A stretch of DNA of 63,158 nt, the filler included, from an uncultured bacterium (GTDB lineage: Bacteria; CAYSBA01): the NCBI GenBank assembly GCA_964429075.1. It is 20 parts of 20 records of this genome, joined end to end, with 100 filler letters (N's around TTAATTAATTAA, not from the genome) between each part and the next. Parts side by side here need not be neighbours in the genome. Positions count along the whole stretch, not along the records: positions 44,967 to 47,941 come from CAYSBA010000237.1; 19 more parts are not named here. One strand, given 5' to 3'. This document shows, one piece after another, positions 1-63,158 of this stretch (positions are counted from its first letter, which is position 1; the number at the start of each line of letters is the position of its first letter). The translations under genes were made by a program, and so were the position numbers. A model generated the notes under the pieces. That model saw nothing but the letters and a program-made list of their open reading frames with translations, was not told the origin of the DNA and made no database searches.

Positions 1-76
1 CTAATATACTTTTATTGAAATAATCTGTAACACTGATTATATAAACATCAGAATATAATTATATGAGGAGTTGATT

Positions 77-3000
77 ATGAAAAAGAAAGAGGCTGCATTG
101 AATGAATTGAAGAGGCTTTTTGGTGAAAGATACAACGATGATAGGCTGGAGAGAAAGATCTATTCCCGTGATATTGCCTCTCTTCCATCGCTGATGAAGC
201 CTCTTATGAAAAAAGTCCTTGCTGATGCGATTGTTCAACCTATTGACGAAGAAGAGATTGTCAACCTTTTTAACTGGTCCAGAAAATGGAAGATACCACT
301 GGTACCAAGGGGTAAAGCAACCTCAGGTTATGGCGGTGTCAACCCGATTAAGGGGGGTATAACTGTAGATTTCTATCGAATGAAAAAGATAATTGAGTTT
401 GATCCAGAAAATGGGACAGTAAAGGTGCAGCCCGGCATTGTCTGGAAAGACCTTGATGAATGGTTGATGAAAAAAGGTTATACCCTCCGTCTGTATCCTA
501 CAAGTTATCCATCTTCTACAGTGGGAGGCTGGTTTGCACAGGGAGGTGCAGGTATCGGCAGTTTTGAATATGGTTATTTTAATCAAAATGTTGTGTCTGT
601 AAGGGTTGTATTGCCCGATGGATCTATAAAGGAGGCATCGGGAAGGGATATCAATCTGTTTTATCAGACCTGTGGAACAACCGGTATTGTTACTTCGATA
701 ACTCTTAAAGTAAAAAGATACAAACAAATAGTACCCAAAGCGGTGGTTTTTGAAGATATTTCAGATCTTCAAAATTTTCTGAATGAGGCTGTTCAATTAA
801 ATAGCATCTGGTCAATACATTTTATAAACCCATTTATGGTTAAGATGAAAAACAGATCCCCACTCAATCATCACAAAAAGGAAACAAGGGTAGAATTACC
901 GGAAGGTTATATTGTTATAATGGCCTTTGAGGAGGATAAGGCAAAGGATTGGGATGCAAAGATCAAACCGTTGGTTGAAAGATATAAAGGACACATACTT
1001 ACTGATGGTATTGCAGTTCATGAGTGGGAAAATCGTTTTAAATTAATGGTTATAAAAAGACTCGGGCCATCGCTGATACCAACTGAGTTTATTCTTCCCC
1101 TTCAAAATCTTGCAAGATGTTTTAAAGAGCTCGATAAAAATATCAATCAACCCATTGTAAAAGAGGCTGTTGTAATTAAAAAAGGTGTTAATGACAGAGC
1201 TGAGGTAGTTGTCCTTGGTTTTATCCCTGCAGATGAAAGAAAATTTTCTTACAATATCCTCTTTGGTCAATCCCTCTCTATCTTAAAGAGGGCCATGAGT
1301 TATGGAGCAAGGCCTTATGCAAGTGGATTGTACTTTAGCAGGTTTGCAAAATCGATAATGGGAAAAGAGAATTTTATGATGGCACATAAATTTAAAAGAG
1401 AGATAGATCCAGATGGATTATTAAACCCTGGCAAGGCCATTGAATCAACAAAAATTGGTAGCTTTGTATCCATGGGTATGAAATTAACACCAATAATATC
1501 TCTTTTAAGCAACCGGTTTCATGTTGTACTGAACGATCGAGAATCCTTTGAAAATGATAAAGGTATTCCGATTGATGTTGCCTACTATGCATATGCATGT
1601 GCGGGGTGTGGATACTGTGTGGAGGGTTGTACTCAATTTTATGGCAGGGGATGGGAGAGTCACAGCCCAAGAGGCAAGTGGTTCTTCTTAAAGGAATTGC
1701 TCGAGGGAAGAGAAAAATGGGACAACGAGATGGTACACAAATTCATCTCATGCACTACATGTGAAAGGTGTGACCTTGCATGTTCTGAAAATCTACCTAT
1801 TGAAGAATCTTGGATGTCTTTAAGGGGAGAACTTATAAACATAGAAAACAGGATGACCTTCCCTCCATTTGAAATTATGGCACAGACACTGAATGGTCAG
1901 GGTAATATATGGGCTGGTTACAGAAAGGATAGAGACAGATGGTTCCCTAGAGATTTGAAAGATAAATATATGAATAAAGAAAAGGCTGAATACGTCTATT
2001 TTGCAGGTTGCACTGCAAGTTATGTAGAAAAAGATATAGCAATAGGAACGGTAAGACTGCTGGATGAGGCAGGTGTTGATTTTACTTACCTTGGGAAAAA
2101 GGAGAACTGTTGTGCAACTCCAATGCTTGTAGCTGGTAAATGGGACCTCTTTGCAGAGACTATGAAAAAGAATATCGCTGCAGTAAAGGAAAAGGGTGCA
2201 AAATATGTTATCACCTCCTGCCCTGCCTGTGATATGATGTGGCGAAAGGTCTATCCACAGTGGGCAAAGAAATTGAATTTAGACTACGACATCGAAGCAA
2301 AACACTACAGTGAGGTAGTCTCAGAAAAGATTAAAAAAGGTGAATTTAATTTTCCTGAAAATGGCAATAAACCTACTAAGGTTACATGGCACGATTCCTG
2401 TCATATAGGCAGGGCATCGGGAGTTTATGAACCACCAAGGGATCTTCTTAAGGCAATACCTGGCGTTGATTTTGTCGAGATGAAACATAATAGAGAGAAT
2501 GCGCTGTGTTGTGGATCGGTTTTAACACTGTTGAAAGAGCCAGATAAAGCGGCAGATATAGGAGAGAGGAAGTTGAACGAAGCACTTGAGGCAGGTGCAG
2601 AAAAGATAATTGCACTATGTCCTTGCTGTGAATTCCAGATGAGGGTTACGAGGGACAAAAAGAAAAAAGAGATTGAAATTGTTGATCTTGCAAGATTTTC
2701 TGTAAAAGCGCTTGGCTATGATATCGAGCATAAACCTGACGATGAGGTGAGAAAGCAGTGGGCTGTTTTTGAGGCGATGATTTACCTTATGACCCCAGAG
2801 GGCTTTGCCACCTTAATGTCAGAGATGTTTGATGAGCTTATTGATGCAATGCCATTTGGTATGGGGAAAATGATGAGATTTATGGGCAGGTTTCCATTTA
2901 TGTTAGATCTGATGTCCAAGGCATTTCCAGTATTGTTCCCGATCTTTTTACCAAAGATGATGCCAAAAGTACTCCCCACAGTCCTGAATAAGATTGAAAA

Positions 3001-3145
3001 AAGGATCCCCATGCCAGATTACATGAAAGAGCAGATGCCAGATCTTATGCCAAAGGTGATGGATAATCTGATGCTCCATATGATAGATGATCTTGTACCT
3101 CTTGTAAGCAAACCACTTGTAGAGCACTTGAAATCGGCAAAATAG
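77..3145 (+). CDS. FAD-binding/Fe-S oxidoreductase (GlcD-GlcF / lactate-dehydrogenase-like fusion with CCG domains)
   Basis: FAD_binding_4 motifs (VPRGKATSGYGG, STVGGW, DPDGLLNPGK); two CxxCxxCxxxC clusters; CCG-domain motifs (YFAGCTA, ENCCA, WHDSCH, LCCG). ATG at 77 follows GAGGAG. Confidence 0.85.
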   Translation: MKKKEAALNELKRLFGERYNDDRLERKIYSRDIASLPSLMKPLMKKVLADAIVQPIDEEEIVNLFNWSRKWKIPLVPRGKATSGYGGVNPIKGGITVDFYRMKKIIEFDPENGTVKVQPGIVWKDLDEWLMKKGYTLRLYPTSYPSSTVGGWFAQGGAGIGSFEYGYFNQNVVSVRVVLPDGSIKEASGRDINLFYQTCGTTGIVTSITLKVKRYKQIVPKAVVFEDISDLQNFLNEAVQLNSIWSIHFINPFMVKMKNRSPLNHHKKETRVELPEGYIVIMAFEEDKAKDWDAKIKPLVERYKGHILTDGIAVHEWENRFKLMVIKRLGPSLIPTEFILPLQNLARCFKELDKNINQPIVKEAVVIKKGVNDRAEVVVLGFIPADERKFSYNILFGQSLSILKRAMSYGARPYASGLYFSRFAKSIMGKENFMMAHKFKREIDPDGLLNPGKAIESTKIGSFVSMGMKLTPIISLLSNRFHVVLNDRESFENDKGIPIDVAYYAYACAGCGYCVEGCTQFYGRGWESHSPRGKWFFLKELLEGREKWDNEMVHKFISCTTCERCDLACSENLPIEESWMSLRGELINIENRMTFPPFEIMAQTLNGQGNIWAGYRKDRDRWFPRDLKDKYMNKEKAEYVYFAGCTASYVEKDIAIGTVRLLDEAGVDFTYLGKKENCCATPMLVAGKWDLFAETMKKNIAAVKEKGAKYVITSCPACDMMWRKVYPQWAKKLNLDYDIEAKHYSEVVSEKIKKGEFNFPENGNKPTKVTWHDSCHIGRASGVYEPPRDLLKAIPGVDFVEMKHNRENALCCGSVLTLLKEPDKAADIGERKLNEALEAGAEKIIALCPCCEFQMRVTRDKKKKEIEIVDLARFSVKALGYDIEHKPDDEVRKQWAVFEAMIYLMTPEGFATLMSEMFDELIDAMPFGMGKMMRFMGRFPFMLDLMSKAFPVLFPIFLPKMMPKVLPTVLNKIEKRIPMPDYMKEQMPDLMPKVMDNLMLHMIDDLVPLVSKPLVEHLKSAK

Positions 3146-3174
3146 GTCGTCATATTGATTACAGAGATAAATAA

Positions 3175-3274
3175 NNNNNNNNNNNNNNNNNNNNNNNNNN
3201 NNNNNNNNNNNNNNNNNNTTAATTAATTAANNNNNNNNNNNNNNNNNNNNNNNNNNNNNNNNNNNNNNNNNNNN
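3175..3274. other. Artificial contig spacer N44-TTAATTAATTAA-N44, first of 19; the others start at 6448, 9720, 12982, 16237, 19489, 22733, 25969, 29203, 32369, 35526, 38683, 41776, 44867, 47942, 51001, 54060, 57108, 60142
   Basis: Identical 100-nt blocks with stops in all six frames; contig lengths do not increase along the window. Confidence 0.98.
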
Positions 3275-4520
3275 TCTCACAATCGCTATCCTGCAGACAT
3301 TCTACACAAAGTCCGGTTGAGGTATCACACACAAGACCATTCTGGCAGAAATAGAACTGACATTGAGGTAGACATTGGTGTGTCACAGGATGACAACCCT
3401 CTCCATTTGCACAGTCAGCATCAGTGCTACACTCCAGACACTGACCATTGACACATATGTTGGAAGAGCAGTCGCGATTTACCTCGCAACCAGGGACACA
3501 GGATCCATTCTGACATATATGGTTTATTGAGCAGTCATTCTTTGAGAGACATTCAACACATTCAGAGTTAGCAACATCACACAGAAGATTTCCGCAATCT
3601 GAATTGTCGTTACATCCGGGCTGACAGGCTCCAGAAACACAGATGTAGCCATACCCATAGATGTTCTGACAATCCTGGTCGGTACTGCATTCTGGCCCTG
3701 GCACACAGCTGTTGCTATCACATATCATACCAGTCCCACAATCACTATCGGTTTTACATTCTACACACTCTCCTTGTACACAGAAATAGGGAGCACAATC
3801 CTGATCAGTACTACAACCACTATTCTGCTGCTGGCACATGTAATCTACGCATATAAAACCAACCTGACAATCACTATCCTGCCTGCACTCCTGACATTTG
3901 TTGGCAATACAGACAGGCGTCGGATCAGTGCAGTATTGATCGGATGTACATTCCACACAGGTCCCATTTAGACAGGCAGGAGTGGATCCACCACAGTCAG
4001 AATCACTCTGACAGCCGGTTTGATTATTGTCTCTACAAAAGCCGGCTTCACAGATCTGATTACTCTGACAATCTGTATCCCTAAGGCATTGTACACATAC
4101 ATTGTTGTCTGTATCGCAGAGATAACCAGAAGGACACAGATCTTGATTTTCAGAGCTACATTCTACACAGGTGTTGTTGACACATATTCTGTCTGTACAA
4201 TCCTCGTCTTTTGTACATTCCTCTGGTGTTGTACAGCTGTTATCAATACAAACCTTGCCAGATTCACATTCTGCATCGCTTCTACATTCGCCATTAAAGG
4301 GGATGCATGTCGATCTTTTTTGATCACAGATCTGTTTTTCGGTGCAATCAAAATTGTCGCTACACTTAGAAGTGGCTACACATCTTTTATCCTTACAATA
4401 CCAGCCACTTGTGCAATCAGAATCTTTTTCGCATGATTTAGAGGTAACAGGCAGCGACCTTGTGCAGGAGGCTGTTATGGTAAAAAAGACTATCAGAATT
4501 GTTGTAAATACTATTTTCAT
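3275..4520 (-). CDS. Cysteine-rich repeat lipoprotein (CxxDxDC repeats), 3'-truncated
   Basis: SD AAGGAGG before ATG 4520; hydrophobic signal with lipobox ITASC; tandem CxxDxDC-x-C-x-C modules running to the contig end. Confidence 0.75.
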
Positions 4521-4549
4521 AGTGGCCTCCTTACAATAATAAAAATCTC

Positions 4550-5395
4550 TCAATTAAAGAGAAATCCCAGCTTGGTTTGCATGACCCATATACCACCTAT
4601 TGTATATATCCCTTCAAAGGTTATATCAAAGATAAATGAGTTGTATACAAGACCAAAGATTAATCTATCTAATTTTGTCTGCCAGAATGGGAGAGAATCA
4701 AATACAAAATAATCATCCTCAGTCACACCAGAATCATATGGTTTAGGATTTATAACCTTTGATTTTGCGCCAACACCGTTAATATTGAATGTGAAATATG
4801 GAGTAAGTGTAAACATACCTGCAACACCAAATTTTTTACTAATTGTTACATCAAAACCACCGGTGTAGAGATCTGCCTCTCTTAGATTTATAATCTTGGA
4901 GATGCCAAAACCAAATGCTATATCTGGAATAAATTTGAAGCCCTCAACAGGTGCCCATTTACAGCGCGTTCCCATTGCCATCACCTCACTGTTTACAAGC
5001 CACAGCACATTACCACTGAACTCCATACTGAAGGGGATCGCCTTTCTCATCTGTATCCCAATAACGGGAAGGCTGCTCGGCACATTATCGCTTACAAGCA
5101 CTTTGTTCCAGTAACCACTCCCCCCTTTTATACGGGATAAAAGCCCAACAAAACCAAAATCAAAGCCGTTGTATCCTGTTGTATTGGCACCTGAAAGATA
5201 GAGAGGAATAAATGTCTGAGCCAGCTCTTTCATAATATTTTCAAAGTCCTTCTGAGCATCTGGATTATCCGATGGGTTACCTAATTTAAATAACTGAATA
5301 TCATAGGGCATTCTTGCAAAACCCAAAGAGGTGTATAAAATAATTATACAAGTCAGGATAGTAAGTATGAAACATTTCATAAAATGCCGCACCAT
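4550..5395 (-). CDS. Secreted hypothetical protein, probable outer-membrane beta-barrel
   Basis: Signal peptide (SLGFA); alternating hydrophobic strands; aromatic C-terminus (KLGFLFN). Confidence 0.55.
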   Translation of the reverse strand: MVRHFMKCFILTILTCIIILYTSLGFARMPYDIQLFKLGNPSDNPDAQKDFENIMKELAQTFIPLYLSGANTTGYNGFDFGFVGLLSRIKGGSGYWNKVLVSDNVPSSLPVIGIQMRKAIPFSMEFSGNVLWLVNSEVMAMGTRCKWAPVEGFKFIPDIAFGFGISKIINLREADLYTGGFDVTISKKFGVAGMFTLTPYFTFNINGVGAKSKVINPKPYDSGVTEDDYFVFDSLPFWQTKLDRLIFGLVYNSFIFDITFEGIYTIGGIWVMQTKLGFLFN

Positions 5396-5543
5396 CTACA
5401 ATACTCCTTATACGATGTAGATTTAACTTTCTTATCAAACCATATAGAAGGTGTCAAGGGTAGATCGCTCAGGGCTTTTTATATAGTTAACTTTGTGATA
5501 TTGCAGTTGTCTATAAACACAAAACTTTTAAGGAGGAAAATTA

Positions 5544-6447
5544 ATGGTTGGTCTTGAAGAGTTTAACAGAATAATTGCAGAAAAGGCTGCTTTTGTCGAT
5601 GAGGTTTTGAGTGAAGTAGAAAAGGTAATAGTTGGACAGAGACACAGTCTTGAGTGTATCTTAATGAGTATCCTTTCAGAAGGCCACATACTTCTTGAAG
5701 GTGTCCCCGGTCTTGCTAAAACTCTTATGGTCAAGACATTTGCAGATACAATGGATCTTGACTTTAAACGCATCCAGTTTACTCCGGATCTTTTGCCTGC
5801 TGATATTGTTGGTACTCAGATATACAATCAACACACTGGCGAATTTACAATCAAAGAGGGTCCTATTTTTTCAAACATTATACTTGCTGATGAGATAAAT
5901 AGGGCTCCGGCAAAGGTTCAATCTGCACTGTTGGAGGCGATGCAGGAGAAACAGGTAACAATTGGAGGTAAAACCCTTTCGCTACCTACTCCATTTATTG
6001 TGCTTGCAACCCAGAATCCAATTGAACAGGAGGGCACCTATCCTCTTGCAGAGGCTCAGGCAGACAGATTTATGATGAAAATAATTATAGATTACCCAGA
6101 TAAAGAAGAAGAGCTGAGGATCCTTGAAAGGATGGCAGTAAGCAGTCCTCCTGTTGCAAGCAAAAAGATAGATTTTTCAAAATTGAAGGAAATTAAAGAG
6201 CTAATCTATCAGATATATATGGATGAAAGGATAAAAAAATATATTGTCTCTCTCGTTGAGTGTAGCAGATTCCCTGAGAAGTATGGGCTCAATGACCTTG
6301 CACACTATATAGAATTTGGATGTTCTCCAAGAGCAACAATATTTCTTGCACTCTCTGCAAGGAGTCGCGCGTTCTTGGATAAACGAGGCTTCGTCATCCC
6401 CGAAGATGTGAGATTTGCAGCAAGAGAGGTTATGCGTCATCGACTCG
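5544..6447 (+). CDS. MoxR-family AAA+ ATPase, 3'-truncated
   Basis: LLEGVPGLAKT, RIQFTPDLLPAD, LADEINRAPAKVQSALLEAMQE, ATQNPIEQEGTYPL. Confidence 0.92.
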
Positions 6448-6655
6448 NNNNNNNNNNNNNNNNNNNNNNNNNNNNNNNNNNNNNNNNNNNNTTAATTAAT
6501 TAANNNNNNNNNNNNNNNNNNNNNNNNNNNNNNNNNNNNNNNNNNNNCGCTTACTGTCAATGTATTGTTCGACAAAATTGTTAAATACATCTGTATGGGA
6601 TTACTTATTGTGACACATATAGTTTTGTTAATAATAACTCGAATCGAGGATTAGG

Positions 6656-7786
6656 ATGTCGCTTCGAGGAAATTTAAAGGATTTTAATTTTGGCGAGATT
6701 CTTCAGCTACTTTATCAACAAAAAAAGACAGGGATACTGGAGATCACAAAGATAGGTAAGCTCGATTGTCATATTTATTTTCAGAATGGCAACATCTGTG
6801 GTCTATTACTCGTTGGAAAAGGTGGTTACGATATCCTGCGTTCTATCCTGCACAAGGGTATTATTGATAGAGAGACATACTCTGAGATAATTGCAGAACA
6901 TAAAAGGAGTCTTAAAAAGATTGATTTTATTTTAAAAGAGCGCGGGATTCTTGATGAAGATGATCTTTTAAAGATTATCGAGATCGATGCAAAAAAACAT
7001 CTTTTTAAGCTGTTTGAGGCAAACAGAGGGCTTTATGAGTTTATCCCGAGCGAGTCTGTGAAATCCAACCTGCCAGAACATATCAACTCAGAATCACTTT
7101 TGATGGAGTCTCTTAGATTAATAGATGAATTAAAGCAGGAGAGGGTTGATTTTTTTTCTTCCCTTTCAACATTCAATGTACTTAAAGAAATATCTTTAAA
7201 TGAGAGAATAAGATCACTAAAACCATATCAGAGAAGGTCTTTTGAGCGGTTGTTGGGTGAGAAAAAGTCACTCAGTTATATTATAGAAAACAGTTGCTTT
7301 GATGAGCTGGATACACTTAGAATCCTGAAAGGACTGATAAAAGATGGCTTTATAGAAGAGATCCCTCCATCTCGATCCAAAAAACTTTTTGGTCGTTATT
7401 TAGAAAGGTTTCAGGAAAGACTCAAAGAGGGTGGTATACCTTTATGGAAGGGTATTGTGTTTATTGTGACCTATCTGGTTTTCCTTGTTGTAGTCTTTTC
7501 AATAATATTGGCAGTGTCGTTAGAAATTATCAAAAAACCTTCATATGTTAATGAAGTAGAAATAAGAAATACACCTCTGTCTGATTTGCTTTCTCCAAAC
7601 AGGCGCGATAGAATCCGTGTGGCATTGGAGATATACAGAATTTTAGAGGGAAATTATCCAGAAAACTTGCAAAATTTAAATAAAAGCACTATATTAGCTG
7701 GTGAGGAGATTATGTTTCCTTACAGACATACATATTATTATAAAAAGAGTGAAAATAACCCCGAGATCTTGGATCCCATTGAGTAG
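6656..7786 (+). CDS. DUF4388 (PatA-N-like) domain membrane protein with C-terminal pseudopilin-like segment
   Basis: N-terminal MSLRGNLKDF..EILQLL..QKKTGILEI; one TM helix; C-terminal ALEIY..EGNYPENLQNL. Confidence 0.7.
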   Translation: MSLRGNLKDFNFGEILQLLYQQKKTGILEITKIGKLDCHIYFQNGNICGLLLVGKGGYDILRSILHKGIIDRETYSEIIAEHKRSLKKIDFILKERGILDEDDLLKIIEIDAKKHLFKLFEANRGLYEFIPSESVKSNLPEHINSESLLMESLRLIDELKQERVDFFSSLSTFNVLKEISLNERIRSLKPYQRRSFERLLGEKKSLSYIIENSCFDELDTLRILKGLIKDGFIEEIPPSRSKKLFGRYLERFQERLKEGGIPLWKGIVFIVTYLVFLVVVFSIILAVSLEIIKKPSYVNEVEIRNTPLSDLLSPNRRDRIRVALEIYRILEGNYPENLQNLNKSTILAGEEIMFPYRHTYYYKKSENNPEILDPIE

Positions 7787-7841
7787 CACAGACCATATAA
7801 CTATCAATAATGGAATTATTTATTTTAAATAACGGGTATTT

Positions 7842-8834
7842 ATGACAGCAAAAGAGGATTTTAGCAGGACCATTGAGATAGAAGATAATGCAATCGTCAG
7901 ATTATTAACAAGTAGTGGTAGTTCTCGCCTGCACGCCCTTGAAAAAGAGAGTAATACAAAGATATCAGTAAAGGGTAACAGGGTAAATATAAGGGGCGAG
8001 AAGGCCAATGTCCTTCTTGTTGAGAAGGTATTTGATGGAATTGGTGAACTCTACGAACGAAGAAAACAGATTTATCATGAAGATCTGCTTATGTGTTATC
8101 ACATTTTGAAGGACAACGGCAAAAGGGATCTCAAAGAATATCTAAACAAGGTACTTTTTATTACTTACGACCATAGATACATTACACCAAGGAGCCCCGG
8201 TCAACTCAGGCTTGTACAGGCAATGGAAAGGAGCGAGCTTGTTTTTGCTATAGGTCCTGCTGGTACAGGCAAGACATTTCTATCAATGGCATGGGCGCTT
8301 AATTGTCTTCAGAGGAGAAAGGTAAGAAGAATTGTTATTACAAGGCCGGCTATAGAGGCCGGTGAAAAGCTTGGTTTTTTGCCCGGAACAATAGAGGAGA
8401 AAGTAGATCCCTATCTTAGGCCACTTTATGACGCGCTGTATGATATGGCAGGTAGAGAAAAGGCAAAGGAGTATCTCAATGCCGGTATAATAGAGGTAGT
8501 ACCACTTGCATTTATGAGGGGACGCACATTAAACAATAGCTTTATAATCCTCGATGAGGCTCAAAACTCCTCGCAAAAACAGATGAAGATGTTTTTAACC
8601 AGAATGGGAATTAATTCAAGGGTTGTAATAACCGGTGATATCACACAGATTGATCTTGAAAGCAAAGATAAATCCGGTCTTGTTCAGGCACTCTCAATTG
8701 TCAAGGATATTGAGGGAATTGAGATTGTTGAACTAACAGCTATTGACGTCCTCAGGCATCGATTGGTCAAAAAAATAATTGATGCCTATGCAAATTTAGG
8801 CTATGAAGATAAAGAGGAAAGGTCTTTCACGTGA
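7842..8834 (+). CDS. phoH: PhoH-family ATPase (YbeZ-like, with KH-like N-terminus)
   Basis: GPAGTGKT, RPAIEAGEKLGFLPG, PLAFMRGRT, DEAQN, TGDITQIDL. Confidence 0.92.
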   Translation: MTAKEDFSRTIEIEDNAIVRLLTSSGSSRLHALEKESNTKISVKGNRVNIRGEKANVLLVEKVFDGIGELYERRKQIYHEDLLMCYHILKDNGKRDLKEYLNKVLFITYDHRYITPRSPGQLRLVQAMERSELVFAIGPAGTGKTFLSMAWALNCLQRRKVRRIVITRPAIEAGEKLGFLPGTIEEKVDPYLRPLYDALYDMAGREKAKEYLNAGIIEVVPLAFMRGRTLNNSFIILDEAQNSSQKQMKMFLTRMGINSRVVITGDITQIDLESKDKSGLVQALSIVKDIEGIEIVELTAIDVLRHRLVKKIIDAYANLGYEDKEERSFT

Positions 8835-9719
8835 TAGATTAGTCAGGGTCATCGCGGGTCTTACATTCTGTTTTATTGCAGCTTTTCTGGCCGGATCAAA
8901 AGTAGAATCACCCTTTTATCTACCAAAGTCCGAGCATTTAATAGGTAAAATAGCCCTCAGGGATGTTCAGTCCCCTATAAATTTTATGTTTGAGGATAAG
9001 GAAAAGACAAAAAAAGAGCAGGAATTGGCAGCAAAAAAGGTTCTTCCTATCTATGATTATGACTATCAGTATATTACCAATCTTCGCGCGAACATGAGAA
9101 GATTTTTTAGAGACCTCAGACTACTGACTTCAAAACAGATAGAAAAAAAAGATCAGGATAATCAGGCCATGGAGACAAAGATACCAGATCTGAATAAGAT
9201 TCTTACAAACTATGGTATTGTACTTACTGAAGAAATATATAAATGGTTTAAAGAGGCAGGTTTCCCCAAAAAGTATGAAAGTTTTGCCGACAAGACGCTC
9301 AGTAAACTGGAAAACAAAAAGATAATAAATGACTTTGATCTCGATCCCATGCGTAAGAAGGGCAGGTTTGTTATTCGTTATGTTAAGAGGGGTGAATTAA
9401 AACCTATCCGTGAGATTGAGACAAATTTTGACAGTTCGATAATAACCCTTGCAGATGCACTGAATGTTATAGAAAATTCTGTCTCAGACCTTTTGGATTC
9501 ACAGGAAGAGTCAAAGATGCACAGCTTTTTAAAGGCACAACTAAAGGCAAATCTATTATACAATGAATACGAGGTTGCAAGGAAAAAACAGGCAATGATA
9601 AACTCGGTAAAGCCGATAATGATATCAATAAAAAAGAATCAGACAATTATCCGCAAGGGAGAACAGTATACAGCAAAACATAAAGAGATAATTGATGCAT
9701 TATTAGCACATTACCACAG
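8803..9719 (+). CDS. 7TM-HD receptor/phosphohydrolase extracellular region (PgpH-like), 3'-truncated
   Basis: TM followed by IGKIALRDVQSP..., KANLLYN, IKKNQTIIRKGE; typical position after phoH. Confidence 0.65.
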
Positions 9720-9819
9720 NNNNNNNNNNNNNNNNNNNNNNNNNNNNNNNNNNNNNNNNNNNNTTAATTAATTAANNNNNNNNNNNNNNNNNNNNNNNNN
9801 NNNNNNNNNNNNNNNNNNN

Positions 9820-10431
9820 TTTAAATGAATTGGTAAGATGATCATCGCCTCTTATTATACAGGTGATACCCATCTCAATGTCATCTATTACGCATACAAG
9901 GTTGTATGTTGGAGTACCATCTGATCTTACTGCTACAAAATCATCAATTTCTGTTGATTTAACTGATATCTTACCTCTTAATCCATCTTTTAGAGTTATT
10001 ACCCTCTCTCTGGGCACTCTAAATCTCATCACATAAGGCCTATCTGTGGTAGGTGGGTTTTCCCTACACCACCCATCATAGCCAGGGCTTTTGTCACCTC
10101 GCTGTTTTTTTCTCTTTTCTATATCCTCTTTGCTACAAACACAGGGATAAAGTACGCTGAGTTCTTTTAACCTTTCGATGTATCTTTTGTAGAGTTCCGA
10201 TCTCTGGCTTTGAAAATATGGACCTTCATCCCATTCCATCCCGAGCCATCTTAAGGCATCCTGTATATCCTTTGTGTACTCAGGTTTCGACCTTTCACGA
10301 TCTGTGTCTTCTATCCTGAGGATAAAAACACCCTTTTTCTGCCTTGCGACAAGAAAATTATATAGAGCGGTTCTTGCACCACCTAAGTGGAGGTAGCCTG
10401 TGGGAGATGGTGCAAATCTAAGTCTATCCAT
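9820..10431 (-). CDS. gltX: Glutamate--tRNA ligase, 3'-truncated
   Basis: RFAPSPTGYLHLGG (HIGH motif), LRIEDTD, IIRGDDH. Confidence 0.93.
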
Positions 10432-10448
10432 CTTATACTACTTGTAGT

Positions 10449-11567
10449 TTATTTATTTCTTTTTGTTCTGCTGTAGAATGACTGTTTTGCGCTCTCACCC
10501 TTGTAGATATTTTTTAGATGAGATAAAGACTTTATTCTTCTCTCAGCAAATCTATTGGCGGCTTCCTGTGTAGAGATATTCTCATTGTCAGATATACTGA
10601 ATATCTTGAGGAGGTTATCGTAGACCCTTTCGGTCTGTTTAATGGCTCTCTCTTGATTGTACCCTTCAAATTCATTGTAGACATTAATAAGGCCACCACA
10701 ATTTATGACAAAATCGGGTGCATAAAGTATCCCTTTTTCTTTCAACATCATTCCATGTTCCTGTTCTTTTTCAAGCTGATTATTTGCTGCACCAGCAACA
10801 ATCTGACATTTTAGTTTTGATATAGAGTCATCGTTTAAAACACCACCCATAGCACATGGGGCATAGATATCGCAGTCTATCTCTCTGATTTCTTCAGGTT
10901 TTACATATTCAGCAGATGGAAATTCTCTCTGCAGGGCCTCTATCTTTGCTCTGTCAATATCTGTAAAATATACCCTACAGCCTTCTTTAATAAGGTGTCT
11001 TACAAGATTTGAGCCAACATGACCGACTCCCTCCACTGCAACTCTCATACCTTTTAACGAATCGTGACCCTTTATCTTTTGGACACAGGCCTTCATACCA
11101 ACATAAACTCCATAGGCTGTTACAGGTGATGGATCACCACTTCCACCGAGTGCCCTTGCTATTCCAACAACATAATCGGTCTCCATCCTGACAAACTCCA
11201 TGTCCTGGACACTCGTTCCCATATCTTCAGCTGTAATGTATCTACCATTCAGACCATTCACAAATCTACCAAAGGCCCTGAAGAGGGCTTCAGATTTATC
11301 CTTCTTGGGATCACCAATAATGACAGCCTTGCCACCACCAAGATTCAATTCCGCTGCAGCAGCTTTATAGGTCATACCACGACTCAGTCTGAGTGCATCT
11401 CGTAATGCATCCTTTTCTGAATCATAGGTCCACATCCTGCAGCCGCCAAGGGCCGGCCCAAGGGTTGTATCGTGAATTGCAATTATACATTTTAGATTAG
11501 TTGCAGGATCATAACTGTAAACCACCTGCTCGTGTTCTTTATCCAGCATCTTTTCGAATAGATTCAT
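10449..11567 (-). CDS. Leucine dehydrogenase (Glu/Leu/Phe/Val dehydrogenase family)
   Basis: IHDTTLGPALGGCR, LSRGMTYK, GGGKAVI, SGDPSPVTAYGV, GAANNQL. Confidence 0.9.
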   Translation of the reverse strand: MNLFEKMLDKEHEQVVYSYDPATNLKCIIAIHDTTLGPALGGCRMWTYDSEKDALRDALRLSRGMTYKAAAAELNLGGGKAVIIGDPKKDKSEALFRAFGRFVNGLNGRYITAEDMGTSVQDMEFVRMETDYVVGIARALGGSGDPSPVTAYGVYVGMKACVQKIKGHDSLKGMRVAVEGVGHVGSNLVRHLIKEGCRVYFTDIDRAKIEALQREFPSAEYVKPEEIREIDCDIYAPCAMGGVLNDDSISKLKCQIVAGAANNQLEKEQEHGMMLKEKGILYAPDFVINCGGLINVYNEFEGYNQERAIKQTERVYDNLLKIFSISDNENISTQEAANRFAERRIKSLSHLKNIYKGESAKQSFYSRTKRNK

Positions 11568-11680
11568 AGCTACCTCCTTTTGTTTTATATAGAAATAATG
11601 AATAATACAATATTATAGGTATTGTCAACAATAAATATTGAATGTATGATATCTATGAGAACTAAAAAAGGGAGTCAGAA

Positions 11681-12661
11681 ATGCAAAAGCTCTTGATATT
11701 GTGGTTTCTTTTTGTAGTACCTTATGTCACTCTGCCATATTCACTTTCTTTTGCAGAAACGAAGGTTCAGCCGAACAAGACTGTTAGGTCAGATGAAAAT
11801 ACAACGGACCAAAGCAGCTCAGAGAATGGGTTAATTGATCTGAGGGGGTTCTGGATCGGTCCATACGGGGTACTTCAGTTCTTTCAGAAAGGACATAGAA
11901 TAATAGCAAAGGTCTTCAGACCATCTGAAGAGTGTAGCTATCCTATAGACACAGTAATTATTGATGGAGTTATGGAAGAAGATAGCCTTTCTGGTAAGAT
12001 ACGTCCATGTTACAAAGATACAGCTTGTATTCAAAAAAATAAAGATCAATGGCTTTATATGATGTTATTAGTGGTGAACAAGGAAAGTATAAGTGGTGTT
12101 GTGCAGAATATGCAGAGTGAATGCAGGCAGGCGATAAAAGGTGGTGTAATAAAATTGATAAAGACATCCAAAAAAGATGTAATATCTAAAAAAGAGGGCC
12201 CAATTATAATAGGTAATGCAGGAGGGTATAATCCAATAAATAAAAAAACCTACGGTGATTTAAAGGCAATTTTAAAGGAAGCAAAGGCCTATCTTGAGGA
12301 GGGATACTTTGAAAGGGCAAGAAAACTCTTCTTAAAGGCCCTGGAAAAGGATCCACAGAATCCTGTAATCTACAACGGTATCGGTGTTACCTACTATGCA
12401 AGGAGAGATTTTCAAGAGGCCATGAGATGGTATAAAAAGTCCATAGACGTAAACCCAGAATTTGGTGATGGTTATTACAATATTGCCTGCATTTACTCCC
12501 TCTTGGGTAAGAAAAATCTAGCTATAAAGTATCTCAAGATAGCACTGTTAAATGGCTATGTCTCTCTGAAGGCGATGGAAGAAGACCCCGATCTAAATTC
12601 AATAAGGGACGAGCCAGAATATAAAGAGTTGATAAAACAACTAAGATCGCTTTCCAGATGA
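11681..12661 (+). CDS. Secreted tetratricopeptide-repeat protein
   Basis: Signal peptide; C-terminal TPRs (YNGIGVTY, YYNIACIYSL) and DPDLNSIR cap. Confidence 0.75.
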   Translation: MQKLLILWFLFVVPYVTLPYSLSFAETKVQPNKTVRSDENTTDQSSSENGLIDLRGFWIGPYGVLQFFQKGHRIIAKVFRPSEECSYPIDTVIIDGVMEEDSLSGKIRPCYKDTACIQKNKDQWLYMMLLVVNKESISGVVQNMQSECRQAIKGGVIKLIKTSKKDVISKKEGPIIIGNAGGYNPINKKTYGDLKAILKEAKAYLEEGYFERARKLFLKALEKDPQNPVIYNGIGVTYYARRDFQEAMRWYKKSIDVNPEFGDGYYNIACIYSLLGKKNLAIKYLKIALLNGYVSLKAMEEDPDLNSIRDEPEYKELIKQLRSLSR

Positions 12662-12772
12662 ATTATAAAAATAGTGTTTCAAAAACAATAAATATATAGT
12701 GCTTAGTTACTTAAATACCTTTTGTCTGTCATACTGGAATTAAGGAAACATGAATATTATGTGATGAAAAAG

Positions 12773-12859
12773 TACCGGGGGCCGGACTCGAACCGGCACT
12801 CCGTTGTGAACGGAGAGGGATTTTAAGTCCCTTGCGTCTACCAATTCCGCCACCCCGGC
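12773..12859 (-). tRNA. tRNA-Leu(TAA)
   Basis: Reverse complement GCCGGGG-TGGCGGAATTGGTAGACGC-AAGGGAC TTAAAA TCCCT-long variable arm-GCCGGTTCGAGTCCGGC-CCCCGGT-A; CCA not encoded. Confidence 0.95.
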
Positions 12860-12880
12860 TCTTTCGGTTATATTTAGCAC

Positions 12881-12909
12881 ACTATAAAAGCTTTTTAAAG
12901 TGCTATCAA
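12881..12909 (-). promoter_or_regulatory. Putative sigma70 promoter for tRNA-Leu
   Basis: TTGATA-N17-TATAGT on the minus strand, ending 21 nt upstream of the tRNA 5' end. Confidence 0.5.
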
Positions 12910-13081
12910 GAGCTTTTAAAGACCAAAGCTAAGGTCTTACGATAAGGTCTTATTGTCATACATGTTTAATCCTTATAACTANNNNNNNNNNNNNNNNNNN
13001 NNNNNNNNNNNNNNNNNNNNNNNNNTTAATTAATTAANNNNNNNNNNNNNNNNNNNNNNNNNNNNNNNNNNNNNNNNNNNN

Positions 13082-13773
<692 letters not shown>

Positions 13774-13788
13774 AATATATAAAGTTTA

Positions 13789-14196
13789 GTGAAGAAAAAA
13801 GAGGACAGAAGAAAGGGAGATAGACGTTCCTCAAAGATAAAGGTAGATCTCAACAAGCGTAAAAAACAACGCAGATGGCAGGGTGACAGACGGCAATCCC
13901 CAAGATTTGAAACAGAGGTCTGGCTTGGGACCCCTGATGGTGACTATTTTGAAAATCCCAAAAAAGCAACCATTAGCCTTGAGGGATGTGATTTTTTTGA
14001 TACCATACAATACAAAATGGGCGACACAATCCTGATAAAGTTTCATGCACCACAGCTGAAGCGCTGGTTTGAAATAGAGGGAAGGATTAAAGAATCACTT
14101 AAACTCGAAACCGGCTATCTAACGAGAATAAAATTTACTGACCTCTCACTGAAGGATGAACTCGGTCTTGCGAGACTGTTTGACACACTACTTTAA
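13789..14196 (+). CDS. PilZ-domain protein with basic N-terminus
   Basis: DRRQSPR (RxxxR), TISLEG (degenerate DxSxxG), C-terminal RIKFTDL. Confidence 0.65.
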   Translation: MKKKEDRRKGDRRSSKIKVDLNKRKKQRRWQGDRRQSPRFETEVWLGTPDGDYFENPKKATISLEGCDFFDTIQYKMGDTILIKFHAPQLKRWFEIEGRIKESLKLETGYLTRIKFTDLSLKDELGLARLFDTLL

Positions 14197-14207
14197 ACAG
14201 GCGGGGT

Positions 14208-14945
14208 ATGTACAGATACAGTCAACCCCGAACATCACCATATTCTCTAACCCCTACAGTCAAACTTCTGATCATAATCAATGCAATTGCATATTTAATA
14301 GAATTATTGTGGTTCTGGCTCACTGACAACAACCCCTGTCTGATTCTTCATCTTGGTCTTGTCCCCAGGAACCTTTTAAAAGGTGAGATATGGCAGGTTA
14401 TTACCTACGCGTTTCTGCACGATCCATCCGGACCCTCTCATATAATATTCAACATGTTTGCACTATGGATCTTTGGACCACTATTCGAAAGACTCTGGGG
14501 TAAGAGGTATTTTATAAAGTTCTATCTTATATCCACAATGATTGCTGCATCTTTTGTTATAGTTACATCCTTCTTTTCAACAAGGACATTCAACACACCT
14601 ACAATTGGTGCATCCGGAGCTATCTTCGCACTTCTTTCTGCCTATGGAATAATCTTTCCTGAAAACTATCTCTTTTTCTATTTTATACTACCCATAAAGG
14701 GGAGACATTTTCTCTATTTAATCATCGTAATTACTGCCATGTATGCACTCTCTGCCACACCTGTAAGTGCCTCTGCCCACTTTGGTGGTCTATTCGCAGG
14801 ATACATCCTTGTTACCGGAAGATGGCGACATCCGATTTCATCTATCAAAGAACTCTGGTTTTCAATCCTATACAGGATACAACATATTAAGAAAAAAAGA
14901 AGGTTCAGGGTAATTGATGACGACCATGATCAATATATCAACTAA
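14208..14945 (+). CDS. Rhomboid intramembrane serine protease
   Basis: WQVITYAFLH, HIIFNM, GASGA, AHFGG. Confidence 0.92.
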   Translation: MYRYSQPRTSPYSLTPTVKLLIIINAIAYLIELLWFWLTDNNPCLILHLGLVPRNLLKGEIWQVITYAFLHDPSGPSHIIFNMFALWIFGPLFERLWGKRYFIKFYLISTMIAASFVIVTSFFSTRTFNTPTIGASGAIFALLSAYGIIFPENYLFFYFILPIKGRHFLYLIIVITAMYALSATPVSASAHFGGLFAGYILVTGRWRHPISSIKELWFSILYRIQHIKKKRRFRVIDDDHDQYIN

Positions 14946-14984
14946 CTTGAAACAAAAGTGTGTTCAATGTAATATTAGAGCAAT

Positions 14985-16236
14985 ATGAAATGTAGAAATT
15001 GCAACACCGATATTCCTGATAACACCAGGTTTTGTCCGGCCTGCGGCTCTATGGTGGCCTTATCGCAGGACGAAGCCCAAAAACCACAAGATCCATTCAT
15101 AGGCAGGACCCTGAGCAATGGAAAGTTTAGAATTGAAAAGCTACTTGGTGAAGGGGGAATGGGGAGAGTCTATCAGGCAACTCAGGTACTACTAGAAAAG
15201 AAGGTATGTGTAAAGATATTACATCCCAATTTACTTGGGGATAAAAGTATAGAAGATAGATTTCTGGTTGAAGCAAAGGCTGCAAGCAGACTTAACCATC
15301 CCAACAGTATCCAGATTATTGATTATGGAAAAGAACCTGATGGCATTCTGTACATGGTCATGGAATTCCTTGAAGGGGTCGAACTCGGCGATCTAATTGC
15401 AAAAGAGGGTCCCCTCCCAGAAAAGAGGGTAATCAACATTATCTCTCAGGTTTTAAGTGCACTAAGTGAGGCCCATGCAAGGGGAGTGATTCATCGAGAT
15501 CTGAAACCAGAGAATATCGTAATACTAAATAAAGGGCCAACAGAAGACTATATCAAGGTCCTAGACTTTGGTATTGCAAAGATTCAGGAGTCTGGCAACA
15601 AAAGACTGACCAGGGCTGGCATGGTGATTGGCACACCAGAGTATATGTCTCCAGAACAGGCACGGGGTGAAGAGCTGGATGCTCGATCTGATCTATATTC
15701 GATTGGTGTGGTGATGTACCAATGTGTTACTGGTAAACTTCCCTTTGACGCCCCCACACCAATGGCAATTGTTACCAAACACCTGAATGAACAACCTGTT
15801 CCACCAAAACAGCTTAACTCGCAGATTTCAGATGGACTTGAAGCCATAATTCTCAGGGCGATGGAAAAAGACAGGGAAAAACGCTTCAGGAATGCTGAAG
15901 AGATGAGACAGGAGTTAAAAAGACTGCTCGAACAAAAGCCTGCCCAAACGCAACAAACAGCACCCAAAAAAAAGACTCTACATCTATCTACAATACCTGT
16001 AAATCAACAGGCAGTCCAACAGAGGGTTGCAGAAAAAAGGCCAGGAGCTGCACAACAAAAAGATGAGATTCAACCGTTAATAAAGACTACACCTGCAACT
16101 TCTCACACAGAGGCTTCTTATGATGAAAATGATCAGATACTACCAGAATACAAAAGCAGAAAAGGCCTTAAGATTACAATTGCAGTAGTGATTCTACTTA
16201 TGATTCTTGGTGGGGGATGGCTATTTTTAAAAAAAG
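14985..16236 (+). CDS. Ser/Thr protein kinase with N-terminal zinc ribbon and TM, 3'-truncated
   Basis: CRNC..FCPACG, LGEGGMGRVY, HRDLKPEN, DFG, GTPEYMSPEQ. Confidence 0.93.
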
Positions 16237-16447
16237 NNNNNNNNNNNNNNNNNNNNNNNNNNNNNNNNNNNNNNNNNNNNTTAATTAATTAANNNNNNNN
16301 NNNNNNNNNNNNNNNNNNNNNNNNNNNNNNNNNNNNGTAGATAGTATTATAGCAACTATACATACAAAAAACAGTATTAAAAGGTCTCTTTCGGTCCTAT
16401 TTAAAGAGAGCCCAAAAAATCTTTTGATAACTATCCCCCTTTTTTAT

Positions 16448-16846
16448 CTAAAAATCCTCCTCATCATCAAGATAAAAGAGTGGTTCCCTCTTTTTGAGGA
16501 AGTTGGATATATACTCACGGTCTTCTTCTTTAATTTCTACAAACTTGACCCCTATACCGGGTGTAGAATCCTTCTGATAGGGGTTGTACTCCTTTACCCA
16601 TCTTACCTCAACAGTAGCTTTTATAATCCTTTTATCCTCAAAAGCAAGCTCAATCTCGAGTCTGTCTCCAATCTCCCAGTGATCATAGGTGGCAATAAAT
16701 AGCCCACCTGCACTGATATCCTTGGTAAACCCTACATAAAAGTTGGTATCACTATGCATTGTAATTTCAAGCCGCTCTGGAAATCTTTTAAATTCCCTTC
16801 TTTCTACTGCTGATGTCTTTTCTTTTTCTTTATCTTCCTTCTGCAT
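16448..16846 (-). CDS. PilZ-domain protein (TIGR02266-like, myxobacterial type)
   Basis: ERREFKR, SDTNFYVGFTKDISAGGLFIAT, PGIGVKF, FLKKREPLFY. Confidence 0.82.
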   Translation of the reverse strand: MQKEDKEKEKTSAVERREFKRFPERLEITMHSDTNFYVGFTKDISAGGLFIATYDHWEIGDRLEIELAFEDKRIIKATVEVRWVKEYNPYQKDSTPGIGVKFVEIKEEDREYISNFLKKREPLFYLDDEEDF

Positions 16847-16926
16847 ATTCTATACCCTCCTGCCCCCCCTTTTATCTGCTATATAGAGAAACTGTATTAT
16901 TACAATAAAAGATAATTTGCAATATC

Positions 16927-19092
16927 TTAGCCTGCATCTTTATATATCTTTATCGTTCCATCTTTCAGACGCCTGAAATAATCTGAGGTTAATCTTTTTA
17001 CCTGAGAAGAAAGGAGCATAGCAGCAATGATATTTGGAACAGCCATCATTGCAAACATGGTGTCTGAAAAATCAACAATTGGTGTCAACTGCCAAATCGA
17101 TCCTGTAAAAATAGCAATTACGTAGATTATTTTATACGGTAAGACAGCAGACCTGCCAAAAAGATAAAATGCACCAGTCTCACCATAATAGGACCAGGAT
17201 ATCATAGTGGAATAGGCAAAAAGAATAACAGCAAGTGCAACAAAATACTTACCAAAACCAGAAATCGCCTGATCAAAAGAAAAGGCAGTCAGCCTTACTC
17301 CATCAAGTGGTAAAATTCCATACACCTTACCGTCAAAGGAAAATCCCGTCGATGCGGTCTTAAGATTTATATCAAGCGCCCTGAATATACCTGCCTTCTC
17401 ATCAAAGGACCACAACCTTGAATCTTTCTGTGCATAAAGTCCCAATGAAGGGTGAACAAGAAATCTGCCAGAAGGAGCGATAAGTTCTGTTGAATAGACA
17501 TTTATAAGGGTGCCATCGGGTTTTAGATGTCTGATGACAGCCTTCTTTGGATCATCTGATTCTACAAGGATAAGTGAAAAAAGTCCATCCTTTCTTGCAA
17601 AGAGTGCACCATCAGAAAAGCGGGTTACTAATTCTATTCTCCTTATCCCATTGTTTCTGATTAAGTACATAGATTTTTCATCATCTAACAGAATAAAGGC
17701 ACCGTTAAACCTTGGATGTGTTAGGATCTTGATTATGGAAGCGCTAAAAAATAGACTCTTTTTGTTTTCGAGATACCATCTTTCTCTGTTTTTATGGAAC
17801 TTAAAGATCTTTATTAAAGAACCTTCACTAACTGCAAGCTCAAGACCTGAATCATTATCGAGGCCGGCAAGAGCAAAGTCCTGTATTCTCTCAGAACAGT
17901 AAAAAGTATACAGCCTGTCTTTCTGGTATAGATCTATGCATCTGTATTTATCTTTATCTGTGAGCATCAGATATGAGTCGTCAAGCCAGTCTGTAGGAAG
18001 GACCTTTACCACCTTCTCTCGCAAATGAATGGTCTTTACCTCAGTTAGCTTTTGCTTATCTCTATCAAGACTGTAGATAACAAGATCACCGCTGTTTTTG
18101 TATGTACCTGTTATAATAATTACAAGGGCTGTCATTGTACATACCACTATTGTGTCGATAAATGGCCCAAGCATTGCAACAAGACCCTCTCTTACAGGCT
18201 CATCTGTTTTTGCTGCTGCATGAGCTATGGGTGCAGAACCCAGTCCTGCCTCGTTAGAGAATACAGCCCTTCTTACCCCGTGCTTCAGTGCTGAACCGAG
18301 TACATATCCAAAGGAACCGGCACCGGCTTTGTGGATGGCGTTTGTAAATGCATCGGAAAAGATGAGTGAGAATAGGGCAGGGAGCTGATCAATATGGGTT
18401 AAGATTACGTAGGTCCCACCCAGTATGTAGACTATACACATAAAAGGAACGATCTTTTCTGCAACCTTACCAATTCGTTTAATTCCACCAATTATTACAA
18501 GGGCAACTAACACACTCAAGACGGCACCGGTCAATACCTTTGGTATGTGAAAATATCCATTAAGGACCTCACCAACCTGATTTGATTGAAACATATTACC
18601 GCCACCAAAGCTTGCAAATGTACAGAATATTGCAAAAAGAACTGCAAGGAATTTGAAAGAGTCACCGAGTCCTCTTTCTATAAAATACATTGGTCCACCC
18701 CTAACACTGCCATCCTCAAAGACCTTTCTGTATCTGTTTGAAAGCAGACAGGTAGTATATTTTGTGGCCATTCCAAAGGTAGCTACAACCCACATCCAGA
18801 ATACTGCACCAGGACCACCTGACTTTATTGCAACAGCAACGCCTGCAATGTTACCAAGCCCAATGGTTGCTGAAAGGGCTGCTGAGAGTGCCTGAAGATG
18901 TGATATCTCGCCTTTGTCTTCTGGATTATCATAATCACCTTTTACAATCCTTAAGGCATGCAGAAATCCACTTATCTGAATGGCACCAAACCGTATAGTA
19001 AAATATATGCCTGCACCAAGACAGAGGATTATTAACGGCCATCCCCAGGCATAAGATACTGCAACAGATAAAAGTCTACTCAAACTCTCCAA
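16927..19092 (-). CDS. Alanine/glycine:cation symporter (AGCS) with large soluble insert
   Basis: ATIGLGNIAGVA, GGPGAVFWMW, GGPMYFI, FSNEAGLGSAP, FIDTIVVCTMT, STMISWSYYGE. Confidence 0.9.
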   Translation of the reverse strand: MESLSRLLSVAVSYAWGWPLIILCLGAGIYFTIRFGAIQISGFLHALRIVKGDYDNPEDKGEISHLQALSAALSATIGLGNIAGVAVAIKSGGPGAVFWMWVVATFGMATKYTTCLLSNRYRKVFEDGSVRGGPMYFIERGLGDSFKFLAVLFAIFCTFASFGGGNMFQSNQVGEVLNGYFHIPKVLTGAVLSVLVALVIIGGIKRIGKVAEKIVPFMCIVYILGGTYVILTHIDQLPALFSLIFSDAFTNAIHKAGAGSFGYVLGSALKHGVRRAVFSNEAGLGSAPIAHAAAKTDEPVREGLVAMLGPFIDTIVVCTMTALVIIITGTYKNSGDLVIYSLDRDKQKLTEVKTIHLREKVVKVLPTDWLDDSYLMLTDKDKYRCIDLYQKDRLYTFYCSERIQDFALAGLDNDSGLELAVSEGSLIKIFKFHKNRERWYLENKKSLFFSASIIKILTHPRFNGAFILLDDEKSMYLIRNNGIRRIELVTRFSDGALFARKDGLFSLILVESDDPKKAVIRHLKPDGTLINVYSTELIAPSGRFLVHPSLGLYAQKDSRLWSFDEKAGIFRALDINLKTASTGFSFDGKVYGILPLDGVRLTAFSFDQAISGFGKYFVALAVILFAYSTMISWSYYGETGAFYLFGRSAVLPYKIIYVIAIFTGSIWQLTPIVDFSDTMFAMMAVPNIIAAMLLSSQVKRLTSDYFRRLKDGTIKIYKDAG

Positions 19093-19488
19093 ATCTATCG
19101 CCTTCTTTTATTTCTCTACCTCTTAAGAATTCATCTGCTTCCATCTCTCTTCTGCCTTCTGGCTTCAAACGTTTTACCAATAACATATAATCTTTGCAAT
19201 CTACAAGTATTCTTTGCCCTATTATATGTATTGTACCAGGATCACTCTTTGCCTTGAGTTTTGTGGGTTCTGCCTGTGTTATGATTATCCTTTTTTTATT
19301 AAAAAAAGTAAATGTCCCGGGCCAGGGATTCAATGCCCTTATCCTGTTGTTGATCTCTACAACGGTCATGTTGAAGTCAACCAGACCATCTTTTTTCTTT
19401 ATCAATTTAGTATATGTTGCCCTGGAATGGTCCTGCTCAATATATGTTGGATTACCAGAAGCTATCAAATTTATTGCCTCTCTAAGGG
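19076..19488 (-). CDS. fmt: Methionyl-tRNA formyltransferase, C-terminal part (5'-truncated)
   Basis: EQDHSRATYTKLIKKKDG, IRALNPWPG, LKPEGRREM..EFLRG. Confidence 0.88.
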
Positions 19489-19588
19489 NNNNNNNNNNNN
19501 NNNNNNNNNNNNNNNNNNNNNNNNNNNNNNNNTTAATTAATTAANNNNNNNNNNNNNNNNNNNNNNNNNNNNNNNNNNNNNNNNNNNN

Positions 19589-19874
19589 GGGATATTCCGA
19601 TCTTATGGATTCACATGATAAAAGAGCAGCAATAGTATCAGGATGTTTGATAGAGGTGGATAGATTTCTTGGCTCAAAATCCGGAAAAGAGACCGACCTT
19701 TATGATAAATTTAAGGAGTGCATGGAGCTTCTTGAGCTGAAGAGGATTAAAAAAAGGATTGAAAAGATTACAGAAATAATAAGGACAGGTGGGTTAAAGG
19801 ATAGCGAAAAAATCACTCTTTTAAAAGAAAAGAGCGAACTGCAAAAAAAGATGAATATTAAAAATCGAAGGTGA
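19589..19874 (+). CDS. dnaG: Probable DNA primase C-terminal fragment
   Basis: Helical C-terminal fragment directly upstream of rpoD; call rests mainly on conserved dnaG-rpoD order. Confidence 0.5.
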
Positions 19875-19883
19875 GGAGTAGTT

Positions 19884-21638
19884 ATGGCTAATAAATCCAC
19901 AAAAAAATTGGATGTTACAGTCAAAAAAATTCTCGAGAAGGGTAAGAAGAAGGGTTACCTCACCTATGAGGAGATTAATGAATGTGTGTCTGAAGAGGAT
20001 ATAAATGAGGGTCGTCTAAACGACATCTTCAATCAGATAGAGAGGGAAGATATCGATATAGTTGATTCTGACGCAGATTACGCACCACATGATGATGTAG
20101 ATGACTCTCTTATAACTCAGGAGGTTGTCTCCACTTACACTGAAAGGGCCACCTTTTCGAGTAATGATCCTATAAGGGTGTACCTGAGGAGGATGATTTC
20201 GAGTACACCGATGAGCAGGGAAGACGAAATTAATGTGGCGCGAGAAATAGAGGAAGGACAGAAACAGATACTGCTTATAACACTAAAGTCAAGGGTGGTA
20301 ATAGAAGAGCTTAAGATATTGAAAGAGGATATAGAATCTGAGAAGGTGAGCCTTGTTGAGGTTATTAAAGGTGTTGAGGATGATACCACCAAAGAGGAGC
20401 GTGAAGATATTAAAGAAAAGCTGCTTGAAGTCATAGGCAAAATGGTTATATGTGCAACAAATCTACAGGAGTCTGAGAAAAGATTAAAGAGGGAAAAAGA
20501 TACAAAGAAGCTTTCAACCATAAAACGAAGGATAACAAATTTACGAAAGCAGCTTATAAGATATATTGATGAGATGAACCCAAGTTCTAAGACCATCACA
20601 AGGTTAACAAATGTTTTTAAAAATCAGGTTAACAAGCTAGAAAGTGTTGAAAGAGAGATCGTTACATGTGAAAAATCCATAGGCATGTCAAGAAAGGATG
20701 CTATGGCTTTATTTAAAGATATCTTAAATAATAGAGTTAACATGGAGGAGGTGGAGCAAAAACTTGGATTAAGTTACAATGAGCTCTACAATAAGATGCT
20801 TATAATCAAACAGTGCAGAGATAGAAAAAGAAAGTTTGAAAGGACTATGGGTCTTAAGTATGATACTGCTCTGGAATTAAACAAAAAGATAATAGAGTTA
20901 GAAAGGCGTGTAAGTGATGCAAAACAAAAGATAATTGTTGCAAATCTCAGACTTGTAGTAAGTATAGCCAAAAAGTATACAAACCGGGGGCTTCAGTTTC
21001 TCGATCTAATTCAGGAGGGTAATATAGGTCTTGTAAAGGCTGTAGAAAAATTTGAATACAGAAGGGGATACAAATTTTCAACCTATGCTACATGGTGGAT
21101 AAGGCAGGCAATAACACGATCGATTGCTGATCAGTCAAGGACTATCAGGATACCTGTTCATATGGTAGAGACAATAAATAAGCTGAATAGAACAACAAAA
21201 TATCTAATTCAAAAATTGGGTAGAGAACCAACTCCAGAAGAGATGGCAAAGAGTCTTGAGATGCCTGTATCTAAGGTCAGAAAGATTATGAAGATTGCAA
21301 AACAGCCAGTATCACTTGAAACTCCTATTGGAGAGGATGGTGACAGCAGTCTTGCAGATATAATCGAGGATAAAGATATCAGACAGCCTGCAGATTTTGT
21401 TATCAGCAAGAACCTTGCAGAAAAATGTAGACAGATATTAAATACACTAACAGAAAGGGAAGAGAAGGTTCTAAGGATGAGATTTGGTATTGACGAAAAG
21501 ACAGATTATACCCTCGAAGAGGTGGGGCGTGATTTTGATGTAACAAGAGAACGTATCAGACAGATTGAGGCAAAGGCACTAAAAAAGCTCAAACATCCAA
21601 GGAGAAGAAAAATTATTGAAGATTTCTTTGAAGATTAA
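19884..21638 (+). CDS. rpoD: RNA polymerase primary sigma factor
   Basis: Region 1.1 ([12 protein letters not shown]), [51 protein letters not shown]. Confidence 0.96.
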
Positions 21639-21653
21639 TTTAAAAGGGAGAGT

Positions 21654-22124
21654 ATGATGAAAGATCTCATAGAATCAATCCTGCGTGCAGAGATGGTATC
21701 TAAATATTTTTACCTTGAGTTCTGCAGGTACATAAAGGATCATCAGACACTTGAAAGGGTAAGGACTCTGGCAGATGAGGAACAGATGCATTTTGATACA
21801 TTGAAAGAGCATTATAACTCAGACTATGAACCCGATTTAGATGACGTAAAGAGTGAGGTAAAAAAGATATTCGAAGAATCACTACATTTCTCAAGACCCT
21901 CAATGGGGGTTCAGAAACTACTTCAGATAGCTATTGAAAGAGAAGATAAGGCCTACAGAAGATATAAAGAGATGATGGAAAAAGAGACAGATCCTGAAAA
22001 AAAGAAGGTACTTCAGAGGATTGCTGACATGGAGTTTTCTCATCGTACAATCTTTGAACATGAGCTCAGTTTTGAAAGCGGACAGCCAAGCTGGTTTGAG
22101 AGTGACACCTATGTAAGGGAATAG
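21654..22124 (+). CDS. Rubrerythrin/ferritin-like di-iron protein
   Basis: Two ExxH motifs (EEQMH, MEFSH) in a four-helix pattern. Confidence 0.75.
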   Translation: MMKDLIESILRAEMVSKYFYLEFCRYIKDHQTLERVRTLADEEQMHFDTLKEHYNSDYEPDLDDVKSEVKKIFEESLHFSRPSMGVQKLLQIAIEREDKAYRRYKEMMEKETDPEKKKVLQRIADMEFSHRTIFEHELSFESGQPSWFESDTYVRE

Positions 22125-22135
22125 GATACTTCAAG

Positions 22136-22732
22136 GTGTTCAATCGGAGTAGATTTTTTTTAATATTTCTTCTATCCATTAGTATATGTTTGAAATCCTG
22201 GGCCCGCAATTTCCAGACCGAGCTGGAGCTAAGTGGTGGACTTTTAGAAAATAATGCAAATTTAGGTTTTAATCTTTCTCTTTTTTTATCGCAGGATGTT
22301 TTTGATCTATACTTAGTTTTCCCATTAAATCTGATTATAGAAAAGGGGGTTTTATTTAGAAACGAGGACTATAATAATATATCTGATCTGGGGCGTATCA
22401 TTAGAAAATTTTCAATATTTCCCAAAAATGATAATAAAAAAAAGATATTAACCCTTGGTAGTATTGCAGATGTTACCATCGGGAGTGGAACAGTGGTCTA
22501 TGGTATGTACAATAATCTCGATTATGACCTGCCTCAGATTGGAATAATAACCAGTCAGTGGGCTGATACTTTTGGATTTACCCTGATATCAAATAATATT
22601 CTGGATCCTGCTGTGGTTGCAGCAGATGGAGGTGTGAAGATCAATAAATATAAAACGGGACTAACAGTTGCTGGAGACCTTAAAGATAGTGTAGTATTTT
22701 TTGATATTTATGCCTCGGGTCCTAAGATATTT
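22136..22732 (+). CDS. Secreted hypothetical protein, 3'-truncated
   Basis: Signal-like N-terminus; beta-rich sequence. Confidence 0.5.
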
Positions 22733-22832
22733 NNNNNNNNNNNNNNNNNNNNNNNNNNNNNNNNNNNNNNNNNNNNTTAATTAATTAANNNNNNNNNNNN
22801 NNNNNNNNNNNNNNNNNNNNNNNNNNNNNNNN

Positions 22833-23574
22833 GTCTTATCTCTTTTTTTACATAATCCGAATAGATACTCTCTAACTCCTCTTCATAGTTATCTACAAGT
22901 TCCCTGATAGGACCTTTTTTGCTGAAAATAAAATCGTAGGCCCTTTTTATCTCTCGAATCGTCTCTGAATCGTACCCACGCCTCTTTAGCCCTATTACAT
23001 TTACACCTCTTAGCCGTGCTTCCATACCATCAGCAATGCAGAATGGAGGTACATCTCTTGTGACCTTGCTCATAGCCCCGATGTAGGCATGATCACCAAT
23101 AGTCCTAAACTGCACCACTCCTACAAAACCACCAACAACAGCCCAATCTCTAATAGTTACATGACCTGCAAGGTTTGTAGAATTTGCAAGGACGACATTG
23201 TTGTTGATTATACAATCATGAGCAATATGACAGTATGCCATAAATAGGTTGTTGGATCCAATCTTTGTTATACCACCACCACCCTCTGTGCCCCTGTTTA
23301 CGGTTACACACTCTCTGAAGACATTATTGTCGCCGATCTCAACAATGCTGCGTTCTCCTTTGAATTTAAGATCCTGTGGTATCTCTCCAATTGAGCAAAA
23401 CTGAAAAAAAATATTGTTTTTGCCTACAGTGCAGGGGCCTCTTATCACCACATGAGATTTCAATACAGTACCTGTTTTTATCCTTACATCATCACCAATA
23501 ATGCAATAAGGCCCTATTTCAACACCATCTTCAATCTCAGAATGTTTTGATATTATTGCTGTTTTGTGGATCAT
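22833..23574 (-). CDS. lpxA: UDP-N-acetylglucosamine acyltransferase, 3'-truncated
   Basis: Hexapeptide repeats, PQDLKFKGE, HIAHDC, LAGHV; follows fabZ. Confidence 0.94.
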
Positions 23575-24023
23575 CTTTTTTTTCTCATCGCTGTAAATTC
23601 ACCTTCACAAACCAGATTACCCTCTACCCTGCTCTCTACCCACTGCTTCCAGATACCTCTTCTTTTTCTCAGTACCTTTACATATATATCCACAGTATCG
23701 CCAGGGAAGACAGGCCTCCTGAATTTCACCTTATCAAGGGCCATAAAAACCACTACCTCATCTGATAGAATTGGCCCTTCACTGAGACAGCCAAGCACAG
23801 CGGATGCCTGAGCCATTGCCTCAAGCATTATAACACCTGGCGTAAGTGGCATATCTGGGAAATGTCCTCTATAAAACCACTCATCTTCTTTAAAGGTATA
23901 CCTGCATAAGGCGCTCTCATTTACCTTATATTCAATCACTCCATCCAGAAATAAAAAGGGTTCCCTATGGGGAATAAGCTGCTTTATCCCTTCTCTATCC
24001 ACTACGAAGTCTTTCGATCCCAT
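23571..24023 (-). CDS. fabZ: 3-hydroxyacyl-ACP dehydratase
   Basis: IPHREPFLFLD, GHFP, PGVIMLEAMAQ, KFRRPVFPGD; ATG 24023 with GGAGG SD. Confidence 0.93.
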   Translation of the reverse strand: MGSKDFVVDREGIKQLIPHREPFLFLDGVIEYKVNESALCRYTFKEDEWFYRGHFPDMPLTPGVIMLEAMAQASAVLGCLSEGPILSDEVVVFMALDKVKFRRPVFPGDTVDIYVKVLRKRRGIWKQWVESRVEGNLVCEGEFTAMRKKR

Positions 24024-24411
24024 TCTGTAGCCTCCTGTATAGTTCCTCTGGCATCTTTTTTGTTTTACCATCTCGACCCACACAGAGGTGGATAGTAGTG
24101 CCTTCAGCAGAAAGCTCCCCTTTTTCATTATAGATCTTGTATGAAAAATCGATACGCTTTCTGGTTAGCTGGTCCACAAAAAGCTCTATGGTAATTAGCT
24201 CATCATAGCCAATAGGCCTTCTATATTTACAACTACATTCCACAAGCGGGAAGCCAACCCCCATATTTTCCACCTGACCGTATGGTAGATCTATTTTTCG
24301 CATAAACTCTGTTCTTGCCCTTTCAAAAAATCTAAAGTAGTTTGAATGGTACACTACGCCCATCTTATCTGTATCACCGTATATTACCCTGTATCTTATC
24401 CTGAACATCAA
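23995..24411 (-). CDS. YbgC/FadM-family acyl-CoA thioesterase
   Basis: RVIYGDTDKMGVVYHSNYFRFFERAR. Confidence 0.88.
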   Translation of the reverse strand: MMFRIRYRVIYGDTDKMGVVYHSNYFRFFERARTEFMRKIDLPYGQVENMGVGFPLVECSCKYRRPIGYDELITIELFVDQLTRKRIDFSYKIYNEKGELSAEGTTIHLCVGRDGKTKKMPEELYRRLQNGIERLRSG

Positions 24412-25574
24412 AAAACCCTCTTTATCCGTTCTATGGCCTTATCAATAACATCAAGATCGACTGTAAATGATAGTCTTATATATCCCTCTGTACCAAAGGC
24501 CTCTCCAGGTACAGCAGCAATATGTGCCTCTTCGAGAAGAACACTGCATAATTCAACTGTGTCTTTATAGCTGTGTTTTTTCAAAATATCCTTTACATCC
24601 GGATAAATATAAAATGAACCTCCAGGCAGTTTCACCGATATACCATCGATCTCTTTAAGTCGTTCAAACATATAGTCACGTCTCTTTCTAAATGTCTCTC
24701 TATATTCTTGTATCAATGATCCTCTGTTTTCTAATGCACATACCGCTGCCCATTGAGATACTGATGTAGGATTTGATGTACTGTGACTCTGAACCGATTT
24801 TATTGCCTTAATCAACTCTTTTGGCCCTGCTGCATAACCGATACGCCAGCCTGTCATTGAAAATGCCTTACTTACACCGTTTACCACTACCACCCTATCG
24901 TAAAGTTCATTATCAACCATAAGTATATTGTAAAATGGGCCAGAGAAGTTGAGGACTTCATATATATCATCACTGATAATAACGATCTCAGGATAGTTTT
25001 TTAACAATTGAGAGAGTGAAAGAAGCTCATTTTTTGTAAATACATACCCTGAAGGATTTGAAGGACTGTTGAGAATAATAGCCCTTGTCTTTTCTGTTAT
25101 CGCTGACTCGATTTTGTCGATATCTATACCAGATTCAGTAAAAAATCCCTTTATAATCTTCGGAGTTCCTCCTGCAAGTTTTGTCATCTCTGGATAAGAT
25201 ACCCAGTAAGGTGCGGGTATCAGGACCTCATCACCAGAATCGAGCAATGCAAACAGTATGTTGAAGAGAGAATGTTTTGCACCACAGGATACGACAATCT
25301 GATCATGATCATAGTCAAGGCCATTGTCTTCCCTCAACTTCTGTACAATTGCCTCCTTCAGCTCTGGTATACCATCTGCAGGGGTATACTTTGTCTTTCC
25401 AAGATCTATAGCCTCTTTCGCAGCTTTTTTTATTATTTCGGGTGTATCGAAATCTGGCTCACCTGCTGAAAGCGGAATCACATCTATACCAGCTGCCCTC
25501 ATTGACTTTGCCTTTGCTGTTATTGAAAGAGTAATTGATGGAGATACTGAAAGCGCCTTCTTAGAGATCTTCAT
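24408..25574 (-). CDS. aspC: Aspartate aminotransferase (PLP class I)
   Basis: AGEPDFDTP, LNSPSNPSG, SDDIYE, SKAFSMTGWRIG. Confidence 0.88.
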   Translation of the reverse strand: MKISKKALSVSPSITLSITAKAKSMRAAGIDVIPLSAGEPDFDTPEIIKKAAKEAIDLGKTKYTPADGIPELKEAIVQKLREDNGLDYDHDQIVVSCGAKHSLFNILFALLDSGDEVLIPAPYWVSYPEMTKLAGGTPKIIKGFFTESGIDIDKIESAITEKTRAIILNSPSNPSGYVFTKNELLSLSQLLKNYPEIVIISDDIYEVLNFSGPFYNILMVDNELYDRVVVVNGVSKAFSMTGWRIGYAAGPKELIKAIKSVQSHSTSNPTSVSQWAAVCALENRGSLIQEYRETFRKRRDYMFERLKEIDGISVKLPGGSFYIYPDVKDILKKHSYKDTVELCSVLLEEAHIAAVPGEAFGTEGYIRLSFTVDLDVIDKAIERIKRVF

Positions 25575-25576
25575 AG

Positions 25577-25968
25577 TCAATGACCCTCTTTAAATTTCTT
25601 TTTAAGTGCCTCAACAACATTGGGTGGTACTATGCTTGAAACATCTCCCCCCAGAATGGCCACCTCTTTTACAAGTTGAGAACTCACATAAAAATGCTTG
25701 CCTTCTGTCATCATAAATACCGTATCCATACCAGGATGAAGCTGCCTGTTCATATTGGCCATTTGAAACTCGTATTCAAAGTCACTAACAACCCTAAGCC
25801 CCCTCACTATAACCTTTGCGTTCACCTTTTTGGCATAGTTTACAAGGAGTCCATCAAAACTATCCACCTCAATCCTCGGATCATTATCAAAATACTCCTT
25901 GATCAATTTTACCCTCTCTTCTACACTGAAAAGTGGAGTCTTTCCTGGGTTCTTAAGTACTGCAACAA
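25577..25968 (-). CDS. coaD: Phosphopantetheine adenylyltransferase, 5'-truncated
   Basis: NPGKTPLFSVEER, RGLRVVSDFEYEFQMA, VSSQLVKEVA. Confidence 0.93.
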
Positions 25969-26068
25969 NNNNNNNNNNNNNNNNNNNNNNNNNNNNNNNN
26001 NNNNNNNNNNNNTTAATTAATTAANNNNNNNNNNNNNNNNNNNNNNNNNNNNNNNNNNNNNNNNNNNN

Positions 26069-28205
26069 GCTTTTCGATGGCAGTTTTTAGTGCAGGTACA
26101 GATCCCTGTACATCGGTCTTCAAGATTATCTTGAGTTCCTGAATCTGTCCCTCTTTGACCATTGTAAATAGATCTTCCAATGTAACCTTCTTTTTGGCAG
26201 CAAGTTCTTGTTGTTGACCCTTCTCAAAGAATTCAATTATCTCTTTTGCCTTTTTTTCATCGTTTACTACCCAGAATTTTTGGCCGATTTCAGGCAACTT
26301 ATCGAGACCTGTAACCTCTACAGGCTCAGAAGGTCCTGCCTCTTTAAGGCTTTTTCCATCAGAACTCATCATTGACTTTACCTTACCTGTACTACTTTTA
26401 GTTATGAGACGATCGCCGATTTTAAGGGTGCCATTTTTTACGATAAAGGTACATACAACACCTCTTCCTTTGTCTATCCTTGCCTCGATTATAACTCCAT
26501 ATGCCTCGCGATCTGGATTTGCTTTATATTCGTTGAGTTCGGCTACAATTAGGATTGATTCGAGAAGATCTTCGATGCCTATACCCTGTTTTGCCGATAT
26601 CTCATTAACAATAACATCCCCTCCCCAGACCTCTGGCATCAATCCGTGTGAGGATATTTGATGGAGTATCTTTTCTGGATTTACGCCAGGTTTATCTATC
26701 TTGTTTATTGCAACTATTATTGGAACTCCCGCCTCTTTTGCATGATTTATTGCCTCAACTGTCTGTGGCATAACCCCATCATCAGCAGCAATAATCAGTA
26801 TAACTATATCTGTTACCATAGAGCCCATCTTTCTCATGTAGGTGAAGGCCTCATGGCCGGGTGTGTCAATAAAAGTTATCTTGGAATTCTTATATTTTAC
26901 TGTATAGGCTCCGATATGCTGAGTTATCCCTCCAAATTCTTGATCTACCACATTTGTTTTTCTGATTCTGTCAAGAAGTGTGGTTTTCCCATGATCTACA
27001 TGTCCCATTACAGTAACTATAGGTGGCCGGGGTACCAGTTTTTCATCAGGATCGGGCGATTCGAGATCCTCTATTATTTTGGATAGATCCTTTGATACTT
27101 GCTTCACTTCATGGCCAAATTCTTCAGCAAGTAAAGTTGCTGTATCAAAATCGAGCATTGTATTTTTATTGGCAGTAATACCAAGTTCCATCAGCTTAAA
27201 GAGAACATCCTGAATCTTTATACCGAGTTCTTTTGAGAAGGTGGTAACATCTATATGATCTTTCATCTCGAGTGTACGCTTTATGTGTTGATGTTCTTTT
27301 GGTTGTTTTGGTTTGATCTTTTCTTTTTTCTTCTTTTTTTGTGTGTGCCGCAATCCACGCTGTGCATCGGTTATGATATCTCTCGTAGCTACAACCTCTT
27401 TTCGACGCCCAAATTTTTTCTTTGTCCTTTTATCCTGTTCTGAAATAAAAAGATTTTTTATATTTGATATTACCTCTTTTACATNNNNNNNNNNCTCTTG
27501 AGTTGCTTTTTGTGTTTTTGTCTTTGATTTTGTCTCTACCTTGGGATATTTTTTCTCTTTTTCTAAAGATTTTTCTTTCTTTTTAGTAACCTCTTTCTCT
27601 TTTTCTTCCTTTTTTACAGTGGGTTCTGCCCTTTTGATTACCCTAATTATCTTAGTGTCGTTAATTTTCCTTGTTTGTTTTGTTTCTGGTTCTTTCTTTT
27701 GCTCTTTTTCTTTTGTTTTATCTTCTTCTAATTCTGTTGTTTCATCAGAATGTGGTTCTTTTTCTTCAACCTTTCTTTTTTTGACCTTTATATGTGTATC
27801 GAGATCGAGCTTACGTGGTGCTTTGGGTAACTCTTTTTTTTCTTCCTTAGCAGGTTCTGATTCTTTTTTTTCTAATTTTTCTTGCTTTTTTTCGATTGAT
27901 TTTTTCTCTTCTTCTGACTCTTTCTCTTTGGACTCTATCTCTTCTTTTAGTTCTGCCTTTTCTTGTTGTTTTTTACGTTTACGCTTTACAAAGACTTTGT
28001 CACCCTTCTTAATTTCCTTAGTTATAACAAAGCTTTTAGCAATCTCTTCTTTATATTTTTTTATTGCATTTTCTGCACTTTTTAACAACATACGATCAAT
28101 AGTTTCTACCGAAACATCAATGCCCTCTGACTCCAGGATCTCAGAGATCTCATCAATAGAGAGAGCAAACCTTTTTGAAAGTCTTATTAGCCAGTCTGGT
28201 GCCAT
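26069..28205 (-). CDS. infB: Translation initiation factor IF-2, 3'-truncated (small internal N gap)
   Basis: K/E-rich N-terminus; RPPIVTVMGHVDHGKTTLLD, GGITQHIGAY, DTPGHEAF, NKID. Confidence 0.96.
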
Positions 28206-28210
28206 AACCC

Positions 28211-29202
28211 TTACCTATCCTTCTCTTTAAAATATTCCTTTGCTTTCTCTATAATCTTTTGGACCTCATTATCATCGATTCCCATATTCTTCAGCTTATC
28301 AGTATCGTCAAGCAACTTTTTTAGGTCTTGAGGAGTATATATCCCACTTTCATTCAGGATGCTGAGTGTCCTATCTGATATATCCAGTATCTCAGCAAGC
28401 TTTATGTGAGGGACCTCACCTTCCTGCACCTCGTCAGGTATATCTTTATGTATGGCAAGTTCGGCCTCTTTTTTTAACCTTTCTATCTCTTTATTATCCA
28501 TATCTAAGACTTCCATCAATTCGTCTTCTGTTGCATCGAGTATATCCTGTATGCTTTCAAAGCCACAATTATAGAGTTCCTCCAGCATCTCTTCATCATA
28601 GCCTTCAAGCCTTCCGAGGTCTTTCATAGCCTTCTGCTTTTTCTTTCTCATCCTTGACTCAGTAAAGACCTCCAGTTTCCACCCTGTAAGCTTTGAAACA
28701 AGATTGATATTCTGCCCGCGTCTACCGATAGCAATAGAGAGTTCTGTATCTGGAACAATTATCTCCATCTCTCTGTTTTCTTCGTCAACAAGAACTCTGT
28801 TTACAACAGCCGGCGTGAGTGCATTGCAAACAAATTTCACAGGGTCATCACTATATTTGACTATATCAATCTTTTCTCCCTTGAGTTCCTGAACAATAGC
28901 CTGCACCCTTGCACCCTTCATACCAACGCAGGCCCCAACCGGGTCTACATTGTAATCCTCAGAATATACGGCAATCTTTGCTCTTTTGCCAGGATCCCTT
29001 GCAACTGCTACAATCTTAACAACTCCTTCTTCTATCTCAGGGACACTCTGTTTAAAGAGTTCTACAAGAAAGTTGTCATCAGTGCGTGAGAGTATTATTT
29101 TTGGTCCTTTTGGGGTATCCTCTATCTCTTTGATATATACCTGAATAATGTCACCTACACGATATTTTTCATGTTTGATCTGCTCCTTGGGTGGTAAGAT
29201 TC
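28211..29202 (-). CDS. nusA: Transcription factor NusA, 5'-truncated
   Basis: ARDPGKRAKIAV, DPVGACVGMKGARV, AIGRRGQN; acidic C-terminal repeats; upstream of infB. Confidence 0.95.
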
Positions 29203-29302
29203 NNNNNNNNNNNNNNNNNNNNNNNNNNNNNNNNNNNNNNNNNNNNTTAATTAATTAANNNNNNNNNNNNNNNNNNNNNNNNNNNNNNNNNNNNNNNNNN
29301 NN

Positions 29303-30899
29303 ATATAAGAGATGTGCCTTAAGATTTATTTTCTACGAAAATCCCTCTTTGTTTAAACGGATAGATCTCAGTCATATTAGATTAAGGGACAGAATAGAAA
29401 TAAAAAAGATAAAGAACGAAGAGTATGAGATACAATCTGCAAAGGCACTACTTTACAGCATTAAAGAAAACAAAAGACCTGAGAAAATTGAGGAAAAGAT
29501 CAGATGGCAACTCATTGATTGCTATGTCAGATGGCGAAATTCTGTATACTTTCAGAGATTCAGACATATCTTTAATGAGTTAGGAATCTATCAAAAAGAG
29601 CGTCTTGGGGAGTTATTAAAGAGTGGTGGCATTCTCGATAGATCTTTTCTTTCTATCCTCTATGAAAAGGGATTTATAGAACCAACAGACAGCAAGATCT
29701 TAGAAGCTGTAAAAGCAATAGAAGATAGGTGGAAGGAAATAGTTAAAGAAGGCTATCAGGAAAAGGCTTTTACAGTGGATAAAGAGGGTTCCAAAGACCT
29801 CGACGATGCAATCTCAATCAGACATAAAAATGATACAATATTTGTGGGTATTCATATATCTGACATCAGACTATATATCGAAAAAGATTCGATACTCGAT
29901 AGGTATGCAAGAAAAAGGGGACAGAGTCTTTATCTACCTGAAAAACAGGTAAATATGTTCCCAGATCCACTTGCCGAAAATATATTTAGCCTTATAGAAG
30001 GGAATGTCTATCCTGTTATATCATTCTATTTTATACAAAAAGGCACAAAGATCAGATTAGACAGTATCATCTTCCAAAACATATATATCAAGAAAAACTA
30101 TTCATACAGGGAGGCAGAATATACCATATCTGAAGAGATTGAACTTTTAAAAAGGATCGGAAGGATCTTAAAAGGTATGCGGGTCCTTGAAGGTGCATGT
30201 GATATCCTGTCTGATGAAATAGATGTAATGGTAGAAGATAATGACAAAATAAGCCTTAAATACGAATCGGTATGTGAGACAAAGACAGCAATAGCTGAGC
30301 TTATGATCCTTCTCAACAGCAGTGTAGCAGAATTATGTCACAAAAAAGGTATACCTATTTTATACAACCGTCAGGACCCACCAGATAAAGCTATTGTTAA
30401 AGAACCAGATTTATCTTCATCTATTGAGACCTATCGATTTTTAAAATGTCTCAAACCTGTCTACTGTGATACCACTGCGGGTCTACACTTTACACTCAAC
30501 AGGCGATATTATTGTAAGGTTTCCTCACCAATAAGAAGATATTTAGATCTTGTTCTTCAGAGACAGATAGCAACCTATCTCTTAGAGAACAAAAAGATGT
30601 ACACCTCATTAGAACTAAAAGAAATAGACCATGAGCTGGCTCCGATTCTGCAGGAGGGGAAAAGGATACAGTCTGACCGCAAAAGATACTGGATCTTAAG
30701 ATATCTAAGTCAATTTGGGATTGGTTACTCTATTAAAGGCTACAGGATTAATAAGAGAAGGGTACTCTTACCAAAATATGGTATCGTAGCAGGGGTGCAC
30801 AAACAGCACAGCACATCACTTCTTCCAGGCGAAAGAAGATATAGAATTGTACATATAGACCTTGATAAAAGAAGTATTTTTGTAGCTCCTGATTACTAA
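29303..30899 (+). CDS. RNB-domain ribonuclease (RNase II/R family), probably 5'-truncated
   Basis: TVDKEGSKDLDDA, IHISD, SSPIRRYLDL; frame open from contig start. Confidence 0.85.
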
Positions 30900-30901
30900 A
30901 A

Positions 30902-31564
30902 ATGCAACCAGTTGAACTCTATAACAAACTCTTAGAAGAATATGGTCATCAGGGCTGGTGGCCTGCAGAGACTCCCTTTGAGGTTATTGTTGGAGCCGTA
31001 CTTACACAGACAACAAACTGGAGAAATGTACAAAAAGCAATAGAAAATCTCAAAAAAAGAGGACTTATGACACCTCAGTCCATAATAGAATCAGACCTTT
31101 CAGAGATTGAAGATGCAATAAGACCATGTGGATATTTCAGGATCAAGGCAAAGCGGCTGATCAATCTCATACAATTCTTTTATGAAAAATTTGATTTTGA
31201 TCTGAAAAGGATGGAAGAGGTATCCCTCCATAGCCTGAGAGAGATGATACTCTCGGTCAGGGGCATCGGTCCAGAGACAGCAGATTCAATCCTCCTTTAT
31301 GCACTAAACAGGCTGACATTTGTTGTGGATGCATACACCAAACGTATATGTGTAAGGCTTGGGATAATCGATGAGAATGCCGATTATTATACAATTAAAG
31401 GCTTTTTAGAGGATTCGATCCCCCAGGATCTTGAACTCTATAAGGATTTCCATGCACAATTTGTAATACACGGTAAAATGAGGTGCAAAAAGACAAAACC
31501 CCTTTGCAAAAACTGTCCTCTCATGCCTGAATGCCAATTTCATATAACCTGTTTGAGAACATGA
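30902..31564 (+). CDS. HhH-GPD endonuclease III-family DNA glycosylase
   Basis: GWWPA, GAVLTQ, GIGPETADSILLY, VVDAYT, C-terminal CKKTKPLCKNCPLMPEC Fe-S motif. Confidence 0.88.
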   Translation: MQPVELYNKLLEEYGHQGWWPAETPFEVIVGAVLTQTTNWRNVQKAIENLKKRGLMTPQSIIESDLSEIEDAIRPCGYFRIKAKRLINLIQFFYEKFDFDLKRMEEVSLHSLREMILSVRGIGPETADSILLYALNRLTFVVDAYTKRICVRLGIIDENADYYTIKGFLEDSIPQDLELYKDFHAQFVIHGKMRCKKTKPLCKNCPLMPECQFHITCLRT

Positions 31565-32368
31565 GATCAAGATCATCCGGCGAGGAGGGCGACCAGCCTG
31601 TTGTATCGAGCCAGCTATTTCTGTCTTCCATACACAGATATACAAATACATCCCTTGCCCTATCTTTTATAGACCAGTACATAGTTCTCAACATATCCAG
31701 TCTAATAGGGCCTGGATATCGAAATTTTCCATCCCTGGCCTTTATGAGGTAAGAATGAAACAGTTTACTGTGTGGATTTTTGACAATCATTCCATAGTAG
31801 GAGTCTGGAGCAAACCTGAGGGTGCCAAGACTGATCCATGCAATCCTGTGTGAATCAATATTATCAAAAATCAAATCAACAACACCCCTATATTCATGTC
31901 GCCATCCATTATAATTGATAATTGGATCAAAATGAAAACCTACAAATCCACCACTGTTGGCCCATCTTTTTGCAGCATATATCCTGTCGATAAGTGTTGA
32001 TGTTGATCTCTCATAATTTCTTATTACTCTCTCTGTGTTTACTGACCATGAGAGTATAACCTTTTGTTTTGCCCCTGGATCTATCTCTGCTACTGTGGCT
32101 TTCTTTGTCTTTATCTCAAGACAAACTCCTCTTAGACCAACTAAAATTGAGCTGAGCCACCTATTTACCGGTATTAGATATTCAAGTATTGCACTATCTG
32201 ACATCTCGCCGGTAGTAATTCGTAATATCCTATCTTTTCTGATTCTTTTTTTTATCTGTTTGGCAATACTTTTAGAACTAAAATTCAGAGTTACAGGGCT
32301 TTTTCTGGCATAACCATGAAGAAAGCAGTATTCACAGTACATCGAACAGCTTTCAAGTATATCAAGGG
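31521..32368 (-). CDS. Spore-photoproduct-lyase-like radical SAM protein, 5'-truncated
   Basis: CSMYCEYC (CxxxCxxC), TGEMSDS, LEIKTK, GFHFDPII, DGKFRY, YLCME. Confidence 0.8.
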
Positions 32369-32590
32369 NNNNNNNNNNNNNNNNNNNNNNNNNNNNNNNN
32401 NNNNNNNNNNNNTTAATTAATTAANNNNNNNNNNNNNNNNNNNNNNNNNNNNNNNNNNNNNNNNNNNNGTTATATTCTCTTTGCCTGCTATATCAGTCAT
32501 ATTATACAGACCTTTATACTTACCAAAAACTCTTCTCTTAAAGTTCATGTGCTTGACCTTTTTTTGGTTCAGTATTAAAAGATCAAATCA

Positions 32591-32944
32591 ATGAAGAGAT
32601 TTGTATTAAAATCAAAGATCCACAGGGCTACAGTTACAGAGGCTGACCTCAACTATGAAGGCAGTCTAACAATCGATCCTGTTCTTATGGAACTTGCTGA
32701 CCTTGTCCCATTCGAGCGGGTATTTGTCTACAACATCACAAATGGTCACCGTTTCGACACCTATGTAATAGAGGGAAAAAGAGAGACCGGTCAGATCTGT
32801 GTAAATGGAGCTGCTGCAAGGCTTGCAATGAAAGGAGATCTTATAATTATTACCTCTTTTGTACTCCTTGATGAAGAAGAGCTGAAATCCTTCAAACCAA
32901 AACTGGTATTCGTAGATAGTAAAAACAGACCAAAGAAACTGTAG
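32591..32944 (+). CDS. panD: Aspartate 1-decarboxylase
   Basis: [25 protein letters not shown]. Confidence 0.96.
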
Positions 32945-32958
32945 CCAGATAAAATATT

Positions 32959-34287
32959 ATGTCCGCACAGGATAAACAGATGTATTCTCAGGCCATTAGG
33001 GCCTTTTTGAAACCTGTTTTAAAATATTTAGATGATCCTGATGTAAGTGAAATTATGATCAACAACCCTGACGATATATGGATAGAAAAAAAGGGGCTTT
33101 TATACAAGACAAAGGCCAGATTTACAAAGGAGGGTCTTGCAGCAGCATGTAGAAATATTGCCCAGTATGTTGGTAGGGTGGTAAATCAGGAAAGGCCACG
33201 AGTGGATGCCAGATTACCAGATGGCTCAAGAATCCATATAATCCTGCATCCAATCGCCCGAAGAGGCACAACCATGTGCATCAGAAAATTTTTCCCTCGC
33301 AAGTTGTCTCTCGAAGATCTTATTCCTTTTGGATCTATTACCGAAGAGGCTGTGGAGTTCATAAAGGCATGTGTGGTTGGTAAGATAAATCTTATTGTCT
33401 CTGGTGGAACAGGATCTGGGAAGACAACATTTTTAAATGCCGCATCTAAATATATCCCGAATTCAGAGCGAATAATCACAATAGAGGATTCTGCAGAGCT
33501 TCAGCTCAGTCAGGAACATCTTGTATCCCTTGAGACACGGCCTCCTGATAAGCATGGTCGTGGTGAAGTAACAATGCGAGATCTTTTGATATCTTCATTA
33601 AGGATGAGACCTGACAGAATAATCATAGGAGAGATCAGAAGTGGGGAGGCCTTCGATTATCTACAGGCAATCAATACCGGCCATGCTGGTTCAATGTGCA
33701 CCATACATGCAAATAGTGCTATTGAGGCATTATATAGGCTTGAATCTTTATGTCTTATGAGCGATGTGGATATGCCTATTATTGCAATAAGGGCACAGAT
33801 TGCATCTGCCCTTGAGCTTGTTGTCTGTGTCAACCGCTTTGAAGATGGTTCAAGAAAGGTTACCCAGATCTCAGAAGTTCTGCCACTATCCAAAAAGGGT
33901 GATTATAGAATAGCTGATATCTTTGTGTTTGAAAGGACTGGTAAATCAGATGATGGTAAGGTTCTTGGTTATTTGTCTCCAACTGGTGTAATACCCACTT
34001 TTATGCGAAGGCTCATTGTAATGGGCTTCAAACACATTGATGAGGCATTTTTTAATCCAGAATCCTATGGATATAAGCCACCAGAATTCTTTATCATTCC
34101 AGAAGATGGGGGCGTAAAGTTAGCAAAAGAAAAAAGAAATATAGATATCAAAAGAAAAGAGTCACAAAAAGACTTAAAAGAGGTAAGTAAAACAACTGTT
34201 GAATATAGCGAGGATAAGACAATACCTGGCGGAGTTAAGATACCAGAAGAGCTGAAAGAAGAAAAAACTACAATTGAAGATTCTTGA
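32959..34287 (+). CDS. cpaF: CpaF/TadA-family pilus assembly ATPase
   Basis: DDPDVSEIMIN, DARLPDGSR, SGGTGSGKTT, LRMRPDRIIIGE, NTGHAGS..TIHAN. Confidence 0.9.
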   Translation: MSAQDKQMYSQAIRAFLKPVLKYLDDPDVSEIMINNPDDIWIEKKGLLYKTKARFTKEGLAAACRNIAQYVGRVVNQERPRVDARLPDGSRIHIILHPIARRGTTMCIRKFFPRKLSLEDLIPFGSITEEAVEFIKACVVGKINLIVSGGTGSGKTTFLNAASKYIPNSERIITIEDSAELQLSQEHLVSLETRPPDKHGRGEVTMRDLLISSLRMRPDRIIIGEIRSGEAFDYLQAINTGHAGSMCTIHANSAIEALYRLESLCLMSDVDMPIIAIRAQIASALELVVCVNRFEDGSRKVTQISEVLPLSKKGDYRIADIFVFERTGKSDDGKVLGYLSPTGVIPTFMRRLIVMGFKHIDEAFFNPESYGYKPPEFFIIPEDGGVKLAKEKRNIDIKRKESQKDLKEVSKTTVEYSEDKTIPGGVKIPEELKEEKTTIEDS

Positions 34288-35341
34288 TAAGGTTTTGGAA
34301 TTCGTCAATATCTGTGCATCTTGAGAGCGCTGTTTCTATAGAGATAACACCCCGTTCAACAAGCTGTACAAGTGCCTGATTCATAGTCTGCATCCTACTC
34401 TTTTCCTGTCCAACCTGCATTTGAGAGTAAATCTGTTGTATTTTATTCTCCCTTATAAGATTCCTGATTGCAGGAGTCATAACCAAGATTTCACAGGCGA
34501 GAGCAAGTTTACCTGTCTTGGTTCTTACAAGTTGCTGGGAAACTACACCCTCTAACACAAAGGAAAGTTGTGCCCTGACTTGAGATTGCTGATGGGGAGG
34601 GAATACATCTATAATCCTGTTGATGCTCTGGATTGCAGTGTTGGTATGAAGTGTTGCAAGTACAAGATGTCCTGTTTCTGCAAGTGTAAGGGCGGTCTCA
34701 ATTGTATCGAGATCACGCATCTCACCTATGAGAATTACGTCCGGATCCTGCCTGAGTACATATTTGAGGGCGTTCTTAAAAGAGTGGGTATCCATCCCCA
34801 CCTCTCTCTGACTCACGATGCATTTTTTGTGCTGGTGTAGAAATTCTATCGGATCTTCGATAGTGATTATGTGCCCCTGTCGGTTTGAGTTTATTAGGTC
34901 TATTAATGCAGAGATGGTTGTTGTTTTACCCGATCCAGTCGGCCCGGTAATCAATACAAGCCCCCTCGGTCTGAAGGCAAGCTCACCAACAATGGGAGGG
35001 ACACCAAGCTCTTGAAGGGTCTTTATCTGAAAAGGTATAGCCCTGAAGGCACCACTAATAGCCCCTCTCTGTATGAATATATTTGCCCTGAATCTGCTTA
35101 GTCCCTTTACTCCAAATGAAAAATCTAATTCCCTATCTCTTTCAAATCTCTTTATCTGTGAAGGTGTCAGTATAGAATAACAGAGGCGCTTGGTGTCGTC
35201 TGGAGTAAGTCTTGGTACTGCAAGAGGAGTTAACAGTCCACCAATCCTGAGCTGTGGGGGTGAACCTGATGTTATGTGAAGATCAGACGCACCCTTGTCT
35301 ACCATTGTTTTAAGCAACTGTTGCATGGTTATCATTGCCAT
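34268..35341 (-). CDS. pilT: Type IV pilus retraction ATPase
   Basis: ASDLHI, GPTGSGKTTT, TIEDPIE, LRQDPD, ETGHLVLATLHT, AIRNLIRE. Confidence 0.95.
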   Translation of the reverse strand: MAMITMQQLLKTMVDKGASDLHITSGSPPQLRIGGLLTPLAVPRLTPDDTKRLCYSILTPSQIKRFERDRELDFSFGVKGLSRFRANIFIQRGAISGAFRAIPFQIKTLQELGVPPIVGELAFRPRGLVLITGPTGSGKTTTISALIDLINSNRQGHIITIEDPIEFLHQHKKCIVSQREVGMDTHSFKNALKYVLRQDPDVILIGEMRDLDTIETALTLAETGHLVLATLHTNTAIQSINRIIDVFPPHQQSQVRAQLSFVLEGVVSQQLVRTKTGKLALACEILVMTPAIRNLIRENKIQQIYSQMQVGQEKSRMQTMNQALVQLVERGVISIETALSRCTDIDEFQNLIKNLQL

Positions 35342-35625
35342 AGCCCTTTGCTCCTTTTTAAAGATGAATAAATAATACCAAAAACCTGCAATCTTCTAAA
35401 TTTGTGTATGAAATTTAATAAGCCTTGTCAATACTTTTATACTCGACTCACTCATATTACTTAAGATAACCTTAAAAAAGTGATAATCATACCTTAAGTG
35501 TATTGTATATATCCCCAGTAAGAATNNNNNNNNNNNNNNNNNNNNNNNNNNNNNNNNNNNNNNNNNNNNTTAATTAATTAANNNNNNNNNNNNNNNNNNN
35601 NNNNNNNNNNNNNNNNNNNNNNNNN

Positions 35626-37101
35626 CATCAATGGATCTATAGGGAGACTTAAAACCTCCTTTGCTACCCTCTTTGCTTCAACAAGACCATCTGCACATAA
35701 AGATCTTGTTATAAAAAGTTTCATATCAGACAATATCACCGGATAATAGATTGCTGTGGATATTCCCCTTTCCTTTAAAAACTCTTTTAGTTTATCCCTT
35801 TTGTTATTCAGTACCCTTATTGTGTACTGATGAAAGACATGTTGATCTGAAACTTCTGGGCAAACAATCTGATCCACACCAGCCAGACCTTCACTATAAA
35901 TGCTTGCAATCTTTCTTCTCTTTTCATTTACCTCGTCAAGGTTCTTTAATTTTACAGAAAGAATTGCTGCCTGAATTGCATCGAGCCTTGCTTTATAGCC
36001 CAGATGTTCAACATTATATTTATCTTTTCCACCATGCACCCTGAGAATCCTTGCAAACTCTGCTATATCATCATCATCCGTGACTATCGCACCTGCATCT
36101 CCAAAGGCACCAAGATTTTTGGACGGAAAAAAACTAAAGGCACCTGCATCTCCAAAGGATCCAAGCCTTTTACTATCTACTAATGCACCTGTTGCCTGTG
36201 CTGTATCTTCGATCAGAAAAAGATTATATTCATCTGCAATCTTTTTCAGCTCCTTGATATCGCATGGATTCCCATATAGATGAACGGGTATTATACCAAC
36301 CACCCCATCTGGATCTTTCTTAAGAAACTCCCTTATCTTATAGGGATCTATATTAAAACTATCCGGATCTATATCTACAAATACAGGAGTTGCACCTGCC
36401 CTTAATATCGTATCAGCGGTTGCAGTGAAGGTAAATGGTGTGGTTATGATCTTTTCTTTTTCACTAAAAAATTCCCTCTTTTTTGTCTTTAGGCAGATTG
36501 CCCTAAGTGAGATCAAAAGTGCATCTGTTCCAGAAGATACACCAATACAATGCCTTGCCCCTATATATTCTGAAAATTCCTTCTCAAAGGTATTTACATA
36601 TTCACCGAGAATATATTTTGAACTTGCAATAGACTTGAGGATTGTTTTGTCTATATCATGTTGATACAATCTATAAAATCTCTTGAGGTCAAGAAGTGGT
36701 ACTCCCTCTTTTTTTTGATCACCCTTTTTAATTTCATCCAACAAAACAGCAGGGCTCTTTATTGTAGAACTTTTACTCTCAAGACCATCCAGAGCAGTTA
36801 AGACAATACCATTATCCACACACCTTTCAAATGCAACAACAGATGCCTGTTCAAAAGGATAGAGACTGTCGGTTGCATCCAGACTTTCGCTTCCAGTTAC
36901 TGTAATTATATTTAACCTGTGTTTTAATTTTTCAAAAAGACTGTTTTGTATACCTCTTTTTTTTTGTATTAGATCCAGAAAAAGTACAGAGCTGCTATAT
37001 AATTCATGATCCTCTTCAAGTAGTCTCTTAAGCAGCTTAATACATACATCGTCGCCACCTAAAATGCCCTCTATAACATCGTTCAGGATCAGGATAACCA
37101 T
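35626..37101 (-). CDS. DegT/DnrJ/EryC1/StrS sugar aminotransferase (WbpE-like) with extra N-terminal domain, 3'-truncated
   Basis: SSGTDAL, PVHLYG, IEDTAQA, SFFPSKNLGAFGDAG; ~130-aa extension before VPLLDL. Confidence 0.9.
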
Positions 37102-37126
37102 ATCAACCTCTTTTTCATTGATTTGA

Positions 37127-38682
37127 TTAATTTACTTTTTTTAAGTTTTCGCTGTCTAAAAAGTATCTTTTGTTACATTCAGGACAGACATAATAATTTT
37201 CATGCTCAACAAGTCTGTTTCCACACTCACACACCCATCCAATCTGCCTTGCAGGGACCCCCACTACCAATGCATAATCTTTAACATCTTTAGTTACAAC
37301 AGCACCGGCTCCTACAAAGGCATATCTGCCAATGGTAGTACCACATACGATTGTAGCATTTGCACCTATCGTTGCCCCCTCCTTTACTAATGTTTTTTTA
37401 AACTCATGCTTTCTCTCTATAAATGCCCTTGGATTATATACATTCGTAAAGACTGCAGATGGACCAACAAAAACATTATCTTCAAGTATAACAGACTTAT
37501 ACACTGAGACGTTGTTCTGAATCTTACAACCATCCCCTATTGTCACATCAGGACCAACCATAACATTCTGTCCAAGAACACAATTCTTACCTATCACTGT
37601 CCCTTTTAATATATGACTGAAATGCCAGATCTTTGTACCCTCTCCTATTCTGACATCATTATCTAAGACAGAAGTGGGATGAATGAAAAATCCCCTATCT
37701 TTATCATCATGTAAGGGCAAAGATGAATCTGTTGACAAATCAAGGGTCTTCTGACATCTCTCCAGCACACCAAGGACCCTCAATCCCTCATATCCATCTG
37801 TAAGCGGTTTGTTTCTTGTCTTTATGCATTCAATGAAGTGTTTTAATTCTTGTTTTAGTGGTTCATGTTTTTCTGTTGGAACTACAATGTACTCAGCCCT
37901 GTGTGCAACAGGAATGTTCCCCATCTTCCACTCAATCCTGTGGGGATAAATAAATAGTTTCTCCTCTTTGAGGTCATCAAATACAAGCATTGACTTAGAA
38001 CCAACCACTATCAATCTCTGTTCTTTAAATGGATGAAGCCAACTTACAAAAATATGTGCTTTGATACCATTTGGAAATTCCATAAAAGTAAGGGTTGTAT
38101 CATATAGACCTTTGTTCAGGTAATCACCACCAAAGGCCTTTATAGTGACAGGTTCCTGACCCACTATAGAAAGAATAAGCGATATATCGTGAGGTGCAAA
38201 GCTCCACAAGATATTCTCTTCGGTCCTCAGCTTGCCAATATTTAACCTATTGGAATATATATACTGTATCTTACCAAGCTTGCCCTCTTCGATAATCTTT
38301 TTTAATTTTTCTACTGCAGGATGATAATGCAGGATATGGCCAACCATAAGGATCCTGTCTCTTTTCTCTGCAATATCTATGAGCTCTTTCCCATCTCTAT
38401 ACGTAAGTGAAAGCGGTTTTTCTACAAATACATCAAGATCATGTTGTAATGCCTCTTTAACCATTTTGTGATGTGTGACTGCTGGGGTGGCTATTGCAAC
38501 TGCATGTATGTTTTTATCCTCAAATATATCTTTTATATCAGAAAATAACCTGACATCCACTCTATTTTTAAATTGTTTCATTATGGGATTGTTTATGTCT
38601 TTATCACAAATAGCATATAGACTATTAAGGCTATCAACCACCCTTACTATGTTTTTTCCCCAGTAACCAGTCCCTACAACAG
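37127..38682 (-). CDS. Gfo/Idh/MocA dehydrogenase fused to hexapeptide N-acetyltransferase (WbpB-WbpD-like), 5'-truncated
   Basis: GTGYWGKN, VEKPL, WSFAPHD, then IHPTSV, KIWHFSHI, VFTNVYNPR, GWVCECG. Confidence 0.88.
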
Positions 38683-38782
38683 NNNNNNNNNNNNNNNNNN
38701 NNNNNNNNNNNNNNNNNNNNNNNNNNTTAATTAATTAANNNNNNNNNNNNNNNNNNNNNNNNNNNNNNNNNNNNNNNNNNNN

Positions 38783-38902
38783 AGAGGGTGCCCGCCCCGA
38801 GCATCCGGGTAGACCGCTTATGAGTGCTGCGGCAACGTAGCACCATAGATGAATGGTCGCCAGCCTTTAAAGGCTACAGAATCCGGCTTATCACCCGTGC
38901 CC
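38783..38902 (+). ncRNA. rnpB: RNase P RNA, 3' portion (5'-truncated)
   Basis: GC-rich noncoding stretch with CCGGGTAGACCGCT, AGATGAATGG and the conserved ACAGAATCCGGCTTAT 3' motif. Confidence 0.88.
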
Positions 38903-38966
38903 ATTTCCTATAATTCATCTTGAAATACTCTCTCTTTCATGATAAAAAAAAATCGAGGAGGGACCG

Positions 38967-39725
38967 ATAGTAATATACGAAGAAATAGAAAAGGTCTTAC
39001 AGAACCAGACTTTTCAGTTTCAAAAACAGGCAGAAGCTCCTCTTGAATGCAGGATATCAATAGAACACTTCGAAGGACCTCTCGACCTTTTGTTATACCT
39101 TGTCCAGAGGCATCATATTGATATCCTTCAGATTAATCTCGTTCAAATTGCCGATATTTATCTAAGATATCTATCTAAGGTTGATGTAAGTCAGATTACA
39201 TCAGACTATCTATACATTGCTGCAAGATTGGCATATCTAAAATCGAGGGCCATACTCGGGCTTGATCCAGAAAAAGATGAAAATCAGACCAATGAGAAAG
39301 ACATAATACATTCCCTGATTCTATACAAAAAAATAAAAGAGATATCGATATCACTTAAAACAAGGCAATTTCTCGGCAAAAGTGTTTTTTTCGCCAGAGC
39401 AAAATTTGAAAGACCAAAACAACTCAAGGAACGAGAGGCTATCGAAATTGTAAAAATCTATTCTAAGATTATTGAAAAAAAAGATGGCTCCAGCCCTGTT
39501 TACAGCTTTGATCTGTCAAAAAATTATAATGTTTCAGATTTTGCAAAAAAGATTAAAAGATTTATTTCTTTACACAAAACTATTACACTCAGCAGACTCT
39601 TTTTAAACACAAAAAAGATTGAAAAGATATGTTATTTTCTTGCAATACTGGAACTCGCGAAGAATGGAATAATAATGCTATTGCAAGATAAGGTAGAAAG
39701 GGATATAGTAATTTCTAAAAGATAA
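38967..39725 (+). CDS. scpA: Segregation and condensation protein A (kleisin); start uncertain
   Basis: FEGPLDLLLYLV lies in frame and begins upstream of the tracked TTG start; AARLAYLKSR; FLAILEL at C-terminus. Confidence 0.8.
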   Translation: MVIYEEIEKVLQNQTFQFQKQAEAPLECRISIEHFEGPLDLLLYLVQRHHIDILQINLVQIADIYLRYLSKVDVSQITSDYLYIAARLAYLKSRAILGLDPEKDENQTNEKDIIHSLILYKKIKEISISLKTRQFLGKSVFFARAKFERPKQLKEREAIEIVKIYSKIIEKKDGSSPVYSFDLSKNYNVSDFAKKIKRFISLHKTITLSRLFLNTKKIEKICYFLAILELAKNGIIMLLQDKVERDIVISKR

Positions 39726-39744
39726 TTATTGGGGAGGATCTGAT

Positions 39745-40872
39745 ATGGCCATTCATTTTAAGGGATCACCCGAGCCCACAGTTGGGATAGAGGTAGAACT
39801 TCAGATAGTTGATCCTGAGACAAAGGAATTATGTCCGATGGGCCCGGAAATCATAAAACGCTATGGAGACCCTAAGTATGTCAAACCAGAACTCTTTCAA
39901 GCAACTGTTGAGATCAACACAAAGGTCTGTAAAAACATAAAGGAAGTCAAGGCAGATCTAACTGAAAAGATCAGTGATGTACTCAGTATTGCTGACGAAA
40001 TAGGCGTAGCTCTAATGTGTGCAGGGAGTCATCCTACTGCTGCCCTTAGCGAACAGAAGGTTACAGTCGATGAACGTTACAGGGCCATTTTAGAAAGGAT
40101 TCAATGGCCTGTTAAGAGACTATTGATATTCGGTATTCATGTACATGTTGGTATAGAGAGTGGAGAAAAGGCAATAGCAATATTCAACGTATTATGTAAC
40201 TATTTACCACACCTTCTTGCACTCTCTGCAAGCTCTCCTTACTGGGAGGGAGTCGATACCGGGCTACAATCGTCAAGGGTAAAGGTATTTGAAAATCTAC
40301 CTACAGGTGGATTACCTTTCAGGATGATTAACTGGGGTGAATTCCAACGATTTATGAAGACCATGAAGAGATCTGGTGCAATAAGGACTATCAGGGAAGT
40401 ATGGTGGGATATAAGACCACATCCCGATTTTGGTACTGTAGAGATCAGGGTGTGTGATGGTCTTCCTACCATAAAAGAGATCGTTGCAATTGCTGCAATG
40501 ATTCAGTCTCTCGTTGTCAAAATCGGGAGGGATTATGACGAAGGTGTGTACCTCCCCACACAAAAGATATGGATCATTAAAGAGAATAAATGGCGTGCTG
40601 CTCGATGGTCTACCAATGCCCAGATCCTTGTTGACGAAGAGGGGAATGTGACTGAGATCAGTCAGGATATCGAGGAGCTAATTCTTAAGTTAAGTCCTGT
40701 AGCACGAGAACTTGACTGTTATGATGAACTCAAATGGATCGAGGAAATACTGAATGTGGGAGCAAGTAGTTTCAGACAGAGAAATATATTCAAACAGACA
40801 AATGATTTTAAGAGTGTTGTTCAATCACTAACAGATGAACTCAGGATGGATAAGATGATAACCAATGTTTAA
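39745..40872 (+). CDS. Glutamate--cysteine ligase family 2 / YbdK-like carboxylate-amine ligase
   Basis: TVGIEVELQIVD, FGIHVHVG, LALSASSPYW, WWDIRPHP, EIRVCD, ENKWRAAR. Confidence 0.9.
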   Translation: MAIHFKGSPEPTVGIEVELQIVDPETKELCPMGPEIIKRYGDPKYVKPELFQATVEINTKVCKNIKEVKADLTEKISDVLSIADEIGVALMCAGSHPTAALSEQKVTVDERYRAILERIQWPVKRLLIFGIHVHVGIESGEKAIAIFNVLCNYLPHLLALSASSPYWEGVDTGLQSSRVKVFENLPTGGLPFRMINWGEFQRFMKTMKRSGAIRTIREVWWDIRPHPDFGTVEIRVCDGLPTIKEIVAIAAMIQSLVVKIGRDYDEGVYLPTQKIWIIKENKWRAARWSTNAQILVDEEGNVTEISQDIEELILKLSPVARELDCYDELKWIEEILNVGASSFRQRNIFKQTNDFKSVVQSLTDELRMDKMITNV

Positions 40873-40884
40873 AAGGAGCTAACC

Positions 40885-41172
40885 ATGAAAGATGAGAAAA
40901 AGGTACAGGTACAGGTTGAAGATCAGATCGCAGATGGTGTTTACTCAAATATGGTTGTAATAAACTTTACAGAGACTGAATTTACATTAGACTTTATACA
41001 TATACAACCTCAAAATAAAAGGGCAAAGGTAAGATCAAGGGTTATACTAACTCCACAGAATGCCAAAAGGCTATACAATGCCCTGGGTGCAAGTATAAAT
41101 GGTTATGAAACAAATTTTGGCAATATTATCCTTAAACAACCTAACAAACAGAATCTCGGTCCTATAAACTGA
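40885..41172 (+). CDS. DUF3467-family protein
   Basis: GVYSN...EFTLDF...VRSRVILTPQNAKRL...YETNFG. Confidence 0.82.
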   Translation: MKDEKKVQVQVEDQIADGVYSNMVVINFTETEFTLDFIHIQPQNKRAKVRSRVILTPQNAKRLYNALGASINGYETNFGNIILKQPNKQNLGPIN

Positions 41173-41179
41173 GATAAGA

Positions 41180-41629
41180 TTACAGCGGCATTTCGAGGTT
41201 TATCATCTTTGATGGGACAAAACCCTTTCTGTTGAAGAATCTAAGAAGGTCAAATTGGTCCCACATAACCCTTGTATATATCCTGTTGGCACCGGCCTTT
41301 CTGGCATATTTTGAAAATTCTTCGAGCAGTTCGGTAGCAACACCTTTCTTTGCAAAATCTTTTTTTATCCCTATAGTATCAAGGGTAGCTACAGCCTCTG
41401 GAATACCAAACTCTCCAGTCAACATTTCACCCATTATAAAGCCAGCAATTTTACCATCCACCTCTGCAGCAAGTAGAATGGATATGGCGCCAGGTAGCTC
41501 ATGAGCAACCTTTAATTTTCTCTGGTAGTATTCTCTTCTGTCAGCGTTCGTATATTCTTTATCTATCTCTACAAGCGCATCAATGTCATCCTCCCGGATC
41601 ACCCTTATAACTACCTCTTTGATACTCAT
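41180..41629 (-). CDS. GNAT-family N-acetyltransferase
   Basis: AEVDGKIAGF, KKGVATELL, LRFFNRKGF. Confidence 0.85.
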   Translation of the reverse strand: MSIKEVVIRVIREDDIDALVEIDKEYTNADRREYYQRKLKVAHELPGAISILLAAEVDGKIAGFIMGEMLTGEFGIPEAVATLDTIGIKKDFAKKGVATELLEEFSKYARKAGANRIYTRVMWDQFDLLRFFNRKGFVPSKMINLEMPL

Positions 41630-41641
41630 AATATGCCTCCT

Positions 41642-41773
41642 TTAAAAAAGATCATCCAGTTCATCTCCCAAAATACTATCCATTTCAGAGCTGTAGCGTT
41701 GTATTAGCTCGTTCTCTTTCTGTGAGTACATCTGATCTACAACGTATTCGAAGCTGTAATACCTGTCATTACC
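41642..41773 (-). CDS. C-terminal fragment of unknown protein
   Basis: Open frame GNDRYYSFEY...ELDDLF-stop ending just before the GNAT SD. Confidence 0.4.
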   Translation of the reverse strand, partial: GNDRYYSFEYVVDQMYSQKENELIQRYSSEMDSILGDELDDLF

Positions 41774-41875
41774 CANNNNNNNNNNNNNNNNNNNNNNNNN
41801 NNNNNNNNNNNNNNNNNNNTTAATTAATTAANNNNNNNNNNNNNNNNNNNNNNNNNNNNNNNNNNNNNNNNNNNN

Positions 41876-42130
41876 AACAATAGAGAAGGCTTTTTCAATT
41901 TCATCATTAAGATTTTGTGTATCAAGTCCGCTAAAATAGTGTACACCAAACCTATCATTTTTCTTAATTCTTACCCTAACAATAAGATTACTTTCAGATG
42001 TGGACTGTGTAATCCCTTCTTTGGAGAATCTAATTAGGTCAAGGTTTGTTTTAGCAATACGAACATCCCAGAAATCTGCACCTTTTGTTTCTATTTTTGA
42101 CTTTATTTTGTCTATTATACTTTTCTTCAT
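41876..42130 (-). CDS. TldE/PmbA-family protein, N-terminal fragment
   Basis: Directly downstream of tldD; N-terminal pattern typical of TldD/PmbA proteins. Confidence 0.65.
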
Positions 42131-42134
42131 AAAC

Positions 42135-43568
42135 CTACTTACTACCAAATACCTTTACCTTTCTAAATCTTGCAGGCACTGTTGCATGTCCTACATGCAT
42201 AAGCTGGACTGGCTCCCCCTTACCACATGTTGGTAACCCCCACAGTATCTGTTCTTTTTCCCCGCAGATAGCATCACAACTTCTCCAGAAGTGTGGAGTA
42301 ATCCCTGTGTAGGTAGGATTTTTAAGAAGTCTGCCTAATTTGCCATTTTTGATCTCATAACCATATTCACAGCCAAACTGAAAATTTAGTCTGAGATCGT
42401 CTATTGACCAGCTTTTATTAACATCTACAAATATCCCTCTGTCTGTTGATGAAATAAGGTCATCGAGGGTGCCTTCTACAGGTTCAAGATTTATGTTTAC
42501 CATTCTTATTAAGGGGAGTCTGTTCCAGCTCTCTGCCCTCATTGCACCTGAGCTTTGGAGCCCGAGCTTCCATGCTGTCTCTCTGGAGGATAGGTAGCCA
42601 ACTAAGACCCCATCTTTTATAAGATCAATCCTTTGAGCAGGTGTCCCTTCATCATCATAACCGAATGTACCAAGTCCGTGTGGAAAAGTTGCATCTGCTA
42701 CTATGTTGACAATCTCAGAGCCATATCTGTAGTTGTTAAGCTTTGATGGATCGAGAAAACTTCCACCTGCAAAGGATATCTCACTTCCGAATACCCTATC
42801 GAGCTCTGTTGGATGTCCACATGATTCATGCACCTGAAGAGCCATTTGGGCTGAGCCGATTATAAGATCGAATTCTCCCTCTGGACAGATGTCTGCCTTT
42901 AGAAGGTCCTCTGCCTCTATTGCAATCCTCTCACTATTTTGTAAAAGGTTCAGTTCGTCAATAAATTCATAACCCTTCTGGGCAAAATTCCCAAAGGTTC
43001 TTCTCTGAACCTCACCACTATCTGAAAGGGCAATACAGCCTATGTCCCCACCTGTTTCAACAAAAAACTGCCTCAACAATGTTCCATCGGTATTTACAAA
43101 AATCTTAGTAGTTTTTTGAAAGTCCACACCTGCATAGGCGATTTTAATCTTGTTTATCTTTGTCATATTAATCATGCATGATCTAAGTAGATCAAGTATA
43201 TCTTTTTTGGACACAGAAAAGGGATCAATCTTATAATCTGTTCGATATTCACCCAGAATGCCCTCAGCATCTGCTATCTTAATTGGCTCCTTTCTTGTGA
43301 GTGAGGCCGCTTCTGCTATTTCTACAGCCTTTTTTAGGGTAAAGATAAGTTCATCCATGCTGTTTATATTTGAAGTAGCAGCAAATCCCCATGCACCATT
43401 TTTTAATACCCGTATGCCGATCCCTTCGTCGGTATCACTTTTGGTAGATTCTCCTGTTTTGTTATGTACATTAATCTGTAATGACTCTTTTTTTACATAC
43501 CTTGCATCAGCATAGTCTACGTTAAGGCCTTTGAGTTTGTCTATTATTTCGATCAGTCTGTCTTGCAT
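42135..43568 (-). CDS. tldD: TldD metalloprotease
   Basis: GIGIRVLKNGAWGFAAT, HESCGHPTELD, GYDDEG, PLIRMVN, CGKGEP. Confidence 0.9.
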   Translation of the reverse strand: MQDRLIEIIDKLKGLNVDYADARYVKKESLQINVHNKTGESTKSDTDEGIGIRVLKNGAWGFAATSNINSMDELIFTLKKAVEIAEAASLTRKEPIKIADAEGILGEYRTDYKIDPFSVSKKDILDLLRSCMINMTKINKIKIAYAGVDFQKTTKIFVNTDGTLLRQFFVETGGDIGCIALSDSGEVQRRTFGNFAQKGYEFIDELNLLQNSERIAIEAEDLLKADICPEGEFDLIIGSAQMALQVHESCGHPTELDRVFGSEISFAGGSFLDPSKLNNYRYGSEIVNIVADATFPHGLGTFGYDDEGTPAQRIDLIKDGVLVGYLSSRETAWKLGLQSSGAMRAESWNRLPLIRMVNINLEPVEGTLDDLISSTDRGIFVDVNKSWSIDDLRLNFQFGCEYGYEIKNGKLGRLLKNPTYTGITPHFWRSCDAICGEKEQILWGLPTCGKGEPVQLMHVGHATVPARFRKVKVFGSK

Positions 43569-43591
43569 AGTCAAATCAAAATACTTAATGA

Positions 43592-43620
43592 ACTATATTT
43601 TAGGCACCAGCTTTTGTCAA
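43592..43620 (-). promoter_or_regulatory. Putative sigma70 promoter for tldD
   Basis: TTGACA-N17-TATAGT on the minus strand. Confidence 0.55.
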
Positions 43621-43676
43621 GAAATTTTCTTGATAAATAGGTGGTTCTCTGATATCTCTCATTAATCTTAAAGCAT

Positions 43677-44866
43677 ATGAAAGACGAAAAAAATCAGACC
43701 GATCAGACCATATGGGAACTTCGGCTTAAATCCTTGAATCAGCTTATCTGGTTATTTCTTTATGGATTGTTAATCTTTTTCATCTACAGAGCAGCCCTTC
43801 TTTTTCACTTCAGAAATACGCTTTACGGGACCACATCTGTTGATGATATTGGAAGATCCCTCTGGGTTTCACTCCACTTTGATATAGCTGTTTGTGCCAT
43901 CTTTTTGATCGCACCTGTTTTTGTTACAATATTTTTCAAGAGTAATTTGCCAGCAATGTACAGCAGGGTCAACCGCTTTTTTGGATACATATTCTTTTTT
44001 GTTTTTCCATTTATCTGTATTTTAGATTACTACTATTTTATTGAATTTGAAGATCAGTTTAACAGCCAGATGTTTGAGGCCCTTTATGATGATCTGACAG
44101 CTATCTTAAAGACTGTGTCAGCTGAATTTCATCCTCTTTTAAATATTGCTCTCTTATTTATTTCTGGTATGTCCCTTTTTTTCTTGTGGAATTATTCAAC
44201 CAAAAAAGTACATCTTTTGTCTTTTTTAAAAGGGATAGATTCAAGATGGCGGCAAAGAGCCGTACTCTTTTTATTCCTTCTTATAACCCTTATTAGCGCC
44301 CGTGGGAGTCTAAAAAAAAGGCCGATAAAAAGGATCTGGTCATATGTCTCTTCAAGTGAACTTATAAACAAAACAATAATAAATCCCGTAAAATCATTAT
44401 ATTATGCATACATAGATTACATAGATCTAAAAAAGATGCTAAGCAATAGTAGCTCAAAATTTAAAAAAAGGCCAATCTCAGGTATATTAGATAACCTTTT
44501 TGGCATTAAAGACTTGGATAAATTTAAAAATATCACAAAACACAAGGCAGCTGGAAATGACAATCCACCAGAACATATCTTTTTTATTGTATTTGAAAGT
44601 CTTGATGCATGGATGCTTGATAAAGATACACCAGATTCTATCATCTGGCATCCATTAAGAGAACTTGCCAGAGATGGAATTCTCTTCAGGAATTTTCTGC
44701 CCTCTTCAATCTTCACAATAACCTCACTTGGAAGTATCATAACCGGCATACCCTATTTTGGTATAAATGCAATAGAGCTATATATAAAACATGGGCCATA
44801 CAAAAGTTCTGTTTTCAGTACCTTTAAAAGACTTGGATACCAGACCTCATACTTTGATGGTGGTTT
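43677..44866 (+). CDS. LTA-synthase/sulfatase-family membrane protein, 3'-truncated
   Basis: Multiple N-terminal TMs, then HIFFIVFESL and FKRLGYQTSYFDGG. Confidence 0.78.
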
Positions 44867-44966
44867 NNNNNNNNNNNNNNNNNNNNNNNNNNNNNNNNNN
44901 NNNNNNNNNNTTAATTAATTAANNNNNNNNNNNNNNNNNNNNNNNNNNNNNNNNNNNNNNNNNNNN

Positions 44967-45746
44967 ATTTATCCTCTTTATCCATTCTATTGTAGTATTA
45001 AAATAGTCTCCCTTTTTGTATACCCTATTATAATTGTGTACAGATGGCGGACCATCAAGTGATGTACTTATACCAACATTGTTATCGAGTAAAAAATTAA
45101 ATTTTTCATCGTCCATCAATAATAGGTTAGTCACAACTGTAAACTTTATATCCTTTTGAATATCATCATTTTCATTTCTTATATTGATGTATTCGATCAT
45201 ATTTTTCATAACCTCAAAGTTAGCAAGTGGCTCACCGCCCTGAAATTCTACAGTAAGAAATTTAGGTCTTGACTCTAATATCCTGTCTGCAGTCTTTATT
45301 GCTGTTGCAATATCCATATCAGTCTTATATGCATTCATAGGTGCCCGTGTTACCTGACAGTACAGGCATGTTACGTTACATCTCAAGGTTATTATCACAA
45401 TGTGTAGTTTCGGGCCCCTTATCCTATCGATTTTTTTTAAAAAAAACCTCTCTGTCAATTTATTCTGATCTTCTGTTTCTTTCAGAAACTGCCTCTTTGA
45501 GAGCACCTGATAAAGATTGGAATCTTTATCAAGTCTATTTAACAATAGGTCATGAAATTCGTCTTTATCCAAGATATGGTGATATCCGGCATCGTTTGTT
45601 ATTAAAACCCCGCCGTCTATCTCTTCAAATCTGAAATGATTGAGATGGGAAAGATTTTTTATTGATCTAAAGGTAACCTCATCGATCAATGGATCAGTCT
45701 TTTTCGTTTCTTGATGAACCCTTCTTACTTTCTGTTTCTTTTTCAT
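44967..45746 (-). CDS. hxsB: His-Xaa-Ser system radical SAM maturase HxsB, 3'-truncated
   Basis: FRF...LITNDAG N-terminal region, LHIVIITLRCNVTCLYCQV (CxxxCxxC), VEFQGGEPL, STSLDGP..HNYNR; downstream of an HxS-repeat peptide. Confidence 0.88.
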
Positions 45747-46152
45747 CTTTTACAAATTCCTCAAGATTTTTTCCATATTTTTCTTCCCAAGGAAGTGCAA
45801 TCTCCTCAAAATCCTCAATTTCTTCCTCAAAGTTCATCCCCTCCTCTTCCTGGGTTATCCCAGGGACTTCCTGCACAAAGGCAGCCTGTTGCAGGTACAT
45901 AATCCTTGTCTTTTCATAACGTCTTGTTAGCATGTAACGAATCTGAAATTTTATTAGTTCGTTTAAAAACTCTCCTTCAGGTAGCTCTGATCGATCATTC
46001 TTGTCTTTTGGTTTTAAGAGAATTTTATATTTTCCCTCTTTATCATCTACATCAATAAAACAGTAGTACCTGTTACTGAAATGGTATAGTGTATTTAAGA
46101 CTGGTTCTAACTTAAAGATCTTACTGGATACATCAAAGATATGTTCTTGCAT
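45694..46152 (-). CDS. hxsD: His-Xaa-Ser system protein HxsD with acidic C-terminal tail (alternative GTG start at 46179)
   Basis: LYHFSNRYYCFID...EFLNELIKFQIR...TRIMYL pattern; lies between precursor and HxsB. Confidence 0.75.
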   Translation of the reverse strand: MQEHIFDVSSKIFKLEPVLNTLYHFSNRYYCFIDVDDKEGKYKILLKPKDKNDRSELPEGEFLNELIKFQIRYMLTRRYEKTRIMYLQQAAFVQEVPGITQEEEGMNFEEEIEDFEEIALPWEEKYGKNLEEFVKDEKETESKKGSSRNEKD

Positions 46153-46172
46153 AACTTTGCCTAAAACAGATT

Positions 46173-46517
46173 TTACCACTGGCCATGACTGCCATGACTG
46201 CAGTGAGACCCATGACTATTATGACACCAAGGTGTAGTACTATTATGAACACCACGGCCAGCATAATTACCAAACCAGTTTACATGATTACCCCAATAAC
46301 CAAAACTATTGTGTCCACAGTATTGAGTATGACTGTTACAATGTTGGGCCTGAATGTTTGATGTTATAGCAAAAAGTCCAGCAAGTGTAATTGTGCCAAT
46401 GATCACTTTTGACTTATCTACCTTACCCTCTTCACTCAAAAGGAACATCCTGATGTCGCGCTTTATATCTGGGAATTTTTTATTTACCCTCTTTATGTCC
46501 TTCTTTTGCTTTTTCAT
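46173..46517 (-). CDS. hxsA: His-Xaa-Ser repeat precursor peptide (HxsA-like), 114 aa
   Basis: SD AGGAGG 7 nt before ATG 46517; C-terminus HNS-HGS-HCS-HGS-HGQW; upstream of hxsD/hxsB. Confidence 0.85.
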   Translation of the reverse strand: MKKQKKDIKRVNKKFPDIKRDIRMFLLSEEGKVDKSKVIIGTITLAGLFAITSNIQAQHCNSHTQYCGHNSFGYWGNHVNWFGNYAGRGVHNSTTPWCHNSHGSHCSHGSHGQW

Positions 46518-47559
46518 CTTTTTTCCTCCTATCACTTATCACCTTATGCATACAATATAGCTTTTTTATATTTATGTCAATTTTGTTACAATTTATATTA
46601 TCCTGACCAAGGGCAGAAAGACACAGCATTTTGGTCAAATGATCTTCTATTTTACCACAAATTGAGGGATCATTATTTTTTGCAGCCTTCATAAAATAGG
46701 CAAATGCTTTACAGAACTTTACAGTAGATAATGGGGTATCTTCGGGCAATATATTACAGGCATCTGGATCAGCCTTAAATGGTGCAACAATCTTTGCAAT
46801 GCATTGAGTACGATCTGTCAAACCAACCTTATTACATTTATCAAAAAGATCAATTTTCTTATTTTTAGCTAAAATCGCGTAAAAGTCTTTTACATCCTGC
46901 TCTGTTACCCTGACTCCTTCCTTCATCCTTGACGGATCAAGGAATCCAAGTCTTTTTATTTCGTTTACAACTTCATCTTCGGTCTTTGTCCTTTCTTTTA
47001 ACATTTTTGCAATATTAAAAAAAAGTATAGATGATTCACATATCCCGGCATAACTATACTTCTGAAATCTGTTACATATATTTAGATCTGTATTTTTAAC
47101 AGCCCTACAGATCATCTTAATATCCTGAGCACCATGAATGGTTGTAGAGTATTTATCTGCAAATTCTCCCAGATATTCATCTTTTAAAGAGATCGACTCA
47201 AGGTCTGAAGGGTCCTTATCCTCCACATCCTTCATACAATCGTTAAAAGAATCTCTATATCCTGCGGGTACCTTTGAGAGAGGCATTCTTTTTGTTAAAA
47301 CCGATTTTGCTTCTATAATATCATCACGTGGAATGATCTCATTTTTTAGCTCTTTCGATAGCGGTATCTTTGTTGTATGTTGGGAGTTGTTATCTCTTTC
47401 AGGAGGCATTTCTTTTTTCTCTCCAGTAGTCTTTTGTCCTATGTTTACTTTATTAACAATATTATTCTTTAAATTATTCCTATTTTTATCTGCACTTGAA
47501 CAAGATACAAACACAATTATCAAAGTAAATAAAAACAGGGTCTTAAAAATATACCTCAT
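46480..47559 (-). CDS. Cys-rich lipoprotein of unknown function
   Basis: Lipobox FVSC; repeated D-x-x-[IA]-C...C modules; stop overlaps the start of hxsA. Confidence 0.65.
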   Translation of the reverse strand: MRYIFKTLFLFTLIIVFVSCSSADKNRNNLKNNIVNKVNIGQKTTGEKKEMPPERDNNSQHTTKIPLSKELKNEIIPRDDIIEAKSVLTKRMPLSKVPAGYRDSFNDCMKDVEDKDPSDLESISLKDEYLGEFADKYSTTIHGAQDIKMICRAVKNTDLNICNRFQKYSYAGICESSILFFNIAKMLKERTKTEDEVVNEIKRLGFLDPSRMKEGVRVTEQDVKDFYAILAKNKKIDLFDKCNKVGLTDRTQCIAKIVAPFKADPDACNILPEDTPLSTVKFCKAFAYFMKAAKNNDPSICGKIEDHLTKMLCLSALGQDNINCNKIDINIKKLYCMHKVISDRRKKDEKAKEGHKEGK

Positions 47560-47562
47560 CTT

Positions 47563-47941
47563 CTATCCTCCACAACATATCATATAACCGGTTCTTGGAG
47601 CTTCTGTAAAATTTTCATAAGCAGTTCCTGAACTCCACCACTCTCTAGTACTCCCATGTGTAAATCCTGATGTACCTACATATGTCGTCACATATGTATT
47701 ACTTGGACAATATGTAGTTCCATTACCGTAGTATACCTTTTGACATCCTCCACCACTTCCCCAGCTGTTTCTGCAGTCTGTACCGATACATAGATACCCA
47801 TCAGCCCTTACACTCCCATGAGCATATACATCCTGAGTATGAACCCCACCACTCCATCCAGTGGGATATCCACTTGTTGCACTGTACCCATTGGTGCCTA
47901 TCCTACCAGCAAGATTTATATTTACCATATGAGAAGTTGAG
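47563..47941 (-). CDS. C-terminal fragment of an adhesin/tail-fibre-like protein, 5'-truncated
   Basis: G/S/T-rich; GWSGGVHTQDVYAHG and LCIGTDCRNSW; terminal Cys module ending YMICCGG. Confidence 0.5.
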
Positions 47942-48041
47942 NNNNNNNNNNNNNNNNNNNNNNNNNNNNNNNNNNNNNNNNNNNNTTAATTAATTAANNN
48001 NNNNNNNNNNNNNNNNNNNNNNNNNNNNNNNNNNNNNNNNN

Positions 48042-49236
48042 AGATATTACTATTAGATCGTGGGTACTGTACGATTGGGCAAATTCTGCATTTGCTACAT
48101 CAGTTATGGCAGGATTCTTTCCTGTATATTTTAGATATACATTCTCTGGAGAGAAGATTGCACCAACCTTCTGGCTCGGATTTATCAGCACATTAGCTTC
48201 TTTAATATCTGCAGTTTTAGCAATTATTATTGGAAGATTGAGGGATAAATCGGGGATTATATCAAATCTATTCCGCATTGTGGTAATTACTGGCTGTATC
48301 TCTGTTACCCTGATGAGTATAGTTATCCCGGTTCCACCTATTGTGGGATCTCTCTATGTTGTTGCATTTGTAAACTTTGCACTCGGGAACACACTGTACG
48401 ATTCTATGTTATCCTCCCTGGTTGAACCAGAAAAAAGAGATATCGTATCATCATATGGATATGCAACAGGATATCTTGGTGGAGGACTACTCTTTTTAAT
48501 ACAAGTGATTTTGCTGGTTTTCATAGATCCTCATTATCGTTCCTCTATAATAAGGTTATCTTTTCTTACTGTAGGGATATGGTGGTTTGTATTTTCAATA
48601 CCAATCCTTAGACATGTAGGTAGATTTGATAAAAGTGGAACATTTAAAAATCTTTCTCTTATCAAAATAATTTCTGAAAAAAGGATATTGTTGTTTCTTG
48701 TAGCATTCTGGTTTTATATGGATGGTATCATTACGGTTATGAAAATGGCTGTGGACTACGGAGCCTTAGCTGGCATAAAAACAAATAGTCTATTACTTGC
48801 ATTGCTTATGGTTCAGTTTGTGGGGATCCCATCAACCATTATTTATGGGAAACTTGGTGCAAAAAGACCATTTTTGATGTTAATAATCGGTCTATCAGGT
48901 TATATGTGTATTTCTCTTTATGCTCCATTTATTAGATCATCCTTTGATTTTTTTATACTGGCATTTATTGTTGCACTCTTTCAAGGCGGCATCCAGTCTA
49001 TCAGTAGGTCTATATATTCCTTGCTCATTCCAGAAGAACACTCTGGAGAATACTTTGGACTTTATAGTATGGTTGGTAGATTCTCTTCTATACTGGGACC
49101 ATTTGCAGTAGGTTTTGCTACATATATCACAGACAATCAAAAAGTATCGATACTACCAGTTTTTATATTCCTTGCTACTGGAACAATACTTCTTTTTATA
49201 CACCGAAAAAGATATGCATCCTTTTATCAGAGATAA
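48042..49236 (+). CDS. MFS transporter (UMF1/Atg22-like), 5'-truncated
   Basis: SWVLYDWANSAF upstream of the tracked ATG; GYATGYLGG, GGIQSISRS, GEYFGLY. Confidence 0.85.
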
Positions 49237-49928
49237 AACCTCAAGGTCTCTCTCTTGAGTTCTGAAATAGCCTGAGTTATGTTAATCTCTCTTGGACAGC
49301 AATCAGTACAATTAAATATTGTATGGCAACGCCAGAGTGCATTTCTATCATTAAGTACCTTCAGGCGTTCTTCATTGCCATGATCCCTTGAATCCATAAC
49401 AAAACGATGAGCTGCAACAAAAGCTTGAGGTCCGAGGTATTCTGGATTGTACCAGAAGGATGGACAGGAAGAGGTACAACATCCACACAATATACACTTT
49501 GTTGTATCGTCGATCTTTTGTCTATCCTCTTCTGATTGCAATCTCTCTTTCTGTGGTGCAGGTTCATGACCAACGAGATAGGGCTTTATTGCTGCATATC
49601 TTCTGAAAAATGGATCAAAATCCACATAGAGATCTTTTAGAACCTTAAAACCCCTGAGTGGTGAAATCTTTATTACATTCTTTTTTAGATCCTTCACAAG
49701 TACCTGACATGCCAACCTGTTAAGCCCATCAATCTCCATTGCATCAGAACCGCAAACACCATGAGCACATGACCTCCTGTATGTCAACGTGCCGTCAATA
49801 TTTTCTTTTATATAGTTTAGAAGGTCTAAAATTCGATCCATCGGTTCTGCATCTACTTCAAACCTATCGTAGTGTGGTTCTCTGTCTTTTTCGGGATCGA
49901 AGCGAAATATTTCAAGAACCTTCTTCAT
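49227..49928 (-). CDS. sdhB: Succinate dehydrogenase/fumarate reductase iron-sulfur subunit
   Basis: RRSCAHGVCGSD, CILCGCCTSSCP, WRCHTIFNCTDCCP. Confidence 0.93.
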   Translation of the reverse strand: MKKVLEIFRFDPEKDREPHYDRFEVDAEPMDRILDLLNYIKENIDGTLTYRRSCAHGVCGSDAMEIDGLNRLACQVLVKDLKKNVIKISPLRGFKVLKDLYVDFDPFFRRYAAIKPYLVGHEPAPQKERLQSEEDRQKIDDTTKCILCGCCTSSCPSFWYNPEYLGPQAFVAAHRFVMDSRDHGNEERLKVLNDRNALWRCHTIFNCTDCCPREINITQAISELKRETLRFYL

Positions 49929-51000
49929 CAGTATTTCCTCTCCATAGGTTGAAATTCATCGGTCAAAACTACCGATTTATAACTGATCTCAAGCTTTCCC
50001 TCCTTCTCCCTTATGAGGGTATGCTTGAGCCATTCATCATCATTTCTTTTTTGATAATCCTCTCTGTAGTGTGCTCCTCTACTCTCTTTTCTGTTTAATG
50101 CGCCTGTTACTATTGTGCGTGCTACTTTTAACATATTACCAAGTTCCCATGCCTCCATTAGTTCGGTATTATAGATTGTCCCTTTGTCTTTAATACTTAT
50201 TTTTGAATACTCTTCGTTCAGCTCTTCAATAGTACTTAGACACTCCTTTAATCCCTCCTCGGTCCTGAAGACAGAACACTTATCCATCATGACTTCCTGC
50301 ATCTTTTTCTTCAGTTCTCCAACCTTTGTCCCTGATTTTTCAGATTTAATTTTGTCTATTTTACTTAATACATCATCCTTTTTATCGGTATAAAGCGGAC
50401 CGAATTCTGACCCAAGGGCATATTTTGCAGCCATCTCACCCGCACGCTTACCAAAGACAACGATATCAAGGAGAGAGTTACAACCCAGTCTGTTTGCACC
50501 ATGTACTGAGACACATGCGCATTCTCCTGCAGCATAAAGACCTTCTACAACCTTTTCTCTATCACCAAGCTCAACCTGTCCATCTTTATTGGTAGGTATA
50601 CCTCCCATTGCATAGTGACATGTTGGATGGATTGGTATTGGTTGTGTAACAGGGTCAATTCCAAGATATATCCTGCAAAAACTTGCTATATCAGGTAGCT
50701 TTTTCTCGATCACATCTTTGCCAAGGTGAGTGAGATCAAGATGCACATAGTCTTTACCACCTATGCCCCTGCCCTCTCTGATCTCAGTATATATAGATCT
50801 GGACACTACGTCTCTCGGAGCAAGATCTTTTATGGTCGGGGCATAGCGCTCCATAAATCTTTCGCCTTTGGAGTTTCTAAGTACTCCACCCTCACCTCTT
50901 GCACCCTCTGTTATAAGAATTCCCAATCTGTAGAGACCAGTTGGGTGAAACTGTACAAATTCCATGTCTTCAAGTTGAAAACCATTTTTCAACACAAGTG
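49928..51000 (-). CDS. sdhA: Succinate dehydrogenase flavoprotein, 5'-truncated
   Basis: [38 protein letters not shown]. Confidence 0.94.
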
Positions 51001-51100
51001 NNNNNNNNNNNNNNNNNNNNNNNNNNNNNNNNNNNNNNNNNNNNTTAATTAATTAANNNNNNNNNNNNNNNNNNNNNNNNNNNNNNNNNNNNNNNNNNNN

Positions 51101-52350
51101 TAATTCATAGAAACATGCCCCCAGAACAGCAGGCTGAAGAGGTAAAAAAGGTCAAGAAGTACGAAAGCGGGTTGATAATCGACCCAATCACAGTAGCCCC
51201 TGATGATAACATCAAAAAGGTTCTTAACATTATGGAAGAAAAGGGTATATCAGGAGTACCTGTTACAAAAGATGGGAAGCTGTTAGGCATTATAACACAC
51301 AGGGATATTCGTTTTGAGACAAATCTATCTCAAAAGGTTAGTGATGTAATGACCAGAAATGTGGTAACAGTTAAAGAGGGTGTAAGTCTTGATAAAGCAA
51401 AGAGGATACTTCATCAAAACAGAATAGAGAAATTACCTGTAGTGGATGATCAGGGAAGACTAAAGGGCCTTATTACAATTAAAGATATCCAGAAGGCAGA
51501 GAAATTCCCCAATGCTGCAAAAGATAAATTTGGTAGACTGCTTGTAGGGGCTGCTGTTGGGACTGATCCTGGTTTTATAGAACGGGCAGGGCTCTTGATT
51601 GAGGCCGGTGTAGATATAATTGTAATCGATACAGCTCATGGGCATTCTGAATATGTCCTTAAGGCAGTAGAACGATTCAGAAAAGAATTTGGTAATTTTG
51701 AACTTATGGCAGGTAATATTGCAACCAAAGAAGCAGCAAAAGATCTGATCGATAGGGGAGTAGATGCAATAAAGGTTGGAGTTGGACCCGGTTCCATATG
51801 TACAACAAGGATAGTTACCGGAGTGGGTGTACCCCAACTATCTGCAATCTCCTGGGTATATTCTGTTGCAAAAGAGAAGGATATTCCGATCGTGGCAGAT
51901 GGTGGTATCAAATATTCTGGTGATGTAGTTAAGGCACTGGCTGCCGGTGCAAGTACAGTTATGATAGGCAACCTCTTCGCCGGTACAGAAGAGAGTCCGG
52001 GTGAAGTAGTATTGTTTCAGGGTAGGAGTTATAAGATATATAGAGGCATGGGTTCTATAGGTGCAATGAAAAAGGGAAGTGCTGATCGCTATTTTCAGCA
52101 GACTAAAGAGCCGCAGAAAATGGTTCCTGAAGGTATAGAGGGCAGGGTACCATACAAGGGACCTATCTCAGATTCTATATATCAACTGGTAGGTGGTCTC
52201 AAAAGTGGCATGGGATATACCGGATGTAAAAATCTTAAAGAACTCAGAACAAAGACTCGCTTTGTTAGGGTAACCACAGCCGGGCTTAGAGAAAGTCATG
52301 TACACGATGTTATAATAACCAAAGAGGCACCAAACTATAGACTTGAGTAA
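51101..52350 (+). CDS. guaB: IMP dehydrogenase (with CBS pair), 5'-truncated
   Basis: [41 protein letters not shown]. Confidence 0.96.
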
Positions 52351-52354
52351 TGTT

Positions 52355-53893
52355 ATGAAATCACGCGTCTTAATACTCGATTTTGGTTCACAGTATACGC
52401 AGCTCATAGCAAGAAGGATAAGGGAGGAAAACGTATACTGTGAGATATGGCCTTACAACAAACCTTTATACAAAATTAAAGAGTTTAGGCCATCTGCGAT
52501 CATTCTTTCTGGTGGTCCAAGCAGCGTTTATGATGATAATGCACCAAAGATAGACTTAGGTCTTTTTGAGATCAATAGGCCAATACTCGGAATTTGCTAC
52601 GGTATGCAGCTTATGGCCCTAATGCTGGGTGGTAGAGTTCTTAGAGGGGATAAAGAGGAGTATGGTCCATCTAATTTAACCATTAAAGATAGAACAGATC
52701 TTTTCAAAGGGATAGAGAAAGATGTGCTAAAGGTGTGGATGAGTCACGGAGATAGGGTAGAGAGATTGCCTGAGGGCTTTGAAACACTTGCAGAGAGTGA
52801 GAATACCCCATATGCAGCAATTGCAGATAAAAAAAAGAGATTCTTTGGTGTTCAGTTTCATCCAGAGGTTGTCCATACAGAAAGGGGTCACAAGATCCTT
52901 AAAAACTTCCTATTTGAAATAGCCGATATCACGCCTGATTGGAATATAGGTAGCTTTCTTGAAAAAGAAGTATCAAGGATAAGGAATAAGGTTGGTAAAG
53001 ATAGGGTAATATGTGCTTTAAGTGGTGGTGTTGATTCTACTGTTACTGCGGTTCTTGTTTCAAGGGCAATAGGCAGACAGCTCACATGTATTTTTGTTGA
53101 TAATGGGCTCTTAAGGCAGAAAGAGGCACAAGAGGTTATGGGTTATTTAAAAAGACACTTTGATCTCGATCTTAGGATGGTTGATGCCTCCAGAAGATTT
53201 CTAACAAGACTGAAAGGGATAACAGATCCAGAAAAAAAGAGAAAGATAATAGGGGAGGAGTTTATAAAGGTGTTTGAAGAGGAAGCAGGCAGGTTAAAAG
53301 ACGTCAGATTCCTTGCACAGGGAACACTCTATCCTGATGTTATTGAGAGTGTATCTTTTAAGGGACCATCCGCTACTATCAAAAGCCATCATAATGTAGG
53401 TGGGCTACCAGAGAAGATGAATCTTGAACTAATTGAACCACTAAGAGAGCTATTCAAGGATGAGGTAAGAAAACTTGGTAAAGAGCTGGGATTACCAGAT
53501 AGTATTATTAATAGACATCCTTTTCCAGGACCCGGTCTTGCTGTAAGGATCGTGGGTAAAATCACACATGAAAGATTAGAACTACTGAGAAAGGCAGATA
53601 ACATTGTTGTTGAAGAGATAAAAAGAGCAAATATTTACAATGACCTATGGCAGGCCTTTGCTGTTTTACTTCCAATAAAAAGTGTAGGTGTTATGGGAGA
53701 TCGAAGAACCTATGCAAATGTATGTGCAATAAGGATAGTAAACAGTACAGATGGTATGACTGCAGACTGGACAAAGGTGGATTATTCAGTGCTTGGGAGG
53801 ATCTCTAAGCGAATAATCAACGAAATCACCGGAATCAATAGAGTGGTCTATGATATAACAAGTAAACCACCTGGCACGATTGAATGGGAATAA
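52355..53893 (+). CDS. guaA: GMP synthase (glutamine-hydrolysing)
   Basis: [46 protein letters not shown]. Confidence 0.97.
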
Positions 53894-53896
53894 TGA

Positions 53897-54059
53897 GTGC
53901 TATTTTTAGTCTACAAGATAAAAGATAAGGTAAAAGGAGATAATGTACTTTTTGAAGAGCCAAATATGGATAAAAACTCAAGGGAGATATTGTTAAGAAA
54001 GTTTATTAGTATGAAAGATAGGGGTGCGAGCCTGATTGCTGTAAGTTCTGGTAGTTTTG
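53897..54059 (+). CDS. Hypothetical protein N-terminal fragment
   Basis: Open frame from GTG just after guaA to the contig end. Confidence 0.3.
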
Positions 54060-54159
54060 NNNNNNNNNNNNNNNNNNNNNNNNNNNNNNNNNNNNNNNNN
54101 NNNTTAATTAATTAANNNNNNNNNNNNNNNNNNNNNNNNNNNNNNNNNNNNNNNNNNNN

Positions 54160-54884
54160 GATATAGATATCCCAACAACCAGACCAAAGAGACAGGAAAC
54201 TCCAACAATATATCTAAATTCACTGATTATATTACTTTCTGTAGTCGAAGAGAGCAGAGTAAAGATGAAGGTCATAAAAAAAATGGTAATAAGATCATTA
54301 AATAGAGATACACCAAGGATTGAACCTGACAGAGGACCTTTTGCTTCTGTCTCTTTTATCATTGCAAGGACTGTGGCAGGTGAAGTAGGCAGAATCGTGA
54401 TTGCCATAAACAGTGACAATAGGAATAACTGATTACTTTTTATTCCTAAAAGTAGTTTCAGGATTAAATAAAACATGGCCAGAAAGAGTGGATAGATGAT
54501 TAACGTATATATTAAAGTAGTACCCATCAGGAGCTTTGAAATTGTTTTGAGTTTTTTAAGATTTAATTCCTGTCCAGCATAGAGGGCTATTATGGAGAGG
54601 GCAATATCATCAATGAATTTTAGCTTTGATAGTGAAGCTTCATTTAAAAATCCAGAAAGTCCGGGACCAATAATGATCCCTGCAATGATATAGCCTGTTA
54701 TCTTGGGCAATGAGAAATTCTTAAGTACCCTGCCAAACAGGAACGAAAAAAGGAGAAAAAAACCAACCTCCAGCAAGAGTGGTACATTTTCACCATGATA
54801 AAAAATAATGATGTTCTTAGCAAAGAACATAAAGGCTATTAAAAAGAATGAGATATAAAACTCTATTTTTTTAACTCTTATCAT
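54160..54884 (-). CDS. Cation:proton antiporter (CPA2-like), 3'-truncated
   Basis: LPKITGYIIAGIIIGP, IALYAGQEL, TSPATV, FNDL. Confidence 0.82.
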
Positions 54885-56082
54885 ATGATGATCTTTTAAT
54901 GACCATAAAGTGTACCAGTATGGGGGTGATAAGTTCGTTTATGATCAGGAGAGTGAATATAGCCGTTACTATAGATTGATTGTTTGTAATAACTCCTGTT
55001 TCAAAGGCAAAGGCAAATGCAAAGACAGGGTGATGTACTAGATGGGCGAAGCGATCGTTTTCTATGAATTCAAGTTCCTCCTGTAGTGGAGTCCACCAGG
55101 AATTTATACTTATCTTAACAATATTTCTAACTATCAGTAATATTACCCCACCTAAGATAGGATATACAGAATCAAAAACAACAAATGTCCCCATAAGAAA
55201 CATACACAAAAGATAGATTGTATGTTCATGTTCTATAAGGAGCTCAAGTATCTTTTTCCTTTGATTGCAGGTCCTGCCTATGAAGATTCCACAGATAAAG
55301 CAGGTCAAAATCACAGATGAGTTAAAATAGAGAGGCACACCAACACAGAGCAAGAGTATGGAGGCAAAAACCACACTCAACTCTTCATCAGTCAGTCCTA
55401 TTCTTGTAAATACATTAAACAATACACCACAAAAGAGTGCTGTGCCTGTTACTACTAAAATACCGATATATATTGGGTGGTCTTTGACAATCATTGTAAT
55501 AGCTACACTGTATATAAAAAGTAGTATAACCTGATCAAGACCACTTATAAAAAATAGTGGTGCTAATTCTTCAGGAGGACTTGTATTTTTTTTTCTGAAG
55601 TATTGAAAGGTTGAGAATGTGTTCAATGAACAGGCAGAGCCAATGATTATCCCAAACCATAAAGGACTTTGCATCCTTCCGAGAAGTTTCTCAGGTAGAA
55701 GGATCGCAAAGAGACTTATTACAGTAAGAGGTAATAGGGTAAAAAGAAAGATGTGAGAATAGTTGATAGACTTATATCTTTTTAAAGAGACATACTGAAA
55801 CCTTATTCCAAATACTATACTCATCCAGCCGAGACAGAGCATTATTATAAATTTTGCAAGTGTGAAAATGCTTACAGGAAGCAAGCTGAAATTTTGAGGT
55901 GAAAGGAGTATCCCCACAAGGACCATCTCAACTCCTGACAGAAATAGGTAGTCAAGATTTAGGATGGCGGAATCACTACGGTATATTAATCTAAGCAGTA
56001 TAGAAGTTATAAAGATCAAAGATACAATTATTGTTATCGATAGCAAAAATAACCCCTGTATATCTAAAGATATGGCATACAA
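54871..56082 (-). CDS. Divergent cation:proton antiporter-like membrane protein
   Basis: Many TM segments; SGVEMVLVGILLSP, LGWMSIVFG; coupled to the downstream antiporter. Confidence 0.6.
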   Translation of the reverse strand: MYAISLDIQGLFLLSITIIVSLIFITSILLRLIYRSDSAILNLDYLFLSGVEMVLVGILLSPQNFSLLPVSIFTLAKFIIMLCLGWMSIVFGIRFQYVSLKRYKSINYSHIFLFTLLPLTVISLFAILLPEKLLGRMQSPLWFGIIIGSACSLNTFSTFQYFRKKNTSPPEELAPLFFISGLDQVILLFIYSVAITMIVKDHPIYIGILVVTGTALFCGVLFNVFTRIGLTDEELSVVFASILLLCVGVPLYFNSSVILTCFICGIFIGRTCNQRKKILELLIEHEHTIYLLCMFLMGTFVVFDSVYPILGGVILLIVRNIVKISINSWWTPLQEELEFIENDRFAHLVHHPVFAFAFAFETGVITNNQSIVTAIFTLLIINELITPILVHFMVIKRSSYDKS

Positions 56083-56618
56083 ACACCTGTATCTTTTTCA
56101 CAGGTATAGCAGTATGGACAATCGTCGTCTTTTTGGCATCCAGATTTATCAACACATATATTGTCAAGGCATATCTGAACTGGATTGCAGTCGGTGTCAT
56201 CTGAGCAATCTTTTTTTTCAGGCACCACCAGTCCTAAGACCCCATCTGCCCAGCCTTTTTCACCGTAATTGTCTTCTACAATTAATTTTACATATACTGC
56301 TCGTTTACCAGAAAAAGAGACTGTTATAGAGGAAGAATTCAGGTCACCATCCAATATCCTGTAATCCTGTGTATCAAACCACCATTTGTAGTTAAGTCTG
56401 CAGTTCACGGGAGGTACCTTGTTACAGGAATTGTGATAGAAAGAAAAGACACCACCTTCAGCTGATAGGGTAACCTGGGTGCTATAATTATCTTTATAAC
56501 AGATAGAATCGGGAGTAATTTTAAATGTAACGAGTAATTCTTTTAGATTTGTAGGACTACAGCAGAAAAGTAGTAAGCCCAGAAGAAGGCCTATGAATTC
56601 AAACAGCCTTCTCCACAT
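56064..56618 (-). CDS. Lipoprotein with PKD-like beta domain and C-terminal Cys-rich repeats
   Basis: Lipobox-like LLFCC; YKWWF..YVKLIVED; CSDDTDC/CQKDDDC repeats. Confidence 0.55.
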   Translation of the reverse strand: MWRRLFEFIGLLLGLLLFCCSPTNLKELLVTFKITPDSICYKDNYSTQVTLSAEGGVFSFYHNSCNKVPPVNCRLNYKWWFDTQDYRILDGDLNSSSITVSFSGKRAVYVKLIVEDNYGEKGWADGVLGLVVPEKKDCSDDTDCNPVQICLDNICVDKSGCQKDDDCPYCYTCEKDTGVCMPYL

Positions 56619-56964
56619 GATCTATCTTGTATTTACCTTTTTCATCCATAACAATACCAATGCAGTCTATACGGACAGGGCTATCAAATATCTTACGGTG
56701 ATGGATGTAATAGAGAGCAAGTCTTCTTAGCCTCTCCTGTTTTCTTCTGTCAATACTAAGTAGGGGGTCTTTAATAGAGCCCTTTGGATTTTTGAGACTC
56801 CTTACCTCGATAAGGCAAATTGTATCATTCTTACGAGCAACAATATCAATCTCACCAGCCTTGCAGCGAAAGTTGCGTTCTAATATTTCAAACCCCTTTT
56901 GTTTCAAAAAGGAAATTGCTATAGATTCCCCTTTTGCCCCTATCTCTTTTCTTTCTATTGTCAT
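56599..56964 (-). CDS. yraN: YraN (UPF0102) family endonuclease-like protein
   Basis: GAKGESIA, ILERNFRCKAGEIDIVA, IEVR, RIDCI. Confidence 0.88.
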   Translation of the reverse strand: MTIERKEIGAKGESIAISFLKQKGFEILERNFRCKAGEIDIVARKNDTICLIEVRSLKNPKGSIKDPLLSIDRRKQERLRRLALYYIHHRKIFDSPVRIDCIGIVMDEKGKYKIDHVEKAV

Positions 56965-57107
56965 CAGCGTTTCTGTTTGAGGCGCGCCGATCTACCCTTT
57001 AGTTTTCTGAGATAGTAAAGTTTGGCCCTTCTTATTACACTCTTTCTTACTACCTCAACTTTGACTACATTGGGTGAATATATTGGGAATATCATCTCCA
57101 TATAAAC
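56964..57107 (-). CDS. rplS: 50S ribosomal protein L19, C-terminal fragment (not in ORF track)
   Basis: Manual translation [42 protein letters not shown]-stop. Confidence 0.92.
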
Positions 57108-57207
57108 NNNNNNNNNNNNNNNNNNNNNNNNNNNNNNNNNNNNNNNNNNNNTTAATTAATTAANNNNNNNNNNNNNNNNNNNNNNNNNNNNNNNNNNNNN
57201 NNNNNNN

Positions 57208-57910
57208 TCACTCTTTGAGGGATTTTTGTTGTACGATCATCTTTAATTATCTGTAAGAGACTGCTCTTTCTTTTACCTAGGCTTGTCCTGATAGATGTTG
57301 TTTTCAGCTTGTCTCTTATTTCCTGTATGCCTTTGATGTTATAATCCCTTTTTTTTATTCTCTTTAATCTCTTTGTCTTTTTTAATGCGGTCAGAATGCC
57401 TTCAGGAGGTAATTTCGGGAAGGGCCTTACTACTTTAGATCTATTTAGCCTTTTATTTATCCTTGACGATCCCTTTTCAGCAAGGCCACCTTTTAAGATA
57501 TCCCTCAGATTACAGCGAAATATCTTTATAAGTAGCAGCCTGCTGGTAACCAATCTTGCACCATAAAGTGGTGTGGTAATTGGTAATTTAATCCTTGTAA
57601 GCATATCTGTGGGATGTTCTACCTTTGAACTCAGCACACCAAAACGGCTTTTTGGCGAAAGATCATAGAGGTCTATATAGAGTACATTCTGATCGGTCGA
57701 TAGATGTACATTGAAATCGGGGTAGTAAGAAAAAAGAAGGCTTATCTTACATATATCACCCTTTAAATCTACCCTGGTTTTAAGCAATCTATTTGAGGCA
57801 ACCCCCTCATTTATTGTAAAAAGATTCAGTACAAAAAGTACAGCGATATGAATAATAAATGAGAGTTCTCTTAAACCTGTTCTACTCCTTCTTTTTTTCT
57901 TCCTCAACAT
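57208..57910 (-). CDS. Exported protein, possibly AMIN-like N-terminal domain, 3'-truncated
   Basis: TM/signal, then LYIDLY and TRIKL beta motifs reminiscent of AMIN domains. Confidence 0.4.
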
Positions 57911-58349
57911 CTACGGGTATAATTAGAAGGGGTTTTTTTATCTTCCTTGCAACCTTAAGACAGGTACTTCCCATCACAAACTTTTCTAACGCTGTTCGAC
58001 CATGAGATGGGATCACAACAAGATCAAAATCATCTTCCTCTGCAATACTTGCAATCAAGATTGATGGTATCCCTTTAGTAACGATATAATCGGCATCTAC
58101 ACCATCTTCTTTTAACTCCCTGACCTGCTCTGATAACCTTTTTTTGGCCTCCTCTAAGAGTCTTTCATAGATATTATCTATCAGTGTAAGTGTGGGTGGG
58201 AGAAATCCTCTTATATAGTTTGTATCTTCTACCACATGTAATATTGTTACCTTTGCTGTGAATTTTTTTGCAAGCTCCTTGCTTACCACAAGTGACATAT
58301 CACTGTATTCTGAAAAATCTGTGGGCACAAGTATCTTTTTTATGTCCAT
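57882..58349 (-). CDS. Universal stress protein (UspA family)
   Basis: KILVPTDFS, ILHVVE, DLVVIPSHGRT..MGST. Confidence 0.92.
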   Translation of the reverse strand: MDIKKILVPTDFSEYSDMSLVVSKELAKKFTAKVTILHVVEDTNYIRGFLPPTLTLIDNIYERLLEEAKKRLSEQVRELKEDGVDADYIVTKGIPSILIASIAEEDDFDLVVIPSHGRTALEKFVMGSTCLKVARKIKKPLLIIPVDVEEEKKKE

Positions 58350-58436
58350 AAAATCTCCTTCAAAGATTTTTTTAAGATATAGAATAAATAATTGAATATT
58401 GCAATTTTTATCAGCTTAGGTTAATTAGCCCTACTA

Positions 58437-58510
58437 CGGGGTGTGGCGCAGTCTGGAAGCGCGCCTGCTTTGGGAGCAGGAAGTCGGAGGTTCGAATCCT
58501 CTCACCCCGA
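58437..58510 (+). tRNA. tRNA-Pro(TGG)
   Basis: CGGGGTG...CCTGC TTTGGGA GCAGG...GGTTCGAATCC..CACCCCG-A; CCA not encoded. Confidence 0.95.
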
Positions 58511-58517
58511 TTTTTTT

Positions 58518-58594
<77 letters not shown>

Positions 58595-58608
58595 GATAGT
58601 TCATTCAA

Positions 58609-59433
58609 TCATTTAAATAGATAGGCCACACCAAATCCATCTGCTTTTGGTATTAGAGTAATATCAACACGATCCTCTTCGTTTATAAACCTGTCAAACA
58701 GCATGCTGAATAATACCCCACAGGATGCACCAACAATTACATCGGTCATATAGTGTTTGTCAGCAGCAATCCTCAGATAACCTACTGTGGTGGCAAGCCC
58801 AAGTCCAACAAATAGGGATATACTACTCAGTTTGCTGTAGTATCTCTTCGTTATATCAGCAATTATAAGGGCAGAGAGAAAGGCCGTCTGGGTATGACCA
58901 CTGTAAAACGAAACCTTGCACACAGAGGATAGAGTGTCATTGGTCCTAAAATGGCAGAAGGGTCTCTGCCTTGCTGTTGTATATTTTACACCCTGATTGA
59001 TCAATGTGGCAACAACTACTGTCTCTAAGGAGAAAAGTGAGAGTCTACTTTTTTTGATCAAGATACCCTCAATCAAAGAGAGTGGCAACAACATACCATT
59101 GACAATGATATCACTTATCAGAGATGCCCTCCTTCTTGCTCTTTCTGATTTTAGAACAAGCCTTTCTCTAAACCAGAGATCAACACCATTTTGATCTGTC
59201 CATGTAGCCTGAGATGGCTGTAGATTCTCCTTTTTTATCTGAGAAAGGAACAACAGTGAAGATGTCACTATCAAAGTTGGAAGATGACCCAGATAGCTAT
59301 AGGCTTCTTCATCCTCTTTAGCCTCATTGGCATTTGATTGCGGTATATATGCAAGATTTATGATAAGGAGTATAATCAAACATATCCTGTGGATATGGTA
59401 TTCAATTCTTCCCCTAAGCGCAGGTGTCAACAT
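58609..59433 (-). CDS. PAP2-family phosphatase
   Basis: KYTTARQRP, SFYSGHT, RIAADKHYMTDV. Confidence 0.85.
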   Translation of the reverse strand: MLTPALRGRIEYHIHRICLIILLIINLAYIPQSNANEAKEDEEAYSYLGHLPTLIVTSSLLFLSQIKKENLQPSQATWTDQNGVDLWFRERLVLKSERARRRASLISDIIVNGMLLPLSLIEGILIKKSRLSLFSLETVVVATLINQGVKYTTARQRPFCHFRTNDTLSSVCKVSFYSGHTQTAFLSALIIADITKRYYSKLSSISLFVGLGLATTVGYLRIAADKHYMTDVIVGASCGVLFSMLFDRFINEEDRVDITLIPKADGFGVAYLFK

Positions 59434-59458
59434 TTCAATACCGCTTTATTTTGATATA

Positions 59459-60141
59459 TTAAAATGTTATAAGACCACCTATTGCGGGATACAACAGTGT
59501 GCCTCTTATCTTTGAATATCTGCCTGCTATATTCTGATTGAGTATAGAATTTATGGCGCTAAGCTCTGCGTAGAGATATACATACTTGTATCCCAGTCTG
59601 AATCCAAGGGTCAGGGATGCAGAATGCGCATGACCTGATATCTGACCCTCCAGGTCATATTTTTTTAGTTCCTCATTTAATATCTTAAGATTATCAATAC
59701 CATAGTTCATGTAAAAATATCGAACAACAAGATAGGGCACCAGTATGTCAAAAAGATTCAGGCTTATTGCAGAATTCAATTCAAAATCACCTCTCTTGAA
59801 TCCAATAAAATCTATGGCATCAGAGAGTGCATCAACTGAAGAGGTTATAAAATAGTTGTAACCTGCACCTACTGCCATACTCATACCCATAAAATCACGG
59901 AACAACTGAAAACGACCATCAAGCTTCAAACTCGTTGATCCATATCTAAGAGCAAAATCAAATCGATCAAAGGGGCTGTATCTAATCCAGAACTCTGGAA
60001 GGGGCAAGGGTGCAAAAAGGCTGAGTGTGGCAAGGTTTGCAACGAATTCATCAGCATCTTTCTGACTAATCTGTGGATCCTGATTTTTTAACTCTTTTTG
60101 AAAACTGTTTACCTGGTCGTATAGTTTTTTCATCGTTGTAA
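59459..60141 (-). CDS. Hypothetical protein, probable beta-barrel, 5'-truncated
   Basis: Amphipathic strands; C-terminal Phe. Confidence 0.45.
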
Positions 60142-60241
60142 NNNNNNNNNNNNNNNNNNNNNNNNNNNNNNNNNNNNNNNNNNNNTTAATTAATTAANNN
60201 NNNNNNNNNNNNNNNNNNNNNNNNNNNNNNNNNNNNNNNNN

Positions 60242-60599
60242 TTATTGCATTGTTCAGGACAGAGAACATACCGGACAACTCTATCTTTTTTTTCTTCTGT
60301 TCTTCTTGAAAGACTGGAGAGATAACTCTCTGGATTTCCTCTTTCAACGATTCAAATATCTCCTGCAGCCTCCTGAATTCTACAGTCGTCAACTCTTCAG
60401 GATCAATCTGCTTTAAAAAATCAATCAACTTTTTTGTAAGATCGATAATCCTGTCCAAAATAGGTGGTTCTTTTAAGATTTCAGTTTTTTCATTAGAAAT
60501 TTTCTTGTTTGACTTTGATAAACCAAGATTTTCAAAGGGGTCTCTGCCAAGCACACTACCCTCTAACTTCTTAAACCCTTTTTTATTATTCATTATCAA
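60242..60599 (-). CDS. Hypothetical protein N-terminal fragment (possibly an acyltransferase N-terminus)
   Basis: VLGRDPF N-terminal motif; coupled to the upstream epimerase-like gene. Functional guess from recalled context only. Confidence 0.35.
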
Positions 60600-61594
60600 T
60601 GACCCACAGTACTGTTAATATTTCCCCTCTTTCTCGCCAGAAATCTCAACAGTGAATCAAGAGAATTGAATGAGGGTTTTATACCAAAATCACAAAAGGC
60701 CTTGTTAGCATCAACTGCCCATGTATATCTAAGATAGTCTATAAAAACAGGAGGGACATCAAGCAACTCAGAAATCCATAAAAATCCAAAAACACCCTTT
60801 GCTGCTTTATATAACATCGGTAAATTTTTGCTTCCTGTTGCCTTTATTGCCTTTGATAGGGGAACAACACCCTCAGCAGCTATATTGTAAATACCAGAAT
60901 GATCCTCAGCTACAGCCTTTACAAAAAAGGATGCTGCGTCCTCTTCAAGTATAAATTGTACAAGTGGATCGTATCCAAGTATGGTTGGGACAAATGGACG
61001 CATCAGATATCTTATAAAAAAGTTGTCAAGCTCCATATCAAGAACCGGCGCAAGCCTCAATATTGTTACAATCCTACTTTTATCCTTTTCTGCAAATTCC
61101 AGAAGCTGATTTTCTGCGTTCAATTTGTCCTTAACCCATCTACTCTCTGCACCACGAGCAGGATGACTCTCAGTCAAAAAAGCAGGGTTGTCCGGATATG
61201 CCCCATATACCATTGTAGTACTTTTAAGTATGATCTTTCTAATACCGGCCTCAATTGATGCCTCAATTAGATACATTGTGCCTATGGATTCAAACTCATG
61301 GGCCCATTCAGAATCGTGTGAGGGTTTATTCAGTAGTGACATGTGCAATAGAATATCAACCCCTTCCTCTTGAAAAATCCTTGATAACTCCTGTTTTGCA
61401 TAGGGTGCTGTAAGATCTACCCTGTGGAAACAGACCCTGTCATACGCAATACCAGGTGGTTCTAAATCAATAACAACAATCTTATCTATCTTTTTTTCTT
61501 TGTTTAAAAGGTCGATTACAGCCAAAGCAGGCGAACAGCGTGCGCCGGTTATGGCAACAGTTATACCTGATTCTTTTTTTGTTCTTTTTGCCAA
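60596..61594 (-). CDS. NAD-dependent epimerase/dehydratase-family (extended SDR) protein
   Basis: VAITGA, STTMVYGA, FLTESHP, GYDPLVQF, GIYNIA. Confidence 0.78.
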   Translation of the reverse strand: MAKRTKKESGITVAITGARCSPALAVIDLLNKEKKIDKIVVIDLEPPGIAYDRVCFHRVDLTAPYAKQELSRIFQEEGVDILLHMSLLNKPSHDSEWAHEFESIGTMYLIEASIEAGIRKIILKSTTMVYGAYPDNPAFLTESHPARGAESRWVKDKLNAENQLLEFAEKDKSRIVTILRLAPVLDMELDNFFIRYLMRPFVPTILGYDPLVQFILEEDAASFFVKAVAEDHSGIYNIAAEGVVPLSKAIKATGSKNLPMLYKAAKGVFGFLWISELLDVPPVFIDYLRYTWAVDANKAFCDFGIKPSFNSLDSLLRFLARKRGNINSTVGH

Positions 61595-61603
61595 AGATAG
61601 TGA

Positions 61604-62014
61604 TTAATGAGGGGTTACATACTCTTCGTAAATTACTTCCTTCTCATGACGACCTTTGAGGTTTTTTAACGATATGGTAACCTTAACACTCTCCCCGATT
61701 GTATTAGAAAAGTCATATTTTGCTTCAAGATAGTCTGGTGATTTTCCCTTTTTCTGCTTTATATACTTAAAGGGTATTTCCTTGCCATCCTCAATCTTTA
61801 CACTGCCTTCCACACCCTTCAAAGATAGTGGTTTCATCCGTTTGTTAAACAAAAATAAAAACAGAGTATCCTTTGTGGCCATCACCTCTATCTTAAAATC
61901 CTTTGTCTCAGTCACTGTTCCATTGTGTGGCCCTGCACCTATGGCAACAATTGCTATAAAAATTACTAATAAGTATGCATACCTTCTCTTCCACATTTCC
62001 GCCTCCATTTTCAA
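61604..62014 (-). CDS. Small secreted protein with GPHxG motif
   Basis: Signal peptide followed by GPHNG and a beta-rich domain. Confidence 0.5.
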   Translation of the reverse strand: MKMEAEMWKRRYAYLLVIFIAIVAIGAGPHNGTVTETKDFKIEVMATKDTLFLFLFNKRMKPLSLKGVEGSVKIEDGKEIPFKYIKQKKGKSPDYLEAKYDFSNTIGESVKVTISLKNLKGRHEKEVIYEEYVTPH

Positions 62015-62088
62015 TTATTGTTCAATAGCAATTATCACAGCATTGATCTTTTGTCCAATAATCTCTTTGTGTAAGCTATGATTTAATA

Positions 62089-62120
62089 ATACAAAAGGGG
62101 CCTCTATCGAGACCCCTTTG
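62089..62120 (-). terminator. Rho-independent terminator downstream of the 62152-63153 gene
   Basis: Minus strand AAAGGGGTCTC-GATA-GAGGCCCCTTT followed by T-rich TGTATT. Confidence 0.6.
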
Positions 62121-62151
62121 GGCCAGCGACCTTGGCGGGAGGGGGAGATCC

Positions 62152-63153
62152 TTAACCACCCATTCCAAGTCCAATTCCCACCATCATCAAATGTATTAAC
62201 CTCTGAGATACTACTCTCACCCTGAAGATGGAGCCCGCAAGACCTCCGTTCAGACCGGTCCAATTTTCTCTATATAGTGTAATCATCTGATCAGGAGAAT
62301 CCGCATATAGTTCCTGAAGTATTGTTGAAGGGATATTAAAACTGCCTGTATCCTGCTGTCTGGTAATCCTGTAATCATTTGCATATATCTCAATTGCCAT
62401 TGCAGGCTTTTGCATACTCCAGCTAACCGGTACAGGGTTGTACACTTCATAGTAGCCATCTTCCTGAGGATCTGACATATTATGTATTGATGGTGTATCA
62501 AGTCTTGCACCACCAATGAAATCTGTTCCTCTTTTTACAAAGAGCCTATAGGAGGGCGATGATTGATCAGAACTTGCAGTATACACACCTGGTGCAGTTT
62601 CAAGAAGGACATAGGCCCTTTCTGTGTCTGTAATTATAACAGATGCGCCACTGACAGGGGCTCCATTTGCATCGCTAACCTCCACTTTGAAGTAAACCCC
62701 TGCCTGATGATCAAGCCTTATATCAACAGTGGCTTTCACTACTAATGTACCTGAACCAGAACCAGTATCTGCTATTGGCTCCACACAACTTTGTTGATCT
62801 GTTGGATTGTCAAAGTCATCAAAGGGACTCTGGGATGCGTTCCGGTTGTTGGTGTTATCTTGATTTTGAGCGTTTGGTGTTGTATTTGAATCATTGGTAG
62901 ATGTACCATCATCTTTATCTGGGTCACCATTTGTTTGTGAGTCTACCTTAATAAAAGTACCCGGGACGATCCCAAAGGAGGCCTGGTCAGACCCTGATGA
63001 GGCATGATCCTTTGCATTATTTATTATTTCTATCGTGTATTTTGAGCACCCTACAAAAAATAGAAGGATAAAGACTAAAATCAGTCCATTTATCCTTGCT
63101 TTTAAAGTGCCTTTAATCATCTTTTTCATCGCTGGCTCCTCTGATAAGTTCAC
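62152..63153 (-). CDS. Lipoprotein with D/N/T-rich linker and Ig-like beta domains
   Basis: Lipobox FVGC; low-complexity linker; VSDANGAPVSGASVII..ETAPGVY. Confidence 0.55.
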   Translation of the reverse strand: MNLSEEPAMKKMIKGTLKARINGLILVFILLFFVGCSKYTIEIINNAKDHASSGSDQASFGIVPGTFIKVDSQTNGDPDKDDGTSTNDSNTTPNAQNQDNTNNRNASQSPFDDFDNPTDQQSCVEPIADTGSGSGTLVVKATVDIRLDHQAGVYFKVEVSDANGAPVSGASVIITDTERAYVLLETAPGVYTASSDQSSPSYRLFVKRGTDFIGGARLDTPSIHNMSDPQEDGYYEVYNPVPVSWSMQKPAMAIEIYANDYRITRQQDTGSFNIPSTILQELYADSPDQMITLYRENWTGLNGGLAGSIFRVRVVSQRLIHLMMVGIGLGMGG

Positions 63154-63158
63154 TACAC

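Follow-up and report, generated by a model that had tools for sequence, protein, structure and literature searches.

The question raised by this locus was whether five closely packed genes on a single short contig belong to a His-Xaa-Ser peptide-maturation system and, if so, what that system would do. The window, meaning the whole stretch of 63,158 nucleotides that was analysed, was built from 21 short contigs with N-runs between them and TTAATTAATTAA linkers; the locus is exactly one of these contigs (positions 44967–47941, 2975 bp), with an N-run at either end. The five ORFs share the minus strand and come in the order Gly/Thr/Ser/Tyr-rich fragment, 359-aa Cys-rich protein, 114-aa His-rich peptide, HxsD homologue and part of HxsB, which confirms the observation in the earlier note of five co-oriented genes that overlap or abut. 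Scanning the contig against Rfam and for repeats gave no meaningful match, and no terminator-like site was found within it.

Only one sequencing run (X1, labelled as a hot springs metagenome) contained the contig, as short Logan contigs at a depth of ~6, and no RNA run was listed as containing it. The extension from reads that had been proposed succeeded on one side, where a single 593-nt Logan record added 294 nt beyond 47941, but gained nothing beyond 44967. Single-protein scans of genome and metagenome contig collections revealed no close relative able to extend the contig. The host marker GuaA was at best 68% identical to any other sequence, its named matches being Thermodesulfovibrionales and Nitrospirota MAGs; judged by this marker, the host is no close relative of any named genome.

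The identity of the radical-SAM ORF was firm by sequence comparison. The 5' part of hxsB (44967..45746, minus strand) encodes 260 aa from ATG 45746, the C-terminal half (~230 aa) being lost at the contig end. This fragment matched TIGR03978 over profile positions 1–227 of 466 (E = 3.8e-64, 217.2 bits), compared with E = 1.3e-26 for the runner-up family, CcpM; the TIGR03978 cut-off of 370 bits refers to a full-length score, and HxsB is seen here only to residue 260 of ~490. Pfam Radical_SAM scored 58 bits. The codons of the CxxxCxxC [4Fe-4S]/SAM motif lie at 45357..45380 (minus strand), and the cysteines concerned (C123, C127 and C130) were invariant in 21 of 21 aligned sequences. Among 77 full-length HxsB relatives (470–508 aa), identity to the fragment was 40–45%. 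A radical-SAM enzyme of the Hxs type, as first proposed from the sequence, was therefore confirmed. Membership of a cyclophane synthase family was considered and rejected, the scores for YhhB/XyeB (60.5 bits), AmcB (43.5) and FxsB (40.9) being far under their cut-offs of 445, 425 and 370, respectively. The structure model of the fragment (pLDDT 84.1) comprised an N-terminal beta-beta-beta-alpha-alpha-alpha domain (residues 38–110), followed by the radical-SAM core; its best Foldseek match was CteB (5why_B, E = 2e-9, 239 columns), and the fold also resembled the RiPP maturases ChlB, SuiB and SkfB. On this model, the N-terminal domain is predicted to be of the kind that binds leader peptides. 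A predicted complex of HxsB 1–260 with HxsD and residues 1–46 of the HxsA leader scored 0.00.

Directly upstream of hxsB is an ORF (45694..46179, minus strand) of 161 aa from GTG 46179, or 152 aa from ATG 46152, that was taken in the earlier note for an HxsD-like protein. It scored 35.6 bits against TIGR03976 (E = 8.8e-9), under the cut-off of 50, though its homology was borne out by tblastn and by shared motifs. Of 80 related loci, 50 had an HxsD homologue immediately before HxsB (best E = 1.7e-13), and the protein that gave this best match, from locus L001, itself scored 68.1 bits on TIGR03976. The ORF encodes a long form of HxsD, with a ferredoxin-like core, an acidic linker and a C-terminal LPWEEKYG motif; GEFxNELL...R and PWEEKYG are common to it and its relatives, and F62, N64, R72, A90 and D114 were invariant in the alignment (A3). 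The structure model (pLDDT 81.6) was matched best by generic ferredoxin- or ACT-like folds, with no specific relative in the PDB (best Foldseek E = 0.024, best VIA Z = 6.8). By sequence, this ORF is a clear homologue of the HxsD proteins that accompany HxsB in Patescibacteria, Elusimicrobiota and Myxococcota.

The His-rich peptide is encoded at 46173..46517 (minus strand), with 114 aa from ATG 46517, 7 nt downstream of AGGAGG; an alternative GTG at 46535 gives 120 aa. Its scores against HxsA4 (NF038313, 35.0 bits, cut-off 55) and HxsA3 (NF038309, 34.5 bits, cut-off 65) both corresponded to E ~1e-8, while HxsA (TIGR03979) and HxsA2 gave no match. No peptidoglycan-binding or other Pfam domain was found. 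A leader-only HMM, built from nine relatives with the window sequence left out, nevertheless recovered the peptide at E = 3.4e-9 as its sole match in the window. The K/R-rich leader (residues 1–37, 46407–46517) contains the pattern K-[IL]-P-x-I-K-K-x-I-K-x-F-L-x-S-E-E-G-K, in which E29, E30 and G31 were invariant and K14, P16, K20, F25, L26 and S28 nearly so; it is followed by a hydrophobic helix (residues 38–52, 46362–46406), an IQA/Q site and a 57-aa core (residues 58–114, 46176–46346), all on the minus strand. This is the build of an exported precursor and is consistent with the export that had been suggested. The core contains six HxS triplets, a number reached in none of 20,000 composition-preserving shuffles, and four of the six form an unbroken run at the C-terminus; it has 10 His, 4 Cys, no acidic residue and K+R = 1. 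Its C-terminal ...SHGSHGQW recurs in the precursor of locus L045. These comparisons indicate a clear homologue of the HxsA4-type precursors that occur beside HxsB in the same three phyla as the HxsD relatives.

When read more broadly, the core contains ten [HWFY]-x-[NS] triplets (shuffle p = 0.0012), and this bears on whether the contig is an ordinary RiPP cluster, in which the core would be cross-linked at aromatic-x-Asn/Ser triplets, as in cyclophane peptides, and released as a bacteriocin-like antagonist. The maturase-like fold of HxsB and its matches to YhhB, AmcB and FxsB point the same way, and the formation of a His-to-Lys cyclophane by a radical-SAM enzyme is described in the accessible text of a published report (PMC11499958). 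However, those matches fall far under the 217 bits obtained for HxsB, and the contig contains no transporter, protease or immunity gene. Furthermore, the only mass change measured for any HXS system, as given in the accessible part of its report, is +8 Da on the SHRSS of E. coli HxsA, and not the -2 Da of a cross-link, with a product that stays periplasmic (PMC13128918). A released antagonist is, on this evidence, improbable.

Searches based on HxsB yielded 600 or more relatives, from Myxococcota, Patescibacteria, Elusimicrobiota and other groups. Of six precursors examined among these, four passed the HxsA4 cut-off, and the relatives' cores contained long HGSHGS runs. The description of the locus as a variant was fair: none of 15 relatives with the same leader had the order A-D-B, and the peptide is under every HxsA cut-off. 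In five relatives' genomes no protein reached the HxsC (TIGR03977) cut-off of 267.9, the best scores being 188.7 and 161 bits, and all four of the adjacent second radical-SAM enzymes had a top family other than HxsC; by these scores, the partner enzymes in relatives are not canonical HxsC. An hxsC beyond the contig break, which the earlier note took as probable, is no more than a possibility. The other 20 contigs of the window contained no HxsC, HxsB C-terminus or second radical-SAM enzyme of the system. A weak match at 32154–32366 was rejected as a missing Hxs part, being a different radical-SAM protein, the start of which presumably belongs to the spore-photoproduct-lyase type. PADLOC matches (E <= 1e-8) were obtained for 27 of 82 neighbour ORFs from 11 relatives' loci; 23 of these were generic radical-SAM cross-matches (20 pVip, 3 PDC-M51A) and the other four were partial (QueC, BrxL, C3a186 and TPR). 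PADLOC 2023 contains no HXS model. The relatives' loci were multi-rSAM clusters and, by their gene content, do not appear to be recognisable defence islands.

The functional reference is the HXS system of E. coli (HxsA/B/C/D; Li et al., Nat Commun 2026), which, according to the accessible text of that report, is the only one in which function was tested (PMC13128918). It blocks the entry of phage DNA; none of the four genes was dispensable, and inhibition extended to 110 of 113 phages. HxsA undergoes processing and exerts its effect in the periplasm, and the proposed model of electrostatic DNA trapping relies on its basic repeats and peptidoglycan anchor. The same text places 99.7% of surveyed systems in Pseudomonadota, a share that follows from the use of HxsA in the search, and gives the order D-B-C-A for 99.6% of them (PMC13128918).

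Given these observations, the contig is best explained as the front part of an HXS peptide-maturation system of an HxsA4-like subtype, acting in the envelope, most likely as a phage barrier; we consider this account probable, if well short of assured. Modification would take place in the cytoplasm, where HxsB, in concert with HxsD and one or more additional radical-SAM enzymes encoded off the contig, would act on His-x-Ser triplets, and on related ones of the aromatic-x-Asn/Ser type, in the 57-aa core. The leader would remain inside the cell while the hydrophobic helix ensured passage of the core through the membrane; a cut behind I-Q-A would then release the core into the periplasm. By analogy with E. 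coli HXS, the envelope would be the mature peptide's place of action and hindrance of phage infection its most likely effect, with the adjacent Cys-rich exported protein as a possible anchor or partner. The His-Xaa-Ser assignment of the earlier note was upheld, HxsB being identified by a wide margin with homologues of HxsD and HxsA adjoining, and the overlapping or abutting arrangement of the genes was counted in favour of one system; its suggestion of envelope defence matches, by analogy, the role reported for the canonical system (PMC13128918). Counted against this account were the failure of both HxsD and the peptide to reach NCBIfam curated cut-offs, the A-D-B order, the lack of a visible second radical-SAM enzyme and the situation of relatives outside defence islands. 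Moreover, the DNA-trapping model is not transferable as it stands, because the peptide lacks a peptidoglycan-binding domain and only a single basic residue is present in its core. Any role, whether in phage defence, metal binding or otherwise, is one that we infer.

Metal binding is the rival suggested by the composition of the core. The His-rich peptide would buffer or chaperone Ni, Zn or Cu in the periplasm, with the Cys-rich protein as a metal-handling partner, which we regard as rather unlikely. The abundance of His, the four Cys and the near absence of charge are consistent with it, as are the HGSHGS runs of relatives, their location in multi-rSAM clusters instead of defence islands, and the hot-springs label of the sole run with the contig. 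Among ten Myxococcota Cys-rich neighbours of HxsB examined, five (at L002, L022, L003, L039 and L007) contained PF11617, a 'putative metal-binding motif' (MopE). Yet PF11617 is frequent in those genomes (11–37 matches per genome) and L002, L022 and L039 are close kin, so that the adjacency may reflect chance or inheritance; the Cys-rich protein of the contig has no PF11617 match. The only tested HXS system, as described in the accessible text, is one of phage defence (PMC13128918), and why a simple metal buffer should need radical-SAM maturation is left unexplained.

The two genes upstream of hxsA were a separate problem. The Cys-rich gene (46480..47559, minus strand) encodes an exported protein, possibly a lipoprotein, of 359 aa with 13 Cys at spacings of 11–18 residues. 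The earlier note had called it a Cys-rich lipoprotein; it is certainly Cys-rich, but the strict lipobox pattern was not matched, there being only F-V-S-C at residues 17–20 after a hydrophobic stretch. A word search among 5.8e9 proteins recovered only the protein itself, and full HMMER among 1.84e9 proteins only two marginal matches (E = 9.8e-5 and 7.1e-4), the second of which, P0080, has the Cys repeat in common with it (pairwise E = 2e-10). No family was found in Pfam, NCBIfam, PHROGs or PADLOC, and the best atlas score (0.85) was to unnamed clusters. By these searches the protein is an ORFan. Another Cys-rich lipoprotein-like ORF is present in the window at 3276–4553, and such genes may therefore be common in the organism. 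The Cys-rich gene starts 3 nt after the stop codon of the Gly/Thr/Ser/Tyr-rich fragment (47566..47940, minus strand; 125 aa seen, 6 Cys), which is probably cut at its 5' end because no stop codon lies upstream. The fragment matched no family in NCBIfam, Pfam, PADLOC or PHROGs; its description as adhesin-like has a language-model lead to shufflon PilV tip adhesins (0.85) and no other basis. Nor was the idea that the system is embedded with an upstream surface gene borne out, as the fragment had a homologue in 0 of 80 related loci (tblastn).

It is slightly better than an even chance that both genes are mere neighbours, and that the system proper consists of hxsA-hxsD-hxsB plus whatever follows. 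Like the fragment, the ORFan Cys-rich protein had no homologue in the 80 loci, and the second such ORF in the window is compatible with this reading. A promoter-like site (TTGACA-17-TATTGT, 46552..46580, minus strand, 10/12 matches) lies within the last part of the Cys-rich gene, a short way upstream of hxsA; it is a lead only, since the contig contained 11 such sites against 12.0 expected. Against mere adjacency, the Cys-rich gene overlaps hxsA by 38 nt with no terminator, and Cys-rich anchored ORFs adjoin hxs genes in 7 of 15 HxsA4-type loci (L003, L028, L034, L045, L056, L064 and L068), where Cys spacings of 11, 12 and 18 residues recur. Such ORFs lay within 400 nt of an hxs gene in 6 of 8 cases in these 15 loci, whereas ORFs of every kind did so in 22 of 102 (P = 0.0011, uncorrected for kinship). 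However, profile comparison of the Cys-rich protein with these neighbours was poor (hhalign E = 0.014, probability 3%), and the proteins look mutually unrelated. The recurrence is a weak hint of partnership with hxs genes, and to that extent favours the earlier suggestion that the peptide works with a surface lipoprotein, which the profile match does not.

A further possibility, tentative and on balance doubtful, is that HxsA4-type loci constitute a distinct envelope system, in which a neutral, His-rich, radical-SAM-modified exported peptide and a Cys-rich membrane-anchored fifth component form a metal-dependent or disulfide-stabilised structure in the periplasm or at the surface. The fifth component may then be fast-evolving and recurrent beside hxs genes in Elusimicrobiota, Saccharibacteria, Myxococcota and the hot-spring lineage, and action, against phage or otherwise, may proceed without electrostatic DNA binding.

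The His-Xaa-Ser kind is already known, being defined in NCBIfam/TIGRFAM (TIGR03976–03979, with HxsA4 as NF038313 and HxsA3 as NF038309); by sequence, the contig represents one more HxsA4-type system, of a divergent and little-studied subtype. The literature searched contained no mention of HxsA2, HxsA3 or HxsA4 and no experiment on any HxsA4-type system. Precursors of the HxsB relatives have neither the basic repeats nor the peptidoglycan anchor of the E. coli model. A role in phage defence for these systems as well would call for the DNA-trapping mechanism to be revised; any other role would make HxsB and HxsD a module of general use in the maturation of His-rich peptides destined for export.

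Compared with canonical HXS, represented by an annotated D-B-C-A operon on an Aeromonas plasmid, HxsB was 35% and HxsD 27% identical; in both systems the precursor carries HxS triplets as well as an export signal at its N-terminus, and by analogy the enzymes are expected to be cytoplasmic and the product to act in the envelope. The contig differs in its A-D-B order, in a precursor with no similarity to annotated canonical HxsA, in the single basic residue of its core where canonical HxsA has Arg-rich repeats, in the long conserved leader before the hydrophobic helix, and in an HxsD of 152 aa with the extra C-terminal PWEEKYG, as opposed to ~96 aa; it ends inside hxsB, with HxsC unseen. CteB, SuiB, SkfB and ChlB are radical-SAM/SPASM RiPP maturases with an N-terminal leader-binding domain, and share with the contig the predicted fold of the 260-aa HxsB part and the logic of precursor plus enzyme; however, the fragment scored only 75.8 bits as SCIFF maturase and 78.1 as PapB, against 217.2 as HxsB, and any SPASM half is off the contig. 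Three-residue cyclophane ('triceptide') synthases act on aromatic-x-x motifs, some of them His-containing (HtkB, HaaB). Ten triplets of the form aromatic/His-x-Asn/Ser can be picked out in the core, whereas the enzyme scores for YhhB and FxsB are far from that for HxsB. From HxsA4-type systems the contig differs in a precursor at 35.0 bits against the cut-off of 55, in six HxS triplets against 9 to 41, in a front half of the core rich in Trp/Phe/Tyr/Asn/Cys, in a precursor gene upstream of hxsD and not downstream of hxsB as in all 15 relatives, and in an HxsB on a long, unplaced branch (1.23). Nevertheless, the leader motif is common to both, as are the hydrophobic helix with an Ala-x-Ala-like site after it, a run of HxS triplets at the C-terminus that closes with Trp, and the long form of HxsD bearing PWEEKYG; their HxsB proteins also fall in one and the same non-canonical clade.

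The contig under study (44967–47941) is one whole contig with a GC content of approximately 33–35%. It is one of 21 short contigs (2.9–3.2 kb, in descending order of length) that make up the window, joined by 44-N runs around TTAATTAATTAA linkers; all cross-contig context within 1–63158 is artificial. An ORF reading agreed with the previous observation of tightly packed genes, since five ORFs fill the minus strand with almost no spacing. A Gly/Thr/Ser/Tyr-rich fragment with an open 5' end (47566–47940) is followed by a Cys-rich protein of 359 aa (46480–47559), which starts 3 nt past the fragment's stop codon, and then by a His-rich, hxsA-like peptide of 114 aa, an HxsD-like ORF (45694–46179) and a radical-SAM ORF, hxsB, which starts at 45746 and leaves the contig after 260 codons. 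The ATG at 46517 is most likely the start of the peptide; AGGAGG lies 7 nt upstream, and the gene shares 38 nt with the Cys-rich gene. The start regions of hxsB and hxsA (45730–45751 and 46501–46522) match each other at 91% over 22 nt (AAAAG-ATG-AAA-AAG...), in agreement with the chosen ATGs. Both genes begin within the 3' end of the gene before. No terminator-like sites were found in the contig, and promoter-like sites were no more frequent than expected by chance, one being just upstream of the peptide gene.

The identification of the enzyme as HxsB was borne out by HMM comparison. Among NCBIfam models, the 260-aa fragment matched HxsB (TIGR03978) across profile positions 1–227 of 466 (E = 3.8e-64), while the second-best family was CcpM (E = 1.3e-26); the score was 217.2 bits, the curated cut-off of 370 bits being a whole-protein value that is out of reach for half a protein. 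Full-length relatives (77 at E ≤ 0.001, of 944 candidates) were 470–508 aa long and 31–45% identical, and several from Gracilibacteria, Patescibacteria and 'Deltaproteobacteria' MAGs already carry the name HxsB. C123, C127 and C130 were invariant in all 21 aligned sequences. In the predicted model (pLDDT 84.1), residues 38–110 form three strands and three helices, after which the radical-SAM core begins. Its best structural matches were RiPP maturases with a leader-binding domain of this kind, CteB first (5why_B, E = 2e-9, 239 columns), followed by ChlB, anSME, TigE, SuiB and SkfB.

An alignment-based scan recovered at least 600 relatives of HxsB. Most of the best 80 came from Myxococcota (55); Elusimicrobiota, Patescibacteria and Omnitrophota were among the sources of the rest. 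HxsB is also carried by cultured relatives, such as Plesiocystis pacifica SIR-1 (L044) and Enhygromyxa salina DSM 15201 (L066). A tree of 82 sequences placed the window's copy on a long branch (1.23), in an unresolved position at the base of the non-canonical group. Two related loci, L038 and L076, are titled as Klebsiella pneumoniae and Enterobacteriaceae MAGs, yet they are GC-rich and their HxsB grouped with Myxococcota; these bins are probably mislabelled. Separately, four Gracilibacteria-like HxsB entries (P0037, P0045, P0023 and P0040 in alignment A1) had Trp where all others had Gly, which looks like TGA translated as Trp in organisms that decode it as Gly.

The HxsD-like ORF scored 35.6 bits against TIGR03976 (E = 8.8e-9), short of the cut-off of 50 bits. 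The claim that it encodes HxsD nevertheless stood with respect to homology, given shared motifs and tblastn matches. In 50 of the 80 related loci, tblastn placed an HxsD homologue immediately ahead of HxsB (best E = 1.7e-13), and those of L001 and L036 exceeded the cut-off with 68–69 bits. An alignment of 22 sequences contained a common block, G-E-F-x-N-E-L-L...R, the counterpart of the E. coli LLNDYxLRE motif that was mutated in the E. coli HXS study (PMC13128918). The same alignment revealed a clade-specific C-terminal motif, D-D-P-L-G-I-A-V-P-W-E-E-K-Y-G, represented in the window by E-E-I-A-L-P-W-E-E-K-Y-G. Among non-canonical HxsD at the 80 loci (e.g., L001, 7291–7788, and L030, 25–375), a conserved C-terminal DDPLGIAVPWEEKYG was seen behind an acidic linker. 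The annotated canonical HxsD (96 aa), in contrast, is without this tail motif, which may be a docking peptide. The HxsD model (pLDDT 81.6; 83–98 in the core blocks) is a small beta-alpha-beta-beta-alpha-alpha sandwich, to which structure comparison found no specifically related solved structures.

The peptide matched two NCBIfam precursor families and no other HxsA model: it scored 35.0 bits for HxsA4, where the cut-off is 55, and 34.5 bits for HxsA3, where it is 65, both at E of approximately 1e-8. To avoid circularity, a leader-only HMM was trained on the alignment of nine relatives with the window left out. It matched the peptide with E = 3.4e-9, as its sole match inside the window, and, in a database of 13,872 ORFs, identified precursors at 15 of the 80 loci, in each case downstream of hxsB. 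The proposal that the peptide is an HxsA held for leader homology but not for the family cut-offs, which four of six relatives' precursors tested did exceed in the case of HxsA4. In the precursor alignment E29, E30 and G31 were invariant, while K14, P16, K20, F25, L26 and S28 were nearly so. The leader (residues 1–37) contains 14 K/R and 6 D/E, and is succeeded by a hydrophobic maximum at residues 38–52 and, after this helix, by the predicted cut I-Q-A|Q; Ala-x-Ala-like sites were present here in relatives also. The core (residues 58–114) is composed chiefly of H (10), G (9), N (7), S (7), C (4) and W (4), with one basic and no acidic residue. It includes six His-Xaa-Ser (HxS) triplets, a count equalled in none of 20,000 shuffles, and ten [HWFY]-x-[NS] triplets (p = 0.0012, shuffles). 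Relatives' precursors, in contrast, mostly had long HGSHGS runs with 9–41 HxS.

The earlier note had supposed hxsC to be beyond the contig break. Scans of genome and metagenome collections and read mapping produced no extension past the contig end, which falls inside hxsB, and neither the HxsB C-terminus nor HxsC was present on any of the window's 20 remaining contigs. A radical-SAM ORF at another contig end (31521–32342, minus strand), with a CxxxCxxC-type start, was unrelated to either enzyme; it may be of the spore-photoproduct-lyase type. In all four relatives tested, the radical-SAM gene adjoining HxsB had another top family (PapB-like, or SbtM/ACGX-like SPASM), and no match in five relatives' genomes reached the HxsC cut-off of 267.9 bits (best 188.7 and 161 bits). 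Many HxsC-like paralogues of 300 aa were clustered 10–25 kb from HxsB in relatives' genomes. A partner enzyme for HxsB is therefore expected, but it might be encoded at a distance and might differ from canonical HxsC. In genomes of Saccharibacteria and Elusimicrobiota, as many as six of these paralogues (~300 aa, 80–189 bits, all sub-cut-off) stood together in arrays, at G005:C2 78–84 kb, G003:C2 123–139 kb and G004:C33 30–40 kb.

The supposed link with cell-surface genes may hold in part: Cys-rich anchored ORFs recurred beside hxs genes, but tblastn found no homologues of the window's Cys-rich protein or upstream fragment in the 80 loci. Both large protein searches marked the 359-aa protein as an ORFan. 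N-terminally anchored ORFs with 10–16 Cys (289–419 aa) immediately adjoined hxs genes in L028, L034, L045, L056, L064 and L068, while L003 had one of 1656 aa with 99 Cys. Cys spacings of 11, 12 and 18 residues were similar among these seven loci, the proteins of which represent four or more sequence groups; a profile made from four of the proteins aligned only weakly with the window's protein (hhalign E = 0.014, probability 3%, 162 columns). At the 15 loci where an HxsA4-type leader was identified, 6 of 8 such Cys-rich ORFs had an hxs gene no more than 400 nt away, against 22 of 102 for all non-hxs ORFs of at least 200 aa (hypergeometric P = 0.0011, uncorrected for kinship, with approximately four independent lineages). 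PF11617, a putative metal-binding motif, was present in 5 of 10 Cys-rich neighbours tested, at Myxococcota loci; those genomes contain 11–37 PF11617 matches each, and its adjacency to HxsB is a hint rather than a finding. The five with the motif are large proteins with 50–99 Cys and several PF11617 repeats, within a few kb of HxsB (L002, 5147–7186; L022, 5226–7205; L003, 2719–7689; L039, 10048–13017; L007, 9909–11864). On another contig of the window, a second lipoprotein-like ORF (3276–4553, minus strand, 426 codons) has a signal-like start and then many Cys; such proteins may be common in the host organism.

HxsA4-type relatives were located in multi-radical-SAM clusters. PADLOC matched 27 of 82 neighbour ORFs from 11 of these loci (E ≤ 1e-8), 23 being generic radical-SAM cross-hits and four partial, and no recognisable defence system was among them. 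The host's GuaA had a best identity of 68%, its named matches being Thermodesulfovibrionales and Nitrospirota MAGs. There is good support for assigning the contig to a His-Xaa-Ser system of HxsA4-like subtype, of which it carries a divergent and incomplete variant; the lineage it comes from is unsampled. The contig itself is of moderate-to-low interest, the wider question behind it somewhat more so.

The His-Xaa-Ser system was reportedly first defined by Haft and Basu, a definition also touched on in PMC9062424. The kind is already known, and has been functionally characterised since 2026 in one species. In that work (PMC13128918, which also has a preprint), 110 of 113 phages were inhibited by E. 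coli hxsD-B-C-A, which keeps phage DNA from entering the cell and requires all four genes; HxsC binds HxsD. HxsA combines a signal peptide with five basic HxS repeats and a domain that binds peptidoglycan; it is cleaved, is modified by +8 Da on SHRSS and functions in the periplasm. Systems found with HxsA were 99.7% Pseudomonadota and 99.6% in the order D-B-C-A (PMC13128918). HxsA2, HxsA3 and HxsA4 were not mentioned in the literature searched. By analogy, canonical HXS may indicate the function of the contig's system, although the window's peptide is without the features that underlie the published E. coli mechanism. Compared with the annotated D-B-C-A operon of an Aeromonas plasmid, the peptide had no similarity to HxsA, while HxsD was 27% identical (E = 3e-5) and HxsB 35% identical (E = 1.8e-45).
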